Assembly: GCA_965279035.1 (NCBI GenBank)
Contig: OZ257142.1
Location: 3,904,001-3,968,000, forward strand
From: Bacteroidia bacterium
GTDB lineage: Bacteria; Bacteroidota; Bacteroidia; M30B66
DNA length: 64,000 nucleotides
Direction: 5' to 3'
Part shown: one piece after another, positions 1-64,000 of the stretch
Numbering within the stretch: position 1 is the first letter of the stretch
Layout: the number at the start of each line of letters is the position of its first letter
Made by a program: the position numbers and the translations under genes
Notes under the pieces: model-generated
Told to the model about the DNA's origin: nothing
Seen by the model: only the letters and a program-made list of their open reading frames with translations
Databases searched by the model: none

Positions 1-2781
1 AATAGTTATTCATTAACAACTCCTCCAATTTCTGAAACAAGCTATTTTGTTTTGAAAACTTCGTGTGGAGGTAGTGATGCTTTGAGTAATGAATTGGAAA
101 TTCAAGTATATAATTATGCTTCTTCTGTTGGAATTTACGGTTTAACTGAAAATACCATTTGCAGTGGAATAAGTACAAATATTCAGGCCGATTTATGGGG
201 AAGTCAAACTGGCTCAACGATACAATGGCAACAATCTAATGTAAGTGGAGGTCCATATACAGATGTTCCTAATGCAACTTATTCTTATTTCACAACTCCA
301 CCAATAACTGAAACAACATATTATGTGCTAAAATCAACCTGTGGTGAGTTTAATGCTCTTTCTCAGGAAATAGTAGAACACGTGGTTTCTCAGTCGTCAG
401 AAATAACTACTGGTTATATTTATAATAATGGTTTATCCAGTGTTTGTCCAGATCAACCTGTTTCATTATATCACACTGCATCTTATTATTATAATACAAT
501 TACACCAGGAGCAACCCTACAATGGCAGAGCTCTCCTACACCAGGTAGTGATTATGTTGATATTCCAGGTGCAACAACTTTTTACTTAAACTCAACATTA
601 GCCGAAAACACCTATTACACCGTAAAAGTATCTTGTGGAGATATTTATGCCAATACGAATGAAATAGGAATTGAAATTGGGGCACCACAAGCAAGTATTT
701 ACCCTTATAATAATAATACTGTTGTTTGTGATCAAGGCAGAGTACAATTATATACGAACGACTATAATGCATTTTCAGAAATGCAATGGCAATATTCAAC
801 CGTGAGTGGAGGTCCTTATACTGATATTCCAGGTGAAAACTCCACTTATTTAACCACTCCTCTTATTTCCGAAACTAGCTATTTTGTTTTAAAAACTTCA
901 TGTGGCGGGAATTCTTCTATTTCAAATGAAATTCAAGTGCTAGTAGATTTAGTTCCTGATTTTATTACTGACTATAATCAGTATGTGTGTAGCGGAAGTC
1001 TATTTAGTATAGGAATCTATGTTAATCATGGAACATCTGGAGTTAGCTACCAATGGCAAAAATCAGCTATAAGCGGAGGGCCATATGAAGATATTCCTGA
1101 TCAAACATCGAATAACTTGAATAATTATTCTGTTTTTGAAAATACGTATTTCGTCCTTAAATCAACATGTGAAGGAAATTCTGTATTATCTAATGAAGTG
1201 CTTGTGCGAGTAGGAGATCAAATAGAAGAAGTAAATGCATGTTCCGGTTCAGGATATTATATATCTAATTATGGGTATATATATGAATCGGGACAATATC
1301 AATCTCAGATTTCTGCAACTAATTATTGTGGATATATCACCATTACCACCAATGTTACTTTCCACGATCCAATTACTACCGAATCTTATGCTACCATAAA
1401 TGAAGGGGAATCCTATACACTACCTGATGGTTATGTGGTTAACTATGCTGGTGATTTTTATTCCTATTCTCAAGGGGATTATGGATGTTATAATACGCAT
1501 ATAACACACGTACAAGTAATCGTCCCTTGTTTTGCAACTGCCGTTGTTGATTTCATTCCAGGATTGCAAAATAATGGCTCCTCTGTATCTGCAGCTAGAT
1601 TACATTCTGAAAAATCATTAGGAGCGCCCGAACCAGTAATAACCAACGATATCAATTTTGTGAGTCTTGGTTTTGGTGGTCAGCTTACACTCGATTTTGG
1701 TGGACCAATTGCCAATGGCGACGGAGCGGATGTGCATGTATATGAAGCCACATGGAATAATAAATCCTGCACGAACTATCCCGAAATGGCCGAAGTATTT
1801 GCTTCCCAAAATGGCTGCGATTGGATTTATGTTGGAACCGTTTGTACCAATGGAGGAGATGTAGATTTTGGTAATGCTATTTCTTGGGCTCGCTTTATTC
1901 GCATAAAAGACGTTTCCAATAAAGCCAGTTTCAGCGATTCCAATACCGATGGTTATGATGTAAATGCTGTTGCCTGCTTGCATGGAAGTGGTGCAATGGC
2001 AGATGATGGTCTAATTGCAGGTTCGATTCAGGATATCGTCTCTTATAGCCCCGGAAATCGTAAAAACGGAACGGCTGTTCCTGCTCCTCGTAATAATGCC
2101 AATAATGCCAAAGGTCCAGCTTCAGGAAGCGGAATCACGTTCGTTTCACTTGGATTTGGTGGTGAATTAATCGGACGATTCGATTATGTGGTTTTCAACC
2201 ATTTATCAGGTGCAGAACTACAAGTAATTGAAACATCCTATGGAAATCCTGCTTGTTCTTCTTATCCAGAAAGAGCTCGTTTTTATGTTTCTAAATTGGG
2301 TACAGATTGGGTTGATTTAGGTGTGCTTTGTCAAGATGGAAACCTCGAATTTGGAAGTCTCGATTGGGCACAATACATCAAAATTGTAGATGAATCACCA
2401 CTAAGTTCTGGACACTTTAATGGAACATCAGATGCATACGATGTGGACGCCGTTGTTACACTAGGTGGATGTAACCAAACTGCTCGTTTAACTAACACTC
2501 AAATGGATGTGATTGATATTCCAGAAGAGGAATTCTCAGTCAATTTGTATCCAAATCCTGCTTATGATTTCTTCCAAATTGAAGCAAATGGTTTAATAGA
2601 AAATGAACCTGCAACCTTGAGTATTTTTGATGCTACAGGACGCTTGGTTTTTTCTGAATCTCAAGTCCTTTCGCAAGGATTATGGACTAAGAGAATTAAC
2701 TGTGTTGATTATGCTCCAGGAATTTACATGGTGCAGCTTAAAACAACAAGCGGTCAATGGACACAAAAGTTGATTAAATAG
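1..2781 (+). CDS. Large repeat-containing surface protein with T9SS type A C-terminal sorting domain (5' truncated by window)
   Basis: Frame is open from base 1 (NSYSLTTPPISETSYFVLKTSCG). About 90-aa repeats QWQxSxxSGGPYxDIP...TYYVLKSTC, two FVSLGFGG domains, and C-terminal LYPNPA...GIYMVQL...KLIK. Confidence 0.85.
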   Translation, partial: NSYSLTTPPISETSYFVLKTSCGGSDALSNELEIQVYNYASSVGIYGLTENTICSGISTNIQADLWGSQTGSTIQWQQSNVSGGPYTDVPNATYSYFTTPPITETTYYVLKSTCGEFNALSQEIVEHVVSQSSEITTGYIYNNGLSSVCPDQPVSLYHTASYYYNTITPGATLQWQSSPTPGSDYVDIPGATTFYLNSTLAENTYYTVKVSCGDIYANTNEIGIEIGAPQASIYPYNNNTVVCDQGRVQLYTNDYNAFSEMQWQYSTVSGGPYTDIPGENSTYLTTPLISETSYFVLKTSCGGNSSISNEIQVLVDLVPDFITDYNQYVCSGSLFSIGIYVNHGTSGVSYQWQKSAISGGPYEDIPDQTSNNLNNYSVFENTYFVLKSTCEGNSVLSNEVLVRVGDQIEEVNACSGSGYYISNYGYIYESGQYQSQISATNYCGYITITTNVTFHDPITTESYATINEGESYTLPDGYVVNYAGDFYSYSQGDYGCYNTHITHVQVIVPCFATAVVDFIPGLQNNGSSVSAARLHSEKSLGAPEPVITNDINFVSLGFGGQLTLDFGGPIANGDGADVHVYEATWNNKSCTNYPEMAEVFASQNGCDWIYVGTVCTNGGDVDFGNAISWARFIRIKDVSNKASFSDSNTDGYDVNAVACLHGSGAMADDGLIAGSIQDIVSYSPGNRKNGTAVPAPRNNANNAKGPASGSGITFVSLGFGGELIGRFDYVVFNHLSGAELQVIETSYGNPACSSYPERARFYVSKLGTDWVDLGVLCQDGNLEFGSLDWAQYIKIVDESPLSSGHFNGTSDAYDVDAVVTLGGCNQTARLTNTQMDVIDIPEEEFSVNLYPNPAYDFFQIEANGLIENEPATLSIFDATGRLVFSESQVLSQGLWTKRINCVDYAPGIYMVQLKTTSGQWTQKLIK

Positions 2782-2798
2782 ATTTTTCTATTTCAAAC

Positions 2799-2835
2799 AA
2801 GGGCTTTTCTAGTATATCTAGTAAAGCCCTTTTTT
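2799..2835 (+). terminator. Intrinsic terminator
   Basis: AAGGGCTTT...AAAGCCCTT stem followed by a T-run just after the stop codon. Confidence 0.8.
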
Positions 2836-2892
2836 ATATATTCATAAAATCAAATTTTCAATTCGGATTAATTAATTTCATTTATGAATTAA

Positions 2893-5043
2893 TTGAATAA
2901 AATGGAAAACAATAAGAATACCTCTATATTAAATTTGTTTATAATCTTATTTGCTTGTTTCCTTTCATCAGTATCAAATGCTCAGCTTGAAAAAAATGAT
3001 CAGCAGATTGTTGATTCATTAATTCTTTCACTAAAAAACGCCCCAGAAGACACAAATAAAGCATCTACTTATAATAAAATCTGTTTTTCAATACTTGAAA
3101 TAAATCCAGATAATGCAATCTATTATGGTCAAAAAGGACTTGAACTTTCCATGCGATTAAATTGGAAACTAGGGATAGCCAAAATAAAAAATTCATTAGG
3201 AAATGCATATTCATTAAAACAATCCTTTTCAATTGCAATAGAAAATTATAATCAATCACTTGAACTTTTTAAAGAATTAAACGATCAAGCTGGAATTGCA
3301 CGTGTGCTAGGAAATATCGCAATTATTTATCGTTATGTTGGCAACATGGCAAAGTCATTAGATTATAATCTTCAATCATTAAAAATATATGAGGAAATAA
3401 ATGACTCCATTTCAATTGCTCGAATAAATGGAAATATTGGAATTGTATATGGAATAATGAAAAAAGATGCCATGGCTAATCTCTATTTCAAAAAAGCACT
3501 TGAAATAAATATCCGAATAGGTGATCAAAGAGGAACAGCACGTGAATATGGGCACTTAGCTAATCTTAATTTAAATTCAAACAATTTTGATCAATGTATT
3601 TATTACAATAATAAGGCTTTGGAAATATGGAATTCAATTGGCTCATTTTATAATATTGCCCTTATTTACGGAAATATAGGAGTTGCTTATCTCAATAAAA
3701 AAGAATACTCCAAAGCATTATCATATAATTCGAAAGCTCTTGATTTATATAATAAAATTCAAGATAATGAAGGTATCTGTAGAACGATATCTACTCGAGG
3801 TCAGATTCTACTTGAAATGGCAATTAACATAGATAAGATTGATATAGATGATAGTCTAAATAACAAAGAGAAATTATTATCTAAAACAAATGATTGCATT
3901 CAAACATCAATTGTACTTTCCCAAAAATCCGGAAATTTAGAAGACCAGTTATTTGCATATAATTTAGCATATAATTATTATGAGTATTTAAATGATTTTA
4001 AATCTGCACTTGCTAGTTTTAAAAACATTAAAACAATTAACGATTCCCTCAATTCGGTTGAAATTCAAAGCAAAATGGGAATGCTTGAAGAAAAGCGATT
4101 AACGGAATTAAAAGAGAAGGAAATTCAAATTCAGAAATTAGAATTAAATCGAAAAGAAAATCAGAAAAATGGCCTTTACCTTGGAATTAGTTTAATTACA
4201 CTCATCACAATAATTCTATTTTTTAGTAATAGAAGAAAGAGGAATGACAATAAAATAATCTTATCTCAAAAAGAATTGGTTGAAGAAAAACAACGTGAAA
4301 TATTAGATAGTATAGAGTATGCATTAAGAATTCAAACGGCCATATTACCTCCACAGAAAATTGTAAAGCATTATTTAGAAAATTCATTTATTCTCTATAA
4401 ACCAAAAGACATAGTAGCCGGCGATTTCTATTGGATGGAAACAGTGGATGATTTAATATTAATAGCCGCTTGCGACTGTACTGGTCATGGTGTTCCAGGT
4501 GCAATGGTTTCTATCGTGTGCTACAATGCACTCAATAGAGCCGTTAGGGAATTTAAATTAACTCAACCAGCAGCAATCTTAGATAAAGTAGCCGAAATAA
4601 TTATTGAGTATTTCAGTAAAAGCGAAAAAGATATTTATGATGGAATGGATATTTCATTTTGTTCAATAAATACTAAATCAAAAACTATTCAATGGGCTGG
4701 CGCAAATAATCCCATTTGGTTAATTCAACAAGGCGAATTCATTGAAACAAGAGGAGATAGACAACCAATAGGTATTTATGAAAACAGCAAGCCATTTACA
4801 AACCACATGTTTACTTTAAATAGTGGCGATAGTATTTATCTTTTTTCTGATGGTTTTGCCGATCAATTTGGAGGAGAAAATGGACAAAAAAAATTAACGA
4901 AAAAACGTTTTAAAGAGCTGATTTTATCTATCCAAGAAAAACCGATGTCTGAACAAGGAATTGCATTAGATACCTTTATGACTCAGTACCGAAATCACGT
5001 TGAGCAAATCGACGATATCCTAGTAATGGGCGTTACAGTGTGA
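2893..5043 (+). CDS. TPR-repeat membrane sensor with C-terminal SpoIIE/PP2C-type phosphatase domain
   Basis: Signal peptide, TPR repeats (NSLGNAY, GNIGIVY), one TM helix, then VAGDFYW, DCTGHGVPGA, DGMD, SDGFADQFGG and DDILVMG motifs. Confidence 0.9.
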   Translation: MNKMENNKNTSILNLFIILFACFLSSVSNAQLEKNDQQIVDSLILSLKNAPEDTNKASTYNKICFSILEINPDNAIYYGQKGLELSMRLNWKLGIAKIKNSLGNAYSLKQSFSIAIENYNQSLELFKELNDQAGIARVLGNIAIIYRYVGNMAKSLDYNLQSLKIYEEINDSISIARINGNIGIVYGIMKKDAMANLYFKKALEINIRIGDQRGTAREYGHLANLNLNSNNFDQCIYYNNKALEIWNSIGSFYNIALIYGNIGVAYLNKKEYSKALSYNSKALDLYNKIQDNEGICRTISTRGQILLEMAINIDKIDIDDSLNNKEKLLSKTNDCIQTSIVLSQKSGNLEDQLFAYNLAYNYYEYLNDFKSALASFKNIKTINDSLNSVEIQSKMGMLEEKRLTELKEKEIQIQKLELNRKENQKNGLYLGISLITLITIILFFSNRRKRNDNKIILSQKELVEEKQREILDSIEYALRIQTAILPPQKIVKHYLENSFILYKPKDIVAGDFYWMETVDDLILIAACDCTGHGVPGAMVSIVCYNALNRAVREFKLTQPAAILDKVAEIIIEYFSKSEKDIYDGMDISFCSINTKSKTIQWAGANNPIWLIQQGEFIETRGDRQPIGIYENSKPFTNHMFTLNSGDSIYLFSDGFADQFGGENGQKKLTKKRFKELILSIQEKPMSEQGIALDTFMTQYRNHVEQIDDILVMGVTV

Positions 5044-5140
5044 TCGAATTGCTAATTATTTTTCACCCATTATTGAATGAACAACTGGAAATAAATCAAT
5101 TAAATTTCGTTCAATAAAAAACCGAATCAATTCTTTTTTT

Positions 5141-5242
5141 GGGCGCCTGCTTTTTCCGCAAGCTACAAAAGCACCGGGCTTTACGCCTCTACTGCTTTTT
5201 CACCTTCGGTTCAAAAGCGGTAATGGCTGCAATCCCTGTCGC
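5141..5242 (-). ncRNA. Structured repeat/ncRNA, Flavo-1-like (copy A)
   Basis: Minus strand reads GCGACAGGGATTGCAG...AAAGCCCG...GGCGCCCAAA and shares its scaffold, with covarying pairs, with 51143-51263. The family name is from recollection and unverified. Confidence 0.45.
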
Positions 5243-5273
5243 TTGACATTTTGCTAAACTATTACATTTTCAA

Positions 5274-5535
5274 CCTCGGACTAAAGTCCGAGGCTACTAG
5301 AACCAAAATCTCAAATTCTAGTTCTCATTGACATCCTCTTCTGCAAAATACCAATCTGCATCCTCGGACTTCAGTCCGAGGCTACTAGAACTAAAATCTC
5401 AAATTCTAGTTCTCATTGACCTCCTCTTCTGCAAAATACCAATCTGCATCCTCGTACTTCAGACCGAGGCCCCGAGGCCCTGAGTAGTCTACTACAAATT
5501 TCAAATATTCAGCACCCTCGGACTTCAGTCCGAGG
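5274..5535 (-). repeat. Array of GTAG-type REP palindromes in 88-bp tandem units
   Basis: CCTCGGACT(AA/TC)AGTCCGAGG-type palindromes at 5274, 5362, 5450 (degenerate) and 5516. The first two are followed by CTAC (GTAG on the minus strand). The first two spacers are near-identical. Confidence 0.85.
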
Positions 5536-5553
5536 TCCAAATGCTGTATATTT

Positions 5554-6486
5554 TTACGTGTTTTTAGAGTTGCTATCCGTTTTTACGATATGCATCAACT
5601 GACGAAAATTCTTCTCCATTCCATCTGGAGAACCATCCAAGAAAATCGCATTTCCTTTTCCATTTTCTGCAAAATGCTTGATCGCTTCTGTCCACATCGT
5701 AAATAAAATCACCGATGTATCCATATCAGCTTGCTGCATTTCCTTCGCGGCTAAACTCATCCCCTTGGCCACCTCTTCACGGAAAAGTGCGACACCTTGT
5801 CCGCGTAATTGTGCCGCTTGACGTTCTGCTTCAGCTGCAATTTTAATCGCGTTTCCTTCGGCTTCGGCTGCTTTGGTTTTGGTGATCAATAATGCTTGTC
5901 CTTCGTTTTCGGCTGCTGCTTTTAAGTTATTCGAAGCCACCACTTGCGACATCGATTTCATAATCACATCATCAAACGTAATATCATTCAACTGTAAATC
6001 GATCAGGTGATACCCCCAACTTTCGAGTGTTTGGTCAATTTGATCTTTCACGTCAGAAACAATTTCACCACGTAAAACCAAGACCTCACTCTGCTTCTTA
6101 TTCGCCACAAAAGCCCGAATCGAGCCTTCTACCGTGCGAATTAATGCTTGCATCAAGTTGCGCTCATCAATGAATTTAAATGCTACATTTTTGATTGTTT
6201 CTTCATCCGGATTCACCACAGCAAAAAGCAACATCGCCTTGAAATATACATTCGCCTGATCTACCGTCACCGCCTGAAATTCCAGTTCCACCGAACGATT
6301 TTGTATAGAAACACGCTTGTATATCTGCTCCACAAAAGGCACCTTAAAATTCAGTCCCGGACGCATCATCCGTTTGTATTTACCAAATATGGTGGTTACC
6401 GCAATGGTTCCCTGCTGAACAGTTGCAAAAGATGTAAAGACGAATAAAATCGCCAATACAAGAAGAATGATGGGAATGAGGTTCAT
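5554..6486 (-). CDS. SPFH/Band 7 (prohibitin/stomatin) domain membrane protein
   Basis: N-terminal TM, FGKY...PGLNFKVPFVE motif, coiled AEAE segment. Confidence 0.9.
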   Translation of the reverse strand: MNLIPIILLVLAILFVFTSFATVQQGTIAVTTIFGKYKRMMRPGLNFKVPFVEQIYKRVSIQNRSVELEFQAVTVDQANVYFKAMLLFAVVNPDEETIKNVAFKFIDERNLMQALIRTVEGSIRAFVANKKQSEVLVLRGEIVSDVKDQIDQTLESWGYHLIDLQLNDITFDDVIMKSMSQVVASNNLKAAAENEGQALLITKTKAAEAEGNAIKIAAEAERQAAQLRGQGVALFREEVAKGMSLAAKEMQQADMDTSVILFTMWTEAIKHFAENGKGNAIFLDGSPDGMEKNFRQLMHIVKTDSNSKNT

Positions 6487-6490
6487 GGTT

Positions 6491-6660
6491 AATGTGCTAG
6501 TGTGCTGGTGAATAATGTGCTGATGTGTTAGTGTGCTGATGATTAGTTTGATAGTGTGTTATAGTGCCGAGATTATGTGATGATGTGCTGATGTGCTGGT
6601 GATTAATTTGCAGTTGTGTTAGTGAGCTGATGAATTATTAAGTGATGTTTTGATGTTAAA
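6491..6660 (+). repeat. Degenerate 8-bp tandem repeat array (GATGTGCT type)
   Basis: Repeated ATGTGCTG/GTGTGCTG/ATGTGTTA units. Reverse-complement arrays lie at 6830-6884 and 8099-8182. Confidence 0.7.
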
Positions 6661-6892
6661 TCATGAAGAGATTTAAAGTGTGTAAGATATCAGATATACT
6701 GCTAATTCAAAAAGAAATTATTGGGTTTAGTTTATAATTAGAACTATTAATTAGTCATCAATTAAGATCTTTCAATAAAAATCATTTTTTACAAATTTCC
6801 ATTTCAATCGAATAAACGGCATTGCCTAATCATCAAATCAATTAATTAGCACTTCATTTCACATCCGCACATTTCCTAATCAGCCTTTAGAC

Positions 6893-6923
6893 TTGCACTA
6901 TTATTTTAGTTGAGATATCTTGA
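6893..6923 (+). promoter_or_regulatory. Putative Bacteroidota sigma-A promoter inside the IS left end
   Basis: TTG (6893-6895), 20-nt spacer, then TATCTTGA (6916-6923), close to the TAnnTTTG consensus. Confidence 0.5.
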
Positions 6924-6929
6924 CTGAAA

Positions 6930-7082
6930 ATAAACAAAGAAACGGGGTGAACTATCTCATCAGCTAGGTCTTTAAATCCCTAAGGTGTGTATGAGTCCCC
7001 GTTTCCTTTAACCATGTTGTTAATGGCCAGCTAGAATTTTAGACTTCGAGATCTATTAAAGGTTTTAGCCAAGAGCAACACT
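6930..7082 (+). ncRNA. IS110 bridge RNA (target-binding loop and donor-binding loop)
   Basis: Stem GAAACGGGG/CCCCGTTTC encloses ATCAGC and GGTGTG, which match the target. Stem TGTTG..TGGC/GCCA..CAACA encloses CTAGAAT and TAAAGGT, which match the circle junction. RNA ends are approximate. Confidence 0.8.
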
Positions 7083-7095
7083 TAAAAACAAAAGT

Positions 7096-8076
7096 ATGAA
7101 GAAGAACTTTATTGGCATTGATGTGTCAAAATTAACGCTGGATGTTTATTTACATAATCAATCTCAGCACAACGTCTTTAGCAATGATATCGATGGTTAT
7201 ACACTGATGCTTGCTTGGTTAAAGCAGTTGAAAGTGAGTGTAAAATCGATGGCCATTTGCTTTGAGCATACGGGTATTTATAGCGAGGATTTATCTGTGT
7301 TTTTGAGTGAAAAGAAGATCTGTTTTTACATGGAATCCTCCTTAAACATTAAGTATTCTATTGGACTTCAGCGAGGCAAAAATGATAAGATAGACTCCCA
7401 AAGAATCGCAAATTTCATTGCATTACATGCAGAACAGCTTAGCCCAACGGTACTATCAAAGAGTGCTGTAGCGCAGCTGAGAAAGCTCTTGAGTATGCGT
7501 TCGCATCTGGAAAAAGAGAAGATAGGCATCAAAAACAGACTTAAGAACTCATCAAAAACCACTGGTGTAGATATAGTTTTTCAAATCGAAACGGATCTGT
7601 TAAAGACCTTTAACGATAAACTTAAACTGGTAGAAGAGGAAATCAAATCATTGATAAAGTCAGATGATAATCTTCGTCAAATCGACGAATTAGTTCAATC
7701 TATAAAAGGAGTTGGACCAGTGTCGAGTTGGTATTTAATCGCCACAACAAATGGCTTTGAATACTTCGACAATGCTCGTCAATATGCATGTTATAGTGGA
7801 ATAGCTCCATTCGAAAAATCATCAGGAACATCCATAAAAGGGAAAACACAAACCGATAGAAGATCAAATCGAAAAATCAATGGAGTATTAACAATGGCGG
7901 CGCGTTCGGCAGTATTAAATAACACCGAAATGAGAGAATATATGGAGCGTAAAATCCAGGAAGGAAAACATTATAATTGTGCACTCAATGCAGTCAAAAA
8001 CAAACTTGTATCAAGAGTATTTGCTGTCGTAAAAAGAAAAACACCCTATGTTGATCTAAAAAAATACGCTGCATAG
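7096..8076 (+). CDS. IS110 family transposase/recombinase
   Basis: DEDD RuvC-like motifs IGIDVSK, FEHTG and KNDKIDS. C-terminal Tnp domain SIKGVG...YACYSGIAP...SSGTS with the catalytic Ser. Confidence 0.95.
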   Translation: MKKNFIGIDVSKLTLDVYLHNQSQHNVFSNDIDGYTLMLAWLKQLKVSVKSMAICFEHTGIYSEDLSVFLSEKKICFYMESSLNIKYSIGLQRGKNDKIDSQRIANFIALHAEQLSPTVLSKSAVAQLRKLLSMRSHLEKEKIGIKNRLKNSSKTTGVDIVFQIETDLLKTFNDKLKLVEEEIKSLIKSDDNLRQIDELVQSIKGVGPVSSWYLIATTNGFEYFDNARQYACYSGIAPFEKSSGTSIKGKTQTDRRSNRKINGVLTMAARSAVLNNTEMREYMERKIQEGKHYNCALNAVKNKLVSRVFAVVKRKTPYVDLKKYAA

Positions 8077-8098
8077 ACTTGCATAAGTCCTAGAATAC

Positions 8099-8182
8099 AC
8101 ACCATCACATCAACTAATAAGCACATCTTCTAATAAGCACATCAGCTCATCAACTATCCGATAGCTATCGGATCAGCACACT
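8099..8182 (-). repeat. Degenerate octamer array with embedded CCGATAGCTATCGG palindrome
   Basis: AGCACATC-type units. Palindrome ATCCGATAGCTATCGGAT at 8156-8173. Confidence 0.65.
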
Positions 8183-9626
8183 AGCTAATTTTCAAACACA
8201 CATTCTTCGCCTCCGTAAAAAATCGCAAGGCTTCCCATCCGCCTTCGCGCCCTACTCCACTCTGTTTTACGCCGCCAAAGGGTGTTCTTAAATCACGCAA
8301 CATCCAACAGTTTACCCAAACAATTCCAGTTTTTAATTGTGATGCGATTCGATGTGCTCGAGTAACATGATTTGTCCAAACCGAAAAGGCAAGTCCATAC
8401 GATGTGCTATTGGCAAATTCAACGGCTTCTTCTTCGGAGTCAAATGGCATCAAAGTGACAACCGGACCAAAAATTTCTTCTTGATTGCAACGGGCTTGAG
8501 CATTTAATCCTTCAATGACAGTTGGTTCTATAAAAAACCCAGATGCATTTTCACCTTCCGGATAAATTCGATTTCCTCCACTTAAAATACTTCCGCCTTC
8601 ATCACGAGCCAGCTGAATATAGGATAGTACTTTTTCCATGTGTTGTTCTGATACGACCGATCCCATATCAGATTGAGCATCCATTGGATTTCCTACACGT
8701 AATTGCTTTACTCTTTCTATAAATGCGACTTTAAATTGAGTGTAAATACTTCGTTCAATCAAAATGCGCGATCCACACAAACATATCTGTCCTTGGTTCG
8801 AAAATGCAGCTCTTACAGCTTCCTTTACGGTATGTTCGAAATCGCAATCTGCAAATATCAAGGTGGCATTTTTACCTCCTAATTCAAGTGATAGTTTTTT
8901 AAACTGAGGTGCAGCAACGCGCGCTATTTCGGCACCTGTGCGGGTTCCACCTGTAAACGAAATGGCTAAAACATCTGGATGAGCTACCATCGCAGCACCG
9001 ACATCCGGTCCTAAACCATGCAACACATTGAGTACTCCTGCCGGAAATCCTGCTTCAATGCACAGTTTTGAAAATAAATAGGCTGTCATCGGTGTAATTT
9101 CCGAAGGCTTTGCAACTACTGTATTTCCGCTTGCTAATGCCGGTGCAATCTTCCAAGTAAATAAATACAATGGTAAATTCCAGGGCGAAATGCATGCTAC
9201 AACACCAAAAGCTTGACGAAGTGTATAATTGATTGCAACATCATCGGTCGCATGCGCTTCGGTACTTGTGTGTAAAATAGCCGTAGCAAAAAACCGAATG
9301 TTGGCTATTGCTCTAGGAATATCAACACTTCTGGCTACATGCAAAGGCTTTCCAGAATCAATGCTTTCGGCTAATGCCAAGGCTTCAAGATCACGCTCCA
9401 TGAGATTTGCTAGATGAATCATGTTCAGCGAGCGTTGATTCGCTTTAAGTGAGGACCAAGATGGATAAGCCAGTTTTGCTGCTTTAATAGCTTCATTCAC
9501 ATCCTCCACATTAGAAGCCGGTAGTTGACTATATACTTTTCCTGTAGCTGGATTAGTATTGTTGAGCCAGTTTGAATGTTGGGGCTCACAAAGTTTTCCT
9601 TGGATATAATTGAGAATTTGAAGCAT
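8181..9626 (-). CDS. Aldehyde dehydrogenase (2-aminomuconate/2-hydroxymuconate semialdehyde dehydrogenase-like)
   Basis: ISPWNLP, SFTGGT, LELGGKN, catalytic GQICLC, EEIFGPV and WVNCWMLRDLRTPFGGVKQSG motifs. Confidence 0.9.
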   Translation of the reverse strand: MLQILNYIQGKLCEPQHSNWLNNTNPATGKVYSQLPASNVEDVNEAIKAAKLAYPSWSSLKANQRSLNMIHLANLMERDLEALALAESIDSGKPLHVARSVDIPRAIANIRFFATAILHTSTEAHATDDVAINYTLRQAFGVVACISPWNLPLYLFTWKIAPALASGNTVVAKPSEITPMTAYLFSKLCIEAGFPAGVLNVLHGLGPDVGAAMVAHPDVLAISFTGGTRTGAEIARVAAPQFKKLSLELGGKNATLIFADCDFEHTVKEAVRAAFSNQGQICLCGSRILIERSIYTQFKVAFIERVKQLRVGNPMDAQSDMGSVVSEQHMEKVLSYIQLARDEGGSILSGGNRIYPEGENASGFFIEPTVIEGLNAQARCNQEEIFGPVVTLMPFDSEEEAVEFANSTSYGLAFSVWTNHVTRAHRIASQLKTGIVWVNCWMLRDLRTPFGGVKQSGVGREGGWEALRFFTEAKNVCLKIS

Positions 9627-9682
9627 TGAATTTCAAAATTGAAGGGCTAAATTACAAATTCAAATCAGCAGAAAGGTTTCTC

Positions 9683-10768
9683 TTAAATCAAGAAACTTCT
9701 GCTTTTCCATTCAGAAGGCCATAAGAGTTTGGTGAAAGGAATAATCACTAGGAGAATTGGATAAAGCATTCTGAAAATTGGCCAAAAAACCCAAACAAAA
9801 TTTCCTCCCGAACTGTGAATAACTTCCCGAATGAGAAACATTTCTGGAATGATCATGAATCCATAAGCTGGACCTATAACCCAAATTCCAATTGGAAATA
9901 ATACCAGCCAAACTAGCAATAAAACAGCATGCACTTGCTGATTTAAATTACTTAAATGGCTTGTTTTAGAAGCCCATCGTCGACGTTGAACAAACCATTC
10001 TTTCCAGCCAGAAACAGAGTGAGTATGAACCAAATTTCCTTTTCCATAGACAAATCGAATGCTTTGTGATGATACCTGTTGAAACGATCTCATCAACAAA
10101 ACATCATCACCCGAAGCTTTACTTTCATGCGCAGAATAGCCACCAACGTGCTCCCATTGTTTTTTATTGATCAACAAATTAGCACCGCTACTCATCAAAG
10201 CATTTCCATTTCCCGCCGATGCCATGCTGATAGTTTGAAGACATCTGTTTTCGGCATGTTCAAGTATTGATGAGAAATTTAAGGATTTCGTTTCTGTAAT
10301 AACCATCCCAATACCCATGGAAATATCAGTCAAACAATGCTTCCTCCATGTATCAATAAAATCAGCATCGAACCAACAATCAGCATCAGTCGTTACAATC
10401 CAGTTATTTTGTGATTCCAGAATTCCCTTTTTAAGCGCTGCTTTTTTAGAACCACCCGATGCAGGATTCAATTTCAACACCCGAATTTCCTTTCTCATCG
10501 AACCAAACGCGACTAAGCCATTATCGCTTGAAAAATCATCCACAAGAATTACTTCGTCGCCTTCTATTAAGTGAAGTTTTTCCAAAGATTCTATTAATGG
10601 TTTTATTCGGTGCTCTTCATTTCGGAAAGGAATAATGAGGCTAATAGGTTGATTTGTATCTGAATGTTCTTGACTACTAATCGAGGATTTTCTTATTCCG
10701 TTTAACAGCCAGATTAGCAGGTAAAACGGAATAACTAAAAAAAGAAAGATGCCGAGTGAAGAAATCAT
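9683..10768 (-). CDS. Glycosyltransferase family 2, membrane-bound
   Basis: IIPFRNEE, VDDFSSD, TTDAD, SGDD and QRRRW motifs with flanking TM helices. Confidence 0.9.
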   Translation of the reverse strand: MISSLGIFLFLVIPFYLLIWLLNGIRKSSISSQEHSDTNQPISLIIPFRNEEHRIKPLIESLEKLHLIEGDEVILVDDFSSDNGLVAFGSMRKEIRVLKLNPASGGSKKAALKKGILESQNNWIVTTDADCWFDADFIDTWRKHCLTDISMGIGMVITETKSLNFSSILEHAENRCLQTISMASAGNGNALMSSGANLLINKKQWEHVGGYSAHESKASGDDVLLMRSFQQVSSQSIRFVYGKGNLVHTHSVSGWKEWFVQRRRWASKTSHLSNLNQQVHAVLLLVWLVLFPIGIWVIGPAYGFMIIPEMFLIREVIHSSGGNFVWVFWPIFRMLYPILLVIIPFTKLLWPSEWKSRSFLI

Positions 10769-10810
10769 CTTTCTAAAAATAGGTCTTTTCCTTTGTACCT
10801 TGCCCCAAGC

Positions 10811-11416
10811 ATGATAAAAGATAAGGTCATATTAGGCATTGATCCAGGGACAAATGTGATGGGTTATGGAGTAATTCACATTCAAGGACGAACTGTAAAA
10901 CTACTGCATTTAGGAACGCTTCATATGGAAAAGCAAAGCGATCATGGAACAAAGCTCAAGATGATATTCGAGTGTGTGTTGAATTTAATTGAAACCTATT
11001 CGCCCGATGAAGTTGCTGCGGAGGCTCCTTTCTTCGGAAAAAATGTTCAGTCGATGCTTAAATTAGGAAGGGCTCAAGGAGTTGCATTTGCTGCGGCTTT
11101 GCATAAGAATCTTCCAATTTTCGAATATTCGCCTCGTAAAATAAAGCAAAGCATCACAGGAAAAGGAGCTGCTTCGAAAGAACAAGTTTCGGCTATTTTG
11201 CAAAATATCTTGAAGATTGAAGATAAAGACATGCCCAAATACCTCGATGCTACAGATGGTTTAGCGGCTGCGATGTGTCATTATTTTCAACATGGTCCAA
11301 TTGGAAATGGTCCCGAAAATACTTTGTCAAAAGCCAAATCGAAACAAAAGGGAAGCAGCAAAAGTGTTTCTGGTTGGAAAGCTTTTGTGACTCAAAATCC
11401 CGATCGTGTAAAGTAA
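10811..11416 (+). CDS. ruvC: Crossover junction endodeoxyribonuclease RuvC
   Basis: ILGIDPGT, EAPFFGKNVQS, GAASKEQV and DATDGLA motifs. ATG at 10811 preferred over TTG at 10793. Confidence 0.95.
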   Translation: MIKDKVILGIDPGTNVMGYGVIHIQGRTVKLLHLGTLHMEKQSDHGTKLKMIFECVLNLIETYSPDEVAAEAPFFGKNVQSMLKLGRAQGVAFAAALHKNLPIFEYSPRKIKQSITGKGAASKEQVSAILQNILKIEDKDMPKYLDATDGLAAAMCHYFQHGPIGNGPENTLSKAKSKQKGSSKSVSGWKAFVTQNPDRVK

Positions 11417-11419
11417 AAA

Positions 11420-11812
11420 TCAGAATGCAGCGACAATCCGATTCTGAATCGAAACCAATTGTTCTTTGCTTAATTGCAATTTTGGACGAGTAAAATTGAT
11501 ATCGCCTACTTCATTGATTGGTACAAGGTGAATATGTGCATGCGGCACTTCCAAACCAATGACAGCAACACCCACTTTTCTACACGGAATCGCCTTCTCA
11601 ATCGCTTTGGCTACCTCTTGAGAAAATCCAAAGAGTGACTGAAGTAATGATGGTTCGAGATCAAAGAGATTATCTATTTCCTGCTTAGGGATAACTAATA
11701 CGTGACCTTCAACCAAAGGGAACACATCTAAAAAAGCAAGAAACTGTTCTGTCTCCGCAATTTTATAAGCTGGAATTTCCCCTTGAATAATCCGAGTAAA
11801 TAGACTAGGCAT
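11420..11812 (-). CDS. HIT family protein
   Basis: FLDVFP, GHVLVIPK and the HAHIH histidine triad. Confidence 0.95.
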   Translation of the reverse strand: MPSLFTRIIQGEIPAYKIAETEQFLAFLDVFPLVEGHVLVIPKQEIDNLFDLEPSLLQSLFGFSQEVAKAIEKAIPCRKVGVAVIGLEVPHAHIHLVPINEVGDINFTRPKLQLSKEQLVSIQNRIVAAF

Positions 11813-11813
11813 A

Positions 11814-12293
11814 TTAGCGTCCTATTTCCAGCACTTCTAATTTCACTTGACCATTCGGAACCGTTGCTTCTACAATATCTCCTACTTTTTTTCCAAGCAA
11901 TGCTTTCGCAATAGGTGAGCTCACTGAAATTTTTCCAGATTTCATGTCAGCTTCATTTTCAGCTACCAATGTGTAAGTCATCACAGCGTTATTCACTGTA
12001 TTTTTAATTTTCACACGAGAAAGTATAAGCACTTTGGAAGAATCAAGTTTGGATTCATCAATGACACGAGCGTTGGAAAGAATTTCTTCCATTTTAGCTA
12101 TTTTCATCTCAAGCAATCCCTGAGCTTCTTTTGCAGCATCGTATTCGGCATTTTCCGATAGATCTCCTTTATCACGAGCTTCAGCAATCTGAGCAGAAAT
12201 AGAAGGACGCTCAACATGACGCAAATGATCAATCTCTGCATGGAGTTTCTTAAGTCCTTCTTCTGTTAAATAGGTAATTGTAGACATGATCAA
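11814..12293 (-). CDS. greA: Transcription elongation factor GreA
   Basis: EARDKGDLSENAEYDAAKE and ISVSSPIAKALLGK motifs. Confidence 0.97.
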   Translation of the reverse strand: MIMSTITYLTEEGLKKLHAEIDHLRHVERPSISAQIAEARDKGDLSENAEYDAAKEAQGLLEMKIAKMEEILSNARVIDESKLDSSKVLILSRVKIKNTVNNAVMTYTLVAENEADMKSGKISVSSPIAKALLGKKVGDIVEATVPNGQVKLEVLEIGR

Positions 12294-12302
12294 TGTATTA
12301 AA

Positions 12303-12347
12303 GACAATAAAACGGAAAGACTCTTCGTGCTGAAGAGTCTTTCCGTT
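12303..12347 (-). terminator. 16-bp perfect hairpin/terminator between the PorV-family gene and greA
   Basis: AACGGAAAGACTCTTC-loop-GAAGAGTCTTTCCGTT, followed on the minus strand by a T-rich tract. Confidence 0.75.
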
Positions 12348-12353
12348 ACGCAG

Positions 12354-12384
12354 CTAAAGTAACAAAGCTGCCGAATAAATGCAA
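12354..12384 (-). promoter_or_regulatory. Putative greA promoter
   Basis: Minus strand TTG, 20-nt spacer, TACTTTAG. Confidence 0.55.
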
Positions 12385-12393
12385 GTAAGATTA

Positions 12394-13473
12394 TTAGAGA
12401 TTTATGCGAGCTCCAATAGAGTGAACTCCAGCAAATGGATTTGTTGTGCGGTATGAATAATCTAACGCGAAGGTTGTCCCTTTTTTATTCAATGGAGCTT
12501 CAATGGTAAATCCAGCTGTTGGTCCAGTTAAAGCACTAGTACGCCCTTGAGTTGAGTATCCTGTACTTGCTGTTGCAGCAGCACCTCCATTTACTTCGAG
12601 CATATATCCAGCACGAACCATGAAAATTTTATTGAAGGAATATTCGGCACCACCTTGAAACTGATCACGAGAAAAAGAATTCGAACAGAAATTCATTGCA
12701 ATGCTCACTTTGTGTTTTTCTGCTACATCGATAATGTATGCACCACCAATATTCAACATCGAAGGCATTTCGAAGGCTTCGTTACGTTGCTCAACGGTCA
12801 TAGTTGAACCTGTTGCAGCAACAGTTCCTTTGAAAGAAAGTCCATCACCATTAAACTTCATACGAGGACCAACATTACGTAAAGAAATACCAAAACGGAT
12901 ATTTTCTTTTTTTCCAGCAATGTATTGAACTCCTGCATCTAAGCAAATTCCAGATGAACGAACATCCGAAATACTTTGTGAAACAGTTCGTACTACGATT
13001 CCTCCATAAATACTATTGGAGAATTCTTTTGCGAATGACAAACCGATATTGGTAAAAGTTGGTGAAAACGTACCAATGTTTCCTTCAGGTTGATCAACTG
13101 TAGTTATTGGAAGATCTCCAAAATTCATCGACATAACACTCAAGCCGATGGTGCTTGTTTTGTCTTTCCCAATTCCTTGAGTAATCCCAAAAGCATTGAT
13201 TCCGATGCCAGCTCCTCCTAACCAATTGGTATGAGAAAATACAACTTCTGTTTTCTTAGTAAAAGCCGTTCCTGCAACATTGAGGAATTGAGCTTCTAGT
13301 CCGCGAACCATCGATGTATTAGCACCTGCCCATCCGGAACTACGTGCAAATGGATTAATCAACAACTCTGTTGAACCTGCTTGGCCAATCCGGTCTTCAT
13401 TACCGGCAAACCCTGATGCAACTCCAGTAAATAAAGCTGCAAATAATATAAGTGAACTATAGCACTGCTTCAT
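12394..13473 (-). CDS. PorV/PorQ family outer-membrane beta-barrel protein
   Basis: Signal peptide, LLINPFARSSGWAG and FSHTNW motifs, alternating beta-strands, C-terminal IGARINL. Confidence 0.8.
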   Translation of the reverse strand: MKQCYSSLILFAALFTGVASGFAGNEDRIGQAGSTELLINPFARSSGWAGANTSMVRGLEAQFLNVAGTAFTKKTEVVFSHTNWLGGAGIGINAFGITQGIGKDKTSTIGLSVMSMNFGDLPITTVDQPEGNIGTFSPTFTNIGLSFAKEFSNSIYGGIVVRTVSQSISDVRSSGICLDAGVQYIAGKKENIRFGISLRNVGPRMKFNGDGLSFKGTVAATGSTMTVEQRNEAFEMPSMLNIGGAYIIDVAEKHKVSIAMNFCSNSFSRDQFQGGAEYSFNKIFMVRAGYMLEVNGGAAATASTGYSTQGRTSALTGPTAGFTIEAPLNKKGTTFALDYSYRTTNPFAGVHSIGARINL

Positions 13474-13506
13474 GTTCGTTCTTTTTTTGAGGTTGATGGG
13501 TTCCGA

Positions 13507-16500
13507 TTAGAATGTATCAAGGTCGATCGGACGCAACACACCGAAGAATTTCACTATTTTCTCACCTACATCAGGCACATTGACATGGATGATATATATA
13601 CCGCTTGAAATTGTAATGTTTGCCTGATTTTTCAAATCCCAATCAAGCGAAGTGGATGGATCTGCTTTGTTGTATGTACGCACCAACACTCCACTTGTCG
13701 TGTAAATTTTGATAGTACATTCAGCAGGTAAATTCGTGATCTTAACACGGTTATCTAGCTGATTTTTCTCATATCCAGAATAAGCGTAATATGGATTCGG
13801 AACTACATTGATCAGATCCAAAGCCGATTTTGCTGTTTCTAAATTTCCACGTCGTGCAAATAAATCGGAAGTACCAAATGTGTAAAATGGATTGTTCCCA
13901 TTCACTGCTGTAGTAGATGAATCAGTGGCATTGTATCCTTTAGAATAAGGACGATTTACACGAATTCGAACTTTCAAATCGCATGATAAAAATGGTTTGT
14001 TATCCACTCCAATTGGAACGCCTACCCAAGCTGCATCTTTGTAAACAGCACGTTTATTTGCAGCTGTTGGATCGCTCAATTTTGTACGGATAAATTCTCC
14101 TTTATCATAACGAGGCATATCCGAAGCTGTATTTCCAGAATGATTGAAAATGTAGATGAAATGCTTACCTCCCAATACATTCAACAAAGAACCATTGTCG
14201 TATAAAATAGTGCGTGAAGAAGGATTGAACTTCATATCGCGCCCATTGTCTTGAGCTAAACGAGAAGATTCTCCAAAGCCCATATTCAAACGTTCTCCTG
14301 TTTCAACATTAATCGCATATCCAGGAAACCAACTCATTCCGGTTCCATCACCATCTGGATTTCCTTCTTTATCTACAGATGGCGCACCACGTAGATTTCC
14401 TTTTTCGGCATTTCCTTGTGCAAAATCAGGATCATCACCGGTTTCAAATACAGGACAACGTGTCCATTTTGATTTATCAGCTGTGAATACAACATCAACA
14501 CTTGAAATACGCTTTACATTTCCTACAATTTGAATTGTTGCAGAAGTATTAAATGCTGGTCCATCGTTATAACGAGATACAAGCATGTAAGGCGCCCAAG
14601 TACCACCATTTACTTTTTCATAAATAGATTGTGGGTCAATACCTAAAACATCATTACACGTTACATCTGCTCCAGTACCTGTATTTTCTAATGTACCTGA
14701 ACGTATCCAGTTAGCAGCATTTGTACAACCTTCTTCATCAGATAAGAAAGTTAACCAACGAGTAGAATTATCTGAAAATTCCTGAGTAGCAGTGATAAAA
14801 CCATTCCCATCAGTAGGGTTAGCCCCAGGTTCAAGAACTTGTTTTACGATTGCCGAAAATCCCCATTCAACAATTACTTCTTCGGCACCTTTACCAATTT
14901 CATTTTTTGAAACATACTCACTGAGTTGTCCTGATTCTGCATTCAAATATTTCAAGGACCAATGAGAATTATCAATAGAATCCACATCAAGAATTTTAAA
15001 TTCAAATTGCCCTTCAGGAATAGATAGTGGATCTACAACTTTAATAGCAACAGGACCTGCATTCTTTTTATAGACTGGATTTTTAGCCCAGAATGGTTCA
15101 GCTAAGATTTCTGCAATCGATTCATCCGAAAGATCAACTTCATTTCCTCCATTACCCCAACCTTCCATTCGGGTTAATGCTGGCTCATCTCCAAATGCGG
15201 CTTGAACATCAACTCCTCCAAATTGAGGAGAATTAATGTGTGGAATACCCGTATAAATTTGAATAGCTGCCATTCCATAAGTACGACGACCTGCTAGATA
15301 AGCTTGTCCAAATGTTTCGTCTGCAATATTGTCGGAAGTAGCATAAGACAATACCATATAATAGTATTTCTTATGGTTAATCAATTTGTTATCTCCCGTT
15401 GCAAAAAGGTCAGTAGTTATATTAAAACTGTTTACGAGCCCTTTATTTGGTCCATCCGCTTTCAATACAGGAATACTTGCATTCAAATCCAAATCAAAAT
15501 TCCGGTTGATTACTTTCGTTATATTATCTTTTATATCAACTTGAGTAACCAGACGCGCTCTGTTCACATCACCTAAATCGGGAACAGTTACCGTATTGTC
15601 TTTTAATTGATAGATCTGATATCCTTGGAAAGCATATTTCACATCACCAAATCCAGGGATACTAGTTTGATCTAAGTAATATTCAACTTTATCGTTGTTA
15701 GTATTTTGAAATAAGAGAACTAACTCTCTGTTCAATTCTACCACTTTGGTTTGAGGAGCATCCGGACCATTGATAATAGAAAAACAATTATCGAATAAGG
15801 CTTGAGCATCATCATCCACACGACGCATTACTTCAACTGAAGCTAAACGACCACCTGAAGAAGCTCTCCCCCAAACAACACCCATTGTAATCTTATTAAA
15901 ACCACCCGATTGAAGGGTGAATGGACCTGCCGATTGAAGAATTCGGAAGTCGGAAGGAGGTACAGCACCAAATTGGTCAATTGACCAGTTACCAAGTGGT
16001 TGATCTTCAGGAACGCATGTTTGAGATGCACCTGTAATCATATACCCATAACCACGTGGATCGGTATTTCCAGGGAACATGTAACTGTAATTTGTACCAG
16101 CACCATATCCGTTTCCTCCATATATCATCGGAGTTCCATCTTTCCAAATACCACGTAGGTAGTTGTAAATATGTTGTCCATTGTCTGGATCATTTGCATA
16201 GCTAGGTCCTGTAGAAGTATAGTAAATGAAACGAGCCATACCAATACGCTCATTATCCACAATACTATCACCATATCCTAGTCCATTCGCAGCGCGAGGA
16301 TTGATACAAGGATCGCCAGAATCATCTAAATTATTAGGATCAGCAAAAGGTCCCTCGAAGAAATCCACCCCTACTGCAGGAGGATTTTCGCCATAGCCTT
16401 TTACAGTTTCATCAAGTTCATCTCCATTATATACGTACCCTAAACCACGACCAACATCGCAACCAGCATAGTCATCCGCATAATAACCCAAATCGGGGTC

Positions 16501-17400
16501 AGTCCAAATACCAAAATACGTTTGATTCACTGAGAATGTTGAACGGTTAATGATCTCATAGTTATAGAAGGTCATGTTGTTCAAGGCATTGTTGGTAGCA
16601 AATTCAAATGCTTGTGCCCGAATCTCTAATCCAAGTGGGAAACCATTTGTTTCACCGTGAATGTTTCCGTTATCATTGAAAACCCACCAAAGTGTTTGAT
16701 CTCCAAATACACGCGCTTGACAACCTAAGTCACCTGTAATATCATAAGCAGGATATTCTGTTGCGAAACCTTGATCATCGCGAAGATCTGGTTCATAATA
16801 TCCATTAGAGTTTCCATCCACAAAAGGAGCAATTTCTGAAGCATAACCTGGGAAAGCACCATCATCAATTCCGTTTCCTGGCCATTCGCTAATCACTTCA
16901 GTTGCAGCAGAACCTAAATAGAATTCTTCCACTTCTTGACGTGTGATTTTCCAATGCTTATCATAAGCCAAACAAACAGCTGCATCGGTTGAAGCTCCTT
17001 CAATTTTCAAAGGACCAGGCCAGAAGTCATTACCACCTGAACGATAAGTCATAGCAGCTGCTTTCAAGTTCCCTCCATTGTCCAATCCACCAATCCATAA
17101 AGAGCCGGCAAACATAGAGTGCTTTCCAGTTCCTTTGGGGATTTCATATTTTGGATTGTTATTCAAATCCCACCACATATCTCCCGAAGTGAAAATGGTA
17201 GTTCGAACATTGTTCAAATCCAAATCTGTTCTTCCCGAACCCGGAGCACAAGCCGCAGCTATGCTTTTAGGTTTCCCAGTGGATGAACCTCCTGATTTTG
17301 GTCCAGGAACATTTCGGGCTTGAACAAACGCTGTGTGTCCAACCAGAAAAAGTAGTGTATAAAGAATGCGAGTATTCATAGGACTCGATATTAAAATCAT
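13507..17400 (-). CDS. Large secreted protein with T9SS-like C-terminal domain, function unknown
   Basis: Signal peptide (likely start 17379, MNTRIL), N-terminal FAGSLWIGG domain, C-terminal INVVPNPY...IKIYTTSGVLVR...WDLKN...SGIYIIHV. Confidence 0.75.
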   Translation of the reverse strand: MILISSPMNTRILYTLLFLVGHTAFVQARNVPGPKSGGSSTGKPKSIAAACAPGSGRTDLDLNNVRTTIFTSGDMWWDLNNNPKYEIPKGTGKHSMFAGSLWIGGLDNGGNLKAAAMTYRSGGNDFWPGPLKIEGASTDAAVCLAYDKHWKITRQEVEEFYLGSAATEVISEWPGNGIDDGAFPGYASEIAPFVDGNSNGYYEPDLRDDQGFATEYPAYDITGDLGCQARVFGDQTLWWVFNDNGNIHGETNGFPLGLEIRAQAFEFATNNALNNMTFYNYEIINRSTFSVNQTYFGIWTDPDLGYYADDYAGCDVGRGLGYVYNGDELDETVKGYGENPPAVGVDFFEGPFADPNNLDDSGDPCINPRAANGLGYGDSIVDNERIGMARFIYYTSTGPSYANDPDNGQHIYNYLRGIWKDGTPMIYGGNGYGAGTNYSYMFPGNTDPRGYGYMITGASQTCVPEDQPLGNWSIDQFGAVPPSDFRILQSAGPFTLQSGGFNKITMGVVWGRASSGGRLASVEVMRRVDDDAQALFDNCFSIINGPDAPQTKVVELNRELVLLFQNTNNDKVEYYLDQTSIPGFGDVKYAFQGYQIYQLKDNTVTVPDLGDVNRARLVTQVDIKDNITKVINRNFDLDLNASIPVLKADGPNKGLVNSFNITTDLFATGDNKLINHKKYYYMVLSYATSDNIADETFGQAYLAGRRTYGMAAIQIYTGIPHINSPQFGGVDVQAAFGDEPALTRMEGWGNGGNEVDLSDESIAEILAEPFWAKNPVYKKNAGPVAIKVVDPLSIPEGQFEFKILDVDSIDNSHWSLKYLNAESGQLSEYVSKNEIGKGAEEVIVEWGFSAIVKQVLEPGANPTDGNGFITATQEFSDNSTRWLTFLSDEEGCTNAANWIRSGTLENTGTGADVTCNDVLGIDPQSIYEKVNGGTWAPYMLVSRYNDGPAFNTSATIQIVGNVKRISSVDVVFTADKSKWTRCPVFETGDDPDFAQGNAEKGNLRGAPSVDKEGNPDGDGTGMSWFPGYAINVETGERLNMGFGESSRLAQDNGRDMKFNPSSRTILYDNGSLLNVLGGKHFIYIFNHSGNTASDMPRYDKGEFIRTKLSDPTAANKRAVYKDAAWVGVPIGVDNKPFLSCDLKVRIRVNRPYSKGYNATDSSTTAVNGNNPFYTFGTSDLFARRGNLETAKSALDLINVVPNPYYAYSGYEKNQLDNRVKITNLPAECTIKIYTTSGVLVRTYNKADPSTSLDWDLKNQANITISSGIYIIHVNVPDVGEKIVKFFGVLRPIDLDTF

Positions 17401-20400
17401 CAGAAATTAAGAATGACACCGAAACGAATCACACGAGGACGAGCGAAATTATTCGGGTTGTTGGCACGAACTGTATAGAGATCAGCAAATGAAATTGAAT
17501 CAACTTGATTTGCAATCTGGCTTTGTGAAGTAGCGGCTGTTAAATAACCGTCATCAGAAGGATTACCGGTTGCACGATACACACCAATAATGTTTTTCTG
17601 ATTCAATACATTTTGAACTAGACAGTAAATCTGAAGTTCAGCCGATTTACGATCATCTTCTCCGTTTTTCTTTCCGTAATGTAAGGTCAATGAACGGTCG
17701 ATACGAATATTGATACGTGATTGGAATGGCAAGCGAGAACCATTTACGGTTCCTTTCAATACCGCTGTTCCTGTTCCTTGTGCCTCAGCAAAATAGTAGG
17801 AAGAACGTGTATAAGGAGTTCCAGAATTAGCAATCATCACCACATTTAAACCTGTGTTCTCAAGGATGTTTTTACCAAACAAACGTGGTCCATTGTATAA
17901 TTTCCCTTCGTCGTAACGGTAGTCGAATGTTGTTTGAATTTGATGACGTGTATCAAAGTCAAGTGGAATAGCCGTACGAAGATTTGGTTGACCAGAGTTA
18001 ATTAAGTTCACTCCAGTTGTTGAACTTGAACCTGTACCATCAGCAAACTGTAACGTATAGTTTGCTGTTAAACGAACATTACCTGTTCTACGTAAATCGT
18101 AAGCAATGGAGAGTCCTTTAACAGTTCCAAAGTCAATGTTACCAAAGGTGGTATAGTTTACCGGATATGCATAATTCACTGGAATTACTTGAATGAGGTT
18201 ACGCATCTCACGATAGAAAGCGCTGATCGTAATCGCAGAACTTTGATTCAAAGCTTGTTTGTAACCTACCTCGTAATCGATTGTACGTTGTGGTTTCAAA
18301 TCCGGATTATTGATTGTGCTACCTGTTGTATTAGCTAAGAAAAGGTAATCCAATGGGTCGATACGAATTCCTGAAGTTGGACGCTGAGTTAACACATCGT
18401 AGTGAGCAAAGAACTGAGCCACATCGGATATTGGAAACTGGAATGCAATACGTGGTAGGAAATTCGTTTGTGGTTTATAATCTTTAAATGCTGCTGAAGA
18501 AACTACTTGTTTAGTAGGATCAAGTAATGCTGGAGTAGCACGACCGCTGTTCGAAGCTTGAGCAATTACAATTGGATCGGTTACTTCTAATCCGTTTTTA
18601 TTAAACCAACGTTTTCCATCACGATACCCAATGATGTTATTGGTATTGCTTAAGTCGGTATTGTTAATATCGCGAACATACACTACGAAATCATCTCCAA
18701 TATTGGAAGGACGTGCATAACTGTTATTGTAAGTGAATTCACCTGCTTTACGTGTTTCATAAAGTGAGTAAAGATCTTTTGCCACATTTTGGTTCGCATC
18801 AAAACGGTCAACACGAATACCTACGTTGAAGATTAAATCTTTGAAAGCGAATTTGTCTTGAATGTAAGCAGCCATGTAAATTGGTGTGAATGCTCCAATT
18901 TCACGTTTGTAATTACCATGCTCATCTTTGTCGTTGAAGAAGTTGTCTAGTGTACGACGACCTTTCAACATATTACCATAAGCATCATAACCATTGTATG
19001 CAATCAATTGTGAGCTACCACCACCATTCAGAAGTTCATCAGCACTAAACATATTCAATGAATAGGCAGAAGGATCCAAGTTGTCAATGTCAATCCACGT
19101 TGTACCATTGGAAGTAAGACCTTGAGATTGGCGTAGGTTTTTATCGAAAAACGATTGGTTTGATAAATTAACTAATCGGTTGTATTTGATTGTATCAGTA
19201 AAAACTCCTTGAGAATTGAAAGTAGCAATTGGATTTGTTAAATCGAGCTGATCGATATGGCGATTTGCCAATTGGCGCATGATTGACCAAAGTCCAACAG
19301 GAGCAATGGAATAACCACGATCGGAACGTTGTTCATATTCGAAACCAAATCCAATCTCATGTCCTTTAATATCGGCAGAAGCACTACCTACAATACGAAA
19401 CTGTTCTGATTGAGATTTTGAATTTCCATTATATGTAGTACCTGGTGCATTGTACATTGAATAAACAGCGTCAGGAAGGTCACCGTTAAGTAAGCCTTTC
19501 CCTTGTTGAACCTGAGTAAAGTTTTGATAGTTTCCAGCAACTACGTTTCCAGCTAAATTATAATATTGGCTAGTGTAGTTTGAAGTAATTGGATTCGTTG
19601 TTCCTGGAACAAAGGAGAATAATGTATCTCTGAAACCAACTTGTTTAAAACCTCCTAGAATAGTTCCATTCACAGTATCAATACCACCACCGTAATTAGC
19701 GATTCGGTATGTTTTAAATTTACCTACATACCCATAATCGAACAGGTTATTTTTGTGATCTTCATTATATGAGCGACCATTCGTACGAGTATAATCGGCT
19801 TGAATGGTATAGAACACATTCTTTATAACAGAAGCAGAATTTTGTTGATCACTTCCTCCTAAACGTTGAGTGAATTTAGCATATCCACGAACTGTTTGAT
19901 TAATTCCTCGTCCGTTATTCGCTGAGTTGAACATAGAATTGGCCAAACTAAAAGCGTTGAATGCTTCATAGTCGAATGTTCCACCAATGGTAATGTTAGC
20001 TGTTTCGGATACTTTGAAATCGATTTTCCCAGCCAAAGATGCTCGGCTAGTTCGTGCATTTTCACGACGTTTTACATTTTCAAAATCAGAAGCACGAACA
20101 AAGGATGCATTTTGTTGACGACCAGTTCCAAGCGGAGCTACACGAAGTGGATTCTTTTCTATCTCTGCAAGTTTTGTTTTGTTTAATCGAGTAATACCAA
20201 CAGCAGAAGGATCATTATCGGCTTCTTTCAAAAACTCAGAAGAAATAAAGAAACCAATCATCGGTTTTTTAGTTCCATCAGCTAGTTTTTTTAATGCAAT
20301 AGGACCAGTTAAATTGAAACCAAGGAGGTTATATCCGTAACCATCTACCGAGCGAACATATTCCAAACCACCATTAACTTGTTGTGATGGTCCACGTGTA

Positions 20401-21065
20401 GTAATTGAAATTACCCCACCAGTAGCATCACCATACATAGCTGGTAAACCACCTGTGATGATTTGAATTTGCTCAATACCTTGTTGAGGAATGTTGGTAG
20501 AACCGCGGACTTTAATACCATCTACAAAGTAAAACGTTGCATCACCCCTTGAACCACGAACGTTGATGCCTGCACCTTCGTCCGATTGAGTAACTCCGGC
20601 TGTTGTAGCTGCTACTGAATTTACATTCCGTGTTGGTAATGCGTAAATTTCTTCTTTAGTTACTGTTTTCCCTTGATAATCCTCAATCAGAGGAACATCG
20701 TATGCAACAACTTCATACGTTTTTATCTCAACAACCGAGGATTCCAGTTTCACATCGACTGTTGTAATTTTTCCAGCAGAAATAATTACCCCAGTAGTTT
20801 TGATTGGCTTATATCCAACATAACTGGTTTTCACTTCGTATGATCCTGGATCAATAGGTTTGATCTGGTATTCACCATCAAAGTTCGATTGGCCGGTTCC
20901 TATTTGAATTCCTCCAACTTCCACTACGATATTCGCAAATGGAATGGGTTCTCCGGTTTTAGAGTCCTTAATTGTCCCTTTCAATGAACCTGCACCTGCT
21001 TGCGCAAAAGCGGCTGATGAAATGGAAAGAACTGTAATAATTGTCAGGTAAAGCTTTCTTACCAT
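17400..21065 (-). CDS. TonB-dependent receptor with N-terminal carboxypeptidase-regulatory-like domain
   Basis: Signal peptide, GEPIPFANI domain, plug (INVRGSR...FVDGIKV...GGLPAMYGDATGGVISITT), barrel NPDLKPQRT, terminal Phe. Confidence 0.88.
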   Translation of the reverse strand: MVRKLYLTIITVLSISSAAFAQAGAGSLKGTIKDSKTGEPIPFANIVVEVGGIQIGTGQSNFDGEYQIKPIDPGSYEVKTSYVGYKPIKTTGVIISAGKITTVDVKLESSVVEIKTYEVVAYDVPLIEDYQGKTVTKEEIYALPTRNVNSVAATTAGVTQSDEGAGINVRGSRGDATFYFVDGIKVRGSTNIPQQGIEQIQIITGGLPAMYGDATGGVISITTRGPSQQVNGGLEYVRSVDGYGYNLLGFNLTGPIALKKLADGTKKPMIGFFISSEFLKEADNDPSAVGITRLNKTKLAEIEKNPLRVAPLGTGRQQNASFVRASDFENVKRRENARTSRASLAGKIDFKVSETANITIGGTFDYEAFNAFSLANSMFNSANNGRGINQTVRGYAKFTQRLGGSDQQNSASVIKNVFYTIQADYTRTNGRSYNEDHKNNLFDYGYVGKFKTYRIANYGGGIDTVNGTILGGFKQVGFRDTLFSFVPGTTNPITSNYTSQYYNLAGNVVAGNYQNFTQVQQGKGLLNGDLPDAVYSMYNAPGTTYNGNSKSQSEQFRIVGSASADIKGHEIGFGFEYEQRSDRGYSIAPVGLWSIMRQLANRHIDQLDLTNPIATFNSQGVFTDTIKYNRLVNLSNQSFFDKNLRQSQGLTSNGTTWIDIDNLDPSAYSLNMFSADELLNGGGSSQLIAYNGYDAYGNMLKGRRTLDNFFNDKDEHGNYKREIGAFTPIYMAAYIQDKFAFKDLIFNVGIRVDRFDANQNVAKDLYSLYETRKAGEFTYNNSYARPSNIGDDFVVYVRDINNTDLSNTNNIIGYRDGKRWFNKNGLEVTDPIVIAQASNSGRATPALLDPTKQVVSSAAFKDYKPQTNFLPRIAFQFPISDVAQFFAHYDVLTQRPTSGIRIDPLDYLFLANTTGSTINNPDLKPQRTIDYEVGYKQALNQSSAITISAFYREMRNLIQVIPVNYAYPVNYTTFGNIDFGTVKGLSIAYDLRRTGNVRLTANYTLQFADGTGSSSTTGVNLINSGQPNLRTAIPLDFDTRHQIQTTFDYRYDEGKLYNGPRLFGKNILENTGLNVVMIANSGTPYTRSSYYFAEAQGTGTAVLKGTVNGSRLPFQSRINIRIDRSLTLHYGKKNGEDDRKSAELQIYCLVQNVLNQKNIIGVYRATGNPSDDGYLTAATSQSQIANQVDSISFADLYTVRANNPNNFARPRVIRFGVILNF

Positions 21066-21551
21066 ACTCCTTTGTGTTTAAAATCCACGTTTTTTTTCAA
21101 GGTTGCTAAGATAGAAATTGATTTGTTCCACCTTAAAATTTGATAAAAAATAGGTAATTGCCTATCTATCAATAGTTCAAGCTTGTTTTAGTAGTCATTA
21201 GGTTGCTTTCGTTCAGAGGAAACTAGGAAGAAAAACAGATCATAATGTTTTGAAATTTAAGTAATTGCACTTTTCGTAATGCGCAATAATCTAACAATCA
21301 ATATACTACGGAATCAAGCCCTATTTTGATCAGATTGTCTCCTCAAATTCGTCCTGTATCGTGTTAAAATGTACAAGCTTTATCAAGTAGAAAATTTGAT
21401 ACTACAAATGTGAAATAAGATTCAATCATGAGCAATTACAATAAACTTAGCTTATCGCTCAAAAAATGATTTCATTCTTAGGGTTTAAGGACTTATCAAT
21501 ATGATAATGCGCTGATTTTCAAAAATATAAAACCAAGACTTATGAAGTACA

Positions 21552-21833
21552 CTAAAAACGTCGTTTGTGTCGGTTAAGTCGATCACTTTTACGTTTTGTC
21601 TTTTTCATTCTGCGCTTTGTAGCTTTATCTTGAATGTCTGTATGGCGCTTCCGCAAGCGTTTTTCGGCATTTCGCTGTTTCTTAATTTGAACTTCCTTTT
21701 TTTCTTTCAGCTCTTTTTTCTGCTTTTCACGGCTCTTCGGTTTTACCTGAGCATGAATTCCTGATATGGAAAATGCAATAAAGAACAGAATAAGACTGAA
21801 TCTTCTAAATACGAACCAATGGGATGAACTCAT
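21552..21833 (-). CDS. Hypothetical small, highly basic secreted protein
   Basis: Signal-like N-terminus followed by a K/R-rich helical region (HTDIQDKATKRRMK). Confidence 0.6.
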   Translation of the reverse strand: MSSSHWFVFRRFSLILFFIAFSISGIHAQVKPKSREKQKKELKEKKEVQIKKQRNAEKRLRKRHTDIQDKATKRRMKKTKRKSDRLNRHKRRF

Positions 21834-21900
21834 GAAAATGGAAATTGAATAGACAAAAATATACGGATATCTTTGTTTGATCGTTATGTTGCTTCATCCA

Positions 21901-22335
21901 ATGAAAAATATCGGGAATCTTTTTATTCTAACTCTTCTGATTACTGCTTCTTGTAAAAAAGGAGATATCAATCAGCAGTTGGGAATTCCGTACGTAAAAG
22001 TGGATCAATATGTCTTATTGAACGATCCTTCGAGTATTTCATTGAATGCCGTTGGCGGATTTCTCTATTTAAATGCTGGTTCTCGTGGTATAGTAGTTTA
22101 CCATCGTTCGTATGAAGAATATGTAGCATTCGACAGGCATTGTACCTATAAAACGACCGATGCTTGCGGGAAAGTTTCTCTTGATTCAACGACTAACGTG
22201 ATATTAAAATGTGCTTGCTGCGATTCTAAATTTTCACTTATTGATGGAAGTGTATTAAATGGACCTTCGATTAATCCACTGCTTCAATATAAATCACAAA
22301 TGACTGGGACGGGAACCTTGCATATATACAATTAA
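21901..22335 (+). CDS. Rieske-fold-like lipoprotein
   Basis: Lipobox LITASC, FDRHCTY and CACCDSKFSLIDG...GP...PLLQY. Start at MKNIG (21901) preferred. Confidence 0.65.
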   Translation: MKNIGNLFILTLLITASCKKGDINQQLGIPYVKVDQYVLLNDPSSISLNAVGGFLYLNAGSRGIVVYHRSYEEYVAFDRHCTYKTTDACGKVSLDSTTNVILKCACCDSKFSLIDGSVLNGPSINPLLQYKSQMTGTGTLHIYN

Positions 22336-22366
22336 AAAATCCCTGCCACTCGAAAGCAACAGGGAT
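22334..22366 (-). terminator. Intrinsic terminator of ahcY
   Basis: ATCCCTG...CAGGGAT stem with an A-run on the left (T-run on the minus strand). Confidence 0.65.
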
Positions 22367-22388
22367 CGAATCCTATATTTTAGAACTA

Positions 22389-23711
22389 TCAATAACGATA
22401 ATATTCTGGTTTGAAAGGACCTTGTACTTCAACACCAATGTATTCAGCTTGATCGTTTGTTAAAACATCTAACTCAACACCGATTTTAGCCAAGTGTAAA
22501 CGAGCCACTTTTTCATCCAAGTGTTTTGGTAAAGTGTACACTTTCTTCTCGTAAGCTGCAGTATTTGTCCACAATTCCAATTGAGCAAGCACTTGATTTG
22601 TGAATGAATTAGACATCACAAAAGAAGGGTGACCAGTAGCACAACCTAAATTCACTAAACGACCTTCAGCTAGAACGATGATTTCTTTTCCATCGATGTT
22701 GTATAAGTCAACTTGTGGTTTGATTGTGTCTTTTGTATGACCATAAGCACCGTTTAACCAAGCCATATCGATTTCAGTATCGAAGTGACCAATGTTACAA
22801 ACGATTGCTTTGTCTTTCAAAGCACGGAAATGACGCTCAGTAACAATATTCATGTTTCCTGTAGCAGTAACCACGATATCAGCTTCTTTGATAGCTGTTT
22901 CCATTTTCTTCACTTCGTATCCTTCCATTGCAGCCTGAAGCGCACAGATTGGATCGATTTCAGTCACAATTACACGAACACCTGAGTTCTTCAGAGAATC
23001 GGCAGAACCTTTTCCAACATCACCGTAACCAGCAACAACAGCTACTTTACCAGCCATCATCACATCAGTAGCGCGACGAATTGCATCAACCAAAGATTCG
23101 CGGCAACCATATTTATTATCGAATTTCGATTTGGTAACAGAATCGTTGATATTGATTGCTGGAACTAACAAAGTTCCTTTTTTCATACGCTCATACAAAC
23201 GATGAACACCTGTAGTTGTTTCTTCAGATAATCCGCGAATTCCACTTGCCAACTCTGGATATTTATCAAATACCAAATTGGTCAAATCACCACCATCATC
23301 CAAAATCATATTCAATGGTTTGCGTTCAACACCAAAGAATAATGTTTGTTCAATACACCAATCGAATTCTTCTGCAGTCATGCCTTTCCAAGCATAAACA
23401 GGAATTCCAGCAGCAGCAATAGCAGCAGCAGCATGGTCTTGTGTACTGAAAATGTTACATGATGACCAAGTAACTTCCGCACCAAGAGCAACCAATGTTT
23501 CAATCAAAACAGCGGTTTGAATTGTCATGTGTAGACATCCAGCAACGCGTGCACCTTGAAGCGGTTTTGTTGTTCCGAATTCATCACGAAGTGCCATCAA
23601 TCCTGGCATTTCAGCTTCAGCTAAACGGATTTCTTTACGACCCCACTCTGCTAGTGAGATGTCTTTTACTTTAAAAGGAATGTAGTTTTCCACAGCTACG
23701 TTATTTTCCAT
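22389..23711 (-). CDS. ahcY: Adenosylhomocysteinase
   Basis: [39 protein letters not shown] and [14 protein letters not shown] motifs. Confidence 0.98.
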
Positions 23712-23935
23712 GAGTTTATCAATTTCGGGCGCAAAGGTAATACATCTTCAGGCAATTAACCGGTTTTGTGTTGAAATCTTTCCAAGATCACTCATTGGAA
23801 CCACGTTCAGATTAAGAAACTTGCCTCCAATTCGAGGTGTCGTAATATCTCGACAGATTGTCAGTTAACCGGCGCTGGCATAATTGCTGAAAACCCGCCG
23901 GAAATTTTTCGTTCCTTTACAAATTCAAACCTCCT

Positions 23936-24610
23936 ATGTTTCATAACGACGAGTTCAGAAAATACGCCGTAAAGCACCGCGGTATCAGTTCCAGTTCGCT
24001 GGATAGTTACACTTCTATCACTTCAGATTATATTTCTCCAACAATCATTGAAGAGCGCCAATTAAATGTAGCTCAGATGGATGTATTTTCGAGATTGATG
24101 ATGGATCGAATCATTTTTCTTGGTGTTGGAATCAACGATTATGTGGCTAATATCGTTCAAGCTCAACTACTTTTCTTGGAAAGTGTGGATGCTAAAAAAG
24201 ATATTCAGATATATATGAATACACCTGGCGGATCTGTTTATGCCGGTTTGGGAATTTATGACACTATGCAGATTATTGCCCCGGATGTTGCGACAATCTG
24301 TACCGGAATGGCAGCATCCATGGGTGCCGTTTTATTATGTGCTGGTGCCGATGGAAAACGTACTGCATTGAAACATGCACGTGTGATGATTCATCAACCA
24401 ATGGGCGGTGCTCAAGGACAAGCTTCCGACATTGAAATCACAGCACGTGAAATTCAGAAATTGAAAAAAGAATTATACGATATCATTGCTGGACATTCAG
24501 GACAGACATACGATAAAGTAGAAAAAGACAGCGACCGCGATTACTGGATGACAGCCGAGGAAGCCAAAGCATACGGGATGATTGATGAAATCCTGACACG
24601 TAAAAAGTAA
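23936..24610 (+). CDS. clpP: ATP-dependent Clp protease proteolytic subunit
   Basis: [22 protein letters not shown] and MIHQP motifs. Confidence 0.98.
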
Positions 24611-24619
24611 AAACACCGG

Positions 24620-25858
24620 ATGGAAAGGATTAAGGAGAAATGTTCATTTTGCGGACGCAGTAAAAAGGAAACTGCCATTCTTATTGCAGGTTTGGATGCT
24701 TTCATTTGTGATGTGTGTGTTACACAAGCCAATCAGATTGTATCCGAAGAACTTGCCGAACGCAAAGGCGGAACTGTGAAGCAGGAACTCAATCTCCTTA
24801 AACCTTCCGAAATAAAACTTCATCTCGATGAATATGTCATTGGACAAGATGAAGCTAAAAAAGTACTCTGTGTTGCCGTTTACAATCACTACAAACGTCT
24901 ATCTCAGAAGAACTTTAAGATAGATGAAGAAACGGAAATCGAGAAATCGAACATTATTTTAGTTGGTGAAACGGGTACTGGTAAAACATTACTTGCTAGA
25001 ACCATTTCCCGCATTTTGAATGTTCCTTTTTGTATTGCCGACGCAACCGTATTAACCGAAGCAGGATATGTGGGTGAGGATGTGGAAAGCATCCTTGCCC
25101 GTTTGCTTCAAGCTGCCGATTATAATGTTGAAGCCGCCCAACGCGGAATCGTTTTCATTGATGAAGTAGATAAAATTGCTCGTAAAAGCGATAATCCATC
25201 CATTACTCGGGATGTTTCCGGAGAAGGTGTTCAACAAGGATTATTAAAACTGCTCGAAGGTGCTGTAGTTAATGTTCCTCCGCAAGGTGGACGCAAACAT
25301 CCTGAACAAAAAATGGTCGCCATCGATACACGCAATATCCTATTTATATGTGGTGGGGCTTTCGATGGTATTGATAAGAAAATTGCTCGTCGTATTCAAA
25401 GTCAAACCATTGGATACGCTACGAATAAAGAAGCTGAAGTCATCGATAAAGAAAATTTACTCAAATACATCAATCCCCAAGATTTAAAAAGCTTCGGTTT
25501 AATTCCAGAACTGATTGGTCGATTGCCTGTATTAAGTCACCTTGATCCTCTCGATCCAGAAGCTTTAAAACGAATTCTCACCGAACCTAAAAACGCATTG
25601 ATCAAACAATACAAAAAGCTGTTTAGCATTGATCATGTGGACATAGATTTCGATGAAAATGTGCTCGATTTCATAGTAGAAAGAGCAAACGAATTTAAAT
25701 TGGGAGCCCGTGGATTGAGATCGATCTGCGAAGGCATTATGACCGATTTGATGTTTGAATTACCATCAGATCCAAGTGTAAAAAAGTATACAGTTACCTT
25801 GAAATACGCGAAAGCGAAATTCGACAAGCTGAAACTTAACCATCTAAAGGCTGCTTAA
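24620..25858 (+). CDS. clpX: ATP-dependent Clp protease ATP-binding subunit ClpX
   Basis: Zn finger CSFCG...CDVC, Walker [21 protein letters not shown] loop. Confidence 0.98.
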
Positions 25859-25859
25859 T

Positions 25860-26453
25860 TTATTTCCCGCAATTACACCCTGGAGAAATAAAAACTTCGG
25901 TGTGAGGTAATTGCTCGAAAACACTTTCTTTCTCTGATTCCGTAAGGAGAATAGCCCTCATATCGAGGTATTTGAGCTTAGTCAGTTTTTCGATACTCTC
26001 GGGAAGCATCGTAATTTCATTTCCCCATACTTGAAGAAATTCTAGTTCTGTTAAATCTCCAATTTCAAATGGAAGAACTACAATTTGGTTTTTCCCAAGA
26101 TCTAGGTAACGGAGTTTTTGAAGACTCCCAATTTCTTTCCCAACAACATCAATTTGATTACGAGCTAATCGTAAAATTTCAAGATTTTTCAGTTTCCCAA
26201 TATCTGTTGGAATTCGCTTGATTTTATTGGAAGTCAAATCCAACTCTCGAAGATTTTTAAAGAGATAAACTTCCGGTGGAATTTGAGTATACCGCTTTCG
26301 TTTCAACCTCAAAATTTGAACAGAATCAGGATGAAGTAGCGCTTCAGAAATACTCGTATACACTTTTCCTTCAATTACATAATCTGGCTGAGCCATTATA
26401 TCGACTGAAGAAATGAAAAGGAGAAACGTGAAAAAATAAATAAGCTTGTTCAT
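25860..26453 (-). CDS. Leucine-rich repeat protein, secreted
   Basis: Signal peptide and LxxLxxLdLxxNxI repeats. Confidence 0.88.
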   Translation of the reverse strand: MNKLIYFFTFLLFISSVDIMAQPDYVIEGKVYTSISEALLHPDSVQILRLKRKRYTQIPPEVYLFKNLRELDLTSNKIKRIPTDIGKLKNLEILRLARNQIDVVGKEIGSLQKLRYLDLGKNQIVVLPFEIGDLTELEFLQVWGNEITMLPESIEKLTKLKYLDMRAILLTESEKESVFEQLPHTEVFISPGCNCGK

Positions 26454-27391
26454 ACGGAAAGATACTTCAGGGCTTCTTTCTTATCGAGTTCTAATTGTGT
26501 TCGGAGTTCTTCTACCCCATTGAAACGTATCTCATCTCGAATACGTGCAGATATTCTGATTTTAATTTCCTGTTCATATAAATTACCTTCAAAATCAATC
26601 AAATGTACCTCAATACTTCGCTGATTATTAGTTGAAACTGTTGGACGAACCCCGATATTCATCATTCCATGATATATACCAGTTCCAACAGAAACTGTTA
26701 CAGCATATACTCCATTGGCTGGAATTAATTTATAATCATTTTCAAGTTGAATATTGGCAGTAGGAAAACCAATTGTTCGCCCTAATTGTTTTCCCTTAAC
26801 TACTTTTCCACTAAAGGGATAAGGATATCCTAAAAATCTATTCGCGGTTTGGATATCTCCTTTTCGAAGTGCCTCACGAATTTTAGTAGAACTAACAGCT
26901 ACTTGATCAATGTCTTGTGCAGGAATTTCTTCTACATCAAATCCATATAAGGGTCCGAATTTTTTCAAATGCTCGAATGATCCTGTTCTATTTTTTCCAA
27001 AATGATGATCATACCCAATTACCAACTTCTTAGTTCTCACCGTTTCAACTAAAATTCTACGGATAAACTCTTCCGAACTCCATTCTGCAAATTCCTTATT
27101 AAAAGGAATCACCAGTAAATGATCAATCCCAAGTTGGCTTAAGCGTGCAATTTTTTCGGAAAGCGTGCTAAGAACTTGAAGATTGTTGTTTTCGGGTTGA
27201 AGTATTAAGCGTGGATGAGGATGGAACGTAATAACAACCGATTGACCTTGATAATTAGTACACAAAGTGTGTAGCCGATGAATAATCGTTTGGTGGCCTA
27301 AATGCACACCATCAAAAGTGCCTGTAGTAACAACAGGAAATGATAGGACTGGAAAATCTTGAAGTTCGTAATATACTTGCACAGGTGACAA
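26450..27391 (-). CDS. ribF: Bifunctional riboflavin kinase/FAD synthetase
   Basis: GTFDGVHLGH, VSSTKIR, GRTIGFPTAN and IGVRPT motifs. Start may be GTG at 27382. Confidence 0.97.
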   Translation of the reverse strand: MSPVQVYYELQDFPVLSFPVVTTGTFDGVHLGHQTIIHRLHTLCTNYQGQSVVITFHPHPRLILQPENNNLQVLSTLSEKIARLSQLGIDHLLVIPFNKEFAEWSSEEFIRRILVETVRTKKLVIGYDHHFGKNRTGSFEHLKKFGPLYGFDVEEIPAQDIDQVAVSSTKIREALRKGDIQTANRFLGYPYPFSGKVVKGKQLGRTIGFPTANIQLENDYKLIPANGVYAVTVSVGTGIYHGMMNIGVRPTVSTNNQRSIEVHLIDFEGNLYEQEIKIRISARIRDEIRFNGVEELRTQLELDKKEALKYLSV

Positions 27392-27453
27392 ACCTAAAGG
27401 AAAAATAATGAGAATCCAACCTCATTAAGTTTGAGATGAAACTATGAAATTGA

Positions 27454-29109
<1,656 letters not shown>

Positions 29110-29120
29110 TCCAATCGCAC

Positions 29121-29357
29121 ATGCATCTAGAGATTATATCACCTGATAAAAAATTGTACGAAGCTGATGTGACTTCATTAATCCTTCCGGGGATTGATGG
29201 TTCATTCGGGATTTTGGACAAACACGCTCCATTAATATCTGCCTTGAAAAAGGGTAAAATTAAAGTGACGGATAAAGCATCTGTGAAGCATGTTTTTGAA
29301 ATTAACGGCGGTGTTGTTGAAGTTCAAAATAACAAAGTGATCGTACTTGCTGAATAA
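29121..29357 (+). CDS. atpC: F0F1 ATP synthase subunit epsilon (short form)
   Basis: LEIISPD...GSFGILDKHAPLISAL, directly after atpD. Confidence 0.95.
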   Translation: MHLEIISPDKKLYEADVTSLILPGIDGSFGILDKHAPLISALKKGKIKVTDKASVKHVFEINGGVVEVQNNKVIVLAE

Positions 29358-29374
29358 ACAAACGATTTAAAATG

Positions 29375-29412
29375 AAAAGGCTCACTCAATTAATTTAAGT
29401 GGGCCTTTTTTA
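29375..29412 (+). terminator. Intrinsic terminator
   Basis: AAAAGGCTCACT...AGTGGGCCTTTT followed by a T-run. Confidence 0.8.
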
Positions 29413-29442
29413 TTTCAATTCCTATCTTCACCAAAAAAGCAT

Positions 29443-29724
29443 ATGGAATACACACTTATAGATAATGTAGCTGAACAACAATTTGAATTTCATTTGGAAG
29501 ACGGCGAAAAAGCATTGATTACCTATCGCATCAAAGACGGTGTTGTATATCTACTTCACACTTCGATTCCAGAGCATTTTGAAGGAAAAGGCATTGCATC
29601 TCAATTAGCTACGAAAGTGTTTACGCGTTTAAAAAACAATGGTATTTCAGCCAAATTGTATTGTGCGTATTTAAGGACTTACGTTGAACGTCATCCTGAA
29701 TGGGAATCAATCCTTGTAGCTTAA
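29443..29724 (+). CDS. GNAT family N-acetyltransferase (YjdJ-like)
   Basis: LLHTSIP..FEGKGIA...CAY...HPEW. Confidence 0.85.
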   Translation: MEYTLIDNVAEQQFEFHLEDGEKALITYRIKDGVVYLLHTSIPEHFEGKGIASQLATKVFTRLKNNGISAKLYCAYLRTYVERHPEWESILVA

Positions 29725-29736
29725 ATACTATCTGTT

Positions 29737-30198
29737 TTGACTGACGAATTTTACATGCGGGAAGCATTACGTGAAGCCCAAAAAGCTTTTGATGCAGACG
29801 AAGTTCCAATTGGCTGTGTGATTGTTTGGAACAATCGAATCATCGCTCGAGCTTTTAATCGTACCGAGCAATTGAAGGATTTTACTGCGCATGCCGAAAT
29901 GCAAGCATTTACAAGTGCATCTGATTTCCTAAATAACAAATACCTCAACGAATGTACCTTGTATGTAACGCTTGAACCCTGTGTTATGTGCAGCGGTGCC
30001 GCTTTTTGGACTCAGTTAGGTAAAATAGTATTTGGAGCTTCTGATTTAAAACGAGGAGTTTCGGCGCTTTCTGCGAAGATTTTACATCCTTCAACCGAGG
30101 TCATTCAGGGTATTCTCGAACAAGAATGTGCAGGAATCCTGGGAGAGTTCTTCCAAAAAAAACGCAGAAGAGATTCCGGAAGCACCCAGCAGGACTAG
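29737..30198 (+). CDS. tadA: tRNA-specific adenosine deaminase / nucleoside deaminase
   Basis: EVPIGCVIV, HAEM and TLEPCVMC motifs. Confidence 0.85.
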   Translation: MTDEFYMREALREAQKAFDADEVPIGCVIVWNNRIIARAFNRTEQLKDFTAHAEMQAFTSASDFLNNKYLNECTLYVTLEPCVMCSGAAFWTQLGKIVFGASDLKRGVSALSAKILHPSTEVIQGILEQECAGILGEFFQKKRRRDSGSTQQD

Positions 30199-30326
30199 AT
30201 TCGGCTTCATTTTATTACCTGAGCATTATCAATACATGAAGCCCATCAATTTTTCATGAATTGCCTATATATGTATGCTGCTAAAGTCAGTAAAAATGAC
30301 TACTTTTGCGCCGCCAAAAACCTGAC

Positions 30327-32132
30327 ATGCAGCAAATACGGAATATTGCCATTATTGCCCACGTTGACCACGGTAAAACAACACTGGTTGACAAAATCCT
30401 TCATCAAACTAAACTGTTTAGAGATAATCAACAGTTTGGAGATTTGATTCTTGATAACAACGATTTAGAGCGGGAGCGCGGGATTACTATTCTTTCTAAG
30501 AACGTTTCAGTTCGATACAAAGACGTAAAAATCAACATTATTGACACACCTGGCCACGCCGACTTTGGCGGTGAGGTAGAGCGTGTATTGAATATGGCCG
30601 ATGGCGTTTTGCTTTTGGTTGATGCCTTTGAAGGACCGATGCCACAAACACGTTTCGTACTTCAAAAAGCATTAGCTCTTGGTTTGAAACCCATTGTAAT
30701 CATAAATAAGGTAGACAAACCCAATTGTCGCCCGGATGAGGTTCATGATGCGGTTTTTGAATTATTCTTTAACCTGGATGCGACTGAAGAACAGTTGGAA
30801 TTCAAAACGGTTTTTGGTTCTTCAAAAATGGGCTGGATGGGTCCGGATTATAAAAATCCAACGGATGGATTTGAGTACCTACTCGATACGATTGTTTCTG
30901 AAATTCCTGCGCCATTACAACCTGCAGGAACACCTCAGATGATGATTACTTCCTTGGATTTTTCGACCTACATCGGTAGAATCTGCGTTGGTCGTTTACT
31001 TCGTGGTGAATTGAAAGAAAACATGCCAGTGAGCCTTGTTAAACGCGATGGTTCTGTAGTTAAAACACGTATTCGTGAATTATATACGTTCGAAGGTTTA
31101 GGTAAAGCCAAAGTGCCTTCGGTTGTAGCCGGTGATATTTGTGCTCTTACTGGAATTGAAGGTTTTGAAATTGGTGACACCATTGCCGATTTTGAAAACC
31201 CAGAAGGACTTGTTCCTATTGATGTGGATGAGCCAACCATGAGCATGTTGTTTACCATCAACAATTCGCCATTCTATGGGAAAGACGGAAAGTTTGTGAC
31301 ATCACGCCACTTGAAAGAACGTTTGGAAAAAGAGCTGGAGAAAAACCTAGCCCTTCGCGTTCAACCAACTAATTCGGCAGATTCATTTTTGGTTTATGGA
31401 CGAGGAATTCTTCACTTGTCTATCCTCATCGAAACCATGCGTCGCGAAGGATACGAGTTACAAGTTGGACAACCTCAAGTGATCATCAAAGAAGTTGATG
31501 ATGTGAAACATGAGCCAGTTGAAGTGTTGACAATCGACGTTCCTGAAGAATATTCTGGAAAAGTGATTGAACTTGTAAGTCAGCGTAAAGGAGAACTTCG
31601 CGTGATGGAACCGAAAGGCGACATGCAACATTTGGAGTTTGAGATTCCTGCTCGTGGAATTATCGGTTTGCGTAATCACTTATTAACGGCATCGGCAGGA
31701 GAAGCCATTGTGGCGCATCGTTTTAAAGATTATGAACCTTGGAAAGGGGATATTCCTCAACGTACCAATGGAGTAATGATCGCAAAAGATCCGGGTAAAT
31801 CCATTGCGTATTCGATTGATAAGCTTCAAGATCGCGGATATTTCTTCGTTGATCCAGGTGAAGATGTGTATACAGGAATGATTATCGGTGAGCAGAATAA
31901 AGCGGGTGATATGGTTGTCAATATCACACAGGAGAAAAAGTTAACGAACATGCGTGCTTCGGGTTCTGATGATAAAATGCGCATTGCACCTGCAATCAAA
32001 TTTTCGCTAGAAGAAGCGATGGAATACATTCAGAAAGATGAGTATGTAGAAATCACTCCAACTGCTCTTCGAATTCGGAAGATTCATTTGGATGAAAATA
32101 CTAGAAAACGTGCTTCGGCACAGCTTTCTTAA
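30327..32132 (+). CDS. typA: Translational GTPase TypA/BipA
   Basis: [31 protein letters not shown] and [12 protein letters not shown] motifs. Start at ATG 30327. Confidence 0.98.
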
Positions 32133-32151
32133 TCCATTGGATTTATAAATT

Positions 32152-32190
32152 AAACGCCTGCTTCTTTTATAGAGGCGGGCGTTTTTGTTT
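32152..32190 (+). terminator. Intrinsic terminator of typA
   Basis: AAACGCCTGCTTCT...AGAGGCGGGCGTTT followed by a T-run. Confidence 0.8.
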
Positions 32191-32214
32191 TCACAAACAT
32201 CAATAACTGAAACG

Positions 32215-32248
32215 AAAAAAGCCAGTCCTAATGAAAGAACTGGCTTTT
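32215..32248 (-). terminator. Intrinsic terminator of the convergent gene
   Basis: AAAAGCCAGT...ACTGGCTTTT stem flanked by A/T runs. Confidence 0.7.
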
Positions 32249-32267
32249 CAGATAGTATTAGAGAAAC

Positions 32268-33293
32268 TTAGTGAGCAACAAATACTTTAGTTGTTACAGA
32301 AGCTCCTTTGTTATTCATAGCACGTAGAATATACATTCCGTTATTCAAATTCGAAGTTGATACTACGGCAATGTTCATTTTACCAATGATTGATTCTTTG
32401 GCAACAACACGACCACTTAAATCCAATACTTCAACGCCAGTAAGTTCTTCACCAGAAGCAAAGTTTACAGTCATTAGTTCGTTAGCTGGATTTGGAGTGA
32501 TGTTTAAGTGTTGAGAAGCAGCTACTTCAGCAAATCCAACTTCATTTGGATTTACGTACGTTACTGTTGTATCGCTTGAAGTTGAAGTAGCATCAATTGT
32601 TAGTGTCATCAAATTATATCCTGGATGATCTGTTGAAACCCAAGTGTAAACAGTAGTTGTTCCTTGTCCAGCCGGTGGAGGAAGTGGAATTCCGAAATCG
32701 TCTGTATAGTTTTGAATTGATTTTTGACGTAGAACATTGCTGAAAGTTCCTGCTGGAGTAGTTAAAGATCCTGAACCATCAATCAAAGCTACATTTGTTC
32801 CTGTACGTGTAAATCCAGATGTTCCTGCAGTTACAGCCATTGCATAGTCATCAGTAAATGTTGAATTTAAACTTGCAGGGAAATGCAAAATGTCCATTGC
32901 ATCTGTATAGTTTAAAAGAACATCTCCATCAGTAGCATGAGCAAATCCACCAATCATTTGCCATGTATTAGCATCCACTTTAAAATACGCTGCTACATTT
33001 GTAGAACCATCTGTAGATTCAACTGCATAGGAAGCTGTAGGGAAATTAGAACTTCCTATTGCTCCTGCTGCTGGAACTGTAGTTTCGGTATAAGATGAAT
33101 CAGATACCAAAGAGGCAAAATTCCAACTTTGTCCTGAACCTGAAGCACCTACACTTAAGGCACCACTTAAACTTACAACGTGGTAAACTTGCGATAGACC
33201 TGGCGATGGAGTCCAATTAGAATTAATCGTTTGAGCATTTAAGCCTAACGAAACAGAAGCAAATGCCGCTGCGATAAGAGTAACGTTTTTCAT
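32268..33293 (-). CDS. Secreted protein with T9SS type A sorting domain
   Basis: Signal peptide, DGSGSLTTPAGTF motif, CTD ITPNPANE...DLSGRVV...GMYIL. Confidence 0.85.
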   Translation of the reverse strand: MKNVTLIAAAFASVSLGLNAQTINSNWTPSPGLSQVYHVVSLSGALSVGASGSGQSWNFASLVSDSSYTETTVPAAGAIGSSNFPTASYAVESTDGSTNVAAYFKVDANTWQMIGGFAHATDGDVLLNYTDAMDILHFPASLNSTFTDDYAMAVTAGTSGFTRTGTNVALIDGSGSLTTPAGTFSNVLRQKSIQNYTDDFGIPLPPPAGQGTTTVYTWVSTDHPGYNLMTLTIDATSTSSDTTVTYVNPNEVGFAEVAASQHLNITPNPANELMTVNFASGEELTGVEVLDLSGRVVAKESIIGKMNIAVVSTSNLNNGMYILRAMNNKGASVTTKVFVAH

Positions 33294-33554
33294 GCGTTTT
33301 TTTTCTTAAAATTATTATTGAAAAAGAAATTGTTAACTACTGCAAAAGGAAACTGTGAACAATAGGATGTGCATAGCTTTAACAGCAAAAATCCTAACGG
33401 TTTTTCTCCTACAGAGTTACTGACAGAAAATTCAATTTCCACAGCAGATGTGTAAGAAATCATGCATTAGAGGCCTTCTCCACATGAATTGCTCGCATAA
33501 TCTATAAGATTGAGCAAATTCTTACTAAAATCACAGTGTAAGTTCAAGTGAAAA

Positions 33555-34646
33555 TCAGCGCGCTTTCGATAAAGTAAAACCGAACGTTGTTCCAATTCCA
33601 AGAGTACTTCGAACATTAATGGTTTGGTTGTGCGCTTCAATAATATGCTTCACGATTGATAATCCCAATCCTGTTCCTCCAATATCTCGAGAGCGACTTC
33701 GATCTACCCGATAAAAGCGTTCGAATAAACGCGGGATATGTTCTTGTGAGACACCAATTCCGTTGTCGGTAACCTCAACCAGAATATTCTCATCCATATC
33801 GTAAAACGAGAGCTTGGTTTCCCCGATTTGCTTGCTATACTTAATTGAATTAACCAATAAATTACTCAATACTTTTTGTACACTTTCTCGATCAGCCTTC
33901 ACATAAATCGGTTTGTCGTATACTTCTTTAAATACAAGCTTTACGTTACTTTTTTCAGCACTGTATTGAATACTCGACATGGTATCACGCGCTAATTCTA
34001 CGATATCAAATTTCTCTTTGTGTAAGATGAGTTGTCCTGATTCGAATTGGGTAATGATTTCCAAATCTTCTACAATATTGACCATGCGCTCCACACTTTT
34101 CTCAGCACGTTCGAGATAGGTTCGATTGATGGAAGGGTCTTCTAATCCACCTTCGAGCAAGGTCATAATATAACCCTGAATGTTGAAGATGGGAGTTTTT
34201 AATTCGTGACTCACATTGCCAAGAAATTCGCGGCGGTAATTTTCGAGATTTTTGAGGTATTCGATTTCCTCTTTTTGGTCTTTAGCCCAAGCTTCAACGT
34301 CTTTATTCACGGCGGCTATGATGTCGGTATTTAAATCAACTGATTTGGGCTTTTGTCCCTTTTTCAGTTTTAATTGATGGATATTCTTATAAATGAGTTT
34401 GATTTTCCGGTAGATGAATCGTTCAACAGCAAATTGAAAGAGGAAAAATGAAAGGATAAACGTTACCGTACTCACCACGATAGGCACCCAAACCGTATAG
34501 TGTTTATGGAAAAGGTACTCCGAAATACTCACTAAAAATCCCACACAAACCGAAAACCAGAATGCGAGGTAAAGCGATAAACTACGCGGCGTTGAAGTAT
34601 TTAGCCGTTGTGCAAAGGTGAGTTTGGGGATTGCTTTAGAATTCAA
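33555..34646 (-). CDS. Two-component sensor histidine kinase (PhoR-like)
   Basis: Two TMs, H-box NVSHELKTPI, NLLVNSIKY, DNGIG, FERFYRVD and GTGLGLSIVKH. Confidence 0.93.
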   Translation of the reverse strand: MNSKAIPKLTFAQRLNTSTPRSLSLYLAFWFSVCVGFLVSISEYLFHKHYTVWVPIVVSTVTFILSFFLFQFAVERFIYRKIKLIYKNIHQLKLKKGQKPKSVDLNTDIIAAVNKDVEAWAKDQKEEIEYLKNLENYRREFLGNVSHELKTPIFNIQGYIMTLLEGGLEDPSINRTYLERAEKSVERMVNIVEDLEIITQFESGQLILHKEKFDIVELARDTMSSIQYSAEKSNVKLVFKEVYDKPIYVKADRESVQKVLSNLLVNSIKYSKQIGETKLSFYDMDENILVEVTDNGIGVSQEHIPRLFERFYRVDRSRSRDIGGTGLGLSIVKHIIEAHNQTINVRSTLGIGTTFGFTLSKAR

Positions 34647-35316
34647 ATTTGTATCCTACTCCTTTAATGGTACGAATGTATGTATCTCCAAGTTTTTCTC
34701 GAAGTTTTCGGATATGAACATCAATTGTACGATCACCTACAACTACATCATCTCCCCACACATTTTTTAAAATATCTTCTCTGGTAAAGACTTTCCCAGG
34801 TCGAGAAGCTAATAATGCTATCAACTCAAACTCTTTTTTTGGAAGATTGATTTGAACATTGTCTTTCACAATCAAGTATTTCTCCCGATCAATCATAAAC
34901 CCATTCACATCCAATACTTCCTCTTCCTGATTGTTACCTTTTCTACGCAATAGTGCTTTCACCCTTGAAACTAAAACACGTGGCTTGATTGGCTTATTGA
35001 TATAATCATCAGCACCTGCATCAAATCCAGCAATCTGAGAATAATCTTCGTTACGCGCTGTCAAGAAAGCAATAAGCACATCCTTTAATTCTGGAATTTC
35101 ACGAATGACGCGACAGGTTTCAATACCATCCAAATCGGGCATCATCACATCCAAAATAATCAACTGTGGTCTTTCTTGTTGAGCCAATCGTATCGCATCT
35201 TTCCCATTCCCACTCGTGAATACATCAAATCCTTCTTTTGTCAAATTGTAGCTAATGAATTCCAGAATATCCGGTTCATCATCTACAAGCAAGATTTTTA
35301 TTTTCTCTGCACTCAT
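34636..35316 (-). CDS. OmpR/PhoB family response regulator
   Basis: LVDDE, LDVMMP, GADDY and RTIDVHIRKLREK motifs. Confidence 0.95.
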   Translation of the reverse strand: MSAEKIKILLVDDEPDILEFISYNLTKEGFDVFTSGNGKDAIRLAQQERPQLIILDVMMPDLDGIETCRVIREIPELKDVLIAFLTARNEDYSQIAGFDAGADDYINKPIKPRVLVSRVKALLRRKGNNQEEEVLDVNGFMIDREKYLIVKDNVQINLPKKEFELIALLASRPGKVFTREDILKNVWGDDVVVGDRTIDVHIRKLREKLGDTYIRTIKGVGYKFEF

Positions 35317-35445
35317 AAGTCAGTGTTACGTTTCGGTTGCGAAATTATTCCTGTTATGAATCCCGAAAGTTAAGTCGAGGTTATGAAATTGACACAATCG
35401 TGATGAACAAATGTTATATTTTTTGAAATAAGAACCATTATGTAA

Positions 35446-36792
35446 TTAAACGACTTTGCTTTTCCATGTGCCTTTTCGCATGTATAACCAGGAAACAATC
35501 CATAAAGCAAAGAAATAGTATGGTTCAGTAAACCAAATAACAAATACATCTGCTTTTAACTGAATTCCTAAAAACCAGGCTAAGAGTAAATACGAAGCAA
35601 TTGTTATGGTTTCGATTAACAAAGATGTTTTTGTGTTACCCGATCCAGTTACTCCACTATACCAAGTCATGGCTGGGCCAAACAGCAATAAGGAAGCAGT
35701 TATTACAAATAGGGTTGGAATACTTTGGCTAATTAATCCTGTGGCGTCTTTGTTTTCAACGGCTAAACCAAGAACCATTTCTGGAATGAGTAAATTAACC
35801 AATACAAAAGGAGCAACCAGAAGCAGTGAAAGCCATGTAATGCGTTTGAGTAAAGGCAATACATCCTGATATCGGCCTTCGCCAATGGTAAACGAAACCA
35901 TCGTGTTTGAAGCAGAACTTAATCCCCAGAAAGGAACCATTTCAAACATATAAATGATTCGAATAATGACAGAAATTGCTAAGGCTCTTTCTCCACTTTG
36001 TTCAATTATGATGAAGAAAAGAAACCATCCAGCATGGGAAATAAAATTCTGAAACATCACTGGTGAAGCAATGGAAGAAATGCTTCTCATCACCTCGGGT
36101 TGCCATTTCCACGATTTAAAAAGATGATAGGTTTGATGGTATTTCCCAATATAAGCATGCGTAGCGAACCATATTAGGCCAATAATTTCTGATAGTGAAG
36201 AAGCGATTGCTGATCCGGCAATTCCTAATGAAGGAAAACCCCAAGCCCCAAAAATGAGCGCGTAATTGAGAATGACATTGGAAATTGCCATGACAATTGT
36301 GCTCCAAATAATTACGCCTGTGCTTGAAACACCAATAAAGAAAGCACGATACGCCAAATTAATCATGGCAAACGTGATCCCCCAAGCTCGATTATCTAAA
36401 TACTTGACCGAAGCTTCATAAACAGCTGGTGATTTTACTAGACTCTTTAATATGGGTGGTCCTAGAAATTCCATTCCTAGCCATAGAAACAAGGCCATTC
36501 CAACAAGGAAGATCAAACTGTTGTCGAAAATATCGCCGATCGCATGGTATTTTTTTTCTCCGTGACGACGTGCAATGAGTATTTGAACACCGGTTGAAAA
36601 TCCAAGTCCTAAAATGTAAATCGTTGTATAAAAGAGTCCCGCTAGTCCAACGGCTGCGAGCGAAACTTCATCCACTCTTGCCATAAAAAAAGCATCCGTG
36701 GCTAAAATAACGTTCGATGCAATTCCACCTATGATGATGGGTGTTGCAAGCCGCATGATATGGCCGTAGGAAGATGTTTTAGGCAATGACAT
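35446..36792 (-). CDS. MATE family efflux transporter
   Basis: About 12 TMs, LAAVGLAG and NVILNYALIFG..GFPSLGIAGSAIAS motifs. Confidence 0.92.
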   Translation of the reverse strand: MSLPKTSSYGHIMRLATPIIIGGIASNVILATDAFFMARVDEVSLAAVGLAGLFYTTIYILGLGFSTGVQILIARRHGEKKYHAIGDIFDNSLIFLVGMALFLWLGMEFLGPPILKSLVKSPAVYEASVKYLDNRAWGITFAMINLAYRAFFIGVSSTGVIIWSTIVMAISNVILNYALIFGAWGFPSLGIAGSAIASSLSEIIGLIWFATHAYIGKYHQTYHLFKSWKWQPEVMRSISSIASPVMFQNFISHAGWFLFFIIIEQSGERALAISVIIRIIYMFEMVPFWGLSSASNTMVSFTIGEGRYQDVLPLLKRITWLSLLLVAPFVLVNLLIPEMVLGLAVENKDATGLISQSIPTLFVITASLLLFGPAMTWYSGVTGSGNTKTSLLIETITIASYLLLAWFLGIQLKADVFVIWFTEPYYFFALWIVSWLYMRKGTWKSKVV

Positions 36793-36800
36793 GAATCAAA

Positions 36801-37973
36801 TTATCGAACCAAAACAACCAATCCTTTCAGGTATTCGCCTTCGGGATGATAGATACTTACTGGATGATCGGCAGGTTGAGTGAGTTGATGTAAAATCACT
36901 ACTTCGCGTCCGGCTTCAATGGCAGCTGCTGTAACAGTATTGCGGAACAATTCCCGATCAACTACTTGGGAGCAAGAAAATGTAAATAACAAACCATCTG
37001 GACCAATTTGCTCCATCGCCATTTTATTGATGCGTTTGTATGCTTGAACAGCACGGTGACGAGCATCTTGATGTTTGGCAAATGCTGGTGGATCGAGCAC
37101 AATGACATCGTATTCGGCCTTGTTCGATTTTAACCATTCGAGCACATCAGCAACAATGGCTTGATGTTTTTCTTCGGAGAAGCCGTTTAATTCAATATTT
37201 TCTTTGGTTAGCTCAATGGCTTTTTTCGAACTATCAACCGAATCAACGCGAGTTGCACCTTCTGCTAATGCATACACCGAAAATCCACCGGTATAGCAAA
37301 AGGTATTGAGTACCGTTTTGTCTTTGGAATAACGTCCAACTAACTCACGGTTATCGCGTTGATCGATGAAGAAACCCGTTTTTTGTCCAGTGATAAAATC
37401 AATGTGAAAACGATGTCCATTTTCGACATACTCTTCTTGAATTGCCTCGCCCAATAAATACGCATTGGCTCCATCTTTCCCGAGTGTTTCGGATGATTTA
37501 TCGTAAACTGCTTTGATGAGTCCGTTGCTTTGAGAAACAATCGCCTGAGCAATCATTTTACGTGATGCATACATTCCGTGCGAATGACATTGAACAACAG
37601 CTGTTGATCCGTAAACATCGACTATGAGCCCGGGCATATTATCGCCTTCGGCATGAACCAAACGGAAAATATTGGTGGCTTGAGAAGGAAATCCAATCCG
37701 ACGACGATGAGCATAGCAGCGTTCAAACGCTTCGTTCCAAAAATCTTGATCGATGAGAATATCTCCAAAAAATAATATCCGAACGGTAATTGAACCTTTT
37801 TGATAATGCCCAACACCAAGCACTTCGCCTCGTTGATCTTTAACGCGAACGGTATCGCCATCTTGAAGATCGCCTTCGGTTCGGGCAATTGCGCCAGAAA
37901 AAACCCAAGGATGAAATCGTTGAAGGGAACGTTCTTTTCCCGGTTTGAGGTGAATAACAGATAGTGCCGACAT
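36801..37973 (-). CDS. rlmI: Class I SAM-dependent rRNA methyltransferase (RlmI/RlmK-like)
   Basis: HPWVFSG PUA domain, GQKTGFFIDQRDNR, LNTFCYTGGFS, LDPPAF and EGEYLK motifs. Confidence 0.85.
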   Translation of the reverse strand: MSALSVIHLKPGKERSLQRFHPWVFSGAIARTEGDLQDGDTVRVKDQRGEVLGVGHYQKGSITVRILFFGDILIDQDFWNEAFERCYAHRRRIGFPSQATNIFRLVHAEGDNMPGLIVDVYGSTAVVQCHSHGMYASRKMIAQAIVSQSNGLIKAVYDKSSETLGKDGANAYLLGEAIQEEYVENGHRFHIDFITGQKTGFFIDQRDNRELVGRYSKDKTVLNTFCYTGGFSVYALAEGATRVDSVDSSKKAIELTKENIELNGFSEEKHQAIVADVLEWLKSNKAEYDVIVLDPPAFAKHQDARHRAVQAYKRINKMAMEQIGPDGLLFTFSCSQVVDRELFRNTVTAAAIEAGREVVILHQLTQPADHPVSIYHPEGEYLKGLVVLVR

Positions 37974-38096
37974 AATTGCGCGAAGATAGTGATTCGGAGC
38001 AGCTAGAAATGGAATTCAGATCGGATTGAACCCGTATCATTTTGAAAGATTTTGACATCATCTTTCTTTGTCAAAAACATACCTTTGAGCCTTTCT

Positions 38097-39512
38097 ATGA
38101 AAAGATACCTCTCCATTTGTTTTTGTCTGTTTGTTTTGTCGCTAACAGTGCAAGCTCAAACTGTAAAACGTTGGTCCTTGCAGGAATGCATTGAGTATGC
38201 GATAGCTAATAATTTACAGATTGCTCAAAATAATTTGAGCGTTAATCAAGCCGAAAACACCTTGCTACAAACCAAAGCAGGTGCGCTTCCTACATTAAAT
38301 GGTTCTGCAAATCATACGTATAACTTCGGTAGAAGGATTGACCCCTTTACCAATGTGTTTGCAACTAACCGAGTGCTTTCTCAAAATTTCAGCTTGAGCA
38401 GCAACGTGAATTTGATCAGTGGATTATCGAATACTCAAACGATTTTAGCAAATCAGCTTTCAGTAATTGCAGCGCGCTATAATAATGACCAATTAAAGAA
38501 TAATATATCGCTTCAGGTGACGAATGCTTTTTTGCAGATTATCCTAGCAGATGAATTATTGACCATTGCCGACAATCAACTTCGACTTACAAGAGAACAA
38601 TCGGAAAGAGGAAAACTTTTGTACGAAGCTGGAAGAACAGCCAAAGGAGATTTTCTTCAAGCGGAAGCACAATTGGCAAATGAAGAATTGAATGTTGTAA
38701 CAGCACGCAATCGTCTCGATTTAGCTAAACTCACTTTAGCTCAATTACTATCGCTTGAATCGGCTGATGAATTTGATATTGTGAAGCCTGACTTTGATAA
38801 AATGCCCATTGAGCTTCCACCGTATAATGCGCGTGATTTATTTACAACTGCTGCTGAGCGTCAACCGGGAATTTTGGGTGCAGAGTATCAATTGAAAAGT
38901 GCAGAACGAGGCTTAAGAGCGGCACGAGGTGGATATTATCCAAGCTTGAGTTTGTTTGGTGGAATTGGAACTGGGTATTCTGAACTTTCTAGAACAGCTA
39001 TTGGAAGCACTATTCAACAACAGAATCTGGGGACATTTCAAGGACAACCGATCATTATTGATGTGGAAGTTCCAACGTATGAGAAAACTCCTTTTCACAA
39101 TCAGTTGAATCAGAATTTTAACCGTACAGTAGGCTTCTCGTTGAATGTTCCCATTTTTAATGGATTGAGAACAAGAACGCAAGTTTCACAACAAAAAATT
39201 GCGGTTGAAAATGCGCGACTTCAACACCAGATTACAAAAAATCAATTGCGCCGTGATATTCAAACAGCTTGGTTCGATGCACGTTCTTCGTATGAACGTT
39301 ATCAAGCAACGCAGAAATCGGTGAATGCATTGCAAGAAGCTTTCAGCTATATTCAACAGCGTTACGATGTTGGAATGGTGAATGCCTTGGAATTTAATAC
39401 ATCAAAAAATCAGTTGTTGAGTGCTAAAAGTAATCTTGCTCAAGCACGTTATGAATTTATTTTAAGGGTAAAAGTGCTCGATTTTTATCAAGGCAAACCC
39501 ATCGTATTTTAA
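38097..39512 (+). CDS. TolC family outer-membrane efflux protein
   Basis: Signal peptide from MKRYL (38097), WSLQECIEYA and SLNVPIFNG motifs. Confidence 0.92.
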   Translation: MKRYLSICFCLFVLSLTVQAQTVKRWSLQECIEYAIANNLQIAQNNLSVNQAENTLLQTKAGALPTLNGSANHTYNFGRRIDPFTNVFATNRVLSQNFSLSSNVNLISGLSNTQTILANQLSVIAARYNNDQLKNNISLQVTNAFLQIILADELLTIADNQLRLTREQSERGKLLYEAGRTAKGDFLQAEAQLANEELNVVTARNRLDLAKLTLAQLLSLESADEFDIVKPDFDKMPIELPPYNARDLFTTAAERQPGILGAEYQLKSAERGLRAARGGYYPSLSLFGGIGTGYSELSRTAIGSTIQQQNLGTFQGQPIIIDVEVPTYEKTPFHNQLNQNFNRTVGFSLNVPIFNGLRTRTQVSQQKIAVENARLQHQITKNQLRRDIQTAWFDARSSYERYQATQKSVNALQEAFSYIQQRYDVGMVNALEFNTSKNQLLSAKSNLAQARYEFILRVKVLDFYQGKPIVF

Positions 39513-39517
39513 GAAAC

Positions 39518-40912
39518 ATGAAAAAAAGAACTTGGATCATTCTCAGTGTACTGTTCGTATTTATTGTAGTAGGAATTGCTGCCAAGAAAGCCGGATGGAT
39601 TGGAAAACCAACTGCTTTAGAAGTAAGTGTTGAAACCGTTCAAAAACGCACCATTGTAGAGACCGTTTCTGCCAATGGGAAAATTCAACCCGAAGTTGAA
39701 GTGAAGATTAGTGCCGATGTTTCGGGGGAGATTGTGGAGATGAAAGTGATTGAAGGACAAAAGGTGCAAAAGGGCGATCATTTACTTACGATTAATCCCG
39801 ATATGATTAAAGCAGTTGCTGATCGTATTGCTGCAACAGTAAGCCAAGCCAAGGCGAATCTTGCGAATTCACGAGCACGTGAAAATCAGGTAAAAGCTAC
39901 GTTTATCAATATCGAAACAAGCTTTAATCGTAGTAAAAAATTGTATGATCAAAAGGCGATTTCGGATGCAGAATTTGATGCAGCAAAAGCACAATATGAA
40001 GGAGCAAAAGCCGATATGGAAGCTGCTCGACAAACGGTAATTGGCTCTGACTTTAGTGTTCGTAGTGCCGAAGCCAGTTTGAAAGAGGCAAACGACAATC
40101 TATCACGCACACGCATTTATGCTCCAACCGATGGAACAGTTTCGAAGCTGAATGTTGAATTGGGCGAACGCGTTGTTGGAACAGCTCAAATGAGCGGAAC
40201 AGAACTACTTCGTATTGCCAACCTCAATGAAATGGAAGTGCGCGTTGATGTGAATGAAAATGATATTGTTCGTATTCATTTGAACGATACAAGTGACGTG
40301 GATGTGGATGCATACGCCGATCGTAAATTCAAGGGAATCGTTACCGAAATATCGAATTCTTCAAATAACTCTTCGGTAGCAGTAAACAGTGCAGATCAAG
40401 TAACCAACTTCACTGTTAAGATTCGCATTCTACGCGAGTCCTATGCCGATTTGGTTGATACGGCTCATCCCTATTTATCACCTTTCCGCCCAGGCATGTC
40501 TGCAACTGTTGATGTGAGAACGCATTCGGAAGTGAATGTTTTAACGGTTCCGATCATGTCGGTAACAGTGCGTACCTTGAAAGAACTTCAAACCAAAAGT
40601 GAAGGTAATAGAGAAGGAGAAGCTCCTTTAAATGATGAAGAAGAGTCAAAGCCGAAGACCGAAGAGAAAGAAAAAACGACAGCTGAAGAAGAAGTGAAGG
40701 AGATTGTTTTTGTGTTAGAAAATGGGAAAGTGAAACCTGTTGAAGTAAAATCAGGCATTCAGGACAATAATTACATTCAGATTTTAAGTGGATTAAAAGA
40801 AGGACAAGAGGTAGTTTCAGGTCCATATTCAGCAATTTCGAAAGTGTTAAAAGAGGGCACAGCGGTAGAAAAGACTAGTGCAGATAAATTGAATCAACGA
40901 AAAGAGAAATAA
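39518..40912 (+). CDS. Efflux periplasmic adaptor subunit (MFP, MacA-like)
   Basis: N-terminal TM, ISADVSGEI, IYAPTDGTV, FRPGMSATV and GLKEGQEVV motifs. Confidence 0.92.
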   Translation: MKKRTWIILSVLFVFIVVGIAAKKAGWIGKPTALEVSVETVQKRTIVETVSANGKIQPEVEVKISADVSGEIVEMKVIEGQKVQKGDHLLTINPDMIKAVADRIAATVSQAKANLANSRARENQVKATFINIETSFNRSKKLYDQKAISDAEFDAAKAQYEGAKADMEAARQTVIGSDFSVRSAEASLKEANDNLSRTRIYAPTDGTVSKLNVELGERVVGTAQMSGTELLRIANLNEMEVRVDVNENDIVRIHLNDTSDVDVDAYADRKFKGIVTEISNSSNNSSVAVNSADQVTNFTVKIRILRESYADLVDTAHPYLSPFRPGMSATVDVRTHSEVNVLTVPIMSVTVRTLKELQTKSEGNREGEAPLNDEEESKPKTEEKEKTTAEEEVKEIVFVLENGKVKPVEVKSGIQDNNYIQILSGLKEGQEVVSGPYSAISKVLKEGTAVEKTSADKLNQRKEK

Positions 40913-40914
40913 GT

Positions 40915-41616
40915 GTGAGTGGAATTCGAATTCTACATATTGAAACAGCAACAACAGCTTGTTCTGTATCCATTGCTGAAGATGGAAAATTGATTTCTGT
41001 TCGTTCAATAAGTGAAGGATATAAACATGCAGAGAATCTATTCAAGTTGATTCGGGAAGTGATGGAAGATGCTGCTTGGAAACAACAGGATTTGTCGGCA
41101 GTAGCAGTTTCGGCAGGACCAGGATCATACACAGGATTGCGTATTGGAGTTTCTGCAGCAAAGGGAATTTGTTATTCTTTGTCGATTCCGCTCATCTCCA
41201 CTTCTACCCTATTTACCTTAGCTGCCGGTTTCAAACGTCGATTTCCAGAAATAGACACCTTGCTTTGTCCTATGATAGATGCCCGCAGAATGGAAGTGTA
41301 CACTGCAATATATTCTGCCGATTTGCATACGTTACGCTCCGATCATCCACTTATAATAAAAGGCACAGAAAGTATCCCAGAATTAAACGAGCAGGCTGTG
41401 AGTTTCTTTGGTGATGGGGCGTTTAAGTGTGTTGAGTTGATGGATCAACATCCGAATTTCGGGTATTATAACAACATTGAACTTTCAGCCGAAGATATGG
41501 TTCAATCTGCCCTTGAATCGTATCAACTGGGCAGCTTTGCCGATCTTGCCTATTTCGAACCAGAATACTTGAAGCCTTATCATGGCACTCCGCCCGTTTC
41601 CAAACCCCTGTTTTGA
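40915..41616 (+). CDS. tsaB: tRNA t6A biosynthesis protein TsaB
   Basis: ILHIETAT, GPGSYTGLRIG, IDARRMEVY and EPEYLK motifs. Confidence 0.96.
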   Translation: MSGIRILHIETATTACSVSIAEDGKLISVRSISEGYKHAENLFKLIREVMEDAAWKQQDLSAVAVSAGPGSYTGLRIGVSAAKGICYSLSIPLISTSTLFTLAAGFKRRFPEIDTLLCPMIDARRMEVYTAIYSADLHTLRSDHPLIIKGTESIPELNEQAVSFFGDGAFKCVELMDQHPNFGYYNNIELSAEDMVQSALESYQLGSFADLAYFEPEYLKPYHGTPPVSKPLF

Positions 41617-41653
41617 AAATGAATGCATATTAAAATGCTGAATTCAAATTGCC

Positions 41654-41790
41654 CGCTTCGACAAGCTCAGCGCGCAGCATCAGCCAAGCTGATAAGATCC
41701 GATATCATTCACGCTCCCTGAGCCTGTCGAAGGGAGCACATCTCCCGATAACTATCAGGAACACCAGCACATCATCTAATCAGCACATCA
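41654..41790. repeat. REPIN-like element (inverted CTTCGACAAGCTCAG repeats) plus octamer tail, copy 1
   Basis: CTTCGACAAGCTCAG at 41656-41670 and CTGAGCCTGTCGAAG at 41718-41732. Near-identical inverted copy near 48070-48180. Confidence 0.85.
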
Positions 41791-42726
41791 ATGAAAGGCC
41801 TCGTCATTCGTTCTACAGGAAGTTTCTGCACGGTAAAGACCGATGATGGAAATGTGCGCGAGTGCAAAGTAAAAGGTTCGTTTCGGATGAAAGGAATTAG
41901 AACAACAAACCCAATAGCAGTAGGCGATCGTGTTGTTGTTGAAGCATCACTTGGTGGTGATTATTTTGTGATTACAGAGATTGAACCTAGAGAAAACTAC
42001 ATCATCCGACGTTCAATCAATTTGAGTAAAGAGGCTCATATTTTAGCTGCCAATGTGGGGAAAGCGTTTATTATAGTTACTATCAGTTCTCCTCGTACTT
42101 CCTTAGGTTTTATCGATCGTATGCTCATTAATTGTGAAGCGTATCATATTCCAGTTTCCATTGTTGTAAATAAATGTGATACGTATTCAAGCGATGCTGA
42201 TATAGATAAATTGGCTGAATTGCAAGACATCTATAATCAAGCAGGCTATGAAGTAATCCTTGTTTCTGCTCTCAATGGATTTCAATTGGATGCCTTGAAA
42301 TTACAAATGGATGATAAAATCAATTTGTTTATTGGTCATTCTGGTGTTGGAAAATCAACCTTAATCAATTCCTTAAAACCTGGACTTCAATTAAAAACAG
42401 GAGATATTTCAGCTGCTCATAGCAAAGGAAAACACACGACTACCTTTGCCGAACTATTCGAATTGTGGGAAAATTCTTGGATTATTGATACTCCAGGAGT
42501 GAAAGAATTTGGGATTGTGGATATGAAGAAAGAAGAGATTGGTGACTATTTCCCTGAAATTCGACGCTTAGCTGAACATTGTCGCTTCAGTAACTGCATG
42601 CATGAAAATGAACCAGGATGTGCAGTAAAAGAAGCTGCCGAACATGGTGATTTTTCAGCAATTCGATACAGTTCGTATCTTGGTCTGCTCCATTCTGAAG
42701 AATTAAGTAAAGAATCCTGGGACTAA
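41791..42726 (+). CDS. rsgA: Ribosome small subunit-dependent GTPase A
   Basis: [29 protein letters not shown] and [12 protein letters not shown] motifs. Confidence 0.97.
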
Positions 42727-42728
42727 GT

Positions 42729-43181
42729 ATGAGAGTTGTTGTCCAGCGTGTATCGAGCGCTTCCGTCAGCATTGACGATTCCGTTTACAGTAAAATCCGA
42801 CAGGGATTAGTATTGCTTGTTGGGATTGAAGAAACAGATGCAGTAGAAGATTTAGTTTGGCTAGCAGCTAAGATTGTGAACATGCGCATTTTTAGCGACG
42901 ACAAAGGGCTGATGAATAAAAGCGTAGCCGATATTTTTGGGGAAATTTTAGTGATTAGCCAATTTACCTTGTATGGTAGCACTAAAAAAGGAAATCGACC
43001 TTCGTTTATTCGCGCTGCTCGTCCAGAATATGCAACCAAATTGTATGAGATGTTTTGTGCTCAATTGAGTCAGGAATTAAGTCGACCGGTAAAGACCGGA
43101 GTATTTGGAGCTGATATGCAGGTTTCCTTGATAAATGATGGTCCTGTAACTATTTTGATTGATAGTAAGCACCGAGAATAA
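42729..43181 (+). CDS. dtd: D-aminoacyl-tRNA deacylase
   Basis: [20 protein letters not shown] and NDGPVT motifs. Confidence 0.97.
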
Positions 43182-43228
43182 GTAAATGTGAGAAGATTTT
43201 TCTACTTTCATGCCGAAATCCCTGACCC

Positions 43229-44929
43229 ATGAAAAGAAAAATACTCTTTATTCTCAGTGCCATGATATGCATGGCTGTTGCATTTTGGCCATCTCAATCT
43301 GCACATTCTAATGGAAGTGGCGCTGCTGCTGGTTATACTGGTTCACCCAATGAATTTTCTGGTAGAACCTGTTCGGCTGGAGGAAGCTGTCATAGTGGTG
43401 GAACTACAGCACAAACTGGCTGGGTAACATCTACAGTTCCTGCTTGTGGCTATACTCCCGGACAAACCTATTCCGTTACTGTTTTTGTAACATCACCAGG
43501 AAGAACCAAATTTGGATTCAGTGCATCACCACAAAAACCGAATGCTACTCTTGCCGGAACTCTCATCGCTGGAACTGGTATGCAAATAAACGGAAGTGGA
43601 AAATACATCACCCACACCAGCGCAGGAACAACTCAAACTGGTACCAATAGCAGAACATGGACATTTCAGTGGACTGCTCCAGCTTCCGGAACTGGAACTA
43701 TCACTTTTTACGCAGCCATGAATGCAACCAATAGTAGTAATACAAGTGCTGGTGATATGATTTATAGTTCAAACTTGGTCATACCTGAAGCACCTGCTAC
43801 ATTGGCGATTTCTAATAGTGGATCAACAACATATTGTCAATCAAGTCCAGTAACATTAAGTTCCAACATCTCAGGTGGCAACGATTGGAAATTGGATGGA
43901 GTTTCTGTTGGGTCTCAAAATTCGGTAGTTGCAAGTGGAAGTGGAACGTATCTTCTAACAAATACGACAGGTGCTTGTGTTCAAACAGCGAGTGTAGTTC
44001 TCACTTCGGTAGCAAGTGCTCCGGTTGTTTCGGATATTGTTGTTGGATCTCAAGGCTCAACACTTTGCGAAGGACAAAGCACTACATTAACTGCAACTGG
44101 CTCGGGTGTAACATGGCAACCAGGCGGACAATCCACCAACAGCATTACTGTTAGTTCAGCAAATACTTATACATATTCGTTAACGAATGTATGCGGAACA
44201 AGTACATCCAACCCGGTAAGTGTTATTGTAAATCCTTTGCCATCAACACCTGTGATAACTACAGATGGTGATGTAACACAAGCATGTGAAGGACAAACAA
44301 TCGGACTCAATGCCTCAAATATTTCGGGAATAGAACAAGCTACTTGGCAACCTGGAGCTTTGACTGGTAACTCGATTCAAGCAAGCCAAACGGGAACTTA
44401 TTCTGTAGTATACTCTAATGGATGTGGCAATTCATCGAGTGTTTCGGTAGATCTTCAATTCAATCCAATTCCCCAAACACCTTCAATTTTTGTCAATGTA
44501 GATTTAGATCTCGAAGCAACCATTGATGGTTCTTCGTATGAATGGTATTTAAATGGAACATTGATCGATGGGGTAATTGATCAAGTTTTAACACCAACTG
44601 GACCAGGACTCTATTCGGTAAAGGTTATTTCAGGGGATGGTTGTAATAGCGCTATATCGGCTGAATTTGAAGTTCTTGCTTTAGGAATTGCTCATAATAA
44701 ATCAACTGATGGTATTCGTTGCTTTCCAAACCCAAGTGCTGGAATTGTTCAAATTTCTGTTTCAGGAAATCAACATGGGGCTCACTTTCAGCTTTTCGAT
44801 TGTACAGGAAAACTCGTAAAAAGCTTTGTATGCAGGAACAATAGCTCTCAAACAATTGACTTAAATAGTCCATCAGGACTGTATTTTCTACGAAGTGAAA
44901 ACTGGAGTTCTACTTTAGTAATTGAATAA
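43229..44929 (+). CDS. Secreted Reeler/choice-of-anchor V-like protein with Ig-like repeats and T9SS CTD
   Basis: GYTGSP...TC....CH, YTPGQTY, FGF and WTFQWTAP motifs; C-terminal FPNPS...GLYFL. Confidence 0.75.
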   Translation: MKRKILFILSAMICMAVAFWPSQSAHSNGSGAAAGYTGSPNEFSGRTCSAGGSCHSGGTTAQTGWVTSTVPACGYTPGQTYSVTVFVTSPGRTKFGFSASPQKPNATLAGTLIAGTGMQINGSGKYITHTSAGTTQTGTNSRTWTFQWTAPASGTGTITFYAAMNATNSSNTSAGDMIYSSNLVIPEAPATLAISNSGSTTYCQSSPVTLSSNISGGNDWKLDGVSVGSQNSVVASGSGTYLLTNTTGACVQTASVVLTSVASAPVVSDIVVGSQGSTLCEGQSTTLTATGSGVTWQPGGQSTNSITVSSANTYTYSLTNVCGTSTSNPVSVIVNPLPSTPVITTDGDVTQACEGQTIGLNASNISGIEQATWQPGALTGNSIQASQTGTYSVVYSNGCGNSSSVSVDLQFNPIPQTPSIFVNVDLDLEATIDGSSYEWYLNGTLIDGVIDQVLTPTGPGLYSVKVISGDGCNSAISAEFEVLALGIAHNKSTDGIRCFPNPSAGIVQISVSGNQHGAHFQLFDCTGKLVKSFVCRNNSSQTIDLNSPSGLYFLRSENWSSTLVIE

Positions 44930-44964
44930 AAATTCTTGATTACTTAAAAATCAATTCATCAATG

Positions 44965-44997
44965 AAGATGCTGCCCCCAAAAAGGGCGGCATTTTTT
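44965..44997 (+). terminator. Intrinsic terminator
   Basis: ATGCTGCCC-loop-GGGCGGCAT followed by TTTTT. Confidence 0.8.
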
Positions 44998-45105
44998 ATG
45001 AAATACTATTTTCGTTGATATTTTCGATTAGTAAATTATTACATATTCATAGTACTGGTCATTTGTTTATCATTTTGACATAATTATAAAATATTTACTG
45101 AATTA

Positions 45106-45137
45106 TTTGCATCGTATCCTTCTCGTTTCTATGTTTG
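45106..45137 (+). promoter_or_regulatory. Consensus Bacteroidota sigma-A promoter for the tRNA-like RNA
   Basis: TTTG (45106-45109), 20-nt spacer, TATGTTTG (45130-45137). Confidence 0.75.
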
Positions 45138-45156
45138 CAGTAATAAGTTCTTTTAT

Positions 45157-45308
45157 TGTAGGGTGTTGAAACGGCAGACAAACCCTCTTGTCTCGAGGGT
45201 GAGGAATTACAGGATAAACGATGTTTAATGGGTTGACCACTCCCTTCTGCTTGCAGAAGTTGAACATTGGCTAACTGCCTCGTGGAGGTTCGAATCCTTC
45301 TCCTACAG
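45157..45308 (+). tRNA. Atypical tRNA-like RNA (GUC anticodon) with an 81-nt variable arm
   Basis: Acceptor TGTAGGG/TCCTACA plus G73; D arm TTG-AAACGGCAGA-CAA; anticodon arm CCCTC-TTGTCTC-GAGGG; variable arm GAGG...CCTC (45201-45281); T arm GGAGG-TTCGAAT-CCTTC. No encoded CCA. Confidence 0.8.
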
Positions 45309-45327
45309 CGAATCCCCTAATACCCAG

Positions 45328-45367
45328 CCCCCGACGTTTGTGATGGTTCGTCGGGGGTTATTTTTTG
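45328..45367 (+). terminator. Intrinsic terminator after the tRNA-like RNA
   Basis: CCCCCGACG...CGTCGGGGG followed by TTATTTTTT. Confidence 0.8.
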
Positions 45368-45369
45368 CC

Positions 45370-46740
45370 CTATTCTGAATATTTATCTAATAGATAAAGC
45401 AAGGCTGCAATCGAAGCAGCACCTAATTCTAGTTCACGTTTGTTCACTTTGTCGAACGTATCGGAAGCTGCATGGTGAATATCAAAATAGCGTTGTGAAT
45501 CGGGAATGTATCCAAGACAAATAGTCCCTTGTTTTTTCAATGGTCCAATATCAGAACCACCGCCACCTTTTTTGAAATCGTGCAAACCATAAAGCTCTAA
45601 AAGGCTTTTGTAAGCAGCTATTTTGGCAACAATAAGTGGATCATCACTGTCAACTGCAAATCCTCTCGGAGTAAATCCACCTCTATCGGATTCTATCGCG
45701 TATAGATGTTTCTCTTTTAAAGAATCGGCTAAGGCTGCGTATCGTTTTCCTCCACGAAGACCATTTTCTTCATTCATAAAAAGTACAGCTCGTAGATTAT
45801 GTCGAGGTTGATAGCCTATTTGGTGTAAAATGCGCAGAGCTTCATAACTCTGAACACATCCAGCTCCATCGTCATGCGCTCCTTGCCCATTGTCCCAAGC
45901 ATCGAGGTGACCACCGCTAATGAGATAAGAAGCATTCGGAAGCGAACCTTTCAATTCTCCAATGACGTTATGAGAAATCGTATCAGGTAACATTTGAGCA
46001 TTGCTAATTAATTCTACTCGTAATGCTGGATTCTTCTTGAGTGCATTGCTTAACCAGCTTGCGTCAACCGTACTTATTGCTAATGCTGGAATTTTAGGAT
46101 ACAAGCTGTCATAACCCATTGCTCCTGTATGAGGAAATTCATCTTCCCGTAAGGAAACACTTCGTACTAATGTTGCTACAGCACCATATTTTGCCGCTTT
46201 AGACGGTCCTGCCCATCGTTGATCTACACAACCACCATACGCTTCGAATGTATGGATGTGTCGAGGTTCCATAGGACGAGAGAAAAAGACAATTTTTCCT
46301 TTAATACCCGCTTCACCGAGTTGATCAAGTTCTTCGAATTTTTTAACTTCAACCACAGTGGCATTTGCCTTCCCTCCTACACTACCGCCCAAAGCACAAG
46401 AATTCAAATTTTTAGGGGCTGCTCCTTTTTGTTTGATAGTAACTGTACTAGCTGTACCTCGAACCCAATGAGGAACCATCATTTTTTGCAAAAATGCAGC
46501 ATCGAATTGCTCTTCTTTCATCACACTAAGCATATAATCAACAGCTTGAGCTGCACCTGGAGAACCACTTAAACGAGATGGAACTTTCGTACACAAATGT
46601 TCAAGTACTTCATAGCATTTGCTTCCAGTTAGAGCCTGATCAAAGATCTTTCGAATAAAGAGGGAATCTTCCTGATTCTGAGCGATTGCTGAAGTAGATA
46701 GAAAAAGTAAAATGAGCAGATAAAAGCGAGGAATAATCAT
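45370..46740 (-). CDS. M28 family metallopeptidase (carboxypeptidase Q-like) with PA domain
   Basis: SRLSGS, GGHLDAWD, GAHDDGAG, FMNEENGL and YFDIHH motifs. Start at ATG 46740 preferred. Confidence 0.9.
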   Translation of the reverse strand: MIIPRFYLLILLFLSTSAIAQNQEDSLFIRKIFDQALTGSKCYEVLEHLCTKVPSRLSGSPGAAQAVDYMLSVMKEEQFDAAFLQKMMVPHWVRGTASTVTIKQKGAAPKNLNSCALGGSVGGKANATVVEVKKFEELDQLGEAGIKGKIVFFSRPMEPRHIHTFEAYGGCVDQRWAGPSKAAKYGAVATLVRSVSLREDEFPHTGAMGYDSLYPKIPALAISTVDASWLSNALKKNPALRVELISNAQMLPDTISHNVIGELKGSLPNASYLISGGHLDAWDNGQGAHDDGAGCVQSYEALRILHQIGYQPRHNLRAVLFMNEENGLRGGKRYAALADSLKEKHLYAIESDRGGFTPRGFAVDSDDPLIVAKIAAYKSLLELYGLHDFKKGGGGSDIGPLKKQGTICLGYIPDSQRYFDIHHAASDTFDKVNKRELELGAASIAALLYLLDKYSE

Positions 46741-46753
46741 AGGACTAAAGGAC

Positions 46754-46788
46754 AAAAAAAAATCCGGAAGAGGATGTCTTTCGGATTT
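46754..46788 (-). terminator. Probable intrinsic terminator
   Basis: AATCCGGAAGA...TCTTTCGGATT stem with an A-run on the left. Confidence 0.6.
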
Positions 46789-46807
46789 GAAAAGAAGTTG
46801 AATGGAT

Positions 46808-47113
46808 TTATTCGAAACTTAATTGAATATCACCACTTGAATTAACTTGTTGTATTGGAGAATCTGTTCGCTTTCCAAGGATATTACGACGCATATCAGC
46901 CAGCTTTTGCATTTGAATCTTATCAGGATTTACGAGAGGAAAATCTTCCATCATAAATTGATGAACTAACTCATCTGCCTGAACATCTGTGGCATTCATC
47001 TGTGCATCGAATCGACGAAAAACCTCATTCAAACGTTCTAATTCGATTTGTTGATCCTGTGTAAGTGACATGGGCATTGTTTTAAGTTGCCTGAAAATGA
47101 AACTATTAAACAA
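46808..47113 (-). CDS. Hypothetical protein
   Basis: Non-overlapping ORF followed by a terminator. Start is probably MPMSL (about 47077). Ends in QLSFE. Confidence 0.55.
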   Translation of the reverse strand: MFNSFIFRQLKTMPMSLTQDQQIELERLNEVFRRFDAQMNATDVQADELVHQFMMEDFPLVNPDKIQMQKLADMRRNILGKRTDSPIQQVNSSGDIQLSFE

Positions 47114-47249
47114 AGAATTCTGTGTTTAACTAAAACAAATTTAATAGGACTTTTAGAATCTGGCAATAGTTAAGAATTCAGTTATTAACAATTTATACTG
47201 ATTATCATGACAATAGCCTCAAAGAACTAATTTACCAAACATTTTTTTT

Positions 47250-48008
47250 ATGGAAACAATACACACAGAGATTCGAAATTCCATTGCTATTATTCGCTTA
47301 AATCGTGGAAAAGCCAATGCCATTAATGCAACAATGGCCAATGAACTTTTAGACACTTTGCTCGAGATGAAAGCCAATGAGCAAGTTCGCGGAGTATTAT
47401 TAACTGGACATGGCGAATTTTTTTCGGCAGGATTGGATGTGATTGAGCTCTATCATTACAACGAAAGTGAAATCATTGATTTTTGGAAAGTGTTTGATCG
47501 ACTCATACGTCGCTTGGTTTCATTTCCAAAACCGTTGGTAGCTGCCATTACTGGGCATTGTCCGGCTGGTGGATGTATTTTAGCCTTAGGTTGTGATTAC
47601 CGGGTGATGGCCGAAGGAAAATACCGGATCGGTTTGAATGAAATCCCTTTGGGAATTGTAGTTCCTGAAACGATTTATCATTTATACAGTTTTGTTTTAG
47701 GTCGTGGAAGAGCGTATCAAAGCTTATTAGAAGGAAAACTTCATACTCCTGAAGAAGCACGATCTATACAATTGGTTAATGAAATTTGTCCGCTAGAAGA
47801 TGTGGAAACTCAAGGCTTGAAGCAGCTTGAAAAATATCTTCAACTAAGCACTGCCGTTTGGGCACAGAGCAAATTGAATTTCCGAAATGCCATTCTACAA
47901 AAACTGACATCCGATTTTAAGACTTCATTTGAGCCAACACTCAAACAATGGTGGGCACCCGAAACACGCGCTATTTTAGGGAAGATGATTGAAGGATTGA
48001 AAAAATGA
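47250..48008 (+). CDS. Enoyl-CoA hydratase/isomerase family protein
   Basis: LNRGKANAI, FSAGLD, GHCPAGG and IGLNE motifs. Confidence 0.93.
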   Translation: METIHTEIRNSIAIIRLNRGKANAINATMANELLDTLLEMKANEQVRGVLLTGHGEFFSAGLDVIELYHYNESEIIDFWKVFDRLIRRLVSFPKPLVAAITGHCPAGGCILALGCDYRVMAEGKYRIGLNEIPLGIVVPETIYHLYSFVLGRGRAYQSLLEGKLHTPEEARSIQLVNEICPLEDVETQGLKQLEKYLQLSTAVWAQSKLNFRNAILQKLTSDFKTSFEPTLKQWWAPETRAILGKMIEGLKK

Positions 48009-48187
48009 TGTGCTGGTGTGTTGATGTGCTGGTGTGCTAATTTGGAAATGTGCTCATGTGCTGGTTATCTCGATAGTTATCGTGAGATGTGCTCCCTTCG
48101 ACAAGCTCAGGGAGCGTGAATGATATCGTTCGATGAACTTATCAGCTTGGCTGATGCTGCGCACTGAGCTTGTCGAAGCGTGCTGAT
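48007..48187. repeat. Octamer array plus REPIN-like element, copy 2
   Basis: GATGTGCT/GGTGTGCT units at 48007-48065; CTTCGACAAGCTCAG at 48096-48110 and CTGAGCTTGTCGAAG at 48164-48178. Confidence 0.85.
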
Positions 48188-48261
48188 AAAACCGATAAGA
48201 TGAACTAGTGCGAAGGCTTTTGCTTGATTGACTGTTGAAGCGGTTGGATTATAGCTTCTTT

Positions 48262-48768
48262 TTAAGATTTTGCTTTTTTCACATATTGAAAAGCCTTAGC
48301 AGTAAAAAAAAGCAAGGCATGAAACATCCAACGATCTTTCTCTTTTGATTGCTTATCCTGTATTGTAAGGCTTACACTTTTTAAGGTTCGAACGATTTGA
48401 TAGGATATGATTTCTTGACCGTATTGCTGAACCAGCCAAGTTTGATGAGGACGCATTTTCCAAGTTAACTCGAAAGTGCCTTTGCCGCAGAATATTTGAC
48501 GGCTCGATTTCCAAAAGCTGCCTCCTTTCACTTCTAAAAGTAGCTGACCGACTTCATCTCTTAATTGCATATTCATGCCTGAAAAGCCCTTGCGACGAAG
48601 TGTGTAGGTTTTTCCCAGATGACTTACTTGAGCTTGTGTGAACCAAGTGTTGAGTTGTAAGTCAATTAATTTTTCTTGGTTGATATACAAACTATACAAG
48701 TGCTTTCCGGTCATTTCCCATCGTGTTGGGGAAACTGTTTCAGAGATAGGTCTATTAAAGTGAATCAT
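48262..48768 (-). CDS. Hypothetical protein
   Basis: 168-aa ORF overlapping the end of the upstream ORF in the same minus-strand run. Confidence 0.6.
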   Translation of the reverse strand: MIHFNRPISETVSPTRWEMTGKHLYSLYINQEKLIDLQLNTWFTQAQVSHLGKTYTLRRKGFSGMNMQLRDEVGQLLLEVKGGSFWKSSRQIFCGKGTFELTWKMRPHQTWLVQQYGQEIISYQIVRTLKSVSLTIQDKQSKEKDRWMFHALLFFTAKAFQYVKKAKS

Positions 48769-49267
48769 ATTCAGATCCTAATCGGGTGATGGATTGAAGA
48801 CGTAAATCGTTGTAAAGGCTTGTATAATCGGCTTGAATATCCTCATGTAATTTGGAGATGTTTGTTGACGCTTTTTTCAAACACCGAAACATGATTCTAG
48901 ATAAAGCAGCAGTCCGAAATTCACGTCGGTAGTTCGTGTGATAGTACTCAACTAATGCAAGTAAAAGTTCACATTCACCCTGACGTGAACCAGTAAAACG
49001 GAGGTATTTGGAAATGAGTCGAAGGGATTTTCGAATGCTTTTAGTGAAGGAATAGGCATTTACGAAAGGTGTTTCGAAAGGAAGAAGAATATCTGCTTTA
49101 AAATCTTGAGCGTAAAGCAAAGGATCACTTGCCGACCAAAGCAGGTAATCGAGTAGTTCTTTGTTTTCGGTTTTATGCTTGGCAATACGCAAACACAGCC
49201 GGACCAATTCGGGTTGTGGTAAACTTTCTAGTTCACGCTTCAGTTCCGGTAGCTTGGCTTTTATCAT
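48755..49267 (-). CDS. Conserved hypothetical protein
   Basis: Start at MIKAKLPELK (49267). Motifs LCLRIAKHKTENKELLDYLL and KLHEDIQADY. Confidence 0.7.
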   Translation of the reverse strand: MIKAKLPELKRELESLPQPELVRLCLRIAKHKTENKELLDYLLWSASDPLLYAQDFKADILLPFETPFVNAYSFTKSIRKSLRLISKYLRFTGSRQGECELLLALVEYYHTNYRREFRTAALSRIMFRCLKKASTNISKLHEDIQADYTSLYNDLRLQSITRLGSEYDSL

Positions 49268-49433
49268 CAGAAATTTCGGTAGGTTTACGTAAACGTTTTG
49301 CTTTAACAAGAGCATCGCGGATAATCCATTCCAATTGCCCATTGGTACTGCGAAATTCATCAGCAGCCCATTTCTCCACATCGCGGAGCATGTCTTCGTC
49401 GAGACGGAGGACAAATGGTTTTTTCTTAGCCAT
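49233..49433 (-). CDS. Arc/ribbon-helix-helix family DNA-binding protein
   Basis: KKKPFVLRLD...WAADEFRSTNGQLEW. Confidence 0.85.
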   Translation of the reverse strand: MAKKKPFVLRLDEDMLRDVEKWAADEFRSTNGQLEWIIRDALVKAKRLRKPTEISDDKSQATGTEA

Positions 49434-49923
49434 GAGCTGGTTTAGGAATGTTTAGGTCGTATAAAAACGCTTCTACCGATTCACGCTGTTTGGTTCCTAT
49501 TAGAACTTTTTGACCGTTTTTCAGATAGAACTGAATGCCGATGTTGCCATCCACATTATACGCTCTGTTTTTGGAAGTCCAACCTTTAATTCCCCATCCT
49601 CCATATTCGAACAATGCTTTGTATTTGCGCACTTCGGCCGATTCAATTTCATCCCATTGTATTTCTTTAAATTTCATTTGAAAAGGAAACCAGCGAAATC
49701 GAATTCGAGTTGCATCTATATCTGTATCAAGTCGAGCAAGAATTAGCAAAAGGAGAAATATACCTTCAAAAAAGGCAACGAAAATTATAGAGTACAATCT
49801 ATCTACAACAGGCTCTCCTGCTGATGACAATAGGATAATCACAATCGAAATGATCATCACTAATACTGCCACCCAAGCGATTGGATTACTTCGTAAATAT
49901 TGACGTTCTTGAAAATGAGGCAT
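49426..49923 (-). CDS. Membrane protein (DUF6141-like, two TMs plus PH-like domain)
   Basis: FQERQ, two TMs, EYGGWGIK, AYNVDGNIG and LIGT motifs. Confidence 0.7.
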   Translation of the reverse strand: MPHFQERQYLRSNPIAWVAVLVMIISIVIILLSSAGEPVVDRLYSIIFVAFFEGIFLLLLILARLDTDIDATRIRFRWFPFQMKFKEIQWDEIESAEVRKYKALFEYGGWGIKGWTSKNRAYNVDGNIGIQFYLKNGQKVLIGTKQRESVEAFLYDLNIPKPAHG

Positions 49924-49928
49924 GGGGA

Positions 49929-50030
49929 ACGATGTTCGATGTACGATATACGATTTACGAAATGGTGTCGATCGTAAGTCTGATAGTTTGGCTGCTGGAG
50001 GCAGGCGAAGCGGTCGTATATCGTAAATCG
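49929..50030. repeat. Inverted degenerate heptamer repeats (ACGATDT)
   Basis: ACGATGT TCGATGT ACGATAT ACGATTT ACGA (49929-49960) and the reverse-oriented TCGTATATCGTAAATCG (50014-50030). Confidence 0.7.
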
Positions 50031-50034
50031 GGTT

Positions 50035-50886
50035 TTAATGATTCAACGTACCAGTATTTACGACTGGTGAAACAGCACGATCGGAGCAGAGTACAACGAG
50101 GAGATTACTTACCATGGCGGCTTTGCGTTCGTCGTCGAGTTCTACAATTTGCCGTTTTGATAAATGTTCCAATGCCAATTCAACCATACCGACGGCACCT
50201 TCTACAATACGTGTACGAGCTGCAACAATGGCTGTTGCTTGCTGACGCTGTAACATAGCTCCGGCAATTTCTTGTGAATAGGCTAAGTTGCTAATACGCG
50301 CTTCGATAACAGAGATGCCCGCCATGTGCAGTCGCTCGGTGAGTTCGCGTTCAAGTTGGTGGTTAATTTCGTCACCACCCGAACGAAGTGAGATTTCTTT
50401 GTGATCATCATCGAAACTATCATAGGGATAAATTCCAGCTAGTTTTCGGATAGCTGATTCGCTTTGGATTTTCACAAAGAGCTCGTAATTATCGACTTCG
50501 AAAGCAGCTTTGAATGTGTCTTCAACTCGCCATACCAACACAATCCCAATCATGATCGGATTACCCAGCTTATCGTTGACTTTGATTGGTTGACTTTCGT
50601 TGTTTCGTGCACGAAGTGATATTTTACGTTTTACATAAAATGGATTCATCCAAAAAAATCCATTTTCTTTTAATGTGCCTTTGTATGATCCAAACAAAAC
50701 AGCAACAACCGATTCGTTCGGGTTGACAGTTGATAATCCAATTAAGGTTAAAAGTGCTGCTACAAAAGCAAAAGGAGCAATAACATACATCTGAGCTACG
50801 ATACTCCAAACACCAACTGCAATGAGCACAAGTGCAAGAATGAGAGCGAAGCCTCCTGAATTTGGTGAAATAGATTTTTCTTTCAT
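50035..50886 (-). CDS. SPFH domain-containing membrane protein
   Basis: Two TMs, LFGSYKGT, KVNDKLGNPI, LAYSQEIAGAMLQRQQA and AMVSNLLVVLC motifs. Confidence 0.92.
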   Translation of the reverse strand: MKEKSISPNSGGFALILALVLIAVGVWSIVAQMYVIAPFAFVAALLTLIGLSTVNPNESVVAVLFGSYKGTLKENGFFWMNPFYVKRKISLRARNNESQPIKVNDKLGNPIMIGIVLVWRVEDTFKAAFEVDNYELFVKIQSESAIRKLAGIYPYDSFDDDHKEISLRSGGDEINHQLERELTERLHMAGISVIEARISNLAYSQEIAGAMLQRQQATAIVAARTRIVEGAVGMVELALEHLSKRQIVELDDERKAAMVSNLLVVLCSDRAVSPVVNTGTLNH

Positions 50887-50938
50887 TGATATTAATTTGA
50901 TATCACAAAGGTATCATAATAAATTATTAAAAAACAAA
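50887..50938 (-). promoter_or_regulatory. Promoter with TGATATCA operator-like palindromes
   Basis: Minus strand TTTG, 21-nt spacer, TACCTTTG (50906-50913), then TGATATCA (50898-50905) and TGATATTA (50887-50894). Confidence 0.6.
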
Positions 50939-50994
50939 ATGTTTTTTAATAATTTATTATGCAGCATACCGCTAGCCCTAGCCCTGCCCCAGGG

Positions 50995-51110
50995 CCCGGA
51001 TTGAAATCCGGGGGTGCTGGTTGTGAAGTTCCGGATATAGAGATTTAAGTTTTGATTCCAATTTGCATCCCTCTTGCCAGTAGCCCCGGATTTCAATCCG
51101 GGGGTGCTGG
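50995..51110 (+). repeat. Two GTAG-type REP palindromes
   Basis: CCCGGATTGAAATCCGGG (50995-51012) and GTAG-CCCCGGATTTCAATCCGGGG (51080-51103), both followed by GTGCTGG. Confidence 0.8.
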
Positions 51111-51142
51111 ATGAAGTGCAAGTAAATTCAACTAGATATAGA

Positions 51143-51263
51143 GCATGAGCGATTGCAATGGAAAACCCGCAATGTATGCCATAGCCTTGGCGAAGGCATA
51201 CGTGAGGTTCCGATAGCTATCGGAATGGAATGGAAAGCGCGGCCACATAGTGGCATGCCCAAA
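51143..51263 (+). ncRNA. Structured repeat/ncRNA, Flavo-1-like (copy B)
   Basis: GCATGAGCGATTGCAATGGAAAACC...GGAATGGAAAGCGCG...GCATGCCCAAA, sharing its scaffold with 5141-5242. Confidence 0.45.
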
Positions 51264-51310
51264 CAATAAAAATAAAATTCTGTCGTAGCTTTGACTTTCA
51301 GCTCGAGCCG

Positions 51311-51478
51311 ATGTTTTTAAAAAAGATTCTCTATTACTTGGATATTCGAACCTTATTTCGTCCGAACGAAAAGAAGGTAAATGCCAATGTTCGGTTTATG
51401 AATGGAATGAACCGGATTAGTATTTTTATGTTTCTGTTTGCTTTAGTGGTCTTGTTGATTCGTTATCTGAAACACTAA
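51311..51478 (+). CDS. Small membrane protein (55 aa, DUF6728-like), missed by the ORF track
   Basis: MFLKKILYYLDIRTLFRPNEKKVNANVRFMNGMNRISIFMFLFALVVLLIRYLKH*, with a TAGCTTTG -7 box at 51286-51293. Confidence 0.7.
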   Translation: MFLKKILYYLDIRTLFRPNEKKVNANVRFMNGMNRISIFMFLFALVVLLIRYLKH

Positions 51479-51481
51479 ATA

Positions 51482-54400
51482 CTATTGCTTTACAATACGT
51501 TGGGTAGAAGAAATTTTACCTTCAGTTTCCACTTTAAGCAAGTATGTTCCTGATGCCAAATTGGATGTAGGAATTTGAATTTGCTGGTTTACAGTAGGAA
51601 TGACTTGTTGATGAAGTAGCATGCGACCGCTTAGATCAAATAGGTAAACTTGCGTTTGAGAAGTTGCATTTATAAATCGAATGCTCAGTTGATCGTGAAA
51701 TGGATTGGGTGAAATTTGAAATAGATTGGAACTAAGTTCTGCAATAGCTTCTGGACGTTGAACAGTAAAATTCGTGTCGAGTGAACAACCTGCTGCATCT
51801 GTAATAGTAACATGGTAGGTGCCCGGTGCGAGGTAGTTTACAGTTAAGTCGTTTAAGCCTACAATTTCGTCCCAAGAAGTATGATACGGTTCGAGACCAC
51901 CAAACATTGTAATGAATATAAAACCATTGTCGGCATTGAGGGAAGCGTTGCCCACATTAGCAGTTAATGACAATGAAGGTACAACCGTAATGGTTTGTGT
52001 GCGATCGTCGGTGCCTAAGCTAGTATTGCTAGTAAAGGTGGTTGTGTAAGTTCCTGGATAGAAATAGGTAACATCAACAACACCGTTGTTAGAAACAGAG
52101 GGCAAACCACCCGCAAAATCCCATGAAACACTGTCGGAAATGGGTTGTGTGATATCGGAATAAGTAATAGTACTACCGGCACATACTGTAATTTGACTAG
52201 CAGTAAAGTTGGCAAAATCGGTACTTGAGCAAAATGGAGGTGTGTCAAAAGCTGCTAATCCATCGTACACATCTTCGGAGCTACCTTGATCGGCGCTATA
52301 TCCTAATCCACGACGGGCAAAGGTGTTCCATATTAAGCACTTATTTGCTCCTGCATAGTTGAGTTCATCGGCTTGTAAAATGGCATCACGAGAATCTACA
52401 AATCCGGGAGAACATACTTGAAGTCGCATACCATCCATTACTAATTGAATGGTTTTGTTGTTTCCCCCTGTGCCATTAATTAGGTCTTGATCGTAGCCAT
52501 ACACATCAATCATATTCCAATATAAATCCCATAAGATAGTACACCAGATTGTGCCTAATCCATGCGCTTCATCGAGATTGACAATTTCGTTGTATGTCAG
52601 AGGATTTATATTCATATCGCGAGAATAGGGATAGACGCGAATTCCAGGTCCATTAACATCAGTACCTTGCACATAATTCCCTACAGCTCTAGGCGCATTG
52701 GCTGTATTATCGGGAGTTGCAGTCATGATGAGTGCAAAGAAATCGCTCCAACCCTCGCCAGCTTGTTCGGCATTGTACAAACAATCGACATTGAGCGGTC
52801 CACCAGTTAAACGGTTTGAAACACCATGTCCATATTCATGAGCAACAACTCCATTATCAAAACTGGAGTCGAAGAAATTCATATCGGAATTAATATTGAT
52901 TGTTACGTTTAAATTTCCTGTTAATGCAGCTCGAATAGTATTACCGTCTTCTTGAGAAATCATTAAAGAAGGAATGCTAATACCTGGATCTCCGCCACCC
53001 ATGCTAAAAGGAGTTCCAGTTTCGTTATTTGCAACAATAACGGCAATTGCACCCATCAATTCGGCATTAAATACTTTATCAGCAAAATAACAATTACCAC
53101 GATCAATTAGAACAATCTTCCCTGTTAAATCATCGATTGATGAACCACAACCTTCGGTAGGATTTATTTCCCCATCGTTCATTAAAACAAGTTGACCAGT
53201 AATGGGTATTGGTGTGGATTGAGCTCCGAAAGTTGAAACAGCCGAAACATAAACTCCTGCGATAGAAGAAGGCGAATTGACAGTTAAATAAGAACCTAAA
53301 TTATTTCCCCAAAGATACATTTGCATGCGAGGTGATTCCCCATCGGGAGGAGTTCCGAAATTGGCGTTGTTCGTTCCGCTGCCATCAAAAGCTTCGGCAT
53401 TCACAGGATCTAAACTACCGTCGACATTGGTGTAATTATCGTTTTGGAAATTTCCACTTGTTTCATCAAAACCATAATGCCAAAGCACATCATGCAAACG
53501 GTTATTATCGTAAAATAAATTAGTAATAGATGCACTTCGGTTTCCAAGAGGATTGCTGTTCGGAGCAGTTGTGAAGGGGAAATCGAAACTGAGAAGTGCC
53601 CCTCCATCCACATAATCATCAGGGAGATCGTCGTTGTTTTGATCATCGTATGCATTGACATTATTTCCAATTGTACGTGTATCATCTGCTCCATCAATAC
53701 CATCGAGATCGTGCCAGCCGTATGGAGATGCTATAAGATCGGAAGGATTTGTAAGTAATACGCGCGGTCCATTGAGCGGACTTTCTAAAGGATACGGAAA
53801 CACTCGGTATTGTGATCCATCCGATTGCAATTGATCTACAGTTTCTAAATTTTTATTGGAGATAGGTTTTGCACCTGAAGGAAAATGTGGAGCATCAAAT
53901 TGACAACTCAGTGTGTGATTATGTGATTCGAGAATATTTCCAGTAGCAGCATCGATGCGAATTTGCCATTGAGCATCAGAATTTACTGGCGTGAAACGGA
54001 ATGTGAAACAATCGAAAAGCTGAGCATCTTTACTAGGAAAATAAAGTCGTTCGATATAGATGAATCCTTTAACACCGGCTTGTTTGGCTTTCCAATAATT
54101 GACTTTTATTTCTTTTATATCGGTAAAACGAATTTCCTTTTCAATTCCTTTCGATTGAAGTGCTTTACTTGCTGCATTTTCCATTGTTAATGAAGAAGCG
54201 CTATTGGGAACACGAGAGCGGACATCTTTTATAAAATGACATTGTGTGCTAAACAGCTTTCCATTTTTATCAATGGTCACTTGCATATCAGCTCCAAACA
54301 CCGGCATTTCATCCACATACTGGCGCAACCAGATAACTTGCATTGTTCCATTTTTTGACTGGTAATGACTGCTTACTCGAACATTTTCGAAATCGGATGT

Positions 54401-54517
54401 ACTTAGTTTACAGCTATCCTTCAATTGAGGGATAAACGTTTTCCAATCGGCTTTTTGGGCATTCGAGACGAAAATGCAAAAGCAAAATAGAACGAGTAAG
54501 TGTAATTTTTTAGTCAT
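51482..54517 (-). CDS. T9SS-secreted M36 (fungalysin) metallopeptidase with PA and PKD domains
   Basis: FTP/PepSY prodomain, YGFDETSGNFQ, NANFGTPPDG, HEYGHG, GEGWSD and CTD ISPNPF. Start at MTKKLH (54517). Confidence 0.92.
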   Translation of the reverse strand: MTKKLHLLVLFCFCIFVSNAQKADWKTFIPQLKDSCKLSTSDFENVRVSSHYQSKNGTMQVIWLRQYVDEMPVFGADMQVTIDKNGKLFSTQCHFIKDVRSRVPNSASSLTMENAASKALQSKGIEKEIRFTDIKEIKVNYWKAKQAGVKGFIYIERLYFPSKDAQLFDCFTFRFTPVNSDAQWQIRIDAATGNILESHNHTLSCQFDAPHFPSGAKPISNKNLETVDQLQSDGSQYRVFPYPLESPLNGPRVLLTNPSDLIASPYGWHDLDGIDGADDTRTIGNNVNAYDDQNNDDLPDDYVDGGALLSFDFPFTTAPNSNPLGNRSASITNLFYDNNRLHDVLWHYGFDETSGNFQNDNYTNVDGSLDPVNAEAFDGSGTNNANFGTPPDGESPRMQMYLWGNNLGSYLTVNSPSSIAGVYVSAVSTFGAQSTPIPITGQLVLMNDGEINPTEGCGSSIDDLTGKIVLIDRGNCYFADKVFNAELMGAIAVIVANNETGTPFSMGGGDPGISIPSLMISQEDGNTIRAALTGNLNVTININSDMNFFDSSFDNGVVAHEYGHGVSNRLTGGPLNVDCLYNAEQAGEGWSDFFALIMTATPDNTANAPRAVGNYVQGTDVNGPGIRVYPYSRDMNINPLTYNEIVNLDEAHGLGTIWCTILWDLYWNMIDVYGYDQDLINGTGGNNKTIQLVMDGMRLQVCSPGFVDSRDAILQADELNYAGANKCLIWNTFARRGLGYSADQGSSEDVYDGLAAFDTPPFCSSTDFANFTASQITVCAGSTITYSDITQPISDSVSWDFAGGLPSVSNNGVVDVTYFYPGTYTTTFTSNTSLGTDDRTQTITVVPSLSLTANVGNASLNADNGFIFITMFGGLEPYHTSWDEIVGLNDLTVNYLAPGTYHVTITDAAGCSLDTNFTVQRPEAIAELSSNLFQISPNPFHDQLSIRFINATSQTQVYLFDLSGRMLLHQQVIPTVNQQIQIPTSNLASGTYLLKVETEGKISSTQRIVKQ

Positions 54518-54519
54518 AG

Positions 54520-55008
54520 TTATTTGAGAATGCAGCTGCATTGTTTAACATGATTCGATCGGATGCGTTTATTGATATGAGCAATCGAATTGTTGCTTGG
54601 ATCATATACACCACAATAATATAGATTTTTAAAAGGTTTCTTCGTTTTAATGTGTTGTAACAAAACTGTTAACGAAGGAACTTCTTTGAGATTTGCATAT
54701 TCCTCTAATGTATAATCGAGAAAAGCAGTATTGGCTGAAATTCCACGAACATCAAGCCACCAGCCTTTGCGAAGCTTTTGAGGAAGAAGCATCGTTTTTA
54801 CATCGGCAGGTGAAGGATAGGCAACAATTTGGTTTCCATCGGTCGATAAAGTGACCGGAACGAGTGTTTCCCAAGGACCGTTTAATTGATAGACAATAGC
54901 GTTCGGACCGGGAATTAAAAAAGGGGAATACGAAATCTGTTTTTCAGGATTCATCCAAGCAGAAATTCCGCCCATGAAAACAAAAACCAAGCTTAGTATT
55001 CCCCGCAT
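54520..55008 (-). CDS. Conserved hypothetical secreted protein
   Basis: Signal peptide and VPVTLS..G..IVAYPSPAD...LDVRGISANTAFL motif, tightly packed between peptidase genes. Confidence 0.7.
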   Translation of the reverse strand: MRGILSLVFVFMGGISAWMNPEKQISYSPFLIPGPNAIVYQLNGPWETLVPVTLSTDGNQIVAYPSPADVKTMLLPQKLRKGWWLDVRGISANTAFLDYTLEEYANLKEVPSLTVLLQHIKTKKPFKNLYYCGVYDPSNNSIAHINKRIRSNHVKQCSCILK

Positions 55009-55013
55009 AGTAC

Positions 55014-57587
55014 TTATTTCTGAATGGAAATAGTTCGTGTGAATGTTTGTTTTTCATTCATGTAACGCAACATATAAATTCCAGCGTCTAATCCATTTGT
55101 ATGAAGCTGAAATTGATTAGGCTTGCCTGTTACTTTCTCCGATTTTACCACTTGTCCTAATTCATTCATCAAGTCAATCCGACCATTTTCCAAACCAGCA
55201 GAATTGCTGATCCATAGATAATCTTTTGCTGGATTTGGATACACTTTCAAGTTCGATTCTTTTGCTTCATCAATACCTAAAATCGATCGCGAAACTTGGA
55301 TATCGAGTAAATAAGAACCTGTGTTTCCTGTAAAATAAGGAGAAACCTTAAACAGTACATTTCCACCATTGTTCAATAAAATGGCTTCGGGAGCAATATC
55401 ATCAATTGCAGGTGACGAACCCGAACCATCATCATACGAAAACACCGCATCAACTGTATACGTATTACCATTGCCAGAATTGTAAGAATCATGGATGCGT
55501 GGAGTGATTACATAATTGAATCCGGAAGGAAAACTCACCCCGTAATAATCTATGTCAGAACCCAAGTGAAAGTTAGAACCTGTAGTCAGTACCGAAGAAT
55601 TGGAGCCACTAAAAGTAGGTGTGAACACATAAGGTGATCCAGCAGCATCATTGTTTTCGTATTGATCAGGACTCAAAGGTGGTGCGACAACCGTAATGGT
55701 TATTGGATTGGTAAAATACGAACCACCTAATAAATAATATTGACCTGATCCTGATTCTTCACCCATCATAGCCAAAATATAGGTTCCTGGATTTACATTC
55801 AAATTCGCTGTAGAAAACGTTAAATATGGCGACAAATAAGAATATCCATAAGGTAAACCTTGCGTTTCATTTAATGTACCTATGGTTGTTACATACGTCC
55901 CTTCGAGATCATATAATGCACATGCATAAGTGCCTAGCCAGTCGTTTAAGCCTTCGTTAATCAAATTTACATTCACTGAAGCTGCTTGTCCACTTACGAA
56001 TTGAGTTGGACTTAGCGTCATATTGGAATACAATTGAATGTAGTTATAAGGTCCTAGAATAGTTACTGGGACTGGATTGTAGGCACCTGTTCCAGCATCA
56101 ATCAATTGCCAGTTTCCTGAACCTTGTTTGAATACGATAGCAACCAAATAATCGCCAGGAGTGGCAAGTATTCCCGTGGTGCTAAATGTTGCGTTCACAC
56201 TGGTACCAGCTGCAATGGTTTGGTTGGTGAATGTTTGAACAAAATCGACTAAATAGCCATCGGTTGTTACTACAGCAGCAGCAAAATCGGCAGTAAGGCT
56301 TGTTGAACCTGTATTGCTTACTGTTGCATATACATCAAAAGCAGAATTAAAATCGAGCTGAAATCCTGGATTGAGACTGATGCCCGAAGTGATCGATAAA
56401 GCAGCAGGAGCTGGAGGTGTTGTTCCGCCAGGTGGTTTGATACCTTTAATCACTTGTTGGTTGGAGTTGAATCCACCATCTCCCCCACCCGTTCCTAAAG
56501 ACGTAGGGTTTAGCGCATCTAAATTGAAGAAGCCATTGTTTTGATTGCTCCATCCCCAATTCATGTGGAAAAAGTTGTTATCGTCGTAGCCATCGCAAAC
56601 CCAAGTATGACCACCACCGCTACCAATTCCGGCATATTGCATTACGCGACCGGCATCGAGTTCGGCTTTCATCATGGCGATCCATTGTTGATCGGTTTGT
56701 GTTTGACGCATCACTCCTACCAAAGTACTTGCATCATATCCGAAATACGTTTTGTAAGCATATTCAGCACAATGTTGAACGGGTGATGCTGCAGCTACAA
56801 CATAAGCGCTACTTCCTCCAGTTTGCCCAACACCATAAGTCATTTCAACACTTACACCGCAATGGTACATGAGCTGAGCAATTTCGGCGTTGGCTGATGA
56901 AATTTGATTTGGCATAGCTGCCCAATTGTATGTTGCACTTCCAAAATTAGCCGATAAGGTTCCATAGGCTTGTGTATCGTAGGAATGAAAACCACTTCCT
57001 TGTGCAGGATAGGACCAGTATTTCATCACCATTGCCATGGCAGTTGCTACACATCCAGTAACCGTCCGATCGTTGTATTGGGTATTGAATGGACATTGCG
57101 CATTGTAATTAGGTGCTTGATCCCAACCAACTTGAAGCAAAGGACCAACAGTATTTCTCAATACATTGGAAGGTGTTTCAGCATTGCGGAATTTTGTCCA
57201 AGCAGTAGAAATTTGGGATGTTGCAGGAGCATCTTCGTTAATGATGTAGACAATTTCGTTGTGGTATTTTTCGAGCCAAGTAGTTACTTGCGGAGCTTGA
57301 TCATCAACCACATACTGTCCTTTTAAGGAATAGCCAAGGATGGGATATACTTGATCATCACCTGAGACGATAACGAATCCATCGGAAGCATTAATCTGAT
57401 AAATATAAAACACAGCTCGATCATCGTATTCATCGGCTTGAACGAGTGTGAGAAAATCGGGAGCTTGACCTTGCTGAATTCGGTAAAAATTAGCAGCAAT
57501 AGCACGTGCAGCATCTTGGGGAACTTCGTCGGCCCAAAGGGGAAGAAAAAAGATGCTAAGGAAGAGAGCGAGTAAGAGTGAACGCAT
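55014..57587 (-). CDS. C10 family cysteine peptidase (streptopain/PrtT-like) with T9SS CTD
   Basis: Prodomain GFVIVSGDD..PILGYS, WDQ, TGCVATAMA, GGHTWVCDGY, HMNWGW and CTD VYPNPA. Confidence 0.93.
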   Translation of the reverse strand: MRSLLLALFLSIFFLPLWADEVPQDAARAIAANFYRIQQGQAPDFLTLVQADEYDDRAVFYIYQINASDGFVIVSGDDQVYPILGYSLKGQYVVDDQAPQVTTWLEKYHNEIVYIINEDAPATSQISTAWTKFRNAETPSNVLRNTVGPLLQVGWDQAPNYNAQCPFNTQYNDRTVTGCVATAMAMVMKYWSYPAQGSGFHSYDTQAYGTLSANFGSATYNWAAMPNQISSANAEIAQLMYHCGVSVEMTYGVGQTGGSSAYVVAAASPVQHCAEYAYKTYFGYDASTLVGVMRQTQTDQQWIAMMKAELDAGRVMQYAGIGSGGGHTWVCDGYDDNNFFHMNWGWSNQNNGFFNLDALNPTSLGTGGGDGGFNSNQQVIKGIKPPGGTTPPAPAALSITSGISLNPGFQLDFNSAFDVYATVSNTGSTSLTADFAAAVVTTDGYLVDFVQTFTNQTIAAGTSVNATFSTTGILATPGDYLVAIVFKQGSGNWQLIDAGTGAYNPVPVTILGPYNYIQLYSNMTLSPTQFVSGQAASVNVNLINEGLNDWLGTYACALYDLEGTYVTTIGTLNETQGLPYGYSYLSPYLTFSTANLNVNPGTYILAMMGEESGSGQYYLLGGSYFTNPITITVVAPPLSPDQYENNDAAGSPYVFTPTFSGSNSSVLTTGSNFHLGSDIDYYGVSFPSGFNYVITPRIHDSYNSGNGNTYTVDAVFSYDDGSGSSPAIDDIAPEAILLNNGGNVLFKVSPYFTGNTGSYLLDIQVSRSILGIDEAKESNLKVYPNPAKDYLWISNSAGLENGRIDLMNELGQVVKSEKVTGKPNQFQLHTNGLDAGIYMLRYMNEKQTFTRTISIQK

Positions 57588-57709
57588 AAACTTGGGTTAG
57601 AATGATTGAATCGGTGAGCTAAATCAAAGATATAATTTAAAGTGTGTGATGAATTAGATGGTTCAAAAAATTTGATAGTAATTTAAAACTAAGAAAAGGA
57701 TGAATGTAT

Positions 57710-59761
57710 TTAGTTCAATGAATTAATTAAATCGGATTGATAAGTTAATAAATCCATTTTGGTTAAGAAAAAATGACGGTAGACTAAAAAATTATAATCA
57801 TTCATGGCAGTAAATAGAATATTGAGATTATCCTCCCTGTATCTTTTACCACTGAAATAAGTTAAATCACTAGATACATAGCTTGTGTAATTTTGGAACA
57901 TAGCATCAGGAAGTTCACCTTTTAATATTTCAAGATTTAAAAGTGAACGAATGTCATTTTTGAATTCTATTTCCATAATAGCTAGGTCTTTTAGATTTAA
58001 TTCAATAATGTCAAACGTTGTAGTTTCTCGAATGAAATTACTTGCATTGGATATTTTCGTATAAAACTCCATTCGATTATCAAATGCTTTATCTAAGAGA
58101 AAAAACGTGCGGTATTTTTCTTTTAATGATCCCTCTTTTCCCTGTTTTGAGGCTTGAAACATGAAGAATTGATAGATTTGAATGTCATTCTGTTTAATTA
58201 ATTCTTTTCGAGATTCAATTTCTTTTTCAATAAGAATTAATAGAGAAACAGCCTCTTGGGATTTATATTTCTTTCCATCATAATCAAAGGTCTTTACAGG
58301 ATATTCGCCACTATTAATATTCGTTATTGTTATTTTATCATTTTCGAGTGCTATTAACTCATAAATTAAATCCACTTTTTCTCTACTAAATAAGGTTTCA
58401 AGATTTGATAAGTCATTATTTAATACAATCTCATCTACATCAAATAGGGTAAGATTTTTATTGTCGAAATACTCATTATAAATAGCAGGAAAACTATTAC
58501 TAGCAATCAATTTCGAAAAATCAGATTTAAAAGATTCTGGGGTTAAATCTTGTATTTTATTTTCATAAACAATAGTTGAAAATAATTTCTCAGTAAATAA
58601 TTCTTCCCATTTTTGAACATGATCAAATAATGAAATAGCAAGATTAGAATTGCTGTATGGTTTGACAATATTAAGTTTTTCTAAAGCTGTTATGCGTTCA
58701 ATAGTACTAGGATGTGAAGCCCATTGGTCTTTAATATTGAGTTTCGATTTATTGTATTTGCTTAAATCTTGATTGCTTAATAGTGGTAATTCATTTTTAA
58801 AAGAATAGTTATTTAATTGTGCTAAATAATTCAACACATACCGTTGATTTTGAAAGATATTCTTAGTTGTAATTCCATCAGCAACTCTATTTGTATAGTA
58901 ATTAATAACGGAAGAATAGGAGTGGTCGGATAAATCCATTCGTAATAATGATTCTTTAAGAGGAAGATAGCCTGCAACATTGGCCGCAACTTCATCGGCA
59001 TGGAATTCCATTTCACGAGAAAGTGCCATATAACTAATATTAACCAATTCATACATTTTCCTTAAAACTGATTGAATACCAGAAATAATTCCAACTGCTA
59101 TATTGACAAACAAAGAGAAATATCCGCTAATATTTGCCCATCGATCTATCATTTCCTGAAATGATTCATTGTCATAGAGCATGTTATAAATTACCTGATT
59201 TACATTGTAAACAAAGCTTCCCACTTTCATTGTTCGTTGTGAGAAATGGCCAAATTCGTGAGCCATAATGGCTTTAAATTCCTGTTCTGAAATGGTATTT
59301 ACGAGTCCGATTCCAATTTGCAGATTTTTACGGATTGGAAAAAACATACTCCAAAAGCTGGAATCGTAGAAAACACTGGCATTTACATCGCTCGACAAAT
59401 AAATCTTTTTCGGGAAATCAGTGCCTACTTCTTGAACAATTTCATTGATAAATTGAAACAAGCGAGGTTCTTGACTTTGAGTAATTTCGACTAAGTGACT
59501 TCGATCTATTTTATGTTTTTTAAACAAAAATTTAAAAAGGAATATGAGAATAAAAAAGCCAAGACTAGCAATGCCTAAACCTAATCCGATTGTAATAACC
59601 ATTGGCTTAAATACAATTAATGCAATGCCTGCAACTCCACAAAAAATTGTTAACCCAATGGCTAAAGCCAATAATAAAATATAGACTAACATGAATAAGA
59701 CAATTGAAAAAATTGCCTTGGTAGTCATTTTCTTAAAACTCGAAGATGTTTGAATTTGCAT
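57710..59761 (-). CDS. M48 family membrane metallopeptidase
   Basis: N-terminal TMs, NASV, AIMAHEFGH, SREMEFHAD and ASHPSTIERI motifs. Confidence 0.9.
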   Translation of the reverse strand: MQIQTSSSFKKMTTKAIFSIVLFMLVYILLLALAIGLTIFCGVAGIALIVFKPMVITIGLGLGIASLGFFILIFLFKFLFKKHKIDRSHLVEITQSQEPRLFQFINEIVQEVGTDFPKKIYLSSDVNASVFYDSSFWSMFFPIRKNLQIGIGLVNTISEQEFKAIMAHEFGHFSQRTMKVGSFVYNVNQVIYNMLYDNESFQEMIDRWANISGYFSLFVNIAVGIISGIQSVLRKMYELVNISYMALSREMEFHADEVAANVAGYLPLKESLLRMDLSDHSYSSVINYYTNRVADGITTKNIFQNQRYVLNYLAQLNNYSFKNELPLLSNQDLSKYNKSKLNIKDQWASHPSTIERITALEKLNIVKPYSNSNLAISLFDHVQKWEELFTEKLFSTIVYENKIQDLTPESFKSDFSKLIASNSFPAIYNEYFDNKNLTLFDVDEIVLNNDLSNLETLFSREKVDLIYELIALENDKITITNINSGEYPVKTFDYDGKKYKSQEAVSLLILIEKEIESRKELIKQNDIQIYQFFMFQASKQGKEGSLKEKYRTFFLLDKAFDNRMEFYTKISNASNFIRETTTFDIIELNLKDLAIMEIEFKNDIRSLLNLEILKGELPDAMFQNYTSYVSSDLTYFSGKRYREDNLNILFTAMNDYNFLVYRHFFLTKMDLLTYQSDLINSLN

Positions 59762-59930
59762 GAGATAGCTTTTAACCTAGGGCACAGAAATTAATTGAAA
59801 TACGAATTCTGTTTTATTAAATCTTTCCAAAATTATAAGAAACTGTATTATATAGAAATTTCTATCCATTTCTTTCCCTATTTGCAAATTTCAGATTTAA
59901 ACTTCAGGGTTATTTCAAAGTTTTTCTAGA

Positions 59931-59965
59931 TTAAAAAACTCCGTACAAAATGACGGAGTTTTTAA
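59931..59965. terminator. Intrinsic (possibly bidirectional) terminator
   Basis: AAAAACTCCGT...ACGGAGTTTTT. Confidence 0.75.
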
Positions 59966-60007
59966 TTAATTATTTCTATAGGTGCAAATAAATCCCTTTT
60001 ATTTATG

Positions 60008-63000
60008 TCAATGTCCAATCATCACCTTCCTACTTTCCTCACCCAATTGCACTAAATACAATCCATCTGCAAAGTTCGACACCGGAATTTCGACTTGTTT
60101 TCCATTCCAATTTGACGAATAAACTAATGCCCCTGAAGAAGAAAATAATCGAATGATTTCTGTATTCATTTTTCCGCTAGAAGTGATAATTAATCGGTCG
60201 TTAGCTGGGTTGGGAAATACGATAAATCCCGGTTTTTGAAATTCATTTATTCCAGTACATACATCTACCCAAAGCGTGTCGCGTAAATTGCAACCTAATT
60301 CATCGGTGGCGGTAAGGGCATATTGTCCGGTGGTAGTAATAGGGAGACTTTGACCGCTTGCGCCGGTTGACCAATCATACGCTTGATAGCCTGATTCTGC
60401 TAATAAAACAAATGGCAGGGCACTAGAACACACCCGATCGGAACCATTATAATTCAAATTTAAATCATTGGTATTGGAAGTTGCAATGACTAAAACAGTA
60501 TCGGTATTCATTTGACAACCATCACTCGCCCTAACCCAATAGGTGCCGGGTAGATAGACTGTTAGCGTACTGTTTTCAGAACCATTAGACCATTCGTATT
60601 CCGAAAATACGTTGGTTGTAGTGAGCACTATTATTTGCTCATTGCATAAATATTTATCGGGACCTAAACTAACTACCGGAAGGGCTGGAAAAGGTGATAC
60701 TTGTGTGGTATCGCTCAAAATACATCCCGATGCTCCTTTTACTTTTACCCAATACAAACCTGTTGAGGTAACGTTTAATGAATCGGCATTGGAACTATTA
60801 TTCCATTCGTAGGATAGAAAGCCTTCACCAGCATATAATGTAAGCGTATCGCATAAATAAGATGTAGCTGGTAAAGAAAATGGCTCAGGCGCATTTGTTT
60901 GAACAAGCAAGGTGTCATGCGTAATTCCACATCGACCATAAACAGTAACCATGAGCACATCGGTGCCTGGATTTGCCCCACTGGTTAGCGTTGCATTTGT
61001 ACTTCCATTCTGAGCATTAAAAATACCGGGGCCAGTATGTGTCCAAACAGTTGAATCTTCAGCTGAAGCGAGAGATATTCCGTATAAATAGGAATTTCCA
61101 CCTTGGCAAATATTTTTAGGTCCCGCAATGGCTGGATTATGCGCATTTAAATAACCAGCAAGCATATTTGGGAAACTTGCCCCTGGAGTACTACTAAAAC
61201 TAACAAGAAAATTCGATTGCTGATAATTACAAGCAATACCATATTCATTCGGATTAGCGATGTAATCGATTTGTGGGCCGTTAAACTGATACACATAAAT
61301 TCTCCCATCAGCTCCCAAGACTAATTGTCCATAGCTTCCATATTGTGAAATATCAACTACATAAGCAGAATAAAATACTTCTGTTTCGGTAGTGGAACTC
61401 AAATCAAACTGACGTAATTGTCCACCTTGCCATTGTCCCACATAGAGTTTTGAATTATCAAGTGAAAACTCAATTCCGAATGGTTGATTTGAACCATTTT
61501 CATTTAAAGGAAGTTCCAACGCATTGCTGAATTGACCTGATTCATTGTCGAAATCAGCAATTACAATTTTATCACCTACTACATAGGTTGCCATACGATT
61601 TCCATCATGGGAAAAACGCATATTTCCGAGACAGGCAATTATCCCAAATCCCGGACGATTTTCTGTCCCAATAACTGAAACAACAGGTTCTGCATGCAGT
61701 CCATCTTGATCAATTAAAAAGGCGAGATAGGTATTGCTATTATACAAGCAGGTTCCAATCCACACATCGTGACCGTTTGCATGCCACGTAGCAGCTAATT
61801 TTTCACTTCCACCTAATAATAAAAGTGTGTTTTTGCTTGCAGGAATTACATCACCCAATCCACCATTAAGCGTCATATCTACAATACTATAACGTAATCC
61901 ATTAGCGAGACTGTGTTCAAAATCATCGTTCGTCAACACATAAAACTGATTTGGATTACCTGGATGCGGAACAATCAACACACACTGACTTGCAGAAGGA
62001 TTTCCCATCAAACCTGAACCATTAGGCATGATAGCATAATTGCGATTCCACACTTTTTGTCCATCCGAAAAAAGAAGCAAATTCCCATCTGCATCCGAAA
62101 TTGAGGAAGTAACTTCAGTACTGACGTCGTTTATTGGACTGTATTGTGGCAAGAAAACAGCCGTATTATTTTCGAAACGAATGGCGTTATTGACGAAAAT
62201 CCAATTACTAGTTGCACCCGATAAATCACAATTACCAATTTGGAAGAATTTAGTGGTAGAAGTATCACTGCACGTTTCGTTGCTTGTGACTAGATACAAA
62301 GAATGTCCACCAACTGAATTAAATTGTTGATTCCAAGTGTTGGAATTTCCTACGAGATTACCATCTAAATACCAAGCATACGTGAGTGAATTTGATGGCA
62401 AACTAGCAGCATTAATAGTGTCACCAGGATTATAAGGTCCTTCGGAAAACTGCATAGCAGCTTGAGATGAACATCCAACTATGATCACTTGACTTTTAGA
62501 TGTGGTACAATTGGGATCTCCATTAAATCCAGTGACTTTTATTGTGTAAACACCCGGAGAATTAAATTGATAATACAATTGCTCCGTAGAACTTATAAGT
62601 GTATCATTTACGGTCCATTCATAGGTTGTGGCATTAGTAAAATCTTCTAAACCAAAAAGGCCAACCATTCCATTTACAAAGGAATTATTAAATGATGTGA
62701 TATTGAGATTAATTGGAGCAAGCATACACGGACTAGCACATCCATTTGATTCAAGTAGTATGGAACGAGCTGTTGTTAATGCTGCATTCATGCGATCTGA
62801 TTGCCCACTAGTAAAATGGAATTGACATACTTGATAGCCATAATCCATGTAATTACTAAACATATCAGGCTGATCACCTAAACCACCATTTGCTACTGGA
62901 CGAAAAGGATTATTCACACTTAAATCATCATCATCCGTAGTACAGGTATTGGTAGTATTAAAACACGCTATTGCAGCCGTTGAATTATCGGGCGGAGTAT

Positions 63001-63787
63001 CGCAAACACGATCTCCATCGGTCTGACAATTAGAGTTGGCGCAACCACCTTCAAACGTGTGATATAAACCAAGATAATGTCCTGCTTCGTGAATGTGTAC
63101 TTTGGAGTTATCGGGAGATGTACCAAAAAATCCGATTTCATTTACGATACCATCTTCAGGTTGTCCTTGAGAAGAAGGGAAATTGGCATAACCTGCTACT
63201 CCACTGCCCATAGAAGCAGAGGTAATTTCGTTCACCAACCAAATATTAAGGTATTTATTTGGATCCCAACGAATGAGATTTTTCAGATCAGCATCTTGCG
63301 TTTCGATGGTGACGTTTGATAGCTCCGACTCGGTAAAGGTAATTCCATCGGTCAATTCTCCCAAAGGACCAGTTCTAGCTAAACAGAATTGAATGTCGGT
63401 ATTCACTCCTAGAGGATTATAATAAGTTCCAGAATTTGAAAAAGCAGCATTTAAATGGTCTATTCCATTCAAGACATGGATATAAAACAGCTGGAAAGGA
63501 TCTTGTCCTGGAAGATAAATCACATGCACGACCACAGGAATGGTCAATACAGAGCGGTCATTGGCTGGTCGCGCTTGCTGTTGTATGATACTATTCTGAA
63601 TAGCTTCACGCATTTTAAACGATGGATCAGATTCCCGTTTCGCACGTAAATATTCATCGGTAAAACAACGTGGTGGTGGAGTGTTTTCGGAATTCTGTTG
63701 AGCGAATAACGATACCTGGCTAAGGAATAAAAAAAGACATGCGTAGAAATACTTCATCATGGGGTAGATTTTGGTGAAAGATTGCAT
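60008..63787 (-). CDS. M43 (pappalysin/ulilysin-like) zinc metalloprotease with PKD, beta-propeller and T9SS CTD
   Basis: IPVVVHVI, HEAGHYLGLYHTF, DRVCDTPP, NYMDY Met-turn and CTD VFPNPA. Start likely MMKYF (about 63760). Confidence 0.92.
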   Translation of the reverse strand: MQSFTKIYPMMKYFYACLFLFLSQVSLFAQQNSENTPPPRCFTDEYLRAKRESDPSFKMREAIQNSIIQQQARPANDRSVLTIPVVVHVIYLPGQDPFQLFYIHVLNGIDHLNAAFSNSGTYYNPLGVNTDIQFCLARTGPLGELTDGITFTESELSNVTIETQDADLKNLIRWDPNKYLNIWLVNEITSASMGSGVAGYANFPSSQGQPEDGIVNEIGFFGTSPDNSKVHIHEAGHYLGLYHTFEGGCANSNCQTDGDRVCDTPPDNSTAAIACFNTTNTCTTDDDDLSVNNPFRPVANGGLGDQPDMFSNYMDYGYQVCQFHFTSGQSDRMNAALTTARSILLESNGCASPCMLAPINLNITSFNNSFVNGMVGLFGLEDFTNATTYEWTVNDTLISSTEQLYYQFNSPGVYTIKVTGFNGDPNCTTSKSQVIIVGCSSQAAMQFSEGPYNPGDTINAASLPSNSLTYAWYLDGNLVGNSNTWNQQFNSVGGHSLYLVTSNETCSDTSTTKFFQIGNCDLSGATSNWIFVNNAIRFENNTAVFLPQYSPINDVSTEVTSSISDADGNLLLFSDGQKVWNRNYAIMPNGSGLMGNPSASQCVLIVPHPGNPNQFYVLTNDDFEHSLANGLRYSIVDMTLNGGLGDVIPASKNTLLLLGGSEKLAATWHANGHDVWIGTCLYNSNTYLAFLIDQDGLHAEPVVSVIGTENRPGFGIIACLGNMRFSHDGNRMATYVVGDKIVIADFDNESGQFSNALELPLNENGSNQPFGIEFSLDNSKLYVGQWQGGQLRQFDLSSTTETEVFYSAYVVDISQYGSYGQLVLGADGRIYVYQFNGPQIDYIANPNEYGIACNYQQSNFLVSFSSTPGASFPNMLAGYLNAHNPAIAGPKNICQGGNSYLYGISLASAEDSTVWTHTGPGIFNAQNGSTNATLTSGANPGTDVLMVTVYGRCGITHDTLLVQTNAPEPFSLPATSYLCDTLTLYAGEGFLSYEWNNSSNADSLNVTSTGLYWVKVKGASGCILSDTTQVSPFPALPVVSLGPDKYLCNEQIIVLTTTNVFSEYEWSNGSENSTLTVYLPGTYWVRASDGCQMNTDTVLVIATSNTNDLNLNYNGSDRVCSSALPFVLLAESGYQAYDWSTGASGQSLPITTTGQYALTATDELGCNLRDTLWVDVCTGINEFQKPGFIVFPNPANDRLIITSSGKMNTEIIRLFSSSGALVYSSNWNGKQVEIPVSNFADGLYLVQLGEESRKVMIGH

Positions 63788-64000
63788 GCGTGCTACCCAT
63801 TTGATGGCAGTTCAAATCAATTATTTATTCAGATTAAATGCTGAAGAAATGATTGGAAATTTTACCAGAAAATAGATATAAAACAAGGCTGGGACGATAT
63901 CTAAATATAGGAATTAAATATTAGATAAGTTTAACTAGTCAAATAAAAGCACCATTTCAGGTAAAAATGTATTTAAATCACTTATAAACAAGACATAAAG

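Follow-up and report, generated by a model that had tools for sequence, protein, structure and literature searches.

The window, by which we mean the whole analysed stretch of 64,000 nucleotides, contains an insertion sequence of the IS110 family at positions 6885-8098. Its layout is that of the IS110 group, with a long, RNA-bearing left end of 211 bp (6885-7095), a recombinase gene and a short right end of 22 bp (8077-8098). By our reading of the sequence, the left junction is ...AATCAGC/CTTTAGAC with the C at 6884/6885. At the right junction, CCTAGAATAC/ACACC, the C is base 8098. Whether the shared C is counted with the left or the right end of the element (6884 or 8098) is a matter of choice. 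Terminal inverted repeats are absent, as CCTTTAG... and ...CTAGAATAC are not inverted repeats of each other, and so is a target-site duplication, the flanks having only the C in common. The sub-terminal inverted repeat is 5 bp long (AAGTC/GACTT) and, together with the lengths of the two ends and the RNA in the left one, places the element in the IS110 group rather than in the IS1111 group. All strings and coordinates given in an initial annotation of this locus were found in the sequence. Coordinates of the individual features are presented in Table 1.

Table 1. Features of the IS110-family element and of its insertion site. Site positions 1-14 refer to the 14-nt donor and target sites.
Feature	Position	Strand	Basis
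IS110-family insertion sequence, 1214 bp	6885..8098	+	Similarity of relatives stops exactly at both ends
Left target half-site, positions 1-9, last base the core C at 6884	6876..6884	+	8/9 identical to guide 6956-6964
Right donor half-site, positions 10-14, CTTTA, start of left end	6885..6889	+	With core C, complementary to guide 7057-7062
Putative -7-like element TAGACTTG of a Bacteroidota-type promoter, complete only in the joined right end-left end	6888..6895	+	TAnn[TC]TTG at the same offset in 14/25 loci
Sub-terminal inverted repeat flanking the 14-nt donor, left arm GACTT (partner AAGTC 8085-8089)	6890..6894	+	At least 3 contiguous complementary bases in 15/25 loci
Target-binding loop domain, basal stem 6938-6947/6997-7006	6938..7006	+	Fold and covariation
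Target loop, 3-bp extension	6951-6953/6994-6996	+	Fold and covariation
Left target guide of 9 nt, corresponding to target positions 1-9, predicted to pair with bottom strand	6956..6964	+	Match to own flank
Target loop, distal hairpin TAGG/CCTA	6965-6968/6979-6982	+	Sequence, fold
Right target guide, 6 nt, predicted to pair with top-strand positions 14-9, last G to core C	6984..6989	+	Complementarity, 6/6 Watson-Crick with CACACC
Target-loop handshake guide UAU, complementary to donor positions 8, 7, 6 (A, T, A)	6990..6992	+	3/3 Watson-Crick in 22/25 loci
Donor-binding loop domain, basal stem 7017-7021/7074-7078 (2 extra pairs in the window, 7015-7080)	7017..7078	+	
Donor loop, inner stem	7024-7027/7068-7071	+	Covariation
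Left donor guide	7031..7039	+	Positions 1-7 CUAGAAU match donor; positions 8-9 UU mismatch donor A8, C9
Donor loop, distal hairpin TAGA/TCTA	7040-7043/7052-7055	+	Sequence
Right donor guide UAAAGG 7057-7062 (donor positions 14-9), then UUU 7063-7065, donor-loop handshake positions	7057..7065	+	Complementarity
Recombinase gene, 326 aa, DEDD (RuvC-like) and Tnp domains	7096..8076	+	Pfam and PDB matches
Putative -33-like element CTTG, right end	8078..8081	+	[TC]TTG 20 or 21 nt before core in 21/25 loci
Sub-terminal inverted repeat, right arm AAGTC	8085..8089	+	Also repeat D20
Left donor half-site, positions 1-8 (CTAGAATA), and core C	8090..8098	+	Positions 1-7 identical to guide 7031-7037
Core C and right target half-site, positions 9-14, CACACC	8098..8103	+	6/6 Watson-Crick with guide 6984-6989

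The product of the gene is an IS110 recombinase, as had been annotated. It matched PF01548 over residues 6-151 (E 2.5e-16, 60.3 bits, cut-off 29) and PF02371 over residues 198-283 (E 2.2e-18, 66.8 bits, cut-off 21.3), and its top PDB match is the ISCro4 transposase (9t56, E 1.6e-25). The match to the IS621 transposase of E. coli (8wt6, E 1.5e-22 over 315 residues) is that of a distantly related protein with the same architecture and catalytic residues: D9, E57, D97, D100 and S243 align with D11, E60, D102, D105 and S241 of IS621, with the chain numbering offset by 2 in this alignment. The roles of these IS621 residues are described in PMC11208158. The reading frame is open throughout and all catalytic residues are present. 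The element is intact, as the initial annotation had stated. Its description of the protein as compact does not hold in the sense of unusual, as the solved IS621 chain has 328 residues.

The ends of the element, which had been proposed as 6885 and 8098, are shared exactly by independent copies. Two full relatives are 75% and 67% identical to it in amino acid sequence. The first and last bases of the element are also those of the full copies L001 and L015, the right ends L002 (L002/L006) and L016 stop at the same base, and MAG G003 carries four left and three right ends at the same bases, in all cases next to unrelated flanks. Different ends in other copies had been named as evidence that would speak against the proposed ones; all copies have identical ends. 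The element is site-specific, since the targets of three full and seven partial copies each fit one motif class. A direct repeat, TAGACTTGCA (6888-6897 and 8074-8083), was considered as a target-site duplication marking other ends and was rejected because L001 and L015 are without the right-hand copy and all copies end at 8098.

Two stem-loops had been described in the left end, and both folding and covariation support this layout. The minimum free energy fold of 6925-7095, a check that had been suggested along with the layout, yields both basal stems, and in the first loop GAAACGGGG at 6939-6947 pairs with CCCCGTTTC at 6997-7005. The fold energy of -38.8 kcal/mol (z = -2.2, 3 of 200 shuffles as good) is weak evidence when taken alone. 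In the donor-loop helix, both partners of five pairs have changed among no more than five close sequences (for example UGGC/GCCA versus GAAC/GUUC). An alignment of 37 rows, fitted to the covariance model and hence favouring the structure, has 92.4% paired cells as compared to 67.8% in shuffles and both-side changes in 29 of 30 pairs. Among homologues of 32-41% identity the covariance model matches 25 of 30 loci (E <= 1e-3), in each case immediately 5' of the gene. At the same threshold it gave no match in L042, L045, L050, L051 and L052, and none in the nine distant homologues L003 and L017-L024 (24-32% identity). Five reverse-strand matches overlapping the target-loop stem (e.g. window 6900-7009 minus, 26 bits) were taken to be artefacts arising from the self-complementarity of the basal stem and were excluded from the tables. 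A search of 6500-8500 on both strands against Rfam gave no match at E <= 1.

The first loop carries the strings ATCAGC (6959-6964) and GGTGTG (6984-6989), which had been annotated as matching the two halves of the target, and the guides containing them change along with the flanks. The left target guide agrees with its own left flank at 8 of 9 positions in the window, 7 of 9 in L001 and 9 of 9 in L015, the sequences being different. The right target guide pairs at all six positions in the window, in L001 (one G-T wobble included) and, with a different sequence, in L015. For a wider comparison, loop positions were set by covariance-model alignment, and guides and flanks swapped between loci served as controls. 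In 21 of 23 loci the right target guide pairs with its own right flank at 5 or more of 6 positions, a level reached by 50 of 506 swapped pairs. For the left target guide, 7 or more of 9 positions agree with the left flank of the same locus in 12 of 26 cases; among swapped pairs, 9 of 650 reach this level. The corresponding counts without the unpublished locus L031 are 20/22 and 11/25. Three loci (L037, L044 and L046), whose ends were not placeable by the donor guides, were left out of these counts; in them either the donor loop is in a different register or the contig ends. At the fixed register 14 of the 26 left target guides fall below 7/9. Register shifts of 1-2 nt are seen among the low-scoring left guides (L043, L048 and L029), and in L026 and L040 the stretch matching the left guide is displaced by 8-14 nt.

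Covariation of guides with targets among homologous left ends had also been suggested as a check. In about 25 distant Bacteroidia homologues found by the covariance-model search the target-loop guides vary with the flanks, and close relatives (67-93% amino acid identity) carry different target guides, each matching a different site. The same scaffold has been naturally retargeted to at least three different sites among the relatives. To call the recombinase programmable, as had been done, would be an overstatement, its basis being natural covariation only. Removal of the element had been said to restore the target, and the 22 nt thus joined (11 nt per side) indeed resemble uninterrupted repeat units elsewhere in the window, namely the one at 48025-48046 (minus strand; 19 of 22 positions identical) and those at three more independent places (17 of 22).

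The second loop, in which CTAGAAT (7031-7037) and TAAAGGT (7057-7063) are found, matches the joined ends of the element, again in line with the initial annotation. The donor loop is invariant in the close family and therefore donor covariation rests on the distant relatives. Where these have a different right donor sequence, the guide is exactly complementary to it in 7 of 8 cases. At position 1, the left donor guide and the donor carry the same base in all 25 loci, three different bases being represented. This test is partly circular, the donor guides themselves having been used, by best match, to locate the distant ends. For L033, L032 and L047 the left target guide gives the same end base independently. 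The left donor guide is unpaired at position 9, as in IS621, where it is described as pairing with positions 1-8 only (PMC11208160; PMC11208158). A short sub-terminal inverted repeat is reported to flank the donor in the IS110 group (Durrant et al., PMC11208160), and the sequences of this repeat differ among our loci (AGTC/GACT, AACC/GGTT, ATC/GAT). The AAGTC at 8085-8089 also pairs with GACTT at 8077-8081, forming a small hairpin just past the stop codon.

Donor and target have a single base in common in the window's family, namely the C at position 9. The initial annotation had proposed a single-C core in place of the CT of IS621, and this stands: position 8 is G or T at seven left junctions (targets) and A at eight right ends (donor), while the targets have A and the donor has C at position 10. 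Among the relatives the core base is C in 22 loci and A in two (L047 and L049), and the three core-reading guide bases change along with it. The one-base core and its change to A point to a looser core requirement. The bases after the right target guide correspond to the handshake described for IS621 (PMC11208158). The first of them varies together with donor position 8 in all 25 loci (U:A in 10, A:T in 9 and C:G in 6), and position 8 of the donor is read here as a putative third handshake base. In the donor loop, a pair with donor A8 or a wobble with target G8 is open to U7063, and U7064 has a possible partner in target A7, a base that never varies among the targets of the window's family.

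A single-C core is not by itself proof of a mechanism different from that of IS621, because the second core base alone is nearly invariant in IS621 and its bases 6-7 already differ between donor and target. It may well be, and we consider the chances evenly balanced, that the mechanism and stagger of IS621 are unchanged and that the single C is a mere difference in sequence identity, the crossover dinucleotide staying at positions 8-9 (RC, with GC or TC at the targets and AC at the donor) with a tolerated mismatch at position 8. According to the published descriptions of IS621, its first core base is the less invariant one, GT, AT and TT cores are functional (PMC11208160; PMC11208158), and the inequality at bases 6-7 is managed by handshake pairing (PMC11208158). 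Among our loci position 8 is equal in donor and target in 13 of 24, about twice the 25% chance level, and the U after the right target guide can wobble with target G8 and pair with donor A8. However, within the window's family all seven left junctions differ at position 8 from all eight right ends, the target T8 of L015 would be unable to pair with that U before exchange, and target position 8 behaves as programmable bases do, changing along with the left target guide.

It is possible, though somewhat doubtful, that the loci represent a clade of Bacteroidia bridge recombinases which needs only one base common to donor and target, set by the RNA and not by the protein. This reading draws on the C or A core with its matching guide changes and on position 8 as the third handshake base. 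If true, it would mean practically no fixed requirement at the crossover, unlike the CT or NT core of IS621 and IS622, and more addressable sites. We found no statement of a one-base core in the accessible parts of the IS110 literature examined, whose supplementary tables with per-element cores may contain such cases; one preprint treats the core length as a variable, c.

The two ends together might also form a promoter. A right-end motif resembling a -33 element and a left-end motif resembling a -7 element would make up a Bacteroidota-type promoter that is complete only when the ends are joined, and the spacing between the two motifs is exactly 20 nt in 13 of 25 loci. A -7 consensus of TANNTTTGY, accompanied by a -33 site, is given in PMC12632263. 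Scans of 6800-8200 gave five sigma-70 promoter-like sites (5.2 expected), none of them informative, and no terminator.

The element is present in more than one copy. We compared the contigs of X1, a public run which probably represents the source sample, in which the element forms its own contig spanning 6881-8101 at a depth of 747.9, as compared to 198.2 and 192.8 for the flank contigs. This depth, about 3.8 times that of the flanks, and the sequence uniformity (0 differing letters) indicate several identical copies and therefore recent movement of the element; about four copies would be expected at such a depth. An additional left flank is visible in X1 as a loose end at 6879. Contigs of X5, X6 and X7 cover the element in parts only and at lower identity. 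Neither the circle junction (8098 joined to 6885) nor an empty site (a joint skipping 6885-8098) was found among the contig joints of X1, X5, X6 and X7; contigs drop rare forms, and these missing joints are therefore not evidence of absence. Within the 64-kb window there are no further left-end copies (the left-end string is unique at up to 3 mismatches) and no further right-end copies (the exact string occurs once, and the nine looser matches are unrelated; 10 found, 5.17 expected). None of the 24 public runs carrying the sequence is on record as an RNA run.

An immobile relic, its sequence features genuine but its mobility lost, would be in keeping with the single copy within 64 kb, with the missing circle and empty-site contigs in the run compared and with near-perfect target motifs left free only 100-400 bp away (8172-8180 and 6532-6540). 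Yet we find it improbable, since the full-length reading frame with every catalytic residue, the fit of the guides to both flanks and both element ends, and the roughly fourfold depth of uniform sequence in X1 all speak against it. That the left-end structure is a mere 5' leader regulating transposase expression, its matches to flanks and ends being chance or a by-product of repeats, can practically be dismissed: the fold energy is unremarkable and the target lies in repetitive DNA (motif count 50, 17.5 expected), therefore allowing more chance matches, but the covariation counts already contradict it, as the guides shift together with unrelated flanks in L001, L015 and some 20 distant loci while swapped pairs fail, and covariation with the element ends is seen at the handshake and core positions. 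On the sequence evidence, 6885-8098 is very probably an intact IS110-group insertion sequence, probably still mobile, that works like IS621. It appears to be a real bridge-RNA element, and its activity is probable.

The following mechanism seems likely. Transcription of the left end would yield a bridge RNA about 150 nt long with two internal loops, the first of which would read the target. The second would read the joined ends of the excised, presumably circular element, its left guide recognizing donor positions 1-7 and its right guide positions 9-14. Bound to both loops, the DEDD/Ser recombinase would exchange strands beside the only base common to donor and target, the C at position 9. After exchange, the UAU following the right target guide could pair with donor positions 8-6, making the handshake one base longer than in IS621. 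The natural target would be the short motif ATCAG-C-ACAYY, which recurs in the 8-nt periodic intergenic arrays of the genome.

Elements of this kind are already known, and the one described here is a modest variant with a one-base shared core, a putative three-base handshake and a predicted Bacteroidota-type junction promoter. As far as described by Durrant et al. 2024 (PMC11208160) and Hiraizumi et al. 2024 (PMC11208158), it shares with IS621 an RNA in the left end upstream of the gene, two internal loops whose 5' sides read the bottom strand and whose 3' sides read the top strand, a left target guide of 9 nt, recognition sites of 14 nt and handshake bases after the right target guide. Further likenesses are a short sub-terminal inverted repeat around the donor site, insertion into a repeated intergenic motif and a promoter split across both ends (predicted here). 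It differs in the core (CT at positions 8-9 in IS621, a single C at position 9 here, with A in two relatives whose guides are changed to match), in position 8, which would be the third handshake base here, and in the native right target guide, which has 6 nt as compared to 4 in IS621. The predicted split promoter here fits the Bacteroidota -33/-7 pattern and not the sigma-70 -35/-10 pattern.

ISCro4/IS622 of Citrobacter rodentium (Perry et al., preprint 10.1101/2025.05.14.653916; PDB 9t56) is likewise described with a two-loop bridge RNA, handshake guides and 14-nt sites. Its core is a CT or GT dinucleotide, its host is proteobacterial and its activity has been demonstrated in human cells. The seekRNA of the IS1111 group is reported to act with a DEDD recombinase and to contain two short segments complementary to the two target strands and overlapping in the target (Siddiquee et al. 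2024, PMC11187229). In contrast to the left-end RNA and 5-bp repeat found here, the IS1111 group is described as having its RNA in the right end and sub-terminal repeats of 7-17 bp (PMC11208160).

Bridge recombinases are under development as tools for RNA-programmed insertion, excision and inversion, and bridge RNAs of IS110 elements have, according to a preprint (10.64898/2026.10.21.760802), already been mined in tens of thousands. The characterised bridge recombinases, IS621 and IS622/ISCro4, come from Proteobacteria and require a CT or NT dinucleotide common to donor and target. The present element offers a readable native example from Bacteroidota, in which four guides, the handshake, the 14-nt sites, the inverted repeat and a putative split promoter of host type are assignable from the sequence alone. 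For annotation, its insertion next to repeats finds an explanation, the 8-nt periodic intergenic arrays of the genome being its probable landing sites.

Direct checking of the sequence found all strings and coordinates of the initial annotation to be correct. The left junction of the insertion sequence reads AATCAGC/CTTTAGAC, with the C at 6884/6885, and the right junction reads CTAGAATAC/ACACC, with the C at 8098. The protein encoded by the element carries the two IS110 domains, PF01548 (residues 6-151, E 2.5e-16) and PF02371 (residues 198-283, E 2.2e-18), and the only solved structures matched by it are two transposases, that of ISCro4 (9t56, E 1.6e-25) and that of IS621 (8wt6, E 1.5e-22). 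Alignment with IS621 pairs D9/D11, E57/E60, D97/D102, D100/D105 and S243/S241 (element/IS621), and mutation of D11, E60, D102, D105 or S241 is described to abolish IS621 recombination (PMC11208158). The protein had been called compact; since the solved IS621 chain has 328 residues, 326 aa is a normal size and not that of a compact variant. For IS110 family, IS110 group and bridge RNA alike, every test applied came out positive, and the element is predicted from its sequence to work like IS621.

Features of the element and the surrounding window (target and donor positions numbered as in IS621)
Feature	Window position	Description
Left target guide	6956-6964	9 nt before the distal hairpin, equal to target positions 1-9
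Right target guide	6984-6989	6 nt complementary to target positions 9-14
Handshake bases UAU	6990-6992	follow the right target guide; complement of donor positions 8, 7, 6
Left donor guide	7031-7037	equal to donor positions 1-7
Right donor guide	7057-7062	complementary to donor positions 9-14
Open reading frame	7096-8076	326 aa, sole long ORF within the element
Hairpin GACTTGCATAAGTC	8077-8090	5 bp, right after the stop codon
Sub-terminal inverted repeat	AAGTC 8085-8089, GACTT 6890-6894	5 bp, exactly flanks the 14-nt donor site
8-nt periodic arrays with clustered motif matches	6492-6635, 8106-8180, 48006-48063	intergenic, unit close to CAGCACAT
Further intergenic 8-nt periodic arrays	35008-35149, 41763-41787	unit close to CAGCACAT
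Tandem repeat	5274-5470	88-nt unit, 2.2 copies, 94% identity

Because no second copy of the element was found within the 64-kb window, its ends were settled through relatives. A scan of one genome per species gave a full copy (L001, 75% aa identity), a right end only (L002, 89%) and two left ends in one metagenome-assembled genome (MAG), a metagenome scan gave a further full copy (L015, 67%) and a right end (L016, 93%), and a search of the element DNA against the three genomes behind related loci located four left and three right ends in MAG G003. In all related copies the similarity starts at C/CTTTAGACTTGCAC and stops at CCTAGAATA/C with unrelated flanks, and these constant start and stop bases uphold the ends proposed earlier. 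Removal of the element restores 22 nt that resemble intact units of a repeat found at other places in the window; 19 of 22 agree at 48025-48046, minus strand. Public run X1 is probably the source sample and hence not independent for sequence. In its assembly the element forms a contig of its own (6881-8101) at a depth of 747.9, where the flanking contigs have 198.2 and 192.8, and a different left flank is joined as a loose end at 6879. This depth and the other flank indicate about four identical copies in X1, each with the same few target bases before it. At two other loci the junctions are unusual: the 12 nt preceding the left end of L030 repeat the terminus of the element's own right end, and the right flank of L054 opens with the left-end start CTTTAG. 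The copies there are either tandem or nested, or inserted at sites matching the donor half only, the latter being the 'half-match' recombination described in a preprint (10.64898/2026.08.31.748434).

Sites are numbered as in IS621, where the left part covers positions 1-7, the core 8-9 and the right part 10-14; the shared C falls at position 9. The target sequences of the window, L001 and L015 are all different; the left target guide matches the left flank at 8/9, 7/9 and 9/9 bases respectively, and the right target guide pairs with the right flank at 6/6 in each, with one G-T wobble in L001. For the loci with placeable ends, where loop positions were taken from the model alignment and ends from the donor guides, the right target guide pairs at no fewer than 5/6 bases with its own flank in 21 of 23 loci vs 50 of 506 swapped pairs, and the left target guide matches at least 7/9 bases in 12 of 26 loci vs 9 of 650 (20/22 and 11/25 loci on leaving out L031, which comes from an unpublished genome). 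Part of the left-guide failures come down to a register shifted by 1-2 nt (L043, L048, L029), and the right guide fails too in L029, L030 and L054. Alignment of homologous left ends thus bears out the proposed covariation of the target-loop guides with the flanks, and the two-guide layout of this loop is the published one.

The left flanks of L026, L040 and L029 carry a guide-matching stretch 2-14 nt upstream of the junction rather than abutting it; in L026 and L040 the distance is 8-14 nt. Position 8 of the left junction is the donor's base in L028, L040 and L026. Such deviations may stem from imprecise events, from secondary changes or from another register. Two bridge RNA variants, AAGGTGTG and ATAGTGTG, coexist in MAG G003 (L008/L011 vs L009/L012) and differ by two bases, in and next to the right target guide. 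The right flanks in this MAG are CACATT (twice) and CACATC (once), with contig breaks inside the element, which leave left and right ends unlinked. The same two-base variant (window 6983-6984) is present in contigs of public runs X5 and X6.

In the window the donor-loop segments fit the element ends, as had been suggested. Since the donor guides never vary within the close family, covariation must come from distant relatives, whose ends were placed by best match to the same donor guides, making the test partly circular: of the 8 right donor variants, 7 (CATTTA, CTATTA, CCCTTA twice, CTCTTA and ACTCTA twice) are exactly complementary to their own guide, and position 1 of the left donor guide equals donor position 1 in 25/25 loci, with three different bases. 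For L033, L032 and L047 there is independent agreement, since the left target guide stops at the same base as the placed end. Donor position 9 is unmatched by the left donor guide, with U opposite the C core in 15/25 loci, and in the window this guide also mismatches position 8; the left donor guide of IS621 is likewise described to pair with positions 1-8 only.

Both basal stems proposed for the left end appear in the fold of 6925-7095, but its energy is unremarkable (z = -2.2). Rfam gave no match to the left-end RNA. Among five close sequences, the second-domain stem has five compensatory pairs, as in UGGC/GCCA vs GAAC/GUUC. The covariance model built from these sequences was run on 30 loci of homologues with 32-41% identity, taken from 400 Bacteroidia genomes, and matches 25 of them (E <= 1e-3), always just upstream of the gene; it matches 0 of 9 more distant loci. 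In a 37-row alignment, fitted to this model and therefore favouring structure, paired cells make up 92.4% (67.8% in shuffles), and both sides change in 29 of 30 pairs. Additional hits of the model on the opposite strand of the target-loop region (26 bits at 6900-7009, minus strand; 33-34 bits in four G003 loci) are probably artefacts that arise because the GGAAACGGGG/CCCCGTTTCC stem is self-complementary.

The single-C core put forward by the initial annotation is found throughout the close family, where only position 9 is common to donor and target. At position 8 targets carry G (window, L001, four G003 left ends) or T (L015), and the donor carries A at all eight right ends; position 10 reads A in the target and C in the donor, and the left target guide covaries with target position 8, as with any programmable base. 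The handshake bases following the right target guide are complementary to donor positions 8, 7 and 6 at 3/3 bases in 22/25 loci, the first covarying with donor position 8 in 25/25 (U:A 10, A:T 9, C:G 6). For IS621, pairing of bases 81-82 with donor positions 7 and 6 is described to follow top-strand exchange; the handshake of the element is therefore that of IS621 plus one base, three instead of two. L047 and L049 have A as the core base; the last base of their left target guide is A, and that of their right target guide and right donor guide is U. Donor and target of the relatives agree at position 8 in 13 of 24 loci, more than the chance level of 25%, suggesting that a shared dinucleotide may be favoured though not required.

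The literature describes a dinucleotide core for IS621 and IS622, whereas the element does not have a core of the IS621 type. A mining study with 86 covariance models for 32,190 bridge RNAs describes a core of variable length c (preprint 10.64898/2026.10.21.760802); explicit mention of a one-base core was not found in the article passages searched. The element belongs to the known bridge-RNA kind, from which it departs as a modest variant.

A short sub-terminal repeat is described for IS110-group elements (Durrant et al., PMC11208160), which the inverted repeat of the element fits; the complementarity there extends over 3 bp or more in 15/25 loci, with differing sequences. At the right end [TC]TTG begins 20-21 nt before the core in 21/25 loci, at the left end TAnn[TC]TTG begins 4 nt after it in 14/25, and the distance between them is exactly 20 nt in 13/25. 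Both motifs fit the Bacteroidota -33/-7 promoter consensus (PMC12632263), suggesting a predicted promoter that would be complete only when the ends are joined; a sigma-70 promoter split between the ends is described for IS621. The left half of the hairpin after the stop codon contains a -33-like CTTG, and the 5' part of this hairpin lies within TAGACTTGCA (8074-8083), a direct copy of left-end bases 6888-6897 that is missing in full length from L001 and L015.

The element inserts into a dispersed repeat, as does IS621, whose landing sites are described as REP elements. With one mismatch allowed, the target motif ATCAGCACA occurs 50 times in the window vs 17.5 expected, a count reached in 0/100 shuffles, and its matches cluster in periodic arrays of a kind also seen in the flanks of relatives on other Bacteroidota contigs. 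An array often immediately precedes a start codon; one, for instance, runs up to the ATG of the minus-strand gene 5554-6486. Each unit of the 88-nt tandem repeat opens with the palindrome CCTCGGACT..AGTCCGAGG.

Follow-up and report, generated by a model that had tools for sequence, protein, structure and literature searches.

RESULTS

A cloverleaf RNA with an 81-nt arm in the variable position

The window, by which we mean the whole 64-kb stretch of DNA analyzed here, contains on its forward strand a 153-nt cloverleaf (45157 to 45309, tRNA positions 1 to 74) that carries an 81-nt arm in the variable position. The 5' strand of the acceptor stem, TGTAGGG (45157 to 45163; U1, G2, U3, and A4 followed by three G residues), pairs with the 3' strand TCCTACA (45301 to 45307). 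The stem is thus closed by a U1-A72 pair, and it is followed by G73 (45308) and C74 (45309); the sequence after G73 reads CGA, and CCA is not encoded. The D arm (45166 to 45181) is of the class II, Leu-like type and comprises a 3-bp stem (TTG/CAA) and the loop AAACGGCAGA. The anticodon-like arm (45182 to 45200), read from the sequence as A-CCCTC/TTGTCTC/GAGGG-T, presents G34, U35, and C36 (45190 to 45192; triplet GUC), U37 (45193), and C38 (45194). The T arm (45284 to 45300) is GGAGG/TTCGAAT/CCTTC, and its stem, like that of the D arm, covaries. An initial annotation made from the sequence had proposed this cloverleaf with its D arm, GUC loop with U37 and C38, U1-A72 pair, 81-nt arm, and missing CCA, and all of these were found where it had placed them.

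The arm (45201 to 45281, forward strand) is structured. It comprises a base helix (GAGG/CCTC), a second helix of 2 bp (45212 and 45213 with 45275 and 45276), an internal loop (ATAAAC/GCTAA), a distal stem (45219 to 45228 with 45260 to 45269), and an apical region plus one extra hairpin (45244 to 45259). The apical region holds a conserved motif, TGGGTTGACCACT (45229 to 45241), which can be drawn as a small hairpin, G-GG-UUGA-CC-A-C. The hairpins annotated in the arm are present, but the one described as TGG/CCA is better drawn, family-wide, as G-GG-UYGA-CC-A-C.

The unit had also been credited with a promoter and terminator of its own, and both could be read from the sequence on the forward strand. 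The boxes TTTG (45107 to 45110) and TAtgTTTG (45131 to 45138) match the Bacteroidota promoter consensus TTTG/TAnnTTTG; they are 20 nt apart and lie approximately 19 nt ahead of the 5' end of the RNA. A sigma-70 scan did not return this promoter in its output. Downstream, an intrinsic terminator (45328 to 45366) consists of a 9-bp G+C-rich stem (45328 to 45336 with 45349 to 45357), a 12-nt loop, and TTATTTTTT; it was missed by the terminator scan because of the length of the loop. Homologous arrays have TAnnTTTG-like boxes upstream of their first unit, and their last unit is likewise trailed by a hairpin-plus-T-run terminator.

The RNA falls outside annotated RNA classes

ARAGORN reported 0 tRNAs in the 64-kb window and made no call on homologous units either. 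A search of the whole window against Rfam 15 at gathering scores gave 0 matches, and local Rfam searches at an E value of ≤10 gave no tRNA match and two chance snoRNA matches (15 to 17 bits; E values of 2 to 6). These checks had been suggested with the annotation; neither tool recognizes the RNA, and no characterized Rfam family was matched.

The RNA shares with canonical elongator tRNAs a 7-bp acceptor stem, a 5-bp T stem, a GTTCRA T loop, and the D-loop GG. It departs from them in the anticodon loop, where U33 and a purine at position 37 are expected, as U37 is conserved and U33 is replaced in some lineages, and in the variable region, where the arm of 81 nt compares with a canonical length of at most about 25 nt. 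Under the family covariance model R1 (93 family matches in 67 sources), the closest ordinary tRNAs were tRNA-Leu, with scores of 45 to 52 bits versus 142 bits for the window copy, which bears out the proposal of a class II, Leu-like body. The likeness to tRNA-Leu extends to a GAAAYUGGCAGAC-type D loop, the 3-bp D stem, and the same T arm. Unlike tRNA-Leu, the family has G73, an unrelated anticodon arm, and an arm 3 to 6 times longer with conserved internal motifs. LeuRS needs A73.

Several known classes were considered and rejected. A tmRNA does not fit, as the RNA has an anticodon-like arm and ARAGORN calls separate standard tmRNAs beside the unit in two phage loci (L188 and L221) and not the unit itself. 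A tmRNA-like tag frame in the arm, considered by eye, was dropped, as the constraint on the arm is pairing. The branch of 7/5 and the triplet GUC separate the RNA from tRNA-Sec and allo-tRNAs, which have a branch of the 8/5, 9/4, 8/4, or 9/3 type and a UCA or suppressor anticodon (for the definition of allo-tRNAs, see PMC5389517). A Y RNA or YrlA was set aside on the grounds of normal tRNA topology, a search for TROVE that found it in none of five RNA-bearing genomes, and the lack of an Rfam match. YrlA RNAs, whose tRNA-like module is bound by Ro60/Rsr, are, as portrayed in PMC4201824, similar in being nondecoding, in having conserved D-, T-, and acceptor-like elements, in occurring in bacteria and phages, and in being sometimes multicopy. 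However, YrlA is described there as permuted, with a closed acceptor-like stem and with both ends located in the Ro-binding helix, and its gene as lying ≤4 kb from rsr (PMC4201824), whereas the window RNA family has an open acceptor end, an anticodon-like arm, and an extra module at the variable position.

Comparison of homologs establishes the fold

Folding of the single sequence recovered the acceptor, anticodon, T, and variable-arm helices, with the D region paired otherwise. The z-score was only -1.5, and 12 of 200 shuffles folded equally well, and therefore the fold of one sequence is not beyond chance. We next give the comparative result, obtained from a MAFFT alignment of 26 sequences. 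Here, 98.8% of cells were paired, compared with 46 to 55% in slid controls, and compensatory changes were seen in 18 of 35 pairs, a number reached by 0 of 500 shuffles. Within the large arm, such changes affect three of four pairs of the base helix, both pairs of the 2-bp helix, and six of eight pairs of the distal stem, so that the stems within the insert covary. Acceptor pairs 1 to 4 are invariant in all 26 sequences and pairs 5 to 7 covary; the D stem occurs as AUG/CAU, UUG/CAA, and ACG/CGU. The anticodon-like stem is almost invariant in sequence, with zero compensatory changes. These comparative data are decisive: the cloverleaf and the structure of the arm are real.

The family is widespread in Cytophagales and recurs beside an AsnC-like regulator

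R1 matched the window copy over its full length (141.9 bits; E = 1.7e-37), and 45157 to 45309 was the sole match in the 64-kb window. Among 151 Cytophagales genomes, 121 were matched at an E value of ≤1e-10, 105 of these at ≤2.5e-20. Of 401 Bacteroidota genomes, 41 gave a hit in a sequence-pattern search for the RNA; the reversed pattern gave 0 hits. Tandem copies are frequent, with 2 to 6 units per row separated by spacers of 45 to 55 nt and served by a single promoter and a single terminator.

The initial annotation had mentioned a link between such RNAs and RtcB, Ro60 (TROVE), or SPFH loci and had proposed that neighboring genes be tabulated. The link was not supported, as TROVE was found in none of five complete RNA-bearing genomes, and the tabulation revealed instead that the recurrent neighbor in host chromosomes is an AsnC-like regulator gene. 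It lies divergently, about 100 to 150 nt upstream of the RNA, in 38 of 61 chromosomal loci and in 18 of 20 further loci, and this position is kept when the outer neighbors vary. The intergenic region between regulator and RNA contains a conserved AT-rich box. The best NCBIfam match of the regulator is AsnC (172.9 bits; other families, ≤75 bits). Around the window copy, neither asnC nor sufB was found anywhere in the 64 kb. In G008, a genome that lacks the RNA, prfA and not asnA lies opposite the asnC-like gene.

We also looked for the RNA beside homologs of the M28 peptidase gene that neighbors the window copy, in 80 genome-contig loci by blastn and nhmmer and found it in none. The nearest relative by peptidase identity, a 3.1-Mb MAG (G001), gave matches at the tRNA-Leu level only. 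A shorter M28 peptidase gene lies convergently after RNA rows in 6 loci.

The tRNA body is more constrained than the arm

The anticodon-like arm is near-invariant across the family (CCCUC-YUGUCUC-GRGGG, including U37), and U1-A72, G73, and C74 are conserved. The loop YUGUCUC, together with G73 and G2-C71, occurs in 74 of 83 unique host sequences, and UCUC at positions 35 to 38 occurs in 82 of these and in all 64 unique viral sequences. Position 33 is C or G in 7/83 host and 5/64 viral unique sequences, and a few members have a residue other than G at position 34 (AUC, CUC, or UUC). U1-A72 is present in all host units, and two unique viral sequences have A1-U72. In all 87 host and 114 viral units, the residue after G73 is C, and CCA is encoded in 11 and 8 of these, respectively. 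The D loop (GAAA..GGCAG.C) is near-invariant and the T-loop sequence GGTTCGA invariant; U8, G18G19, U48, the GGUUCGA T loop, and the 7/5 acceptor/T branch are all conserved.

A genuine decoding tRNA, either specialized for GAY codons or used in recoding with the help of a dedicated factor that is recruited by the arm, as SelB is by tRNA-Sec, would have the complete cloverleaf, the 7-nt loop, and the conserved NUC triplet seen here, and would be at home in the phage tRNA clusters described below. Moreover, engineered tRNAs can stay active in translation when their variable arm carries an aptamer (PMC7590224). We nevertheless regard decoding as very improbable, since a pyrimidine is conserved at position 37, some lineages have another base in place of U33, the RNA occurs alongside ordinary tRNA-Asp genes, and no dedicated elongation factor or synthetase gene is linked to it.

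Unit length ranges from 119 to 213 nt family-wide, with nearly all of the variation in the variable-position arm, which differs even among units of a single row (L116, L128, and L113). Among unique sequences, the apical motif, GGGTTGACCAC or a one-base variant, is found in 64 of the 83 from hosts and in 60 of the 64 from viruses. Such a pattern could be explained by a tRNA-scaffolded effector, in which the body gives processing and stability and the large arm works through its internal loop and apical hairpin, binding a protein, a small molecule, or an RNA, either in place or after excision. The covariation of the arm helices, the conservation of two loop motifs, the variation of the arm between units of one row and in units of 119 to 213 nt, and the presence in phages of a second tRNA-like family whose frame is constant and whose middle varies are all in keeping with this reading. 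Against it, the apical motif is gone in 19 of the 83 host sequences, which keep the invariant anticodon-like arm. Because of these sequences, the most constrained part of the RNA is the tRNA body and not the arm, and we consider an effector role doubtful.

Large phages carry full-length copies

At least 120 IMG/VR phage contigs carry the RNA, as detected by sequence pattern. The phage copies are full length and not 3' fragments, and they sit among ordinary tRNAs with a tmRNA adjoining; the unit lies 4 to 6 nt from flanking tRNA-Ser and tRNA-Leu. An ordinary tRNA-Asp(GTC) was present in four of five large phage tRNA clusters inspected. In 32 of 80 viral loci examined, there was no tRNA within 1 kb. 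The viral copies are not host contamination of the asnC locus, because neither asnC nor sufB lies beside them. A blastn search of INPHARED with the window copy and two viral copies gave no match. The second tRNA-like family mentioned above, in which the acceptor/D/T frame stays constant while the middle varies, is represented in the same phage set by 15 units at 7 loci.

A search of three complete large phage records for a class IIb synthetase found none. An Asn_synthase-domain gene was present in two of the three, but such genes are too common in large phages to count. Among the phage neighbor proteins, including a 175-amino-acid protein encoded upstream, no informative family was found beyond terminase, exonuclease, ThyX, and a DnaA-C helix-turn-helix.

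A tRNA gene that is decaying after a chance insertion, or the remnant of a phage attachment site, would go unrecognized by ARAGORN and Rfam, as this RNA does, and tRNA genes are common integration sites. This reading is contradicted by the compensatory changes within the insert, by strong matches in 105 of the 151 Cytophagales genomes, by tandem amplification, and by phage copies that are full length and have no asnC or sufB beside them.

The phage copies also bear on the idea of an uncharged decoy or sponge, that is, an abundant look-alike that binds a tRNA-recognizing protein through its frozen anticodon-like arm and its apical motif and so titrates or regulates it. Candidate partners would be AspRS, a tRNA-modifying enzyme, a stringent-response factor, or an anticodon nuclease of phage defense or bacterial competition, and in phages the RNA would protect or reprogram translation. 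The sequence of the anticodon-like stem is itself invariant, beyond what pairing demands, which fits sequence-specific recognition by a protein. The high-copy rows and the carriage by at least 120 phage contigs, with 32 of 80 examined loci lacking a tRNA within 1 kb, also favor a decoy, and mimics of the anticodon loop that bind their own synthetase are described for the ThrRS and yeast AspRS mRNAs (PMC9976931). Yet no candidate partner gene accompanies the RNA in hosts as well as in phages, the sole recurrent host neighbor being a transcription regulator, and a decoy that mimics the anticodon arm alone needs no strict U1-A72, G73, and C74. We therefore hold a decoy to be a serious possibility, although on balance an unlikely one.

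DISCUSSION

A conserved and probably nondecoding tRNA mimic

Taken together, these sequence comparisons show that the window encodes a member of a conserved family of tRNA-derived RNAs, which are probably stable, nondecoding tRNA mimics with tRNA-like maturation, a reading to which we assign a probability of roughly 0.5. The RNA has an L-shaped class II body like that of tRNA-Leu, a structured arm grafted onto the variable position, and an anticodon-like arm of nearly frozen sequence. Its own promoter would drive transcription, which in relatives would yield polycistronic rows of 2 to 6 units, and the tRNA machinery would mature it, with RNase P cutting at U1, 3' trimming, and addition of CA or CCA after C74. 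The conserved tRNA signals, C74, the 4- to 6-nt spacing to phage tRNAs, and the spacers within rows support such maturation. The RNA would presumably not decode on the ribosome, which is consistent with the conserved U37, the variation at position 33, and the coexistence of ordinary tRNA-Asp. Expression from chromosomes would probably be set by the divergent AsnC-type, amino-acid-responsive regulator, and large phages have their own copy within tRNA and tmRNA clusters. The initial annotation had spoken of a functional tRNA mimic serving as a decoy, scaffold, or repair substrate. That the RNA is a functional, conserved mimic and not a pseudogene is supported by covariation, by its wide conservation and tandem amplification, and by its carriage in phages; none of the three roles is singled out by them. 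The tandem rows, the AsnC neighbor, and the phage tRNA clusters are additions to that annotation.

In the literature, we found no description of a giant-armed tRNA-like RNA, although it may be listed in a supplement, for example, of a candidate-motif survey. The family with a giant variable-position arm is thus apparently undescribed so far. Two further systems invite comparison. The T4 "species 1 and 2" (rnaC and rnaD) are reportedly stable RNAs of about 120 to 140 nt whose genes lie within the tRNA cluster of the phage and which mature together with its tRNAs. The window RNA family is set apart by its presence in host chromosomes as well, its AsnC-linked rows, and its full cloverleaf. The Bacillus cereus pseudo-tRNA "tRNA-Other" is similar in being tRNA derived, promoter equipped, and probably nondecoding, but it differs in the tRNA from which it derives, in where the extra element sits, in distribution, and in gene context.

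A possible link to aspartate and asparagine

The likeliest specific mechanism, which we put forward as tentative, is that the RNA is an AsnC-controlled aspartate acceptor converted by GatCAB to an asparagine carrier. AspRS would charge the RNA with aspartate; this is proposed because all five strong aspartate determinants (G73, G34, U35, C36, and C38) are present. These determinants, with G2-C71 as a minor one, are listed in PMC9976931. GatCAB would then amidate the RNA-bound aspartate to asparagine, a step suggested by U1-A72, which is a positive signal promoting amidation by bacterial GatCAB (PMC1635274, PMC2811023). The product would be an asparagine carrier or an aspartate/asparagine sink that U37, the frozen stem, and the huge arm would hold back from translation. 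The acceptor end recalls tRNA-Asn of the indirect pathway, in which AspRS, tRNA, and GatCAB form a transamidosome, as the two share U1-A72, G73, and an anticodon loop that AspRS may read (PMC1635274, PMC2811023). In contrast to tRNA-Asn (GUU), the window RNA has GUC, U37, a class II body, an 81-nt arm, and a large D loop.

Some features weigh against this mechanism. The G1-C72 pair of bacterial tRNA-Asp helps to position the 3' end in AspRS (PMC9976931), whereas the first pair of the RNA is U1-A72. An extra D-loop nucleotide is described as rejected by GatCAB (PMC1635274), and the large class II D loop may act in the same way, as an antideterminant. The 81-nt arm may also clash with AspRS. This class II enzyme reaches tRNA on the side of the variable region. 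Serine identity, too, is compatible with G73, G2-C71, and a long arm. The few members without G34, the two viral sequences with A1-U72, and the lack of asnC near the window copy are further points against the mechanism. The 32 of 80 viral loci without a nearby tRNA count against an aspartate/asparagine account of phage carriage.

In favor of the mechanism are the AsnC-like regulator beside chromosomal copies and part of the gene content of the hosts. GatB was present in 41/41 genomes with the RNA versus 302/360 without it, as raw counts uncorrected for phylogeny. AsnRS, GlnRS, and GatB occur together in four of five complete RNA-bearing genomes, and therefore GatCAB is unneeded there for decoding. 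Asn_synthase genes were found in all five RNA-bearing genomes tested, and so the RNA is not required as the sole asparagine route. The idea that the RNA replaces AsnA was rejected, as AsnA is rare and its distribution does not complement that of the RNA (2 of 41 RNA-bearing genomes versus 16 of 360 others).

The aspartate/asparagine mechanism can be stated as a dedicated nontranslational carrier, a proposal that we advance with considerable reserve. A tRNA-Asn-type acceptor end (U1-A72 and G73) would be combined with a tRNA-Asp-type anticodon loop, so that any AspRS would charge the RNA and GatCAB would amidate it; the AsnC-type regulator would switch it on at asparagine shortage, and U37 and the giant arm would bar it from the ribosome. 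If this is true, RNA-dependent asparagine synthesis or sensing would be uncoupled from decoding, the otherwise redundant GatCAB would have a role in those Cytophagales in which AsnRS and GlnRS are already present, and large phages would have copied the RNA so as not to run short of asparagine during infection.

Significance

tRNA-like noncoding RNAs are few, and most are without known function. Across an entire bacterial order, the RNA described here appears to be one of the major stable RNAs, often multicopy and with strong matches in about 70% of the sampled Cytophagales genomes. Large phages have captured it repeatedly, along with tRNAs and tmRNA, and standard tRNA and RNA-family annotation misses it. 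The invariant anticodon-like arm, U1-A72/G73/C74, the large covarying arm, and the adjacent AsnC-type regulator form a testable set of features. If the aspartate/asparagine reading is true, the RNA would be the first tRNA-shaped cofactor devoted solely to amino acid conversion or sensing outside translation. If that reading is wrong, the RNA would still offer a new handle on the conflict between phage and host over the Bacteroidota translation apparatus.

Structure and surroundings of the window copy

The RNA lies at 45157-45309 on the + strand of the window, and reading of the window sequence upheld the complete cloverleaf described in the initial annotation. The acceptor stem (TGTAGGG with TCCTACA) gives U1-A72 and is followed by G73 (45308) and C74 (45309). 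U8-G9 leads into a D stem of 3 bp (TTG/CAA), whose 10-nt loop reads AAACGGCAGA; the anticodon-like arm (A-CCCTC / TTGTCTC / GAGGG-T) carries G34 U35 C36, U37, and C38; the T arm reads GGAGG / TTCGAAT / CCTTC; and an 81-nt large arm occupies the variable position (45201-45281, +). The promoter and terminator that had been assigned to the RNA were also found: TTTG (45107) and TAtgTTTG (45131-45138), which we take to be a Bacteroidota promoter pattern, precede it, and downstream (45328-45366) a G+C-rich hairpin of 9 bp stands before TTATTTTTT. The RNA lies between the gene for a secreted protein bearing a T9SS sorting tail (43229-44929, +) and that for an M28 peptidase (45370-46755, -). Translation-related genes just upstream form a run (40915-43181, +) encoding a TsaB/TsaD-family protein (40915-41616, +), the RsgA GTPase (41791-42726, +), and D-Tyr-tRNA deacylase (42729-43181, +).

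Both ARAGORN and Rfam had been proposed as checks. ARAGORN made zero tRNA calls across the 64-kb window, and Rfam 15 gave no window match at gathering scores, and locally only two chance snoRNA matches. Because the single-sequence fold gave a z-score of only -1.5, support has to come from comparing relatives.

Covariation and constant positions

Relatives were reached via the M28 peptidase adjoining the window RNA; across 80 peptidase loci, the RNA was not syntenic with the peptidase gene. A copy in a Cyclobacteriaceae MAG (G003) had the same body and arm motifs and a different, longer distal part. BLAST against 301 genomes of the order of this MAG matched 176, partial matches counted. Many of the hits covered the full length and were arrayed in tandem, 2-5 or more units to a row, with a period of ~200 nt.

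Twenty-six diverse units were aligned with MAFFT. In this alignment, 98.8% of cells were paired and compensatory changes occurred in 18 of 35 pairs; none of 500 shuffles reached the observed covariation, and slid partners were 46-55% paired. The changes fell in the acceptor (3/7 pairs), D (2/3), and T (2/5) stems and, within the big arm, in the base helix (3/4), the 2-bp helix (2/2), and the distal stem (6/8). The anticodon-like stem, nearly unvarying in sequence, had none in 6 pairs. Stems inside the insert covary among the homologs, from which the initial annotation had suggested building a covariance model. R1, the covariance model built from aligned units, scored the window copy at 141.9 bits and recovered 93 family members over 67 sources, in which the closest ordinary tRNAs reached merely 21-38 bits; outside those sources the closest were tRNA-Leu, at 45-52 bits.

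Among 83 host and 64 viral unique sequences, the constant elements were 5' UGU, U8-G9, D loop GAAA..GGCAG.C, CCCUC-(Y N G/N)UCUC-GRGGG-UG, the internal loop of the arm (GAUAAAC / GCUAAC in chromosomal copies), GGUUCGA, and 3' ACAG-C, and the apical arm motif GGGUUGACCAC was usually kept; where loci were found by pattern, the loop statistics carry the bias of that pattern. We consider it almost certain that these RNAs form a real family. Rfam has no model for it, and a full-text literature search returned no description, although the supplement of a motif survey might mention it.

The distal big arm can diverge strongly among units of one row (L116:1501-2606, L128:1483-1979, and L113:839-1544), with 4 of 6 L116 units lacking the GGGUUGACCAC apex, while the tRNA body is almost identical between the units of these rows.

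Distribution and neighbors in chromosomes

R1 matched 121 of 151 Cytophagales genomes at E<=1e-10. Sixteen of these had weak matches only (E 1e-11 to 1e-15), of a kind shown elsewhere to be tRNA-Leu; setting them aside leaves 105 of 151 genomes with strong matches. Up to 6 units were listed per genome. With prevalence stated per sampled group of genomes, a strict pattern picked up the RNA in 41 of 401 genomes drawn from the whole phylum (0 matches with the reversed pattern); one copy also was found in a Saprospiraceae MAG. Rows have a TAnnTTTG box before the first unit, 45-55-nt spacers with small hairpins between units, and a terminator after the last, and they look polycistronic.

A ~155-codon gene lay divergently upstream of the RNA in 38 of 61 loci, with 36-298 nt between the RNA and the stop-to-stop open frame of the gene. 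The product combines an HTH domain with the Lrp/AsnC ligand-binding domain. In NCBIfam, AsnC was by far the best match to it (172.9 bits, under the 227-bit equivalog cut-off), and all other families scored 75 bits or less. Of 20 more loci, hand-picked from strong R1 matches in Cytophagales genomes whose loci were previously unexamined, 18 had the asnC-like gene in the same position and 11 had sufB beyond it. The pair was kept despite differing outer neighbors, such as an ABC permease in 6 loci or an HTTM protein and a citrate transporter at locus L268. The window copy is an exception, with neither asnC nor sufB within the 64 kb. The AT-rich intergenic region common to the asnC-like gene and the first RNA unit (120-150 nt) has a recurring ATTGAA...TCTATA...TTTAAAA-like box, recognized by eye at loci L081-L134 and L272-L291, which may be the operator of the regulator. 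We infer that the AsnC-like regulator would control the RNA promoter.

In many Cytophagales, sufB follows the asnC-like gene. A convergent M28 peptidase gene just after the RNA or row was seen, perhaps by chance, in the window and at L098, L105, L106, L107, L114, and L116; these peptidases differ in length (461 aa in the window and ~324 aa at the six other loci).

Phage copies

A pattern scan of IMG/VR found at least 120 contigs with the RNA. A regular expression recovered the full unit in 114 of the 120, and R1, run on 80 of them, found exactly one full-length unit in every case (72-153 bits). A tRNA or tmRNA lay <=1 kb from the unit in 48 of these 80 loci; asnC or sufB was nearby in none. 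Within large clusters of 14-26 tRNAs, tRNA genes closely flank the unit, as at L179, where 4-6 nt separate it from tRNA-Ser(GCT) and tRNA-Leu(TAG), and an ordinary tRNA-Asp(GTC) was present in 4 of 5 large clusters inspected. A standard tmRNA lies <=1 kb from the RNA at L188:5143-5517 (directly downstream, starting 25 nt after it), L221:1840-2225, L163, L172, L197, L207, and L212. Neighboring genes include those for large terminase, exonuclease, and ThyX, and three of the viral records are complete phage genomes (207-289 kb); deposited phage genomes gave no match to the RNA. In these contigs, most of the ordinary tRNA genes (423/471) do not encode CCA, and the tRNA-like units behave alike, CCA being encoded in 8 of 114 and a C always following G73.

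Large phage contigs bearing tmRNA had 20-26 tRNA genes, making up near-complete sets. Two complete phage records of ~288 kb (G691 and G692, holding L180 and L207) encode a 504-aa protein that has an asparagine-synthase domain, and the third (G693, 207 kb) does not. Phages carrying the RNA also contain a second tRNA-like family, with 15 units at 7 loci (L168 [5 units], L175, L179, L257, L258, L263, and L265; for example, L168:7682-7830, -, and L179:4907-5050, +). Its constant frame comprises an acceptor AGUCAGG/CCUGACU-A-C, a tRNA-Leu-like D arm, and a T arm, and a middle of 40-90 nt, unlike in each copy, replaces the anticodon and variable arms. ARAGORN made no call on these units.

Identity and possible function of the RNA

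The 7/5 branch and GUC rule out tmRNA, tRNA-Sec, and allo-tRNA. A pseudogene or attachment-site remnant is excluded by the covariation, the full-length viral units, and the strong matches in most of the sampled Cytophagales genomes. The link with Ro60/TROVE mentioned in the initial annotation was not borne out: TROVE was not found in 5/5 complete genomes with the RNA. Nor is the RNA a Y RNA, YrlA being permuted and linked to rsr (PMC4201824). The RNA probably does not decode, given the conserved U37, a C or G at position 33 in 12 unique sequences (out of 83 from hosts and 64 from viruses), and the coexistence of a normal tRNA-Asp.

Three independent features, namely, aspartate determinants, U1-A72, and the AsnC-like linked regulator, give the most specific lead, an Asp/Asn carrier, which would be charged with Asp by AspRS and then amidated to Asn by GatCAB; we assign this role a low probability. 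The five strong aspartate determinants are G73, G34, U35, C36, and C38, and G2-C71 is a minor one (PMC9976931). Across the same unique sequences the RNA has all of these, a few members having A, C, or U at position 34, which counts against the idea. Serine identity is an alternative, its features being G73, G2-C71, and a long arm. The first pair of the RNA is U1-A72, which is the signal letting bacterial GatCAB amidate Asp-tRNA, whereas G1-C72 blocks it (PMC1635274, PMC2811023). GatB is encoded in 5/5 complete genomes with the RNA and in 41/41 pattern-positive genomes versus 302/360 others; the chance of 41/41 is ~0.002 under independence with kinship ignored. AsnRS is present in 5/5 and GlnRS in 4/5 of the complete genomes, and therefore GatCAB is not needed there for decoding, the same situation as is described for Bdellovibrio, Deinococcus, and Thermus (PMC4206432). 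Against the carrier role, Asn_synthase genes occur in 5/5 complete genomes with the RNA, AsnA distribution is not complementary (2/41 with the RNA versus 16/360 without), and asnC is absent beside the window copy. The huge arm and class II D loop also may hinder AspRS and GatCAB.

The RNA combines an L-shape-competent body, a conserved acceptor end, and a frozen anticodon-like arm with a covarying arm bearing two conserved loop motifs, and its genes show tRNA-style packing, AsnC linkage, and phage carriage. The reading that we favor, with a probability of roughly 70%, is a non-decoding tRNA mimic that is matured like a tRNA. Maturation would involve RNase P and 3' processing that includes completion of the CCA, and the RNA would act off the ribosome.
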